41,632 nt of DNA, from positions 1 through 41,632 of the IMG/VR virus record IMGVR_UViG_3300045988_015973; one strand, written 5' to 3'. Position numbers and translations under genes: made by a program. This document shows positions 1-41,632 of this stretch, in pieces; the stretch's first letter is position 1; each line of letters begins with the position of its first letter. This stretch comes from a virus. The notes below the pieces were generated by a model. The model saw nothing but the letters and a program-made list of their open reading frames with translations, had not been told where the DNA came from and ran no database searches.

Positions 1-55
1 GACGTCGAGCTTTGCTGTTCATGCGGGATGCGAATTCGTGAATGGCTAAAACCGA
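1..55 (+). repeat. Left copy of exact 55-nt terminal overlap
   Basis: The string gacgtcgagctttgctgttcatgcgggatgcgaattcgtgaatggctaaaaccga was read at both ends of the window. Confidence 0.95.
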
Positions 56-81
56 CCGAGGAGGGCAAGAAGGATGGATAA
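1..81 (+). CDS. 3' end of junction-spanning small zinc-ribbon protein (gene starts at 41476)
   Basis: Same phase as the ORF that runs off the window end. Reads DVELCCSCGMRIREWLKPTEEGKKDG, then TAA at 79-81. Confidence 0.6.
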   Translation, partial: DVELCCSCGMRIREWLKPTEEGKKDG

Positions 82-364
82 ATCGATATTCCTTCTTGTC
101 GTATGCCATTTGATTGGGGACTATTGCTTGCAGAACGATTTCCTCGCAAGAACAAAAGGCCAGAATTGGTATCACCTGTTTGCACACTGCGCCCTCTACG
201 TTGTTCCTTTCTATGCAGTTTTCGGCTGGTGCTGGCAATTAGGGGCGGTATTCGTTTCCCACATGATCGTCGATGCGCTGAAAGCGAGATATTATAAGAT
301 TTCGTACCACCTCGATCAGATCATTCATTATGCCGTATTGTCTGTGTTTTTGATTTGGAGGTAA
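74..364 (+). CDS. DUF3307-like small membrane protein
   Basis: 96-aa ORF that is hydrophobic, with HLIGDYCLQ and SHMIVDALK motifs like the DUF3307 H-x3-D pattern (from memory). Visibly lower GC than its neighbours. Confidence 0.6.
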   Translation: MDKSIFLLVVCHLIGDYCLQNDFLARTKGQNWYHLFAHCALYVVPFYAVFGWCWQLGAVFVSHMIVDALKARYYKISYHLDQIIHYAVLSVFLIWR

Positions 365-369
365 GAGGG

Positions 370-639
370 ATGGATAAGTTAAAGCCGTGCCCGTTCTGCG
401 GCGGCTCGGCCAAGATCGTCCTGTGCGACGATGAAGGAAATCTTCACGATGAAGATTATGCGTTGAGCCCTTATAGCGGAGTGGGTTTTAATATCAGGCA
501 TACTCACGAAGAAAACCCAGAGTGTCCGATTGCGGGATACGAGGTGGACGGCGGCATAGTCGGTGGCGTGTATATCTACGATACCGAAGAGCAAGCCGCA
601 GAGGCTTGGAACAGGAGGGTAAATGATGGGTCAACATAA
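370..639 (+). CDS. Lar-family restriction-alleviation-like protein
   Basis: Reads MDKLKPCPFCGG...EEQAAEAWNRR; the KPCPFCGG plus AWNRR pattern is typical of the Lar family. SD ggagg lies upstream of ATG 370, inside track ORF 355..639. Confidence 0.7.
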   Translation: MDKLKPCPFCGGSAKIVLCDDEGNLHDEDYALSPYSGVGFNIRHTHEENPECPIAGYEVDGGIVGGVYIYDTEEQAAEAWNRRVNDGST

Positions 640-826
640 GCACAACCCGACCGCTATTGCGGCGGCAAAAGGCGAGCTGCCGCCGAAGAAGCGAGAGCGG
701 CGGCTGACCAAGCGGCAGGCGGAGCGGCTTTTGAAAGCAGAGATCCTGAGTAGATGCACGCCGCTGCTTGCACTGCCGTATGAAATGCGAAACAGAATCG
801 GAAGGGAGTATATGGATTATGACTGA
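623..826 (+). CDS. Hypothetical basic protein
   Basis: 67-aa ORF with SD ggaggg 4 nt upstream. Overlaps its neighbours in operon style. Confidence 0.5.
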   Translation: MMGQHKHNPTAIAAAKGELPPKKRERRLTKRQAERLLKAEILSRCTPLLALPYEMRNRIGREYMDYD

Positions 827-1154
827 TTACATCAAGCGCACAGATGCGGTTAAAATCGCCGAAAAGTACGGGCTTGCGAACGGATCTGCATTGGGACGGC
901 ATACTGGACTGGCGGATTGCATCGCAAGTGAGATTTTATCATTGCCCGCCGCCGACGTTGCGCCGGTGCGGCATGGACACTGGATCGGAGAGGGCGACGG
1001 CTATGCCGATGGCGAGCTGGTTTTCGATGTGTGGCACTGCTCCGAGTGCGACTACTGCATCGACGACGGGACGGATGATCCGGAGCGCCTGCCGAAATAC
1101 TGCCCCGGATGCGGCGCTCTGATGGATGGAGGTGAAGATCGTGCGGTTAGTTGA
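819..1154 (+). CDS. Hypothetical zinc-ribbon protein, paralogue A
   Basis: Internal ATG 819 of track ORF 768..1154 (MTDYIKRTDAV...). C-terminal part reads CSECDYC...YCPGCGALM. Shares the pattern LP..DV.PV.HG.W...C..C...YCP.CGA.M with the next gene. Confidence 0.6.
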   Translation: MTDYIKRTDAVKIAEKYGLANGSALGRHTGLADCIASEILSLPAADVAPVRHGHWIGEGDGYADGELVFDVWHCSECDYCIDDGTDDPERLPKYCPGCGALMDGGEDRAVS

Positions 1155-1470
1155 TTTAGATGCAGTAATCGATTGCCTCGAAGTGGAGTGGGGATACGAG
1201 GGGATACGTGAGGACTTATACAGTCTGCCGGTCGTAGACGCTGTGCCGATTGTGCATGGGAAGTGGGGTGACAATGGGATCTCGGGTTCAATGCTGGTGA
1301 AATGCTCTGTATGTGGCTTTGACTGCGGAGCAAACAGCTTTTCTTACTGCCCGAACTGCGGGGCGCGGATGCGGCGGGCGAAGCGGGAAGCGGAGAAGCT
1401 GATTCGCGAGAACCGGGAACGGCTGGTGACGCCGAGTTGTGAGGGGGAACGAGGGATGGAGAGTGAATGA
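1141..1470 (+). CDS. Hypothetical zinc-ribbon protein, paralogue B
   Basis: Track ORF 1126..1470. GTG 1141 is preferred because ggaggtga lies 5 nt upstream. Reads CSVCGF...YCPNCGARM. The start is uncertain (1126 is possible). Confidence 0.55.
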   Translation: MRLVDLDAVIDCLEVEWGYEGIREDLYSLPVVDAVPIVHGKWGDNGISGSMLVKCSVCGFDCGANSFSYCPNCGARMRRAKREAEKLIRENRERLVTPSCEGERGMESE

Positions 1471-1744
1471 AAGCGCCGCTGACTGGGGCCTTGTTTTCGA
1501 TACGCTGCTGCTGATAGCGTTTCTTCAGTCAGACGCGGAAACGCCGGAGGCTGCGGCGGAGAAATTCGCGAAGAAACTCCTTGACATTCCGGAGAATGTA
1601 GACCTTTTCGCGGAAACGCCGGAAGAACGGCGCGCACGGAGTGACAAGTGGTATGCTCAAGAATGGGAGAAAATTAAGCAAGAAATTGAGGAAATGAAAA
1701 TATCGGAAGATACCATGCGACCGGAAAATCCAGCATTGGGATGA
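1463..1744 (+). CDS. Hypothetical acidic protein
   Basis: Track ORF 1439..1744. GTG 1463 follows gaggga. The start is uncertain. Confidence 0.45.
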   Translation: MNESAADWGLVFDTLLLIAFLQSDAETPEAAAEKFAKKLLDIPENVDLFAETPEERRARSDKWYAQEWEKIKQEIEEMKISEDTMRPENPALG

Positions 1745-1781
1745 TGCCGGGAATCTTTGGCGCGATTTGATGGGAGGAACA

Positions 1782-2114
1782 ATGAGAAGCGAACTGGGAG
1801 AACGGATTTTTCAGGAAATCGGAGAAGATGGCGTGCTGGAGCAGCTCGCGAGTGCGTTGTACTATATGTCATCGACAGTGCAGCTCATGAAGTGTCCACG
1901 AAGCCGAAAAGAAAAGCTGCGGCCGATGCTGGCTGACGAATGGGCTGATGTGCTGATGAGTGCCGGAGTTCTGGGAATTGAGCTGAACCCGGATGCGTGC
2001 GGCGGAAAGCTCATCAGCTGGGCGAAAGCTATTGGGATCGAGGTCGGCGATGAGGGCATAAAAGGGCCTCCGGGTGCGCTGGGGGTTGATCCACGGGGCG
2101 AGAGAGGAACATGA
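1782..2114 (+). CDS. Hypothetical protein (weak MazG-like helical pattern, short Gly-X-Y tail)
   Basis: ATG 1782 follows gggagg, inside track ORF 1767..2114. The patterns EIGEDGVLEQLA and LADEWADVL are only loosely MazG-like. Confidence 0.45.
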   Translation: MRSELGERIFQEIGEDGVLEQLASALYYMSSTVQLMKCPRSRKEKLRPMLADEWADVLMSAGVLGIELNPDACGGKLISWAKAIGIEVGDEGIKGPPGALGVDPRGERGT

Positions 2115-2183
2115 CGGCTGAACGGAGCGCCGGGCGACCGGCGCTGCTTTGAACCGGCAGAAAAAAGAGAAAGGGTGAGCGGG

Positions 2184-2954
2184 ATGCGCAGAGTGAAGCA
2201 GAGGATCTTCTGCGGCGCGGTTTGCGAGCAGATCGTATACAACATCCGGGATGGCGCGGACGTGAAGACGGCGAAGATTGGAAAGCCACGCTTTGAAAAT
2301 GAGGAAGACCGGGCAGCGCACCGAGAAGCGATCAGCAGGAAGAAAAATGAGCGGCTGATCAATGCGAACTTTTCGCCCGCCTCGCTTTATTCGACGCTGA
2401 CCTTTGATCTGGACAGCGAAGTACATACCGTTGCGGAGTGCAAGCGGGAACGGGACAATTTTTACCGCCGCATACTATATAAATATCCGGCGGCGAAGAT
2501 CTATCTGGTGTACGGCAAGGGAAAGCACACGGGGCGCTTCCACCTGCACATGATCTCGGACGGCGTGCCGGAGGAGGAAATCGGGAAGCTCTGGGGCAGG
2601 GGAAGCGTGATCGACGTGAAGCCGCTGCGCAAGCACAACTATTATAAAAATGAGAGCGGGCAGCTCGTCGACCACGGGCAGGACTACACGGCGCTGGCGA
2701 ATTATCTCTTCGACCACTGGCGGGAGGAGTTCGGCGGGCACCGCTGGAAGGCAAGCCGGACGTGCCGGATGCCAGAGGCGGAGACGCCGACCGAGGCCGT
2801 GCGCGAGTACAGCCCGAAGCGGCCGCCGGTGGCGCCGCGCGGATATGTGCTGGCGGAGTGCCGGGCGACGAAGTACGGATATCAATATTATAAATATGTA
2901 TGTGTGCCGGAAAAGGAGCAGGAACGCAAGCGGACGGGACGCCGCTTAGATTGA
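2184..2954 (+). CDS. HUH-endonuclease (rolling-circle Rep)-like protein
   Basis: Ordered motifs are YSTLTFD, RFHLHMISD (His-hydrophobic-His) and Tyr-rich LANYLFDH / YGYQYYKYV. The ATG is at 2184, inside track ORF 2175..2954. Confidence 0.6.
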   Translation: MRRVKQRIFCGAVCEQIVYNIRDGADVKTAKIGKPRFENEEDRAAHREAISRKKNERLINANFSPASLYSTLTFDLDSEVHTVAECKRERDNFYRRILYKYPAAKIYLVYGKGKHTGRFHLHMISDGVPEEEIGKLWGRGSVIDVKPLRKHNYYKNESGQLVDHGQDYTALANYLFDHWREEFGGHRWKASRTCRMPEAETPTEAVREYSPKRPPVAPRGYVLAECRATKYGYQYYKYVCVPEKEQERKRTGRRLD

Positions 2955-2996
2955 GCCTTGTAAATGTGTAAAGTTTTACGACGAAGGAGGCGGAGC

Positions 2997-3203
2997 ATGA
3001 GCGACTACTGGCACAGGGCGTACATCTGCCCATTTTGGACGGCAGCTGGCAAAAAGACGATCAAATGCGAAGACGGCTGCATGCTCTGCTTCCGGGAAAG
3101 CTGCGACACAGCAGAGTACATCAGCCGGTATTGCGCAAGCTATGATTACCGGAAGTGCAGCGTCGCGGCGGCAAAGCTGCGATATTTTGACCGGCAGGCA
3201 TAA
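2997..3203 (+). CDS. Cys-rich hypothetical protein
   Basis: ATG 2997 follows aaggagg (MSDYWHRAYICPFW...). Contains 8 Cys and lies directly upstream of terS. Confidence 0.6.
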   Translation: MSDYWHRAYICPFWTAAGKKTIKCEDGCMLCFRESCDTAEYISRYCASYDYRKCSVAAAKLRYFDRQA

Positions 3204-3221
3204 AGATATTGGCACAGAGGA

Positions 3222-3251
3222 AGCGCGCGGGAGTGGCCCGGGCGCTCTTTT
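3222..3251 (+). terminator. Possible intrinsic terminator upstream of the packaging genes
   Basis: Stem agcgcGcggg / cccgGgcgct has 9 bp with one G-G mismatch and a 5-nt loop, followed by cTTTT. Confidence 0.4.
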
Positions 3252-3313
3252 GGCGTGGGGTGAAAAGCCAAAAAGCATGGTTTATGCTTAAAAGCGAAGG
3301 GAGGTGACGCCGG

Positions 3314-3748
3314 ATGGGACGGAAACCGACATTCACATCGGCAGAGGAAATGCAGGAGAAGATCGACGCCTATTTTGCAAGCTGCGAGCGGGAGCTGCTG
3401 CGAGATGGAGATGGAACGCCGATGCTGAACAAGAACGGCGAGCCGGTATACGTCGGCGGAAGGCCGATGACCATTCAGGGACTTGCATTGGCGCTCGGGT
3501 TTACCTCGCGGCAGAGCTTGCTCAACTACAAGGCAAAGCGCGAATTTGTGGACACGGTGACGCGCGCGCGCCTGCGTGTGGAACAATACGCAGCCGAACG
3601 GCTCTTTGACCGGGATGCACAGCGCGGCGCACAGTTCACACTTGCATACGGGTTTGGATATGCGCGGGACACAGAGGACAGCAAGAACCGGGAGACGCAA
3701 GGTGTGAAGATTGAGATTGACCGGGAGCTGGAGGAGAGCAGCGAATGA
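3314..3748 (+). CDS. terS: Terminase small subunit
   Basis: MGRKPTFTSAEEMQEKIDAYF...PMTIQGLALALGFTSRQSLLNY is the typical HTH-containing small terminase N-terminus. ATGA overlap with terL. Confidence 0.85.
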   Translation: MGRKPTFTSAEEMQEKIDAYFASCERELLRDGDGTPMLNKNGEPVYVGGRPMTIQGLALALGFTSRQSLLNYKAKREFVDTVTRARLRVEQYAAERLFDRDAQRGAQFTLAYGFGYARDTEDSKNRETQGVKIEIDRELEESSE

Positions 3749-5103
3749 AAACGCTGACGATTGGCACGGTACAGCCGAAGCAATGGCTCTTTATGACCGA
3801 CAAGCACCGGCACATTGCATACGGCGGAGCACGCGGCGGCGGGAAAAGCTGGGCGGTGCGCGCAAAGTCAAAATTGCTGGCGCTGCGATACCCGGGGATC
3901 AAGGAGCTGATCGTGCGCCGGACGATGCCGGAGCTGCGGAACAACCACATCGACCAACTACGGACGGAGCTGAAGGGATTTGCAAAGTACAACCAGACGG
4001 AAAAGATTTTCCGTTTCCCGAACGGCAGCAGCATCGCGTTCGGCTACTGCGCAAAGGACAACGACCTCTACCAGTATCAGGGCGCGGAATATGACGTGAT
4101 TTTCATCGACGAAGCGGCGCAGCTCCGCGAGGAATGGATCAAGAAGATCAACGCCTGCGTGCGCGGCGCGAACGGGTTTCCGAAGCGGACATATTACACG
4201 CTGAACCCCGGTGGGCCGAGCCACGGCTATTTCAAGCGGCTGTTTGTCGATCGCATTTTCAATCCAGACGAGTATCCGGAGGATTATTCCTTCATACAAG
4301 CGAAGGTCACGGACAACAAGGCGCTGCTGCGGGAGCAGCCGGACTACATCCGAAGTTTGGAGAATCTGCCGCCGAAGCTGCGGGCTGCGTGGCTTGATGG
4401 GCGTTGGGACGTTTATGAAGGACAGTTCTTCGAGGATTTCGTCAACAACCCGGACGGATACCAGACGCGGCAGGGAACGCACGTCATCGATCCGTTCGAG
4501 ATTCCGAGCGGGTGGACGATCTGCCGGAGCTACGACTTCGGATATGGGAAACCATTCTCCTGCGCATGGTGGGCGGTGGACTACGACGGCGTGATATACC
4601 GCATTTTGGAGCTGTACGGCTGCACGCAGACACCGAACGAGGGCGTGAAGTGGACACCGGACAAACAGTTTGCGGAGATCGCGAAGATCGAGCGGCAGCA
4701 CCCATGGCTCAAGGGAAAGGACATCACAGGCATTGCAGACCCGGCAATCTGGGACGCGAGCCGCGGTGAGAGCATCGAGCAGACGGCGGCACGGTACGGC
4801 GTGTATTTCACCAAGGGCGACAACGAGCGCATCGCGGGATGGATGCAATGCCACTACCGGCTGCAATTTGATGAGAACGGATACCCGCGGATGTATGTTT
4901 TCCGCAACTGCGAGGCGTTTATCCGCACGATCCCGATTTTGGTATACGACGAGCACAAGGTTGAAGATCTCGACACGAGCATGGAGGATCATGTGGCGGA
5001 CGAATGGCGGTACTTCTGCATGAGCAGGCCGATTCGCCCGATGCAGACGGCTCCGGCGCAGCCGGTTTGGGCAGATCCGCTGAACCAGATGAAAAAACAA
5101 TGA
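3745..5103 (+). CDS. terL: Terminase large subunit
   Basis: 452 aa with Walker A-like YGGARGGGKSW, Walker B-like VIFIDEA and a C-terminal nuclease-like acidic motif. Position follows terS. Confidence 0.9.
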   Translation: MKTLTIGTVQPKQWLFMTDKHRHIAYGGARGGGKSWAVRAKSKLLALRYPGIKELIVRRTMPELRNNHIDQLRTELKGFAKYNQTEKIFRFPNGSSIAFGYCAKDNDLYQYQGAEYDVIFIDEAAQLREEWIKKINACVRGANGFPKRTYYTLNPGGPSHGYFKRLFVDRIFNPDEYPEDYSFIQAKVTDNKALLREQPDYIRSLENLPPKLRAAWLDGRWDVYEGQFFEDFVNNPDGYQTRQGTHVIDPFEIPSGWTICRSYDFGYGKPFSCAWWAVDYDGVIYRILELYGCTQTPNEGVKWTPDKQFAEIAKIERQHPWLKGKDITGIADPAIWDASRGESIEQTAARYGVYFTKGDNERIAGWMQCHYRLQFDENGYPRMYVFRNCEAFIRTIPILVYDEHKVEDLDTSMEDHVADEWRYFCMSRPIRPMQTAPAQPVWADPLNQMKKQ

Positions 5104-5215
5104 AAAATATGCACAGAAAAGCGAATGAATATGCGAGAAGGCACAAAAATTTCCGGGGGAAAGACCGGAGAATGGGCGCATAACGGTGAATACATGAATG
5201 AAAGGGGTGAGGCCG

Positions 5216-6976
5216 ATGCTGATGCCAGCATTGACGGACACTGAGAAGAGCACCGTCACGACGGAGGTCTTCGGGGGCTACAACCACAATCTCGAAATTG
5301 GAGACGGCGAGTTTTACGACATGAAAAATCTGTGCTCGGAGCACTACCCGCTTTTGAGCCAGAGGCCGAAGCGGAGCTTTGACCGGCAGCTGAACAGCCC
5401 GCAGGCGCTTATCTCGCGGGATGCGCTTTGCTGGATCGACAACCAACAGCTCTATATTTCCGGCTATTCGATGGCAGAGTATATGCCGTCGGTGCAGATC
5501 ACGAGCGGGAAGAAGCAGATCGTGTCGATGGGCGCGTATCTCTGCATCTTCCCGGACGGCATTTACTTCAACACGGAAAAGTATTCGGACAACGGCTACA
5601 TGGGGCACGCAAACAGCGTGGCGCTTGGCGCGAGCCGGAAGCTCGGCATTTCGCTCTGCACGGTGGACGGCACGGCGATCACGGTAAGCTATACGCAGAG
5701 CGGCCAGCCGGAGAACGCGACAAACGGCCAATACTGGATCGACACGAGCGGAAGCATGCACACGCTGAAACAGTACGCGGCGACAACCTCGCAATGGGTG
5801 TCGGTGCCGACGGTCTATCTCAAGCTCACGGCGGACGGCATCGGACAGGGATTTTCCAAGTACGATGGAATCCGGCTGAGCGGGCTGACCGGAAGTGAGC
5901 AGGTGAAAGCGCTCAACGGCTCGCACATTCTCTACGACGTGGCGGAAAGCTACATCGTGATTGTGGGCCTTGTCGACCAGACAACGGAGCTGACGAACGG
6001 GACGATAAAGACCGAGCGGAAGGTGCCGGACATGGACCATGTGACCGAGAGCGGAAACCGGCTCTGGGGCTGCAAGTATGGCGTGGTGGACGGCGAGACC
6101 GTAAACGAACTTTATTGCTGCAAGCTCGGGGACTTCAAGAACTGGGAGTGCTATGAGGGCGTGGCGACGGACAGCTGGCGCGCGAGCTGCGGCACGGATG
6201 GGAGATGGACGGGCGCGGCGACGCTGGCCGACAGCCCGATCTTCTTCAAGGAGGACTGCTTCCACCGAGTATACCCATCTGCACAGGGCGCGCATCAGGT
6301 CGTCGTGCAGAAATGTGAGGGCGTGCAGCGCGGATCGGAAAAGAGCCTTGTCGTGGTAGATGACCGGCTCTATTACAAGTCGCGCATGGGCGTCTGCGTC
6401 TACACGGGCGGGATGCCGGAGAACATCGGCAGCGCGTTCGGAAACACACTCTACTATGAGGCAGTGGCCGGAGGGGTGCGCGGGAAGTATTACATCTCAA
6501 TGCGGGATGGAGAAAACGTTTGGGCGCTCTTCTGCTACGACACGCGGCGCGGGATCTGGCACAAGGAGGACAGCCTGCACGCGGCAGAGTTTGCCCGCGT
6601 GGACGATGAGCTTTACTGCCTGGACAGCGAGAAGCACGTAGACTGTCTGTATGGGTCGGCGGGACAGCTGGAAGGGGCCGTCGAGTGGATGGCAGAAACA
6701 GGAATGATGACCTACGGCCTCGCGGGGAAGAAGTACATCACGCGGCTCGATCTGCGGATGCAGCTTCCGAAGGGAAGCAGCATGGATTTCTGGATTCAGT
6801 ACGATTCGGACGGACAGTGGCGGCACAGCGGACATCTGGACGGGAAAGGACTGCGGACGTTCCTGCTGCCGATTCGACCTTGCCGGTGCGACCATCTGCA
6901 ATTCCGCATGACGGGCAAGGGCGAGATCAAGCTATACGGCCTGACGCGCGTGCTGGAAGCGGGGAGCGACGCATGA
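5216..6976 (+). CDS. Putative tail/nozzle-type structural protein with beta-propeller-like repeats
   Basis: ATG 5216 follows aaaggggtgagg (track ORF 5198..6976). Has repeated YY.S / ..CY.. strand-like motifs. The functional call rests on position and size only. Confidence 0.5.
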   Translation: MLMPALTDTEKSTVTTEVFGGYNHNLEIGDGEFYDMKNLCSEHYPLLSQRPKRSFDRQLNSPQALISRDALCWIDNQQLYISGYSMAEYMPSVQITSGKKQIVSMGAYLCIFPDGIYFNTEKYSDNGYMGHANSVALGASRKLGISLCTVDGTAITVSYTQSGQPENATNGQYWIDTSGSMHTLKQYAATTSQWVSVPTVYLKLTADGIGQGFSKYDGIRLSGLTGSEQVKALNGSHILYDVAESYIVIVGLVDQTTELTNGTIKTERKVPDMDHVTESGNRLWGCKYGVVDGETVNELYCCKLGDFKNWECYEGVATDSWRASCGTDGRWTGAATLADSPIFFKEDCFHRVYPSAQGAHQVVVQKCEGVQRGSEKSLVVVDDRLYYKSRMGVCVYTGGMPENIGSAFGNTLYYEAVAGGVRGKYYISMRDGENVWALFCYDTRRGIWHKEDSLHAAEFARVDDELYCLDSEKHVDCLYGSAGQLEGAVEWMAETGMMTYGLAGKKYITRLDLRMQLPKGSSMDFWIQYDSDGQWRHSGHLDGKGLRTFLLPIRPCRCDHLQFRMTGKGEIKLYGLTRVLEAGSDA

Positions 6977-6992
6977 GAAAGGAGGTGCGACG

Positions 6993-8228
6993 ATGGGCAG
7001 CATGAAATTGGCGTACCCATCCATTGCCGGAAAGACGAGCGGGGAACAGCTGGAATCCATGCGGCGCTACCTCTGCACGCTGACGGATCAGCTCAACCTC
7101 GCGGACTGGTCGGCGGGCGCGGTACTGCAGGAAGTGTCGCGGGCCATTGATGCGGACAGCCTGCCGGACGCGGAGCGGAAGACGCAGCTCGGGAATTTTG
7201 GGCAGCTCAAGGCGCTGATTATCAAGACGGCAGACTACGCCGCCGCGAACAGCGAGGAATTTCAGACGAAGCTCTCGGGGAACTATGTGGCGGTATCGGA
7301 CTTCGGGAAGTACTGGCAGGAAGCCACGATGACCATTGACGGAAACGAATTCGGCATCCGGCAGCTCTACGACTACGCGGCGGGCATCAACAATGATTTC
7401 ACGGTGAAGTCACAGCAATATGTGAAGACCGGGCTGCTCTATTACAACGGCGCAGTGCCGGTCTACGGCGTGGGCGTCGGCAACATCGAGACCACGGTGA
7501 CGAAAGACGGCGAGACCGTGGTAGACCAGGCGAAAAATGAGCTGGTGACCGTGACGCCTGGGAGGCTGTCCTTCTGGCAAAGTGGAAGCGAAGTGGCGTA
7601 TCTCACGGATAAGAAGCTGCACTTCCCGTCCGGCACGCTGGAAGCGACAAATGCGGTACTATCCGGGACGCTGACGGCAGCGAGTGGGTCAACGATCGGG
7701 CCGTGGACGGTATCGGACAGCAGCATCTACCGTACCCACAACACATGGGGCGCGTCCGGCGGACTGTATTTCGGGACGAGCGGGCTGAGCCTCGGCAGTA
7801 ATTTCAAGGTCGACGCGAGCGGAAATCTGACGGCGAGCGGCGCAAGCATTTCGGGGACCATTACGGCGAGCAGTCTGTATGTCGGTGGGAACGAGATCGC
7901 GACACAGCTGAACTATCTGACACAAACGGTGTATTCGCAGCTGAGCGCGCTGATGGGCTATGTTACAGCGCAGGGGCAGTACAGCGGGAATCTGGCGGGG
8001 AACACGGTCACGGTTGGGTCGCAAGGGATTTTGTATGGAAGTTATAACTCACAGGGAAACCCGGGAATGGAAGTGTACGGTTCGAACGGACTGAGACTGA
8101 CGTCTGCTGGAAACGTATATCTTGGCGCACAGGGCGGCGGAACGAATGGATCGATCACCATTGGCGGCGGGAAGGTCAGCATCTACGCTGAATCCGGGCT
8201 ATACGTTAACGGAACGAAAGTTACATAA
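6993..8228 (+). CDS. Putative tail fibre/spike-like protein
   Basis: SD aggagg lies 6 nt upstream. The Gly/Ser/Thr-rich C-terminal half has repeats such as SGTLTAASGSTIG and ASISGTITASS. Confidence 0.5.
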   Translation: MGSMKLAYPSIAGKTSGEQLESMRRYLCTLTDQLNLADWSAGAVLQEVSRAIDADSLPDAERKTQLGNFGQLKALIIKTADYAAANSEEFQTKLSGNYVAVSDFGKYWQEATMTIDGNEFGIRQLYDYAAGINNDFTVKSQQYVKTGLLYYNGAVPVYGVGVGNIETTVTKDGETVVDQAKNELVTVTPGRLSFWQSGSEVAYLTDKKLHFPSGTLEATNAVLSGTLTAASGSTIGPWTVSDSSIYRTHNTWGASGGLYFGTSGLSLGSNFKVDASGNLTASGASISGTITASSLYVGGNEIATQLNYLTQTVYSQLSALMGYVTAQGQYSGNLAGNTVTVGSQGILYGSYNSQGNPGMEVYGSNGLRLTSAGNVYLGAQGGGTNGSITIGGGKVSIYAESGLYVNGTKVT

Positions 8229-8239
8229 GGAGGAGCAAC

Positions 8240-8458
8240 ATGGGAATTGGAATGGCGATCGAGGCGCTGCGGGAGAAGCTGATCAAGGACATCAATGAAT
8301 CCGGCCTGCCGCCTGTGGTGGTGGAACTGGTGCTGCAGCCGCTCATGGCAGAGCTGCACGGGATGGCGATTGGGCAGATCCAGGCGGAGCAGATCCACAA
8401 AAAAGAGGAAAAGGAGAAAGCCGATGCAGGAACAGAACATGCAGACGATGGAGAATGA
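8240..8458 (+). CDS. Hypothetical small acidic protein
   Basis: 72 aa with a strong SD (aaggagg). Overlaps the portal start. Confidence 0.6.
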   Translation: MGIGMAIEALREKLIKDINESGLPPVVVELVLQPLMAELHGMAIGQIQAEQIHKKEEKEKADAGTEHADDGE

Positions 8459-10358
8459 ACAGATGGCGCCGGTGCTGACGCAGCCGATCGGCGAAGCGCA
8501 GGTGCGGCAGGCGTTTGCCACGCTGCAAAAATACAAGGCGGGCAAGGCAAACCTCGAAGCGCGCGTGACGGCGAGCGAAAACTGGTGGCGGCTCAAGAGC
8601 TGGCGGCAGATTCAAAAAGGGAATCCGATGGACGATAAGTGGGCGAGCGCATGGCTCTTTAACGTCATCATGGGCAAGCACGCGGACGCGATCGCGGCAT
8701 ACCCCGCGCCCGCCGTCCGGCCAAGGGAGCCGGACGACCGGGGAGAAGCCAAGCGGCTCTCGTCCATCCTGCCGGTGATCCTGGAACAGAACGATTTCGA
8801 GGAAGTCTACTCGGACAGCCAGTGGACGAAGCTGAAGCAGGGGACGCTCGTTTGGCACGTGAGCTGGGACAGCTCCAAGCTGAACGGAATCGGCGACATC
8901 GCCGTGAACGCGGTAGACATTCTGAGCTTTTTCTGGGAGCCGGGGATCACAGACATTCAGAAATCGAAAAACGTCTTTGTGACGGAGCTGGTCGACAACG
9001 ACATCCTGACGGCCAAGTACCCGGAGTTGGAAGGGAAGCTGAAATCGACCGGCAACATCATGCAGCAGTACAACACAGATGACACCGTGCCGACGGACAA
9101 CAAAAGCATGGTGGTGGACTGGTACTACAAGAAGTGGCGGGGCGGCAAGAGTGTGCTGCATTTCTGCAAATTCGTCGGAGACAACGTACTGCTGGCGACC
9201 GAGAACGACGGCGAGCAGAAATATAGCACGCAGCAGATGCCGGACGGCTCGGTTGTGCAGACGCCGGTCGGAAGCCCCATGGCGGAGACGGGCCTTTACG
9301 ACGACGGGGATTATCCGTTTGTTGTGGATGCGCTGTTTCCGGTGGAGGGCAGCATCGCCGGTTATGGCTACATCGACATCGGCAAGAGCGCGCAGGAGCA
9401 GATCGACCGGATGAATCAGGCGATCATCAAGAACGCCATCATGGCGGCGTCGCCCCGGTGGTTTCGGCGCAGCGACGGCGCGGTAAACGAGGAAGAATTT
9501 GCGGACTGGACGAAGCCTTTTGTGCACGTGGACGGCAATCTCGGTCAGGACTCGCTGATGCAGATTCAGGTAAACCCGCTGAGCGCGAACTACATCACAA
9601 TTTTGCAGAACAAGATCGAGGAATTGAAATGGACGACCGGCAACACGGACGTCAATAACGGCGCGACAAGCTCCGGTGTGACGGCGGCGAGCGCGATTGC
9701 GGCGCTGCAGGAAGCATCGGGCCGGTCGAGCAAGGACAGCACGAAGTCGGCATACCGGGCATATGCGCGGCTCATCCGCATGGTGATTGAGCGAATTCGG
9801 CAATTCTACGATCTGCCGCGTCAGTTCCGCATTGTGGGGCAGCGCGGCGCGGAAGAATTCGTGCAGTATTCCAACCAAGGGTTGCAGATGCAGCCGCTCT
9901 ATGGCAAGGACGGGCAGCCGGACGGGATGCGGAAGCCGGTATTTGATATTGAGGTTTCGGCACAGAAGGCGAGCGAATATACGGCGATGGCGCAGAACGA
10001 GCTGGCGCTGCAATTCTTCCAGCTGGGCTTCTTCCAACCGCAAATGGTGGATCAGGCGCTCGCGACGCTGGACATGATGGACTTCGACGGGAAGGACAGC
10101 ATCGTGCAGAAGATTCAGGAGAACGCCGACCTTGCGGAGCGGCTGGCGCAGTGGCAGCAGATGGCGCTTGCCGTGGCAGATCGATATGATCCTTCGCTAG
10201 GGCAGGCGCTGGCCGAACAGGTATTGATGGAGGGCGGACAGGCCGTGCAGGCTCCGAAGGATGAAAAGCTGGCAGAGATCAACACCGGCGAGCAGCAGGA
10301 GCCGACAAAGGTACAAAACGCGCGGGAGCAGGCGCAGAAGGCCACGCAGCCGGAATAA
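8424..10358 (+). CDS. Portal protein
   Basis: 644 aa counted from ATG 8424 (SD aaggaga), inside track ORF 8295..10358. Lies immediately upstream of scaffold and MCP. The call rests on size and position. Confidence 0.7.
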   Translation: MQEQNMQTMENEQMAPVLTQPIGEAQVRQAFATLQKYKAGKANLEARVTASENWWRLKSWRQIQKGNPMDDKWASAWLFNVIMGKHADAIAAYPAPAVRPREPDDRGEAKRLSSILPVILEQNDFEEVYSDSQWTKLKQGTLVWHVSWDSSKLNGIGDIAVNAVDILSFFWEPGITDIQKSKNVFVTELVDNDILTAKYPELEGKLKSTGNIMQQYNTDDTVPTDNKSMVVDWYYKKWRGGKSVLHFCKFVGDNVLLATENDGEQKYSTQQMPDGSVVQTPVGSPMAETGLYDDGDYPFVVDALFPVEGSIAGYGYIDIGKSAQEQIDRMNQAIIKNAIMAASPRWFRRSDGAVNEEEFADWTKPFVHVDGNLGQDSLMQIQVNPLSANYITILQNKIEELKWTTGNTDVNNGATSSGVTAASAIAALQEASGRSSKDSTKSAYRAYARLIRMVIERIRQFYDLPRQFRIVGQRGAEEFVQYSNQGLQMQPLYGKDGQPDGMRKPVFDIEVSAQKASEYTAMAQNELALQFFQLGFFQPQMVDQALATLDMMDFDGKDSIVQKIQENADLAERLAQWQQMALAVADRYDPSLGQALAEQVLMEGGQAVQAPKDEKLAEINTGEQQEPTKVQNAREQAQKATQPE

Positions 10359-10440
10359 AAAAACCGATCTGCCGGCGTGGGGTGAAATCACAAAAAACGC
10401 ATGGTAGACTGAAATTAGAAAGTCAGAAAGGACTTGCTTT

Positions 10441-11298
10441 ATGGATGAACTTATGGCAGGAGCGCCCCAGGCGGGCGCGGCTGACGTCGCCGGTCAGCAG
10501 ATGAGCGGGCAGGCAGCCACGGCGCAGGCGCAAGCGCCGCAGCAGCAGGCCAATGTCCCGGACGCTCAGGGACAGCAGGAAGAGACCTTTGAGAGCTTGA
10601 TCGCGGGAAAGTACAAGCAGCAGTACGACAGCGCAGTCGGTGCGGCGGTGCAGAAGGCCGTGAAGCAGCGGCTCAAAGGACAAGGGGCGATGAAGGCGCA
10701 GATCGAAGCGATGGCTCCGGTGGTCGACCGGCTGGGCGTGCTATATGGCATTGACACCTCAGACCCGAGAAAGATCGACTATGCGGCGCTGGCGCAGAAG
10801 TTTGGCGCGGACAACCGGCTCTATGAGGCAGAAGCCATGGAACGCGGCTCGACGGCGGACGCGGTACGCAGCGAGTATGCTTCTCGCGCGGAAACCGCAG
10901 GGATGCGCCGCCAGCTGCAGGAGTACCAGATTCAGGAGCAGTTCAACGGCATCCGGTCGGCATTTGACCGGGATGTTGCCGGGCAGTACGGGACGAGCTT
11001 TGAAGCCGAGATGGCGAACGAAGACTTCGCCCGGCTGATTGCGGCGAACGTCCCGCCGAAGACAGCCTACGAAGTGGTACACATGGCAGAGATCCAGGCA
11101 GCGCAGGCGCAGGTGGTGGCAGCACAGGCGAGAAACAACGTCATGCAGACCATTCAGGCGCAGGGTGCAAGACCGCCAGAGATCGGCGGGAACGCCAACG
11201 GCGGGCAATTCACAAACAACGACCCGCGCAGCTGGACGAAGGAACAGCGTGCGGAGATCATCAGAAGGGTTCAGAGGGGGGAAAAGATCGTCCTCTGA
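10441..11298 (+). CDS. Scaffolding protein
   Basis: 285 aa, rich in Ala, Gln and Glu and predicted helical. Lies between portal and MCP. Confidence 0.7.
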   Translation: MDELMAGAPQAGAADVAGQQMSGQAATAQAQAPQQQANVPDAQGQQEETFESLIAGKYKQQYDSAVGAAVQKAVKQRLKGQGAMKAQIEAMAPVVDRLGVLYGIDTSDPRKIDYAALAQKFGADNRLYEAEAMERGSTADAVRSEYASRAETAGMRRQLQEYQIQEQFNGIRSAFDRDVAGQYGTSFEAEMANEDFARLIAANVPPKTAYEVVHMAEIQAAQAQVVAAQARNNVMQTIQAQGARPPEIGGNANGGQFTNNDPRSWTKEQRAEIIRRVQRGEKIVL

Positions 11299-11318
11299 GC
11301 AGAAGGAGGAAAAGAACT

Positions 11319-12407
11319 ATGCTTAACATCGGAATCCAGTTTTTCGCGGATGCGGGTACGCTGGTCAACGCGACCGGCAACTACGTGAACGCATACACAG
11401 GCACGACTACGGCGTTTGACACGACAAACAAGCTGACGCCGACAATGAAAACGTTCTACGACACGCAGCTCTTGGAGAACGCGCGCCCGGAACTGATCTT
11501 TGCACAGCTTGCCAAGAAGCAGGCGCTTCCGCGCAACCACGGCAAGAGCGTGGAATGGCGCAAGTGGAACACGCTGCCGGAGGCGGAGACGCTGACCGAA
11601 GGCGTCATCCCGACGGGCCAGAAGCTCGGCATGTCCAGCATGACGCAGGACATCGTGCAGAAGGGCCTGTACGTCACGATCTCCGACCAGCTGGAACTGC
11701 ACGCCATTGACAACGCCATCCTCGGCGCGACCGAAGAACTCGGCGCGTCCGGCGGCATGAGCATTGACAAGATGGTGCGAAACGAGGTTGTGGGCGGCAC
11801 GGTGAAGCAGCTCTGCGACAAGGTGAACGCTACGACCGGCGAACATACCGAGGTGACAGAAAGAAGCGGCATGGACACCACTTGCGTGCTGACGCCGACC
11901 GAGGTCAACAAGGCCGTGACCACGCTGAAAAAGGCGCACGCGCCGACGATCAACGGCAAGTACGTCGGTATCATCCATCCGTCTGTCGCGTTCGATCTGC
12001 GGCAGAGCAAGGAATGGATCGAGGCGCACAAGTATGCGGCGGTCACGGAGCTGTTCAACGGCGAGATCGGCGAGCTGCACGGCGTGCGCTTTATCGAATC
12101 GACGAACCAGAAGATCTGGAACGACAGCACCTGCCCGGTCAAGACGGCTGCTGCGAGCGGCAACCCGGCGGTCTATTACAGCGTGTATGCGACGATCATC
12201 ATGGGCAAGGACGCCTTCGCCATGATCGACCCGGACGGCGGCACGATGGAAATGATCGTCAAGACCAAGGGCGAAGCGGGCGGCCCGCTGGAACAGTTCA
12301 GCACCGTCGGTTATAAGTACGAAGGCGCGGCAAAGCGGCTCTACGAGGAGCGCATGGTGCGCATTGAGAGCACAAGCGCATACTCCGCGACCGACCCGGC
12401 CAACTAA
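11319..12407 (+). CDS. Major capsid protein (N4-gp56-like family, from memory)
   Basis: 362 aa. The block FYDTQLLENARPELIFAQLAKKQALPRNHGKSVEWRKW resembles that family. The N-terminus MLNIGIQFFA is L27-like. Strong SD. Confidence 0.85.
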   Translation: MLNIGIQFFADAGTLVNATGNYVNAYTGTTTAFDTTNKLTPTMKTFYDTQLLENARPELIFAQLAKKQALPRNHGKSVEWRKWNTLPEAETLTEGVIPTGQKLGMSSMTQDIVQKGLYVTISDQLELHAIDNAILGATEELGASGGMSIDKMVRNEVVGGTVKQLCDKVNATTGEHTEVTERSGMDTTCVLTPTEVNKAVTTLKKAHAPTINGKYVGIIHPSVAFDLRQSKEWIEAHKYAAVTELFNGEIGELHGVRFIESTNQKIWNDSTCPVKTAAASGNPAVYYSVYATIIMGKDAFAMIDPDGGTMEMIVKTKGEAGGPLEQFSTVGYKYEGAAKRLYEERMVRIESTSAYSATDPAN

Positions 12408-12422
12408 GGAAGGAGAACCAAC

Positions 12423-12686
12423 ATGGCAAAGACAGAAGAAACCGCAGTTGTGACCGCGACAACCGAACAGAAATATGACCCATGGAAGGATATGCGGGAG
12501 ATCATGCTGCCGAGAGCGGGTAACAACGAACAGCAGTTCCAGTATGTCGGCGTGAATGGCAGAACGTTTCAGGTGCCGAGGGGCAAGCGGACGGAGGTTC
12601 CGCGCCCGGTATACGAGTGCCTGATGGAAGCACAGCAGCAGGCGCAGGAAGCCTTTGAAGCAAACCGCGCAAGCGAGCCGAAATAA
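12423..12686 (+). CDS. Small head-associated hypothetical protein
   Basis: 87 aa with SD aggaga. Followed by a strong terminator. Confidence 0.6.
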   Translation: MAKTEETAVVTATTEQKYDPWKDMREIMLPRAGNNEQQFQYVGVNGRTFQVPRGKRTEVPRPVYECLMEAQQQAQEAFEANRASEPK

Positions 12687-12713
12687 CAACATAGTGCCCT
12701 TTGCGGCATGACG

Positions 12714-12742
12714 AGAGGGAGCGTGTGCCGCTCCCTCTTTTT
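12714..12742 (+). terminator. Intrinsic terminator after the capsid operon
   Basis: Stem agagggagcg / cgctccctct is 10 bp with loop tgtgc, followed by TTTT. Confidence 0.7.
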
Positions 12743-12757
12743 CATAGGAGGTGGAGT

Positions 12758-13135
12758 ATGAGAATTCGAGAAGCGATTGAGATGATCGACCGGCTGATGC
12801 CGAATCAGTACGGCGAGGATGACAAGGTGCACTGGCTCGGGGAGCTGGACGGCATTGCAGATCGTGAGGTATTCCGGGCGCATGAGCGGGAAGAGGATAT
12901 GGGGGAATTCACCGGCTATCCGCCGGGGGTAGACCTCGACACGATTTTGATGATCCCGTTCCCGTATGAGGACATTTACCGCTGGTATCTGGAAATGAAG
13001 ATCTGCGACGCGAACGGCGAGCTGACGAAGTACAACAACGCCGCTGCAAAGTACAACAGCTACTGGCAGGGATTTTGGAACGCATACAATCAGGAGCACA
13101 TGCCGCGTCAGGCGGCGACGTATTTCAAACTGTAA
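12758..13135 (+). CDS. Hypothetical virion (connector/adaptor-position) protein
   Basis: ATG 12758 follows aggaggtgg, inside track ORF 12701..13135. Confidence 0.55.
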   Translation: MRIREAIEMIDRLMPNQYGEDDKVHWLGELDGIADREVFRAHEREEDMGEFTGYPPGVDLDTILMIPFPYEDIYRWYLEMKICDANGELTKYNNAAAKYNSYWQGFWNAYNQEHMPRQAATYFKL

Positions 13136-13147
13136 AGGGGTGAAGAC

Positions 13148-14320
13148 ATGGCAATTTATCGCGTAGAAAACGGGAAGGCCCCGGCGGGCCTTTCGGCGGG
13201 CGACGAGGTTGTAACCGGAGGCGGAACATACCGGATCACAGGCGTCAACGCGGACGGCAGCTACCAGAGCCAGGTGAGCAACAAGAAACAGACGACCTAC
13301 AACTACAAGGGGCAATATACGCAGCGGCAAAGTCCGCTGCTCTCGCAGGGCGTGAGCGGGTATACGCAAAACCGGGTCAATGGATTGGAAGGGGGCTACA
13401 CGCCCGGCTCCGCTGTGCAGCAAGCGCAGGCGTATCTCAATCAGGTGCAGTCCCGCAGACCGGGAGAATATCAAAGCCAGTGGGACGGCGAGCTGACGGA
13501 TCTTTACAACCGGATCGCGAACCGGAAGCCGTTCAGCTATGACCTCGGGACAGACCCGGTATATCAGCAGTACCGCGAGCAGTACCAGAGGCAGGGGCGG
13601 CTCGCGATGCAGGACACGATGGGCCAGGCGGCGGCGCTGACCGGCGGCTATGGCAGCACCTACGGTGAACAGGTGGGGCAGCAGGCATACAATGCCTATC
13701 TGCAAAACCTGAACGACATTGTGCCGGATCTGTACAATGCGGCATACAACCGCTACCGCGACGAGGGCACAGACCTCTACAACCAGTATGGACTGCTCAG
13801 CGACCGCGAGAATCAGGCGTACAGCCGGTACCGCGACACGGTGAACGACTATTACTCCGACCTCTCCGATGCGCGCAGCGCCTACGACAGCGCCTATTCG
13901 CGGGACTACAACCAGTGGAGCGACCAGCTCAGCTATTGGGCGCAGAAGGCGGCGAACGAGAACAGCGCCTACTTGCAGCAGCTCGCGGCGCAGAGCAGGG
14001 CGAGCGGCGGATCGGGCGGCGGCTCCGGCGGCACGAGCGTTGCGGACGTTGCGACGGTCAATGGCGCGGGGAACTTTGCAAACAATGTCGCGATGATGGA
14101 CGACCAGTACAGAGGCGTAATGAAAACCGTATCTGTGCTGCTCGGACAGAACAACATCGAGAAAGCTATGACATACGCATACGGCGTAAGAAACCAGTTG
14201 AGCCATCAGCAATGGGCAGACATTGCGCGTCTAATCAAGGAAAGGACGAACGTGGAGATCGATCCGGACGTATGGTACAAGAAATCGAAAGACGGAAGCG
14301 GAACGTGGGGCGCAAAATAA
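13148..14320 (+). CDS. Tyr/Gln/Asn-rich virion protein with Y..YRD repeats
   Basis: 390 aa with repeated YNRYRDEGTDLY / YSRYRDTVNDYY / YSRDYNQW units and a GGSGGGSGG linker. Confidence 0.6.
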   Translation: MAIYRVENGKAPAGLSAGDEVVTGGGTYRITGVNADGSYQSQVSNKKQTTYNYKGQYTQRQSPLLSQGVSGYTQNRVNGLEGGYTPGSAVQQAQAYLNQVQSRRPGEYQSQWDGELTDLYNRIANRKPFSYDLGTDPVYQQYREQYQRQGRLAMQDTMGQAAALTGGYGSTYGEQVGQQAYNAYLQNLNDIVPDLYNAAYNRYRDEGTDLYNQYGLLSDRENQAYSRYRDTVNDYYSDLSDARSAYDSAYSRDYNQWSDQLSYWAQKAANENSAYLQQLAAQSRASGGSGGGSGGTSVADVATVNGAGNFANNVAMMDDQYRGVMKTVSVLLGQNNIEKAMTYAYGVRNQLSHQQWADIARLIKERTNVEIDPDVWYKKSKDGSGTWGAK

Positions 14321-14344
14321 TAGTGTGAAAAACGGAGAAATGAT

Positions 14345-17300
14345 ATGGCTTTAATACCACTGGAAAAAGCAATCGCAAAGGCGAGGGCGAATCAGAGCAA
14401 GAACGAAAAATATAGCACAACTTCGCTTATGTCGCCAAATGATGCGAGGGCACAGCAGGAAATCGGGATGCAGCAGCGACGGACGGCCTTTGAAAACTAC
14501 AAGGCTGCCCGCGCGGCGATGCAGCAACAGGCGCAGCGGCAGGTGACGCAGGGCTATGAGCGCCGGGCGGACGCGATGGGGACTGTGGCGAGGGGGTATG
14601 GGCAGTCGAACATGCCGACGGTGGCAAAGAAGACGGCCTATGAGAATTACACCTATGCGCTCAAGCAGAAGGAGCTTCGGCAGAAACAGATGAGCGGGAA
14701 ACCGCTGACCCCGGAAGAGCAGAAGATTCTGAACACGACAGTCTATCGAGACCCGGCACAGGCCGCGAACGCCGAAAACAACAAGTATCAGAATCAGGCC
14801 GTACAGAACGTGGAGAGCGAAGAACAGATCACCAAGCACCAGTTCGACCATACGCCGGAAATGGTAAAACAGTACGGCTCCTACGAAAACTACAAACGCG
14901 GCCTTTACGACAATGAATATGTCGGCGTCCTGAAAGAGCGGGAGGACGAGCTGGACGGCCAGATCAAGGAACTGGAACAGCAGATCCGGACGCGGCAGGC
15001 AGAAGCGGAGACGGCGACCGAGGAAGGCGTGCGGCGGGAGAATGAGCGGAAAGAGCTGATCAAGCAGGGCAAGCTGGAAGGGATCAGCGACATGGAGGCC
15101 CGGCTTGCGCAGCTTCAGCAGGAGCAGATGCAGCTGCAAAGCGAACGCGCGATGAAGCGCAGCCACATGGCGATCGATCCGCTGGATGACGAGACGAAGG
15201 CGCTGCTGCGGGAATACAACGCGGGCGGCATGTACACGCGGGACTACTCCAAACAGAACGGCGGGAGCGGGCTTTCAAAAATGGAGGCCCGTGCCGATCT
15301 GCGGGCGAAGGGATACAGCGAGGATGAGATCAAGAGCCTTGCAGAGTACGAGCAGCGGCTGCGGGATTATGAGAACGCGATGATACAGGCGGAGGATATG
15401 CAGCGGTTCGGGCAGGAGCATCCGTACATTTCGACGGCGGCGTCCGCGCTGATGGCTCCGGCAAAGGCGCTGGGCAATATCGAATCGGTGCGTGGCGTGC
15501 TGCCGAAGGGGTTTGGCGGGTATCAGAACGCGGATATGCCGACGAATATTTACAGTCCACTGTATAATGCGAGCCGCGTGTCGGGAAGCATCCGAAGCGG
15601 CGTCATGCAGAACATGGGAACCGTCGGACAGTTCCTCTATCAGGCGGGAACCAGCGCCCTGGACAGCGCGGTCAACATGGCGGCGTCGATTGGCTTGGTC
15701 GGTGCGGCGGGGTTAGGCACCGGAGCGGCGGCGCAGGGCGCCGTGGCGAATACGATGAACTTCGTGATGGGGTCACAGGTCGCAGCAGATTCGGTCTATG
15801 AGGGAATCCAGAACGGCAAAAGCAACGTCGATGCGCTGATCGACGGCATTGTGGAGGGTGCAATCGAGGGCATTACCGAGAAATATTCCGTGGGCGACAT
15901 CATTGAGACGATGCTGTCCGGCAAGGCGGCATGGCGCAAGGTCGTCCGGGCGTTCGCTTCGGAGGGCGCAGAGGAAATTGCAAACAACTGGCTCAACCGC
16001 ATCTATGACGTGACCGCGAAGCGCGGGCGCGGCGAAGTGGAAACGGCGTACCGCGCCTATCTTGCGAAGGGAATGAGCGAGCGGGACGCGATGGCCGCGA
16101 TGGTGAAGGATTTTGCAGAGGAAGATGGCCTTTCGTTCCTTGCGGGCGGTCTTTCCGGCTGGGCAATGTCCGGCACGTATGCGGCATTGGGACGTGGCGC
16201 GTCGGAGGCGAATATCCAGTGGACGGCGGCGCAGGCCATTCAGCGCGGCGAGGTACAGGATGTGATCGACCTAGGGCTTGCGCAGGGCGAGGGCACGAGG
16301 GCCTACGCACAGGCGGAGCAGGTACAGAAGACGATGGACGAGGGCGGAGAGGCGACGCAGAAGGACGTGGCGGGCGTGCTGCGCGAGTACGTAAAAGAAC
16401 AGCGTGACGCCGCCGAGGAAGCGCAGAGCGGAGATCAGACGCAGGAGAACCAGACATACCAGAACTTCAAAAACGCCGTGCAGAGCGCGGAGCAGCCGCA
16501 GACAGAGCATGAACAGGCGCAGCGGCAGCAGAACCAGCAGAGCCAAGGCGTCGACCTATACGACGAGGACGGAAGTTTGCTGGATGTGGGCGAAGGATGG
16601 GCCGAGATCGACCCGGAGCAATATGCCGGGCAGCAGACCGCGCAGGCCGAGGCGGAGATGGACAAAGCAGAGGCTGCGGCGGACAATGCCTATCTGGAAC
16701 GTCAGGTGCAGAAGAACGGCTATGACGATCTGACAGCGGCGTATTTTGTAAACGGCAACACGACAGATCTCTCCGTGGAAGAGTATGCCGCGAAATTTCA
16801 GAAGGCATACGAGCGGGGGCAGATGGGCGTTTCGAAGGAGTGGACGGTCGGCGCGGCGGTTGGGATGAACCGGGATGTGGCGACGGCGGCATGGGCGGCA
16901 GGACGAAAAGCGGCACAGCAGAGCGGCGCAGCGCAGTATTCCATTTCGAAGGATTACCGGCAAAAGCTGCGCCAGTGGAACCGGGATGGGAAGCCGGAGG
17001 GCGCGTCGTTTGAACTGGGAACGACCGGCGCGACGCTGCAAGGACTGGGTGCGGCGGAAAGCGACATCTACATGAACGGCGACAAGATCAATACCATTCT
17101 GAAAGAGCACCCTGAGATCACGCTGCGGGAGGTGGAGCGCATCCCGGAGATTCTGGAAGATCCGGTGCTGATTCTGAAAAGCAAGACCGGGCGCGGAGAC
17201 AACAGCCGTCTGGTGCTGTTTGGCAGTGTAAAGGCGAAGAATGGACAGCCGATGATGGCGGTACTCGATTTGCGGGCGACAGAGGACGGATTCCTGCTCG

Positions 17301-25121: not shown

Positions 25122-26263
25122 TGGCATACGACAAGGTCGTTGATTCGGCGTCGCTGGATTCGAAGCTGACGCAGGTCGCGGACGCGATCAGGACAAAGGG
25201 CAACACCAGCGCCGATCTGCAATTCCCATCCGGTTTTATCTCCGCCATTCAGGCCATTCAGACCGGTACAGAGCTGAAAATCATCGTGTCTGTGACCTCG
25301 GGCGCAACTGTTACCGCGACAAAAGGAAGCAAGGTCGTGAGTGGCACATCGGTCAACGGAACGTGTACGCTGACTGTTCCGGAGGCCGGTACATGGAGCG
25401 TAAAGGCGACACACAATGGGCAAACGTCCGATGCGAAAAGCGTATCTATCACCGGCATCTATGACGTGACACTCTCTTTTGTGTCGTCCACACTGAACAA
25501 TAACGATTGGGCGACCATCAAGGAGGTATCTGACAAAGGACAGGGCGCGAACTATTGGAGCATTGGCGACAGCAAGGCGGTAACGCTGAACGGCACAGTT
25601 GGCACGTTGACGCTGTCAAACTATACGATCTACGCATTCATTCTGGGGTTTAATCACAATGCCGAGCTTGAAGGCCAAAACCGCATTCACTTCCAGCTGG
25701 GCAAAACCGCACTGTCCGGTGGAACGGACGTTGCGCTATGTGACAGCAAATATAATTCGCAAGTATCCGCGACGGGCTATTTTTCAATGAACAGCAGTGC
25801 AACAAACTCCGGCGGATGGAACTCGTCGCAGATGCGAACAAAAATTTGCGGGACGAGCCTCGCGAGCTATTCCGGAACGATTATTGCAGTCATTCCGGCG
25901 GCGCTCCGTGCCATCATCAAGTCCGTCACAAAGTACACGGACAACACAGGTGCCAGCAGCGACGCAAGCGCGGTGACAGCGACAACGGACTATTTCTTTT
26001 TGCTGGCTGAATACGAAGTATTCGGGACGATCAGCCGAGGGAATCAAAACGAATCCAGCAAACAGGCGCAGTATTCGTATTACAGCGCCGGAAACAGCAA
26101 GGTCAAATACAATCACAGCGCGACAAGCACAGCCGTTGTTTGGTGGCTCCGTTCCCCGTTTGCCGGCAGTTCCACGTATTTCACGCTTGTGATTCCTGAC
26201 GGCACGGTCAGCAACGACAACGCGCACTACTCGATTGGCTTTGCCCCCGGCTTTTGCGTATGA
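25121..26263 (+). CDS. Receptor-binding/tail fibre protein (C-terminal DUF6273-like domain, from memory)
   Basis: TGATG overlap with the collagen gene. N-terminus reads LTQVADAIRTKGNTSADLQFPSGFISAI. C-terminal region reads DYFFLLAEYEVFG...WWLRSP. Confidence 0.65.
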   Translation: MAYDKVVDSASLDSKLTQVADAIRTKGNTSADLQFPSGFISAIQAIQTGTELKIIVSVTSGATVTATKGSKVVSGTSVNGTCTLTVPEAGTWSVKATHNGQTSDAKSVSITGIYDVTLSFVSSTLNNNDWATIKEVSDKGQGANYWSIGDSKAVTLNGTVGTLTLSNYTIYAFILGFNHNAELEGQNRIHFQLGKTALSGGTDVALCDSKYNSQVSATGYFSMNSSATNSGGWNSSQMRTKICGTSLASYSGTIIAVIPAALRAIIKSVTKYTDNTGASSDASAVTATTDYFFLLAEYEVFGTISRGNQNESSKQAQYSYYSAGNSKVKYNHSATSTAVVWWLRSPFAGSSTYFTLVIPDGTVSNDNAHYSIGFAPGFCV

Positions 26264-26272
26264 GGTACGAAT

Positions 26273-26641
26273 ATGGAATACATCACATATAGGAGATTCA
26301 AGGGCAAAAGTCTTTCCGGGGAGATCAATATTCCGTTCGGCACGATTTTGCAGGAGCATGAAAAATTCCTCTATCTCAACGGCAAGCAGATTTGCTGTGT
26401 AACAAGTGAAAACGGTTGGGAGCACTTCCGTCCCAACACCGACGAGGGGCAGAGACGGCAAGCGATGTTGGAAAAGCTCTACAGATGGTATGAGAAGCAT
26501 GGATGCGGCGAGGACTTTGTAGATGAGCTATGGCCGGGACAGGAAAACGGCTACTGGAAGAATCGGCTGCGGACGGCCAGCACAGAGCGATTGGAAAAAA
26601 TCTATCAAGAGAAATTCGGGGTGATGCCATGTATGCAGTAA
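26273..26641 (+). CDS. Hypothetical protein (fibre/lysis junction)
   Basis: 122 aa with SD gaggt. Confidence 0.6.
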   Translation: MEYITYRRFKGKSLSGEINIPFGTILQEHEKFLYLNGKQICCVTSENGWEHFRPNTDEGQRRQAMLEKLYRWYEKHGCGEDFVDELWPGQENGYWKNRLRTASTERLEKIYQEKFGVMPCMQ

Positions 26642-26940
26642 AAAAAGATGGTGCGTTTGCCGGGTATGCGGACAGCATTGTGCTCATCCGACTGCACAGC
26701 AACGGTTGCTATGTACCGTGCAAAGAAGATCAGGCAGAGGGCTTTTGTGCGAAGATGGCCGTGACGCTGGACGACGAGGACGGGAAGGAATATCAGGCAC
26801 TTTCTGACACGGTGTTCCGGCTGGCGGGCAAGCTGCTGAAAGGCACAGAGCCGGAGGGCAGCTATGAGGAAATGGGCGCGGCGATCCCACTGACAGACGC
26901 GGAGAACGCGATCAATATTTTACTGGGGGTGAGCGAATGA
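26629..26940 (+). CDS. Hypothetical protein
   Basis: ATG 26629 lies inside track ORF 26530..26940 (MYAVKKDGAF...). Confidence 0.5.
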   Translation: MYAVKKDGAFAGYADSIVLIRLHSNGCYVPCKEDQAEGFCAKMAVTLDDEDGKEYQALSDTVFRLAGKLLKGTEPEGSYEEMGAAIPLTDAENAINILLGVSE

Positions 26941-27371
26941 CGCAGACAGAACGCGCAAGACAGCTGCGGCCCTATATCGTCAAGGCTTCGGCCAGCCTGA
27001 CGGATGCGGACGCCGTGAAGGCAAAGGAGCTGTATGACCGCTGGGCGGCAGGAATGTCCGTGGAGGTCAACGACCGGCTGGTCTATGCAGACAGGCTCTA
27101 TCGCGTGACACAGGCCCACACGACACAGGAGGGCTGGGAGCCGGACAAAGTCCCGGCGCTGTTTACCGTCATCGACGAGACCCACGCGGGCACACAGGAC
27201 GACCCCATCCCCGCCGCGAAGGGCATGGAGTACACCTACGGCCTGTATTACACCGATCCGGAGGACGGCAAGCTCTACCGCTGCGAACGGACGGGCGAGC
27301 AGCCGGGCGGCAAGGTGACGCTTCAGTTCCTGCCTCATGAGCTGGTGGGGCTGTATTTTACCGAAGTATAA
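26937..27371 (+). CDS. Hypothetical protein with CBM5/12-like aromatic motif
   Basis: ATGA overlap with the upstream gene. The motif LYRVTQAHTTQEGWEPDKVPALF resembles carbohydrate-binding modules. Confidence 0.55.
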   Translation: MTQTERARQLRPYIVKASASLTDADAVKAKELYDRWAAGMSVEVNDRLVYADRLYRVTQAHTTQEGWEPDKVPALFTVIDETHAGTQDDPIPAAKGMEYTYGLYYTDPEDGKLYRCERTGEQPGGKVTLQFLPHELVGLYFTEV

Positions 27372-27383
27372 AGGAGAAAAGAG

Positions 27384-27680
27384 ATGGATGATGGAATTCA
27401 GGCAAAGATCGCCGAAATCGAGGCCCGCAGCAAGAGCAACACGCACCGCATCAACGACTTAGAGGAGGACAACCGGGCGCTGCACACGCTGGCGACGTCG
27501 GTCGAAGTCCTCGCCACAAAGCAGGAGACAATCGAGGCCAATATCAGCGAGATCAAGACGGATGTCAAGGCGTTAAAGGCCGTGCCGGGGAGCAAGTGGG
27601 AGGCGCTGGTCAAGGCGGTTGTGACAGCCATTGTGGGGGCGCTGGTCGGCTTCGCGCTGGCCCATGCGGGGATTGTATGA
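27384..27680 (+). CDS. xhlA: XhlA-like lysis protein (coiled coil plus C-terminal TM)
   Basis: 98 aa with an N-terminal coiled coil and the C-terminal segment WEALVKAVVTAIVGALVGFALAHAG. Lies upstream of holin-like genes and the amidase, as in PBSX. Confidence 0.7.
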   Translation: MDDGIQAKIAEIEARSKSNTHRINDLEEDNRALHTLATSVEVLATKQETIEANISEIKTDVKALKAVPGSKWEALVKAVVTAIVGALVGFALAHAGIV

Positions 27681-27928
27681 GGCGCATCCGGAAAAGCCAC
27701 CTGACGAAGGGCAAGATGGCACGGCAGCTGGTGTATTTCTGCATCTGGGTGCTGTTCGGCGTGCTGCTCTGGGCGGCGGCGGTGAAGACGGCAGCGCTGG
27801 CGACGGGCCGGGATGTAGACTTATCCGACGTCCTGACTTTCGCCGGAGCGGCGTTTGGCGGGGAGCTGCTGATGCTCCTTGCGAAGAGAGTATTTGCAAA
27901 AAAATCGGACGACGAAGGGAGTACATAA
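27677..27928 (+). CDS. Two-TM small membrane protein (holin-like)
   Basis: ATGA overlap with xhlA. Two hydrophobic helices and a charged C-terminus. ATG 27716 is an alternative start. Confidence 0.55.
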   Translation: MRRIRKSHLTKGKMARQLVYFCIWVLFGVLLWAAAVKTAALATGRDVDLSDVLTFAGAAFGGELLMLLAKRVFAKKSDDEGST

Positions 27929-27929
27929 C

Positions 27930-28154
27930 ATGGAAAAGATCATGAAACGGCTTTCGAATCTGCTGAGCGTCAAGAGCCTTGTGACGCTGCTGCTGACGGT
28001 GGTGTTTACGGTGCTGGCGCTCCGGGGCGATATCACAGGGAAAGACTTCTTGACGATCTTCCTGATGGTCATCACGTTCTATTTCGGCACGCAGTCGCAG
28101 AAGGCGCAGGACGCGATGGACGCGAAGGGTGACGACAATGGCACTGAAAATTAA
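27930..28154 (+). CDS. Putative holin
   Basis: 74 aa with two TM helices (LVTLLLTVVFTVLAL and FLTIFLMVITFYFG) and a charged tail. Overlaps the amidase start. Confidence 0.6.
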   Translation: MEKIMKRLSNLLSVKSLVTLLLTVVFTVLALRGDITGKDFLTIFLMVITFYFGTQSQKAQDAMDAKGDDNGTEN

Positions 28155-28818
28155 CGATACAATTCGGGCAACGAGAGTGGGCGGGCGGCGTCCGCTCTCG
28201 GCCATCCGGGCAATCGTGTTCCACTACACGGCGAATACCGGTCTGCACGCGACGGCGCTCGGCAATGCCAGGTACTTCGCGAACGGCAGCGAGGGACGCG
28301 CCGCTTCGGCGCATTTCGTGGTCGACGAGGGTGATACCGTTTACCAGTGTGTGCCGCTGGACGTGGTCGCATGGGCAGTTGGAGACGGCAGGAGCGGCAA
28401 ATACGGCAAGGTATACAACAACTACAACACCGTTTCCATCGAGATGGTGAGCCACACAGACGCTTCCGGTAAGTACTACATCCCGGAGGCGACGATGCGC
28501 AATGCCGCGCGGCTTTATCAAATGCTGCTGAAGCAGCTGCCGGGCGTGCAGGCCGCAATCCGGCACTATGACATTTCGATGAAACTGTGTCCGCTGCCGC
28601 TGATTGACGAAAAGAAATGGGCGGACTTTAAGAAGCTCTTGGAGGAGGTAGACGAAGTGGTAACAAAGGCAAAGATGATCATTGACGGCAAGGAGATCGA
28701 GGTCGAACGGATCTTAAAGGACGGCACGAATTACATCAAAATTCGCGATATTGCAAAGGCGCTCGATCTGGATGTGTCGAATAAGGGGAACATTCCCATT
28801 CTGAATCATAAGCAGTAA
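28138..28818 (+). CDS. N-acetylmuramoyl-L-alanine amidase endolysin (Amidase_2/PGRP type) with C-terminal wall-binding-like domain
   Basis: IVFHYTAN...ASAHFVVD...NTVSIEM...IRHYDIS.KLCP matches the Amidase_2 pattern. The C-terminal IDGKEIEVERILKDGTNYIKIRDIAKAL is copper-amine-oxidase-N-like. Confidence 0.85.
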   Translation: MALKINDTIRATRVGGRRPLSAIRAIVFHYTANTGLHATALGNARYFANGSEGRAASAHFVVDEGDTVYQCVPLDVVAWAVGDGRSGKYGKVYNNYNTVSIEMVSHTDASGKYYIPEATMRNAARLYQMLLKQLPGVQAAIRHYDISMKLCPLPLIDEKKWADFKKLLEEVDEVVTKAKMIIDGKEIEVERILKDGTNYIKIRDIAKALDLDVSNKGNIPILNHKQ

Positions 28819-28843
28819 AGCCCAGCGTGCCGCGCCACCCGGA

Positions 28844-29110
28844 TTGGAGGTGGTGACGATCAGCGCGAGGGTGCGGATTCCGGATGACTTGGACGGCCTG
28901 CTGCAATGCGAGTGGGAGCAGATCATAGCACAGGCAGGTTACAGTGAGCAGGACGCGGAGATCGTCCGGCGCTATGTCGTGGGCAAGATGCCGCAAATTG
29001 ATATCGCGGTGGAGCTTGACATGGCGCGGAGCACGATCACCCGCAGACTGCCGCAGATCTACGCACGAGCGCGGCACACGGCAGCAAAGCTGCAAATGAT
29101 AAGTGAGTAA
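28844..29110 (+). CDS. Small sigma-70 region-4-like HTH protein
   Basis: EQDAEIVRRYVVGKMPQIDIAVELDMARSTITRRL resembles sigma region 4. The start is uncertain (TTG 28844, or GTG 28850/28853). Confidence 0.45.
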   Translation: MEVVTISARVRIPDDLDGLLQCEWEQIIAQAGYSEQDAEIVRRYVVGKMPQIDIAVELDMARSTITRRLPQIYARARHTAAKLQMISE

Positions 29111-29135
29111 CAGATACAAGATATTGTGACGGTAC

Positions 29136-29176
29136 AAAAAGCCCCCGGCAGGAGTGATCCTGTCGGGGGTGCTTTT
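29136..29176. terminator. Bidirectional terminator between convergent genes
   Basis: Stem gcccccggcagg / cctgtcgggggt is 12 bp with G-U pairs, loop agtgat, flanked by A5 and T4. Confidence 0.7.
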
Positions 29177-29903
29177 ATGCCTCGTTGGAGGTTTTTCCCA
29201 CACTTATTCTTTTGTAGGCACCAACGGCCTGCGCAAGCAAGAGCCGGAGGTAATCCGGGCAGGAACGGCGGGAGCCTTCCCAATCTTCAAGAGTCCGCCT
29301 CGGGATGCAGAAGAAATCGCTGAACGCCTGCTGCGAAAGCCCGGAAAAAGCGCGAATCTCGCGGACGGACATGTGCGCTACGTCCCACAGCTCGCCGAGA
29401 ATGCGATCACGATCTTCCGGGGAAGCTGCCTCCGGATTATCTGCGGAGCTTGGCAACACGCGACCGGATACAAAATCATCGCGGCTCTCTGTGGAAATTG
29501 CCTTGTGCCACAAGAGGCTGAACTGCTTATATTCATGCTCCAAAGCCTCTTTCCGCTTCTTATCTTCGAGTTCCCGTTCCAACGCAGCCTTTTCTCGCCT
29601 CTTGGCGTTAATACTATCCTTGTTTTTGGCGTACCACGCACGATGTTTTGCATAATATTTCTCAGGATCGGCTTTTTGATCCAGTGCGTGTAATTGCCGC
29701 TGCCGTTTGGCTAGGCACTCATTTGAGCAGCACTTGTGCCGCCTGCCATCCAGCGGGAACGGCTTCCCACAAACTATGCATTCCGCATACGCAAAAACAA
29801 CTTCGCACGATGCGGCTTCCGGCTTCCTCCGACATTTTGGGCAACAGGTATTCCGAATTTGTCCATCGAAGTGCGCGCCGCAAAGCGCGCAGACCCGATC
29901 CAT
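29175..29903 (-). CDS. Double zinc-ribbon plus C-terminal XRE/MqsA-like HTH regulator
   Basis: N-terminal CALCG..CCPKCR and CIVCG..CCSNEC, a central coiled coil, and C-terminal IRAFSGLSQQAFSDFFCIPRRTLEDWEGSRRSCPDYLRLLL. Confidence 0.7.
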   Translation of the reverse strand: MDRVCALCGAHFDGQIRNTCCPKCRRKPEAASCEVVFAYAECIVCGKPFPLDGRRHKCCSNECLAKRQRQLHALDQKADPEKYYAKHRAWYAKNKDSINAKRREKAALERELEDKKRKEALEHEYKQFSLLWHKAISTESRDDFVSGRVLPSSADNPEAASPEDRDRILGELWDVAHMSVREIRAFSGLSQQAFSDFFCIPRRTLEDWEGSRRSCPDYLRLLLAQAVGAYKRISVGKTSNEA

Positions 29904-30190
29904 TATTTAATCCCCCATGCTGCGAGGGTGTCGCGGATGTACTCCGTATCTTCCTCACTCAGAGCTTCCCACGGAGTCGCCGGATCAGAGATGATTCTGG
30001 ATATCTCTGCAATCACCCCATCGCAGCCTGCATCCTCAAGCGCATTGAGGCACATCGGCTCGCCGGATGTCTCGGCAAGCCAGCCGCCGTAGACGGCATC
30101 AACATCGGCGTACAGAGCGAACTGCTCGTTGCCGTCGTGACGGGAAACGAAAGCGGAATTGAAGCTGAACTGGATGTAAGTCTTTTTCAT
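29903..30190 (-). CDS. Highly acidic 95-aa protein (candidate anti-defence protein)
   Basis: Strong SD gggagg. Contains 17 Asp/Glu versus 6 Lys/Arg (hand count). Its TAA shares one nt with the ATG of the downstream regulator. Confidence 0.65.
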   Translation of the reverse strand: MKKTYIQFSFNSAFVSRHDGNEQFALYADVDAVYGGWLAETSGEPMCLNALEDAGCDGVIAEISRIISDPATPWEALSEEDTEYIRDTLAAWGIK

Positions 30191-30236
30191 TTTGTTTTCC
30201 TCCCTGGCTTACGCCTCGTTTTTATCTTATGGCTAT

Positions 30237-30265
30237 ACAATACCACGCAATGCGTGGAATGTCAA
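30237..30265 (-). promoter_or_regulatory. Promoter of the acidic-protein/regulator operon
   Basis: On the minus strand: TTGACA, 17-nt spacer, (TGg)TATTGT. The spacer contains the palindrome. Confidence 0.6.
30243..30257. promoter_or_regulatory. Perfect 15-bp palindromic operator CCACGCAATGCGTGG
   Basis: Read directly. Lies between the -35 and -10 elements. ACGCA / TGCGT half-sites recur at 30298-30302, 30316-30320 and 30338-30342. Confidence 0.6.
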
Positions 30266-30420
30266 GTGCAATTTGCAAAAAACTGAAAATAAATCGCACG
30301 CAAATGCTGCATAAATGCGTCGCTCATGCTACCTTCGTGCGTCCCTTAGAAATTTGAAATCCCTCATACTGAACGTAGGAACTGGCCAGTTCACTACATT
30401 TTTTCGGAGGGATTTTTTAC

Positions 30421-30993
30421 ATGGAATACGCAAGCAACGGCAAGGCCAATGCGGCCCTTACCACTGGTATCATCGGCACGGCGGGCGTCGGTCTTGGACT
30501 GCTCGGCAATCTGCTCGGCGGAGGCTGGAACGGATGGGGTGTAAATCCGGCTGCGGTGGCTGCGGGGTGCAGCGAGAATATGCCGGTCACACGCTACGAG
30601 CTCGACCGGGAGCAGAAGCTGGCCGCGAAGGACAGCGAGATCGCGATGCTCAAGGCCAACACCTACAACGATCAAAAGTCGCTGGAGATGTACGCCTATA
30701 TCGACGGACAGCTGAAGGACATCCGCAAGTCGATCTGCGATCAGGCAGTCCACAACCAGCGCACTGAGGACAGCTTCGTGCTGGCCCGCCAGGACATCGC
30801 ATCGGTCAAGTCCGAACTTCACCGCGAGATCGAGATGGAGGCCGAGCGGCGCTGCTGCGGTGACAACAGCATCGTAACGTATGCCAACGCAACCTTTTAC
30901 CCCAAGCAGGTCGCCGACATCACCACCGGCACCGCAACGACGGCGCAGACGCTCTACAATCCGCTTCCAAAGTGCGGCTGCTGCAACAAGTAA
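30421..30993 (+). CDS. Hypothetical membrane/coiled-coil protein with C-terminal CGCC motif
   Basis: 190 aa with an N-terminal Gly-zipper hydrophobic segment (TTGIIGTAGVGLGLLGNLLGGG) and a central coiled coil. Ends in PLPKCGCCNK. SD ggaggg. Confidence 0.65.
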   Translation: MEYASNGKANAALTTGIIGTAGVGLGLLGNLLGGGWNGWGVNPAAVAAGCSENMPVTRYELDREQKLAAKDSEIAMLKANTYNDQKSLEMYAYIDGQLKDIRKSICDQAVHNQRTEDSFVLARQDIASVKSELHREIEMEAERRCCGDNSIVTYANATFYPKQVADITTGTATTAQTLYNPLPKCGCCNK

Positions 30994-31043
30994 ACGCAAG
31001 GGGCGGCAATAGCCGCCCCACCTTAAAATGGAGGTAAACCAAT

Positions 31044-31382
31044 ATGGTGACAATAGATCAGGCCATGCGCGGAATTTTGCGTTTTTTTGATACGGTAGCA
31101 TCTCCACATATGGACGAGGTGCGGTCGTTTGTGGCAGGCGTTGGGCTGTCTTTGCTGGCAGACGGCAGCAAAGAGCAACTGCTTGTGCTGAAAGATAACC
31201 CTTGGATCAAAGCGATGCGGATTATGGATGAGCACGGAGATGTTGATATTGACAGACTCTATAATAAGGCAAGGCCACGGCTCGATGGGCGAAAACTCCC
31301 GATAAAGATTCCGTTTATCGGCAAGCTAACTTTTGCTGCGGACGACCTCGACAGTCTATACAAATACATTCAGGAGGCGTAA
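31044..31382 (+). CDS. Hypothetical protein
   Basis: 112 aa with SD ggagg 9 nt upstream. Confidence 0.6.
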   Translation: MVTIDQAMRGILRFFDTVASPHMDEVRSFVAGVGLSLLADGSKEQLLVLKDNPWIKAMRIMDEHGDVDIDRLYNKARPRLDGRKLPIKIPFIGKLTFAADDLDSLYKYIQEA

Positions 31383-31383
31383 A

Positions 31384-31845
31384 ATGAAGCATTATATCGA
31401 AGAACTGAAACGGCAGCTGCATGAGATCATGGAGCGCCCGGCGACGCTGGGGCGCGCGGAAGAAGTCACGGTGTACGCGGATGCCATTTGTGCGCTGCAC
31501 AAGATGGGGAGTCACGAGGATGGAGAGGACACAGAATTCACCCGCGAGGACGCTGAAAAGTGGGTATCGCACATGGAGAACGAGGACGGCACGACCGGTG
31601 CACACTGGACGATGGGCCAGACGGACGCTGTGGCCAACGTCGCAGGCGTCCATGAGAAGTCCTGCATCTGGTGGGCGGCAATGAACATGATGTACTCGGA
31701 CTATTACGGCGTAGCTGCCAAGTACGGCCTCGACCGGCCGGAGTTCTACGCCGACCTCGCCAAAGCGTTCCTGATGGACAAGGACGCCGGAGGCCCGGAG
31801 GCGAAGATGGCCGGGTATTATCATGGGGTTGTGCTGAGAAAGTGA
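31384..31845 (+). CDS. Hypothetical protein (conserved-looking W..MENEDGTTGAHW / MNMMYSDYY motifs)
   Basis: ATG 31384 follows ggaggcgtaaa, inside track ORF 31333..31845. Lies 1 nt after the upstream stop. Confidence 0.65.
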   Translation: MKHYIEELKRQLHEIMERPATLGRAEEVTVYADAICALHKMGSHEDGEDTEFTREDAEKWVSHMENEDGTTGAHWTMGQTDAVANVAGVHEKSCIWWAAMNMMYSDYYGVAAKYGLDRPEFYADLAKAFLMDKDAGGPEAKMAGYYHGVVLRK

Positions 31846-31857
31846 TTTCAATTATTA

Positions 31858-31897
31858 TAGCAAGATGGAGTATGGTGGGCCATACTCCATCTTGCTA
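31858..31897. repeat. Perfect 18-bp inverted repeat with 4-nt spacer (attP candidate or U-tract-less terminator)
   Basis: Arms are tagcaagatggagtatgg and ccatactccatcttgcta with spacer tggg. Lies 12 nt beyond the integrase stop, between convergent genes. Confidence 0.8.
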
Positions 31898-31908
31898 CAA
31901 TTAAGGCA

Positions 31909-33354
31909 TCAGAAAATGAATTTATAAGAGATCGCGAGGAGCATCTGGGATTTGTCGAAGGTGCAGCGGTCGATGATGGACATGGCGGATTCGTACTTTT
32001 GCGCGACGGTGGCTGTTGGACTACGGAGCGTTTCGAGGACGGCGGCGATGGCATTTCGAAGCAGCGCGGCGGCATCGACGACGGGGACGGCTGCGGATTC
32101 GGAAATTTGCGCGTCGAGGTCGTCAAGCTGCGCTTGCATTTGCTGCCGGGCGGCTTTATAGGTTTCCAGCGTCTCGACGCCGTCTAAGTAAGATTCACGC
32201 AGGCGATCAATACGGGAGACGATACGGGCACGCTGCTGCTGCAAGCGCTGGTCGGAATGAGCGGGTTTTGCGGCTTGAACAACGCAAGCGACAGACTCCG
32301 CGAACGTCAAATCGTGCTGAAGCTGGGCAAGGAAGGATTCTTCCAGTGCCTCGACGGCGATATGCTGGGCGGTCGTGCAGCGTCCGTGCGCATAGTTGTT
32401 ACATTTCATAAAATGCGGACCTGCCCAAATGAGCGTCGCGCCGCAGGTAGAGCAGCGGACAACACCGCATAGCCAGTGCTTGCGCTCAGAGGATGGCTTG
32501 CCATAACGCTTATAGGATTTTTTTAGTTCGGCACAGCGAGCCTGCGCCGCGTCCCACGTTTCGGCATCGATGATTGGTTCGTGCAGCGCGTCGGCGATGA
32601 TGCTGTCCTCGTTCTTGAAATTTCGGTGTGTCCTGCCGGTCGGCGTCCAGCGGAGCTTACCGAGGTAGACGGGGTTATTCAGGATATAATCAATGGTGCG
32701 GTTTTCAAACGGATTTCCGCGATGTGTACGGACGCCCCGGGCGCTCAGATCTTTCGCGATGCGAAACATGGCATCACCGGAGATGAAGCGCCGGAAGATC
32801 TCTCGGATGATATCGGCTTCTTCCGGGACGATGACCAGTTGCCGGTTTTCTACGCGGTAGCCGAAGGATGGTGTAGATTGCAGGGTGCCATTCTTTGCAT
32901 TGACGGTCATGGAGCGCTTGACTTCCTCCGCAAGGCGGACGGAGTAGAATTCGTCCATCCACTCAATGATCCGCTCGATCAGGCTGCCGAAGGGGCCAGC
33001 GATCAGCGGCTCGGAGACGGACACCACATCGACCTTGCACTTGCTGCGCAAGATGGATTTATAGAAAATGGATTCCTCCTGATTGCGGGCAAAGCGGGAG
33101 AACTTCCAGACGATGATGGTGTCGAAGGGGTGTGACGGGTCTTTGGCGGTGGCGATCATCTGCTGGAAGCCGGGGCGCTTTTCAGCAGCCCGGCCGGAAA
33201 TGCCATCGTCGTGGAAGATGTATTCTGAGAGCAGGAGCAGGCCGTTCTTCGCGGCGTATTCCCGGATCTTCTCCATCTGGGAATCCGGGGACAGCTCCAT
33301 TTGGTCATCGGTTGAGACGCGGACATAGGCAGCTGCAATGCGTGGTTCAGGCAT
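31909..33354 (-). CDS. Large serine recombinase (integrase)
   Basis: The ATG at 33354 gives MPEPRIAAAYVRVSTDDQ (catalytic Ser motif). Also has a recombinase domain and a Cys cluster (CGVVRCSTCG...CNNYAHGRC) followed by a coiled coil. The track ORF N-terminal extension was rejected. Confidence 0.9.
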   Translation of the reverse strand: MPEPRIAAAYVRVSTDDQMELSPDSQMEKIREYAAKNGLLLLSEYIFHDDGISGRAAEKRPGFQQMIATAKDPSHPFDTIIVWKFSRFARNQEESIFYKSILRSKCKVDVVSVSEPLIAGPFGSLIERIIEWMDEFYSVRLAEEVKRSMTVNAKNGTLQSTPSFGYRVENRQLVIVPEEADIIREIFRRFISGDAMFRIAKDLSARGVRTHRGNPFENRTIDYILNNPVYLGKLRWTPTGRTHRNFKNEDSIIADALHEPIIDAETWDAAQARCAELKKSYKRYGKPSSERKHWLCGVVRCSTCGATLIWAGPHFMKCNNYAHGRCTTAQHIAVEALEESFLAQLQHDLTFAESVACVVQAAKPAHSDQRLQQQRARIVSRIDRLRESYLDGVETLETYKAARQQMQAQLDDLDAQISESAAVPVVDAAALLRNAIAAVLETLRSPTATVAQKYESAMSIIDRCTFDKSQMLLAISYKFIF

Positions 33355-33808
33355 AGGCGGAGACCTCCCGTAAAATGGACGTGGTAGCACGTATCCAGCC
33401 GACATTGGGAACGAGAAGATCGATGACCAGCGAGATCGCGACAAGGGCGAGGATGGAGACGAGGATGATGGTGACGATGCGGTGCGTGCGAAGGGAGCGA
33501 TTATAAAGCTCAATCTCACGCTTGTAGTGGTCGCGCTCCAAGTGGACGGCCTGCAAAGCGTCAGAAGAAGGAGCGGGATGCTCGATCCCGAGGTATTCGT
33601 CGACGGAGACGCCGAGCATTTTGCAGATCGGGCCAAACGTGGAGAGCGGCGCATTCGGCGTTTCGCCGCGGAGATATTGGCCAACGGCGTTCTGGGACAG
33701 GCCGGATCGTTCGGCCAGCTGCTGGTTGGTGATACGCGGATTTGCGGAATCTTTCTTGTCACGGCATAGCTCCCATAGTTCTTGTTTCAAATTTTCTCCC
33801 TCTTTCAT
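33347..33808 (-). CDS. XRE-family HTH protein with C-terminal transmembrane anchor
   Basis: HTH reads ITNQQLAERSGLSQNAVGQYLRG and the TM reads IVTIILVSILALVAISLVIDLLV. Overlaps the integrase start by 8 nt. The start is uncertain (33808, 33826 or 33940). Confidence 0.6.
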   Translation of the reverse strand: MKEGENLKQELWELCRDKKDSANPRITNQQLAERSGLSQNAVGQYLRGETPNAPLSTFGPICKMLGVSVDEYLGIEHPAPSSDALQAVHLERDHYKREIELYNRSLRTHRIVTIILVSILALVAISLVIDLLVPNVGWIRATTSILREVSAYA

Positions 33809-34052
33809 TGATTTCCCAACGGACATGGACACGGAAGCCCATGGCCGATGGTCGACAAATTTGGTGCGTTCGTGGTAGGCTAAACCTGCAAGCAGCTCCC
33901 ACACGCTTGCAGCGGCCCAAAGTCCCGCCGCCGGGAACATGGCGGCGGGGCATCTCTTGATACTTCCAGTATAGGACGAATCTGGAAACGATTCAAGTTA
34001 GGATGTTGCACAAAAAATCGACCATGTTTTTTGGAAAGAGAAAGGCGAAGGG

Positions 34053-34169
34053 ATGGAAAAAATGTCGAAAACCGTAGACGAGGAAATGCAGAAGCTATGG
34101 GAACAGGCCACGCCGGAGCAGAAGTACATCATTGTTGGGTTCATGCGGAACATCGTAAAGACAGAATAA
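34053..34169 (+). CDS. Possible 38-aa ORF (MEKMSKTVDEEMQKLWEQATPEQKYIIVGFMRNIVKTE)
   Basis: Below the ORF-track length cutoff. Has a weak SD and ends directly at a hairpin terminator. Confidence 0.3.
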   Translation: MEKMSKTVDEEMQKLWEQATPEQKYIIVGFMRNIVKTE

Positions 34170-34200
34170 ACGCCCGGAGCGAATCACCGCTTCGGGCGTT
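34169..34200. terminator. Bidirectional hairpin terminator
   Basis: 13-bp stem aacgcccggagcg / cgcttcgggcgtt (one G-U pair) with loop aatcac. A U-rich run follows on the minus strand. Confidence 0.6.
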
Positions 34201-34717
34201 AGGACTTATTTTTAGCCATTTCGAACAAATCGGATGTAAAGCCAATGATGCGTTTTGCAGTATCGACAAATGGGGCTTCGTAATAATCGAGCCAACGATC
34301 AAGCGGAGAGCCTATCACACCGTTTATTTCGTTGGGGGAATCTTTTTCAAAAGCATCACTTTCAGCCATCCAAAGAGTGAATGAAACAGAAGATTCTTTG
34401 CCGACAGTATAGTGACGCTTATAGTTGTCACTATACAGTTCGTAGACCTTTAACAAACCAGACGGGTTATCAAATTGTTGAAGTTTTTCGTTCAAATATG
34501 AAATGAAAAAATCTTCTGCTTCAAACTGAACTAACAAGTCGGAAATTATGGCATAAAATGCGGAGTGCAATACCAAAGACGACCAAACAGAAGAAGGAAG
34601 AAAATTGATTGCAGTGAGTTGGTCAATTTGCATTAAGATATAATCACACACCGTCTCGGCTGCAATTTGTATGGAAGGCTTCTGCGGTTGTTTCCGCTTT
34701 TTGAAAAACGAGAACAT
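34199..34717 (-). CDS. Hypothetical protein encoded on a low-GC moron
   Basis: 172 aa and clearly AT-richer than its flanks. Has its own promoter and terminator. No recognisable motif. Confidence 0.7.
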   Translation of the reverse strand: MFSFFKKRKQPQKPSIQIAAETVCDYILMQIDQLTAINFLPSSVWSSLVLHSAFYAIISDLLVQFEAEDFFISYLNEKLQQFDNPSGLLKVYELYSDNYKRHYTVGKESSVSFTLWMAESDAFEKDSPNEINGVIGSPLDRWLDYYEAPFVDTAKRIIGFTSDLFEMAKNKS

Positions 34718-34747
34718 ATCAGCACTCCGTGTATATATGATGAATTT

Positions 34748-34776
34748 ATCTTAGAAAAAGAAATAGGAACTTTCAA
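34748..34776 (-). promoter_or_regulatory. Promoter of the low-GC moron
   Basis: On the minus strand: TTGAAA, 17-nt spacer, TAAGAT, about 30 nt upstream of ATG 34717. Confidence 0.5.
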
Positions 34777-34798
34777 GTTGGAATATTGCACAAAAAAT

Positions 34799-34825
34799 AC
34801 CGGAAGCATTTTACTTGCTTCCGGT
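34799..34825 (-). terminator. Intrinsic terminator of the repressor gene
   Basis: Stem accggaagca / tgcttccggt is 10 bp, and the loop contains the repressor stop codon. T6 follows on the minus strand and T8 on the plus strand. Confidence 0.7.
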
Positions 34826-35176
34826 GATTTTTTTTGCGTATTCGAGAATGTTGTCCCAAAACTCCGGGGGCATGTCGAGGGCGGCGGCGATGCCGCGCTT
34901 GCGGGTGGATTCATCGGCTTCGGCCAGCACGTCGTTGAACAGCATGGCCATACGCTCGTTTTCACTGCGCTGGACGTACATCGGCTCCGTGCCGTCGCGC
35001 AGCCACGCGAGGGAGATATTAAACTCCCGGCAGATGTCCGAAATTGTGCGGTCACTGGGGGTACGCTCGCCTTTTTCAATCATCCATATATAGTTTTGGG
35101 ACAAGCCTATTTTTGCGCCAAATTCGGCCTGTGAGAGTTTCAAGGCGTTTCGAAGTTGGCGTATGCGTTCGTTCAT
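34811..35176 (-). CDS. CI-like XRE-family repressor
   Basis: IRQLRNALKLSQAEFGAKIGLSQNYIWMIEKGERTPS is an HTH_3 pattern. Divergent from the Cro-like gene. SD ggaggtga. Confidence 0.8.
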   Translation of the reverse strand: MNERIRQLRNALKLSQAEFGAKIGLSQNYIWMIEKGERTPSDRTISDICREFNISLAWLRDGTEPMYVQRSENERMAMLFNDVLAEADESTRKRGIAAALDMPPEFWDNILEYAKKITGSK

Positions 35177-35196
35177 TAAATCACCTCCATGGCAAC

Positions 35197-35225
35197 ATCA
35201 TACAACCGCGGTCTAACTGTGTCAA
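35197..35225 (-). promoter_or_regulatory. Repressor (PRM-like) promoter
   Basis: On the minus strand: TTGACA, 17-nt spacer, TATGAT, about 20 nt upstream of the SD. Confidence 0.6.
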
Positions 35226-35299
35226 TAAAAATTTGAAAATTTCACAAAAAAGATATTGACAAAACCTAACTACGGTGTTACTCTGTACTCACAAGTTAG
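35213..35299. promoter_or_regulatory. Three CTAACT/AGTTAG operator-like half-sites
   Basis: CTAACT at 35213-35218 (inside the PRM spacer) and 35266-35271 (inside the PR spacer). AGTTAG at 35294-35299, just after the PR -10. Confidence 0.4.
35256..35284 (+). promoter_or_regulatory. Early rightward (PR-like) promoter
   Basis: TTGACA, 17-nt spacer, (TGt)TACTCT. Confidence 0.55.
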
Positions 35300-35346
35300 A
35301 AAACTAGTGATAAGAGAAGAGCGTGCGGGGAAAAAGAAAACACACG

Positions 35347-35387
35347 CATGGAACCATCATACGTGCATTTCCCTCCATGTTTTTTTA
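35347..35387 (+). terminator. Terminator/attenuator-like hairpin plus T7 in the PR leader
   Basis: Stem catgga / tccatg is 6 bp with a 21-nt loop, followed by TTTTTTT. The stem is weak. Confidence 0.35.
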
Positions 35388-35562
35388 CCAGAACGCGCTG
35401 CACCGCCACGCCCCACATTCTTCATGTGGTGATACGGCCCATTTTTTATACAGGGTATGTTCCTGTGTGGCTGTACCGGATAAGACGATGGCAGACATGA
35501 ATGGTTCTCATGCTTCTGTGGCGCGCCGCTTCACTTTGGCAGTTATGGCTCTGCCCCTTGCC

Positions 35563-35619
35563 CTATCGCATGACGCCGGGGTTCCGGTCTGGAACGGGCA
35601 AGGTCAAAAGTTTGGTCAT
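35563..35619 (-). CDS. Possible 18-aa micro-ORF (MTKLLTLPVPDRNPGVMR)
   Basis: A perfect SD AAAGGAGGTG lies 5 nt upstream of the ATG on the minus strand, downstream of the candidate promoter at 35661-35689. Very short, so speculative. Confidence 0.2.
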   Translation of the reverse strand: MTKLLTLPVPDRNPGVMR

Positions 35620-35660
35620 ACGACCACCTCCTTTGAGATTGCCACAGCGGGCATGACAAC

Positions 35661-35689
35661 AGAGTACCATAGCTGCAAAGTGAAGTCAA
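35661..35689 (-). promoter_or_regulatory. Candidate leftward promoter inside the PR leader (PRE-like/antisense)
   Basis: On the minus strand: TTGACT, 17-nt spacer, (TGg)TACTCT. Confidence 0.4.
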
Positions 35690-35717
35690 CAAAATTAACA
35701 GAAGGAGACAGCACAAA

Positions 35718-35909
35718 ATGCCGGAAGAATGGACGGGCAGACTCATCGGAGAGATGCACAACGCAGACATCAGCCGGGCGGAGGTCGCCAAAGAACTTGG
35801 CGTGTCGACCGCGTATGTGACGATGGTTCTGAATGGAATACGGACACCGGAGGGCGCGGAAGAAAGACTGCGCGCTGCGTTTGAGCGGGTCAGAAGTAAA
35901 AAGGAATAA
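35718..35909 (+). CDS. Cro-like HTH protein
   Basis: 63 aa. The HTH reads ISRAEVAKELGVSTAYVTMVLNG. SD gaaggag. Confidence 0.7.
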   Translation: MPEEWTGRLIGEMHNADISRAEVAKELGVSTAYVTMVLNGIRTPEGAEERLRAAFERVRSKKE

Positions 35910-35925
35910 AACGAGTGAGGTGAAG

Positions 35926-36357
35926 TCAATGAAAAAGAGACGCGATCCAAGCGAAGAGCTGGGTGTGATGCTCAACGAGGACACCGAGGATGAAGACTAT
36001 AAGATGTTCAAATATCGCTGCTATTGCCAGCACATTGCTAAACTTCTTCTGACGTTTTTCCTCGGCATGCTGTTTCGCTTCCTTCTCGGCGAGTTGTAGA
36101 CGCTCTTTCGCCTCCTTTTGGAGGGAGACAAGAAGCTCCGCGCCGGACTGCTCCAACTGGACGTAGGAGCCAGACGAGAAGCTGCCGGAAATGAGACGCT
36201 GGCCGCGCATGGTTTGCAGAAGGACTTTCGTCTGGACAGCATCGAGGCCGGAAAGCGAGATGGTCTGATTCATCAGGTCGACAAATTGCATACACCCGCC
36301 GACACCGGAGAGCAGGGCCAGCGGGATATAACGGGAATCTGTTACATGCTCTAACAT
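35926..36357 (-). CDS. Hypothetical protein: wHTH-like N-terminus, coiled coil, C-terminal TM (convergent with the early operon)
   Basis: ATG at 36357 follows ggagg, inside track ORF 35926..36516. Has its own near-consensus promoter. Confidence 0.55.
   Translation of the reverse strand: MLEHVTDSRYIPLALLSGVGGCMQFVDLMNQTISLSGLDAVQTKVLLQTMRGQRLISGSFSSGSYVQLEQSGAELLVSLQKEAKERLQLAEKEAKQHAEEKRQKKFSNVLAIAAIFEHLIVFILGVLVEHHTQLFAWIASLFH
35929..36099 (+). CDS. Possible 56-aa ORF overlapping the convergent gene on the opposite strand
   Basis: SD gaggtga lies 5 nt upstream and the ORF starts 19 nt after the Cro-like stop. It overlaps the 3' end of 35926..36357(-) completely. Only one of the two may be real. 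Confidence 0.3.
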   Translation: MKKRRDPSEELGVMLNEDTEDEDYKMFKYRCYCQHIAKLLLTFFLGMLFRFLLGEL

Positions 36358-36379
36358 GCGATCGCCTCCATTTGACTGT

Positions 36380-36407
36380 ATTTTACCATGCAGACGGGAG
36401 GTGTCAA
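36380..36407 (-). promoter_or_regulatory. Promoter for 35926..36357
   Basis: On the minus strand: TTGACA, 16-nt spacer, (TGg)TAAAAT. Confidence 0.55.
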
Positions 36408-36436
36408 GAAGGAATGAAGCGAGTGAGGTGAGGGAT

Positions 36437-36580
36437 ATGTCGGAAGAACAGAAGAAGAAAGTCGAGGGTGTGCTGCACGAGATGAAGCACATGAACGCGC
36501 AGCAGATCGAGGTCATGATCGCCTATATGCAGGGCGTGGCTGCGGCGGCAAAGCTGATGTGCGAGCGGAAGGAGCAGTAA
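36437..36580 (+). CDS. Hypothetical 47-aa protein
   Basis: ATG 36437 follows gaggtgaggg, inside track ORF 36356..36580. Confidence 0.5.
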   Translation: MSEEQKKKVEGVLHEMKHMNAQQIEVMIAYMQGVAAAAKLMCERKEQ

Positions 36581-36623
36581 TCGCTCCGGCGGAATAGAAT
36601 ACACGGAAAGGGAGGGACGCAGG

Positions 36624-36827
36624 ATGCGGAAAAAACAGGTGATCCGAACGGAAAGCTATGTGACGAAAAACGGGCAGTTGGTTCGCTTTGACGATTTGAC
36701 GCTCGAGGAAAAGCGGATCGCGGCGACGGAGCTGAAGCTGCGGTATCTGCGGGCGATGTTCCCGGGCGTGGAGTTCTATGTGAAGAAAGAGAGGGACGCT
36801 GATGCACTACACGCTGCGGGTGAATGA
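36624..36827 (+). CDS. Hypothetical protein
   Basis: 67 aa with SD gggaggg. Confidence 0.55.
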   Translation: MRKKQVIRTESYVTKNGQLVRFDDLTLEEKRIAATELKLRYLRAMFPGVEFYVKKERDADALHAAGE

Positions 36828-37002
36828 GAAACAATTTGGCGACCTGATCGCCGCGATCATCTGTGCGGAGGCTGCGGAGGCCGAGGCCATTGAGCTGTTC
36901 CACGACAAGAAAGAGCTGCGGGAGCGGGCGGCGGAGAGCATGACGCGGCTGGGTAAGCTGCGGTATTACTTACAAAAGGAAAAGGAGCGGGATGTAGTAT
37001 GA
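36802..37002 (+). CDS. Hypothetical protein
   Basis: 66 aa. Overlaps its neighbours in operon style. Confidence 0.5.
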   Translation: MHYTLRVNEKQFGDLIAAIICAEAAEAEAIELFHDKKELRERAAESMTRLGKLRYYLQKEKERDVV

Positions 37003-37202
37003 TCTCGAAAAAAGAACATGACAACGCGAGGGTACGGGTCTTGCGGAGGCTGGCACTGATCGCGAGCGGCGGCTGCTTTATGGCGATGGGCTTTTACGTT
37101 GGGTTCGGGATTTACTGGGGCGGCGCGCTGCTTGCGTTCGCGACGGTGGCGTGCCTCGGCTATGCGCTGGGCGGCAGCGAGGAAGACGGCGATGCGATAT
37201 AA
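36999..37202 (+). CDS. Small two-TM membrane protein
   Basis: 67 aa with ATGA overlap. Two hydrophobic helices. Confidence 0.55.
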   Translation: MISKKEHDNARVRVLRRLALIASGGCFMAMGFYVGFGIYWGGALLAFATVACLGYALGGSEEDGDAI

Positions 37203-37443
37203 CGAGGTGCCGACGGCGTGCAGACCGAAGAAGCCGGAGATTGTCCGGCAGCCGGAATACACCGGAAAGAAATACTTTCGCGTGCAATACGCAGGGCAGA
37301 CCGTGGATGTGCGGTGCGCGGATGAGACGGCGGCGCTGTTTTTCGCGGCGAAACACTGGGGCTTCAAGTGGACGCGGCCGGAATACCACCAGACGGCAAA
37401 AGTGACGATGCTGCGGATGGATCCGGAGCTGGTGATCGGATAA
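37192..37443 (+). CDS. Hypothetical protein
   Basis: ATG 37192 lies inside track ORF 37099..37443 (MRYNEVPTAC...). Confidence 0.5.
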   Translation: MRYNEVPTACRPKKPEIVRQPEYTGKKYFRVQYAGQTVDVRCADETAALFFAAKHWGFKWTRPEYHQTAKVTMLRMDPELVIG

Positions 37444-37455
37444 GGAGAAGGCAAG

Positions 37456-37629
37456 ATGCAATATAGAATCCGGCGCATATGGCTGAAAAACTCGGCAGAG
37501 ATCGAAAAAGAGGCCAAACGGACGGAAATCATCGTCTGGCCGAGCAAGAATCTGCGAGTTGGTGGAATCTATCAGCTGCGGAGCGGGAAGCTTTATAGGG
37601 TCGAGGAACGGATGGAGGATCGAGCATGA
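37456..37629 (+). CDS. Hypothetical 57-aa protein
   Basis: Below the track length cutoff. SD aaggagaagg. ATGA overlap with the DUF1064 gene. Confidence 0.45.
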   Translation: MQYRIRRIWLKNSAEIEKEAKRTEIIVWPSKNLRVGGIYQLRSGKLYRVEERMEDRA

Positions 37630-38078
37630 GCGGATTGCGATTTGACAGCATGGCGGACATGCCCGCCGGGATGCGGGATCTGTACGCGAAGAAGATCCTT
37701 GGCGGGATGCCGCAGGAGATGCCGACACCGGAGAAGAAAGCGGCCAAGTATCAGAACCAGAAGGCTGAGCGCGGGGGGATTCACTTTGACAGCCAGAAGG
37801 AAGCGCGGCGCTATGACGAGCTGCTGCTGATGCTGCGCGCCGGGGAGATTCGCGATCTACGGCTGCAACCGCAATTCACAATTCAGGAATCCTATGTGAC
37901 GGAGACCGGGGAGCGGGTACGCGCGATCCGGTACACGGCGGACTTTTCATACATCCGGGAAGTGTCCGGCGAGAAGATCGTGGAGGATGTGAAGAGCGGA
38001 CCGACACGGACGAAGGAATATCTACGGAACAGGAAGTTTATGCGGTCGATGTATGGGATCGACGTGCGGGAGGTGTAG
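37626..38078 (+). CDS. DUF1064 family protein (PD-(D/E)xK-type nuclease, resolvase-like)
   Basis: KYQNQKAERGGIHFDSQKEARRYDELLLMLRAGEIRDLRLQPQF...IRYTADFSY...VEDVKS matches the DUF1064 pattern closely. Confidence 0.8.
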   Translation: MSGLRFDSMADMPAGMRDLYAKKILGGMPQEMPTPEKKAAKYQNQKAERGGIHFDSQKEARRYDELLLMLRAGEIRDLRLQPQFTIQESYVTETGERVRAIRYTADFSYIREVSGEKIVEDVKSGPTRTKEYLRNRKFMRSMYGIDVREV

Positions 38079-38081
38079 ACA

Positions 38082-38288
38082 ATGGGAATGAAACCGCTGG
38101 AACAGCTGGATCACTGCCTGTTGGGGAAAGACGCAAGATTTGCAGAGTGCAGGATGGAGTGTGCGCACTGCGGCTGGAACGACGAGGAGGCGGAGCGGCG
38201 GAGACACATTCCGCTGAAATGGTGCGAGGACGGGCTGCGGCGGAAGATTTTGCCGCCGAGACCGCGCACTGATGAACTGGGCAACTGA
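38082..38288 (+). CDS. Cys-rich hypothetical protein
   Basis: 68 aa with SD gaggtg. Confidence 0.55.
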   Translation: MGMKPLEQLDHCLLGKDARFAECRMECAHCGWNDEEAERRRHIPLKWCEDGLRRKILPPRPRTDELGN

Positions 38289-38300
38289 GCCGGATCTACA

Positions 38301-38652
38301 TTTTTTTGTGGGCGTATGCGCAGGCCGCGCCGCCATTCGCGGCCTGCGGAGGATCAACCGGCTTTTTGCTGCGCGTCCGGAGCATGGACAAGTCAGACGG
38401 CCCAATGCTCCGGGCAGCGTATGAACCCGTGTGAGACGTGCGGGAAAGGAACGTCATCCAATGCGCCGAAGATCCACGGCGCACGGCATCTGGCCTCCTA
38501 GGAGAAGCTGCGCGACGCAGATAGGCGCGGCTCGCCCAGGATTTTTTGGGAACACTGGGCGCAGACGGGGAAGGGCCGTCTCTGCTGCCACGGCGCGAAG
38601 GGAACCGCGCCGTGGCATGACCATATTCCAAACGCCAGGGAGGGCGAAAAAA
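38301..38652. other. ORF-free cluster of long perfect GC-rich hairpins (structured RNA or ssDNA element)
   Basis: Stems: 38319-38348 (11 bp), 38375-38415 (9 to 11 bp), 38462-38483 (7 bp), 38533-38561 (7 bp), 38561-38585 (8 bp with a bulge), 38586-38617 (12 bp). A possible closing helix pairs T7/GGCGT at 38301-38315 with ACGCC/A6 at 38632-38652. Confidence 0.5.
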
Positions 38653-38668
38653 TAAAGGAGACGAGACT

Positions 38669-39025
38669 ATGGGAAGAATTATGACGGTATTTGACATCGA
38701 TTTTGGAAAATACGAAGAGAAATGTCACGCGCATCACATGGAAGTCGAGTTCAACAGTGACGTCTATCCGCCGCGGATTGTCCTGACACAGGAACAGACG
38801 TTGTTCGATGTTGGGACGCAACAGGAGCAGACGCGGGAGACGGAGATCGTGGTCGTGGGCGGCGTGGAGCCGCAGATCACGGTGAAGGGCGCATGGGAGA
38901 CCACGCGGAAGCGGCTGAACAAGATGGTGACAGGGGCGCTGAAGCTGCTGGAACTCTATCTGCACGCCTATATGCAAGATCACATGGAGTATGAAGCGGC
39001 CAGAGAAGGAGGCCGGGAAGCATGA
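38669..39025 (+). CDS. Hypothetical protein
   Basis: 118 aa with SD aaaggag. Confidence 0.6.
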   Translation: MGRIMTVFDIDFGKYEEKCHAHHMEVEFNSDVYPPRIVLTQEQTLFDVGTQQEQTRETEIVVVGGVEPQITVKGAWETTRKRLNKMVTGALKLLELYLHAYMQDHMEYEAAREGGREA

Positions 39026-39303
39026 AGTGCAGGCAGTGCGGGAAAGAAATTCAACGCAAGGGAGCGATCTTCAATTCCTTTTGCAGCGAACAGTGTTCGG
39101 AGGAATGGTACAAGGATGACAACATTGCCGTCACGGTGATCTGCGTGAAGGTTCCGAGGATCTACAAGGAACTGCGGCCAAGGCTGGGTGAGATGATCCA
39201 CGCGGTGAAGCGGAAGAGCTATAACAGCACGGGCTACATCTTTGAGCGGGCCGGGAAAAAGGTGCTGCTGCGGGCGGATGAGGTTGTGGAGGTGGCGGGG
39301 TGA
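39022..39303 (+). CDS. Zinc-ribbon hypothetical protein
   Basis: Reads MKCRQCGKEI...FCSEQCSEEW. ATGA overlap with the upstream gene. Confidence 0.6.
   Translation: MKCRQCGKEIQRKGAIFNSFCSEQCSEEWYKDDNIAVTVICVKVPRIYKELRPRLGEMIHAVKRKSYNSTGYIFERAGKKVLLRADEVVEVAG

Positions 39304-41632: not shown

Follow-up and report, generated by a model that had tools for sequence, protein, structure and literature searches.

A conserved, covarying intercistronic element, predicted to fold as RNA, in temperate tailed phages of the human gut

The locus and its relatives

The element described here occupies positions 38281..38668 (+ strand) of the window, by which we mean the whole 41,632-nt stretch of viral DNA that was analysed. 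It begins with the last codons and stop of a 68-aa gene and ends at the start codon of the next, a 118-aa gene whose ATG at 38669 is served by the Shine-Dalgarno (SD) sequence at 38655-38660. The resolvase-like gene further upstream matches Pfam PF06356 at 5e-21 and PHROG 190; the 68-aa and 118-aa neighbours match nothing in Pfam or PHROGs, and a PDB sequence search with the 68-aa protein found nothing. The features of the locus, in order, are these:

37626..38288, + strand: upstream context, a DUF1064 resolvase-like gene (37626-38078) and a 68-aa Cys-rich gene (38082-38288)
38281..38293, + strand: 5' strands of P0 and P1, GCAA (38281-84) and GAGCCGG (38287-93), with partners at 38358-38369
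38319..38348, + strand: P2 hairpin, 11 bp, with a conserved CGCCAU in its 8-nt loop
38358..38369, + strand: 3' strands of P1 and P0, CCGGCUU (38358-64) and UUGC (38366-69)
38375..38415, + strand: P3 hairpin, 9-11 bp with a 19-nt loop, from RNAalifold and covariance-model alignment
38426..38444, + strand: pseudoknot stem S1, CCCGU (38426-30) with GCGGG (38440-44)
38451..38458, + strand: 3' strand of pseudoknot stem S2, ACGUC-A-UC, pairing with 38433-38439, A38456 bulged
38462..38483, + strand: P5 hairpin, 7 bp with an 8-nt loop, present in the window and in other clades
38494..38499, + strand: CCUCCU, single-stranded and anti-Shine-Dalgarno-like, between P5 and P6
38507..38531, + strand: P6, GCUGCGC (38507-13) with GCGCGGC (38525-31)
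38533..38561, + strand: P7, CGCCCAG with CUGGGCG, 7 bp
38562..38585, + strand: P8, CAGACGG with CCGUCU..G
38586..38617, + strand: P9 terminal hairpin, 12 bp with an 8-nt loop and no U-tract after it
38618..38668, + strand: clade-A-specific tail, with a small hairpin (38633-38646) and the SD AAGGAG (38655-38660)

Alignment identifies this gap as one copy of a conserved, evidently structured element that measures about 330-430 nt across its family. At least 239 distinct versions, homologous, syntenic and intergenic, sort into at least nine sequence clusters, and are carried by hundreds of human-gut phage contigs of about 35-48 kb as well as by Clostridiales/Oscillospiraceae MAGs; among the 120 metagenome matches listed, 99 are true members, nearly all of them from human-gut assemblies. 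As a group, the carrier phages are tailed and temperate, with human-gut Clostridiales/Oscillospiraceae as their hosts. Directly 5' of the element, the DUF1064 gene followed by the small Cys-rich gene is a synteny common to all clades except clade G, which has the element and lacks the Cys-rich gene; conversely, genomes L237 and L263 encode the Cys-rich protein and have no island. The gene 3' of the element differs from clade to clade. Within clade A, that of the window, islands are 95-98% identical even where the neighbouring DUF1064 proteins are only 74-86% identical.

The Rfam comparison proposed in the first-pass annotation was carried out on the window and on versions from five other clades, and no Rfam 15 family matches the island, the models compared including ROOL, GOLLD, GEBRO, ARRPOF, PAGEV, EAR, T-box, riboswitches, ribozymes and group I/II introns. 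At gathering thresholds the sole match in the whole window was FuFi-1 (35336-35577); a permissive scan of 38000-38900 gave a best match of 18 bits (E = 6.8), and permissive scans of the five other loci gave nothing in the island. Nor did blastn of the island against 50,697 deposited phage genomes return a match. Going by the candidate lengths given for the viral csRNA catalogue of Fremin 2023, 30-151 nt, the whole architecture is absent from it because of its size. We take the island to be one member of a previously uncatalogued RNA family.

Architecture, covariation and folding strand

The same order of parts is found in all clades: P0-P3, an H-type pseudoknot, P5, the CCUCCU motif and P6-P9. 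The predicted fold of the mRNA-sense strand thus ordered comprises about ten helices plus the pseudoknot. All stems that the first-pass annotation had listed were located, together with its CTCCTAGGAG palindrome at 38495-38504; the stem it had drawn beyond 38561 is real, spans 38562-38585, is conserved, and is our P8. A natural variant carries a structured insert of 110 nt between P1 and P3.

Comparison of the homologous intergenic regions, also suggested at first pass, revealed compensatory changes in nearly every helix. Over the three domains, 94-99.9% of cells hold a pair, a share that falls to 30-50% when partners are slid as a control; the sequences, it should be borne in mind, are related by descent, and two of the alignments, out of three, were fitted to the structure model. 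In domain 1, 94.3% of cells are paired in an unfitted MAFFT alignment (38-46% with slid partners) and 96.1% in the covariance-model alignment, where both sides have changed at 27 of 33 pairs and the covariation score of 0.279 compares with 0.094 in shuffles, none of 500 of which scored as high. Domain 2, aligned by unfitted MAFFT over all clades, is 98.1% paired, with double changes at 7/20 pairs, two of these in the pseudoknot stem, and domain 3 is 99.9% paired (about 40% when slid), with double changes at 11/22. Covariance models were used for domain 1 since RNAalifold on the all-clade MAFFT alignment, in which clade A is offset by one column, misplaced P1 and P2. Models built with clade A left out recover the window's copy: R1 matches 38280-38426 at 54 bits and R2 matches 38519-38636 at 33 bits, with no other match to either anywhere in the window. 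With compensatory base pairs recurring across diverged homologues, the alignments identify the element as a conserved structured RNA.

The conserved closing helix is P0/P1, in which GCAA..GAGCCGG (38281-38293) pairs with CCGGCUU..UUGC (38358-38369). It is 96% paired in alignment A5 (helices 1 and 2), with both-side changes at 11 of its 12 pairs and G-C, G.U and A-U alternatives in clade B. The closing helix originally proposed, T7+GGCGT with ACGCC+A6, is confined to the window's own clade, shows no covariation, and was abandoned. The stem of P2 changes its sequence from clade to clade (CGCAGGCCGCG, CCGCAGCCG, GCCGCGCGGC, GCCGGCGCG), with both-side changes at 6/9 pairs, while the loop motif is retained. 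P3 has a 9-bp core at 38377-38413 that extends to 11 bp with one G.U; RNAalifold predicts the stem from an unfitted MAFFT alignment, with 5-7 compensatory pairs, and on A5 both sides have changed at 10/12 pairs.

The pseudoknot is formed by S1 and S2, the 5' strand of the latter (GAGACGU, 38433-39) lying in the loop of the former. On the MAFFT alignment A6, S1 is 95.7% paired, with GC:35 / CG:4 at column pair 8-24 and one U.G pair that alternates with C-G (UG:39 / CG:2). S2 is 99.7% paired on the same unfitted alignment and has two covarying pairs, GC:34 / AU:7 and AU:29 / GC:8 / GU:4; over 233 distinct islands, one S2 pair is AU in 169, GC in 45, GU in 17 and AC in 2, the other GC in 189, AU in 42 and GA in 2. 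An inner extension of a P4 hairpin, with three tandem G.U pairs, was discarded: its changes are single-sided only and it clashes with the better-supported S2.

The slot of P5 holds at least eight unrelated arm sequences elsewhere in the family, each forming a 7-9-bp hairpin. The motif that follows is kept as CCUC(C/U)U in all clades. P6 is 98.6% paired on A6, with CG:25 / UA:10 / UG:5 at pair 112-133 and CG:37 / GC:4 at pair 115-130. On A9, P7 shows the pair types CG/UA, GC/GU/AU and GC/CG/GU, and its interior is expanded by about 35 nt in clades B and C; a B-specific helix (GCUCGCC/GGCGAGC) that clashes with P7 and is not kept in clade C was dropped. P8 varies between A-U, G.U and G-C at one position (AU 24, GU 7, GC 7), and in most clades is capped by a U.G and a GNRA tetraloop (GAAA, GCAA or GCGA). 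At least eight different stem sequences fill the slot of P9, where both sides have changed at 8/9 modelled pairs; in clades other than A the SD lies within about 10 nt 3' of this hairpin. A kissing interaction of the P2-loop CGCCAU with AUGGC in the loop of P6 was dropped, no covariation being discernible by eye.

The two strands of the element are not equivalent. G.U outnumbers A.C in helix cells by 175 to 42 overall and by 114 to 5 in domains 2 and 3 taken together, and therefore it is the + (mRNA-sense) strand that folds. The + strand also folds 8-24 kcal/mol better than the - strand in 13/13 clade representatives.

Hairpin density and coding potential

Hairpins are concentrated in the island beyond chance, as had been claimed for it. 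Perfect hairpins with a stem of 9 bp or more and a loop of 3-20 number twelve in the window; three of them lie within these 300 nt, against an expectation of about 0.09. The RNA minimum free energy (MFE) is -176 kcal/mol, compared with -151.5 +/- 6 in dinucleotide shuffles (z = -4.2; 0/100 shuffles as good); the reverse strand has a folding z of -3.8. The hairpins are not terminators, in agreement with the first-pass annotation: 38289-38668 contains no terminator-like site on the + strand, and P9 is followed by AUGACC in the window and by AGACGAA in clade B, with no U-tract in either.

The region is non-coding. No reading frame is conserved among homologues of 38281-38668, which bears out the initial judgement that it holds no credible ORF, and no homologue codes across the island; a protein-coding homologue would have pointed to a decayed gene here. 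Anchor-to-anchor distances differ between clades by non-multiples of three, and close relatives have 1-base indels in homopolymer runs within the island's ORFs. Two small ORFs were rejected on account of stops and non-synonymous changes: one of 61 aa, interrupted by a stop in L034 and L025, and one encoding a 26-aa 'MNPCETCGK' peptide, upstream of which no SD was seen.

Possible functions and their alternatives

The element lies between two genes of a long rightward (+) early operon, and we therefore infer that it is transcribed within that mRNA. We consider it most likely to be a regulatory RNA rather than a replication origin and, at a probability of about one half, a cis-acting intercistronic RNA of the early operon that possibly masks the SD of the next gene. 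Of the options offered at first pass, a large structured ncRNA in the early transcript is the one favoured by the comparative evidence, namely the conserved multi-helix architecture, the covarying pseudoknot, the GNRA-capped helix and the G.U/A.C asymmetry; a double- or single-strand origin (dso/sso) is weakened.

Acting as RNA and in cis, the element might work as follows. Its 5' part would be built of the P0/P1 closing helix around P2, then P3, the H-type pseudoknot and P5, and its 3' part of P6, P7 with its clade-specific expansion, GNRA-capped P8 and the strong hairpin P9, the two being separated by the conserved, otherwise rare, single-stranded CCUCCU. By pairing with the SD of the next gene, CCUCCU would close the 3' part and mask the ribosome-binding site (RBS), so that expression of the block of genes that follows would depend on the fold and on any factor bound to the 5' part with its pseudoknot. 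CCTCCT occurs 29 times in the window, six of these on the + strand, and by our reading of the gene positions 38494-38499 is the only one placed inside + strand-transcribed gene sequence. Single-sequence MFE folds of most clade representatives contain the CCUCCU-SD pairing; in 3-4 of 14 the SD is paired elsewhere or left unpaired. The masking step is nevertheless weak. Any CCUCC motif pairs with any SD, and the cognate SD did not prove to be the strongest partner for the anti-SD: among the 36 RBSs in the window that duplex, at -11.8 kcal/mol, comes 16th, whereas first place (-21.3) goes to the RBS at 39022, which serves the second gene downstream. That the downstream gene is not conserved also counts against a gene-specific leader.

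Known systems offer partial parallels. SD-sequestering leaders, among them riboswitch expression platforms and the pseudoknot operator of T4 gene 32, likewise place a structured RNA just 5' of an RBS, and share with the element a pseudoknot, an SD-pairing pyrimidine stretch and a phage operon setting. The element is 3-5 times larger than these, however, has no known ligand or repressor and no conserved regulated gene, has its anti-SD 130-170 nt from the SD with four helices between, and pairs with its cognate SD no better than the average in the window. HK022 putL/putR and the Bacillus EAR element, the latter intercistronic and pseudoknot-containing, are also cis-acting structured RNAs within long operons, and an antitermination-type element would suit a phage with nearly all its genes on one strand; yet at 330-430 nt the present element is larger than put (about 70 nt) and EAR (about 120 nt), there is no sequence or Rfam similarity, and no downstream terminators to be overridden were identified. 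ROOL, GOLLD and FuFi-1 resemble the element as complex multi-helix RNAs of Firmicutes prophages with no obvious cis target gene. The element is smaller than ROOL and GOLLD, lacks the 3' terminator of FuFi-1, and differs from such large prophage ncRNAs in lying away from tRNAs, inside an operon and in sense orientation, and in matching none of their Rfam models.

Alternatively, the element may be a structured ncRNA that is autonomous or acts in trans, once it has been cut out of the operon transcript or stabilised from it, with a task more elaborate than cis-regulation. It could serve as a ribozyme or ligand sensor, as the scaffold of an RNP (the 68-aa Cys-rich protein being one possible partner), as a decoy against defence systems, or as an RNA that self-assembles as ROOL/GOLLD do, and CCUCCU might in that case act as a seed for binding the SDs of other mRNAs. 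About ten helices, a pseudoknot and GNRA loops are more than SD masking needs, the module is self-contained beside a downstream gene that clades do not share, its anti-SD in the window pairs best with a non-adjacent RBS, clade F presents CCUCC in the loop of a 5-bp hairpin (UUGAA-CCUCC-UUCAA), and the same genome carries the prophage-associated ncRNA FuFi-1. We nonetheless hold this reading unlikely, there being neither a promoter-like site before the element nor a terminator after it; the link to the Cys-rich protein is loose as well, given clade G on the one side and L237 and L263 on the other. Far less credible, to the point of being negligible, is a functionless island, whether a decayed gene, GC-rich filler with chance hairpins or protein-bound dsDNA palindromes. 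Hairpins and spurious ORFs are indeed frequent at high G+C, and L263 does without the island; but the covariation already contradicts this reading, about 75 base pairs being kept by compensatory changes in at least nine clusters. A decayed gene is further opposed by the absence of reading-frame conservation, symmetric dsDNA palindromes are excluded by the G.U/A.C asymmetry, and filler would hardly be expected to outdo the neighbouring DUF1064 protein in conservation as the clade A island does.

The origin readings start from the HUH Rep-like protein noticed at first pass, which is real: at 2175-2954 it matches PHROG 3584, 'replication initiation protein', with E = 9e-36 and Pfam REP_ORF2-G2P weakly, and it is distantly related to Reps of small plasmids and of Clostridium phage PhiS63 (a PDB sequence search found nothing). 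Wherever relatives have the island it lies upstream of rep, at 0.9-6.8 kb. The island is missing altogether from L263, whose Rep is 64% identical and whose synteny is the same; the two genes that would flank it overlap there. In phage nd12 (Rep 58%) none shows up in the 8.7 kb that were searched, which lie at the end of the linear record. The element is therefore accessory, a natural variant dispensing with it, and not the obligatory origin of Rep. Hairpins are a usual feature of dso sites, and the genome does have a rep gene, yet with those two genomes, the variable distance to rep and no nick-site-like invariant loop across clades (the loops of P3, P5 and P9 vary), neither obligatory co-occurrence, nor proximity to rep, nor an invariant nick loop was found, and a better candidate, a hairpin with flanking CTGAAC / CTTTGA(A/G)C, lies directly upstream of rep in many relatives, and at 2116-2144 in the window. 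A dso or nick site is thus very unlikely, and what survives of the origin option is an accessory, sso-like role. In that case the + strand, displaced as Rep drives rolling-circle (sigma) replication, would fold at the element and bring in host RNA polymerase or the primosome to start lagging-strand synthesis. The early genes that were scanned yielded no recognisable helicase or primase, and the strand-specific folding fits such a site and an mRNA-sense RNA alike. By analogy with rolling-circle plasmids, the + strand would be the displaced one if Rep nicks its own coding strand, and with the island 0.9-6.8 kb upstream of rep its displacement would come late, as for plasmid ssos. Like ssoA, ssoU, ssoT and the f1 and G4 minus-strand origins, which are non-coding, strand-specific, hairpin-rich and 150-350 nt long, and like rolling-circle plasmid ssos in belonging to an HUH Rep replicon, the element is cassette-like and upstream of rep; its absence from L263 suits such sites, which are accessory and can replace one another. 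Roles as ssDNA have been proposed for the 223-349-nt plasmid motifs GEBRO, which is G+C-rich like the element, ARRPOF and PAGEV, and ssDNA and RNA structures are not reliably distinguishable bioinformatically (Weinberg et al. 2017, PMC5737381). The element does not match the Rfam models of those three motifs, and it lacks the ssoA signature CS-6 (TAGCGT/A): all seven TAGCGW sites of the window lie outside the island. Its replicon, too, differs, being a 41-kb tailed phage. The covarying pseudoknot, the G.U pairs (175 cells) and the GNRA caps are more typical of RNA; neither the pseudoknot and caps nor an abutting SD are features of known ssos, and here the element exactly fills an intercistronic gap, with an SD directly after P9. 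Co-occurrence with Rep falls within a single phage lineage and is hence not independent evidence. We know of no sso described for any tailed dsDNA phage. A role of this kind accordingly seems rather improbable to us.

Significance for gut phages

The element is abundant in human-gut phages, going by pattern scans of IMG/VR and of metagenomes, elaborate (it has a pseudoknot, GNRA caps and about 75 base pairs that are conserved) and absent from Rfam. RNAs of such complexity usually have specific roles, so we see in it a good candidate for a new class of RNA, regulatory or biochemical, among the phages of the Oscillospiraceae, a family for which, to our knowledge, almost no phage biology has been studied experimentally. 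It poses a clean RNA-versus-ssDNA question in a tailed phage whose Rep is of the plasmid rolling-circle type and in which neither a helicase nor a primase was recognised, and nature provides genotypes for comparison in the island-less L263 and in the variant with the 110-nt insert between P1 and P3. We hold out some hope, well short of an expectation, that it will prove to be either a new large RNA class that does more than mask an SD, be it a switch or a catalytic or self-assembling RNA, or a novel origin. If the former, a ligand- or protein-responsive switch would time the early-to-late transition in a widespread group of human-gut phages; if the latter, it would be the first single-strand origin of a tailed dsDNA phage that uses a plasmid-type HUH Rep.

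Helices and covariation of the island

The structured region between the 68-aa Cys-rich gene and the 118-aa gene (the island) does not behave as coding sequence. The first-pass annotation had seen no credible ORF here, and the candidate ORFs are indeed not conserved among relatives: one of 61 aa gains a stop codon in close relatives, which also carry 1-nt indels in the island's homopolymer runs, and segment lengths between clades (sequence groups of the island, A being the window's own) differ by non-multiples of three. Homologues encoding a protein here, the refuting outcome named at that stage, were not seen. Every hairpin listed at that stage is present. The whole window contains 12 perfect hairpins with stems of 9 bp or more and 3-20-nt loops, three of them within the island's 300-nt stretch, and the 380-nt segment has a minimum free energy of -176 kcal/mol vs -151.5 +/- 6 for dinucleotide-preserving shuffles (z-scores -4.2 on the + strand, -3.8 on the - strand). 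No terminator-like site was found on the + strand of the island, in agreement with the view that the hairpins are not terminators.

Using flanking proteins and short conserved DNA patterns as queries against IMG/VR, metagenomes and GTDB genomes, we found that hundreds of contigs carry this intergenic element. It is present in 366 of the 522 sequences examined (521 loci and the window), as at least 239 distinct sequences; clustering at 93% identity initially gave nine clusters, and a further clade (loci L331 and L387) was recognised later. The order of helices is common to all clades.

Structural features of the island (+ strand, window positions)
38281-38293 with 38358-38369, +, closing helix P0/P1
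38319-38348, +, P2
38375-38415, +, P3
38426-30 with 38440-44, +, pseudoknot stem S1
38433-39 with 38451-58, +, pseudoknot stem S2
38462-38483, +, P5
38494-38499, +, single-stranded CCUCCU
38507-13 with 38525-31, +, P6
38533-38561, +, P7
38562-38585, +, P8
38586-38617, +, P9

The structure was tested in three domains (1, P0-P3; 2, S1, S2 and P6; 3, P7-P9), with counts that come from related sequences and, for two of the alignments, from a fit to the structure under test: for domain 1, a plain MAFFT alignment without clade A has 94.3% of cells paired vs 38-46% with slid partners, and eight pairs altered on both sides. A covariance model built from this alignment matches the window at 54 bits (E ~3e-9). 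With all clades in the model alignment, 96.1% of domain 1 cells are paired, both-side changes occur in 27 of 33 pairs, and the covariation score is 0.279 vs 0.094 in shuffles, none of 500 shuffles scoring as high. Domain 2, with all clades aligned by plain MAFFT, is paired in 98.1% of cells vs 35-52% when slid, with double changes in 7 of 20 pairs; in the same alignment S2 is 99.7% paired and contains two covarying pairs, which among 233 distinct islands read AU 169, GC 45, GU 17 and AC 2 for one, and GC 189, AU 42 and GA 2 for the other. An alternative S1 hairpin extended by three tandem G.U pairs shows single-sided changes only, so the pseudoknot is preferred, though a switch between the two forms is possible. 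For domain 3, a model from clades B and C only matches the window at 33 bits (E ~4e-7), and the filtered model alignment has 99.9% of cells paired vs ~40% slid, with double changes in 11 of 22 pairs. The evidence is clearest for P5 and P9, where at least eight unrelated arm sequences build an equally sized hairpin at the same position. In most clades, U.G plus GAAA, GCAA or GCGA caps P8. The proposed covariation check on homologous intergenic regions has yielded compensatory changes in all three domains, and the island has what a generic test for conserved structured RNA looks for.

Family members and gene neighbourhood

The window (1-41632) looks like a temperate tailed phage genome, complete and circularly permuted. 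Its early genes leave the 3' end and resume at the 5' end, where they reach as far as the terminase at 3745. The island lies inside the rightward early-gene block.

Genome features (window positions)
3.7-28.8 kb, +, large terminase and structural genes
31909-33762, -, large serine integrase (neighbouring genes also -)
~36.3 kb to window end, wrapping to 3.2 kb, +, block of small early genes
37626-38078, DUF1064 resolvase-like gene, upstream of the island
38082-38288, 68-aa Cys-rich gene, upstream of the island
38669-39025, 118-aa gene, function unassigned, downstream of the island

The 118-aa gene is followed by zinc-ribbon, N6/N4 DNA methylase, DUF551 and HNH genes. Across the family, DUF1064 always precedes the element, usually with the small Cys-rich gene between them, and the gene 3' of it varies: clade A has the 118-aa gene there, B and F a zinc-ribbon gene, C and D a 69-aa Cys-rich gene, and E and G other genes. 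At L331:8445-8790 and in L387 the element directly follows DUF1064, so its link to the Cys-rich protein is not obligatory; here all stems are rewritten, P9 for example being CGCGGGGCGG-AACA-CCGCCCCGCG. Clade A islands are 95-98% identical even where the DUF1064 protein is at only 74-86% identity. Most contigs measure 35-48 kb, and nearly all are from human-gut samples; 99 of the first 120 metagenome pattern matches listed are true members, and the three genome matches are MAGs (Clostridiales bacterium UBA735, an uncultured Clostridiales and an uncultured Oscillospiraceae).

Some relatives carry, between the 3' side of P1 and P3, one or two copies of a ~110-nt insertion (L032:3247-3355 and 3474-3582; also L282, L327, L332 and L485). 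It reads GTCAGAAGAAGCCTG...GGCTCGGAATCGG, folds alone into two hairpins (-49.5 kcal/mol) and has a 76%-identical copy in an unrelated phage locus (L036:791-890). Its 14 counted copies, in 11 loci, represent either a mobile insert of MITE-like type or an expansion segment of the structure.

Other structured sites occur in the window. The stretch separating the lysogeny module from the early genes holds a full-length FuFi-1 RNA (35336-35577, -; Rfam RF02986, 98 bits, E = 3.5e-20; gathering score 59.6), which overlaps a spurious 165-aa + strand ORF (35323-35820). With this motif, which has no assigned function and was described as structurally sophisticated (Weinberg 2017, PMC5737381), the phage holds two complex structured elements. 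The window's longest perfect inverted repeat (31858-31897; 18 bp, TAGCAAGATGGAGTATGG, 4-nt loop), just past the 3' end of the integrase gene, could be a terminator or attP-related. A perfect 15-bp hairpin at 23193-23227 (AAAAAACCGGAGCGG, 5-nt loop, flanked by A and T runs), immediately after the 2948-aa ORF (14345-23191), looks like a bidirectional intrinsic terminator.

Folding strand and the replication-origin question

Helix cells number 175 G.U against 42 A.C overall, and 114 against 5 when only domains 2 and 3 are counted; selection on the - strand would reverse this bias, and a symmetric duplex palindrome would show none. In 13 of 13 clade representatives the + strand is the more stable by 8-24 kcal/mol, a gap due in part to its G-rich composition. 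We put at about 0.9 the probability that selection has shaped the island as a single-stranded structure of the + strand. The surrounding operon has the + strand as its sense strand, so the island is most simply read as an RNA domain within the early transcript, one of the two options of the first-pass annotation; the pseudoknot, the GNRA caps and the tolerance of G.U pairs likewise favour RNA. Sequence analysis does not reliably separate ssDNA from RNA motifs (Weinberg et al., PMC5737381), so these features fall short of proof; action as RNA is nevertheless probable.

The other option was a replication element for an HUH Rep-like protein. That protein (2175-2954) is a real HUH-type initiator, matching PHROG 3584 'replication initiation protein' (E = 9e-36) and, weakly, Pfam REP_ORF2-G2P; it has an HLH motif and is distantly related to, among others, Clostridium phage PhiS63 gp31 and the Rep proteins of a 10-kb and a 1.6-kb plasmid. 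It is the only replication protein found among the early genes scanned, located just before the packaging genes, and since those genes yielded no recognisable helicase or primase, rolling-circle replication is plausible. Of 80 contigs whose Rep is 62% identical or more, all that extend far enough upstream have the island 0.9-6.8 kb upstream on the same strand, with one exception; these contigs represent one phage lineage, so the co-occurrence is not independent evidence. The exception, L263 (IMGVR_UViG_3300045988_006627, 6536-7513), has a 64%-identical Rep and DUF1064, the Cys-rich gene and a 118-aa homologue in the same order with no island, the Cys-rich gene (end 7191) overlapping the next (ATG 7185); it is a useful natural deletion control. 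Nor is there an island in the final 8.7 kb of the linear record of phage nd12 (Rep 58% identical), a stretch that would lie upstream of rep only in a circularly permuted record. The element is thus accessory, and a role as obligatory double-strand origin (dso) is ruled out. A single-strand origin (sso)-like role survives its absence from L263, ssos being dispensable cassettes, but the ssoA CS-6 motif is missing from the island and its RNA-like features count against such a role. A better dso candidate is the GC hairpin directly upstream of rep (2116-2144; also L239:4705-4745 and many of L240-L319), which could be a dso or nick site, or else a weak attenuator. Its flanks, CTGAAC(G) and (G)CTTTGA(A/G)C, are kept and its stem differs between relatives (AGCGCCGG-GCGA-CCGGCGCT in the window, TGGCCGG-AATTT-CCGGCCA in other clades); it recurs in many relatives, though not all, and is missing where rep directly follows the methylase gene.

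A possible mechanism and nearest analogues

Only one conserved single-stranded motif has an obvious partner: CCUC(C/U)U, which separates P5 from P6 and is complementary to the Shine-Dalgarno sequence (SD) 3' of P9. Single-sequence minimum free energy folds form this pairing in most clade representatives, closing the P6-P9 domain, and in clades B and G, read by eye, a U-run after CCUCC matches an A-run before the SD to give 6-7 bp. By our reading of gene positions, the island's CCTCCT is the only one of the window's 29 (six on the + strand) within + strand-transcribed gene sequence. The motif might pair with the downstream SD as a fold-dependent mask of the ribosome-binding site (RBS), the pseudoknot-bearing 5' half serving as the sensing or binding part. 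We offer this mechanism tentatively. Among the 36 RBSs tested in the window, the duplex with the cognate SD is average, ranking 16th, and the strongest partner is the RBS of the zinc-ribbon gene at 39022 (-21.3 kcal/mol), where GGCCUCCU of the island (38488-38506) and AGGAGGCC (39000-39021) have perfect 8-bp complementarity; in clade B this gene lies directly 3' of the element. Given how complex the element is, and that its downstream gene varies, it may instead act in trans or have a more elaborate function.

The suggested Rfam scan (Rfam 15) found no family matching any clade version scanned, and the island lacks those hallmarks of terminators, ssoA, dso and coding genes that can be tested. 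Its nearest functional analogues include SD-sequestering leaders and pseudoknot operators (T4 gene 32), the intercistronic processive-antitermination RNAs EAR and put, rolling-circle ssos and the GEBRO, ARRPOF and PAGEV plasmid motifs, and the large prophage ncRNAs ROOL, GOLLD and FuFi-1, of unassigned function. Candidate structured RNAs of viruses are also listed in large, anonymous catalogues with entries of 30-151 nt (Fremin et al. 2023, PMC10690425), so that at most individual hairpins of the element could appear in them. We rate the element as a new family among the intra-operon structured RNAs of phages.
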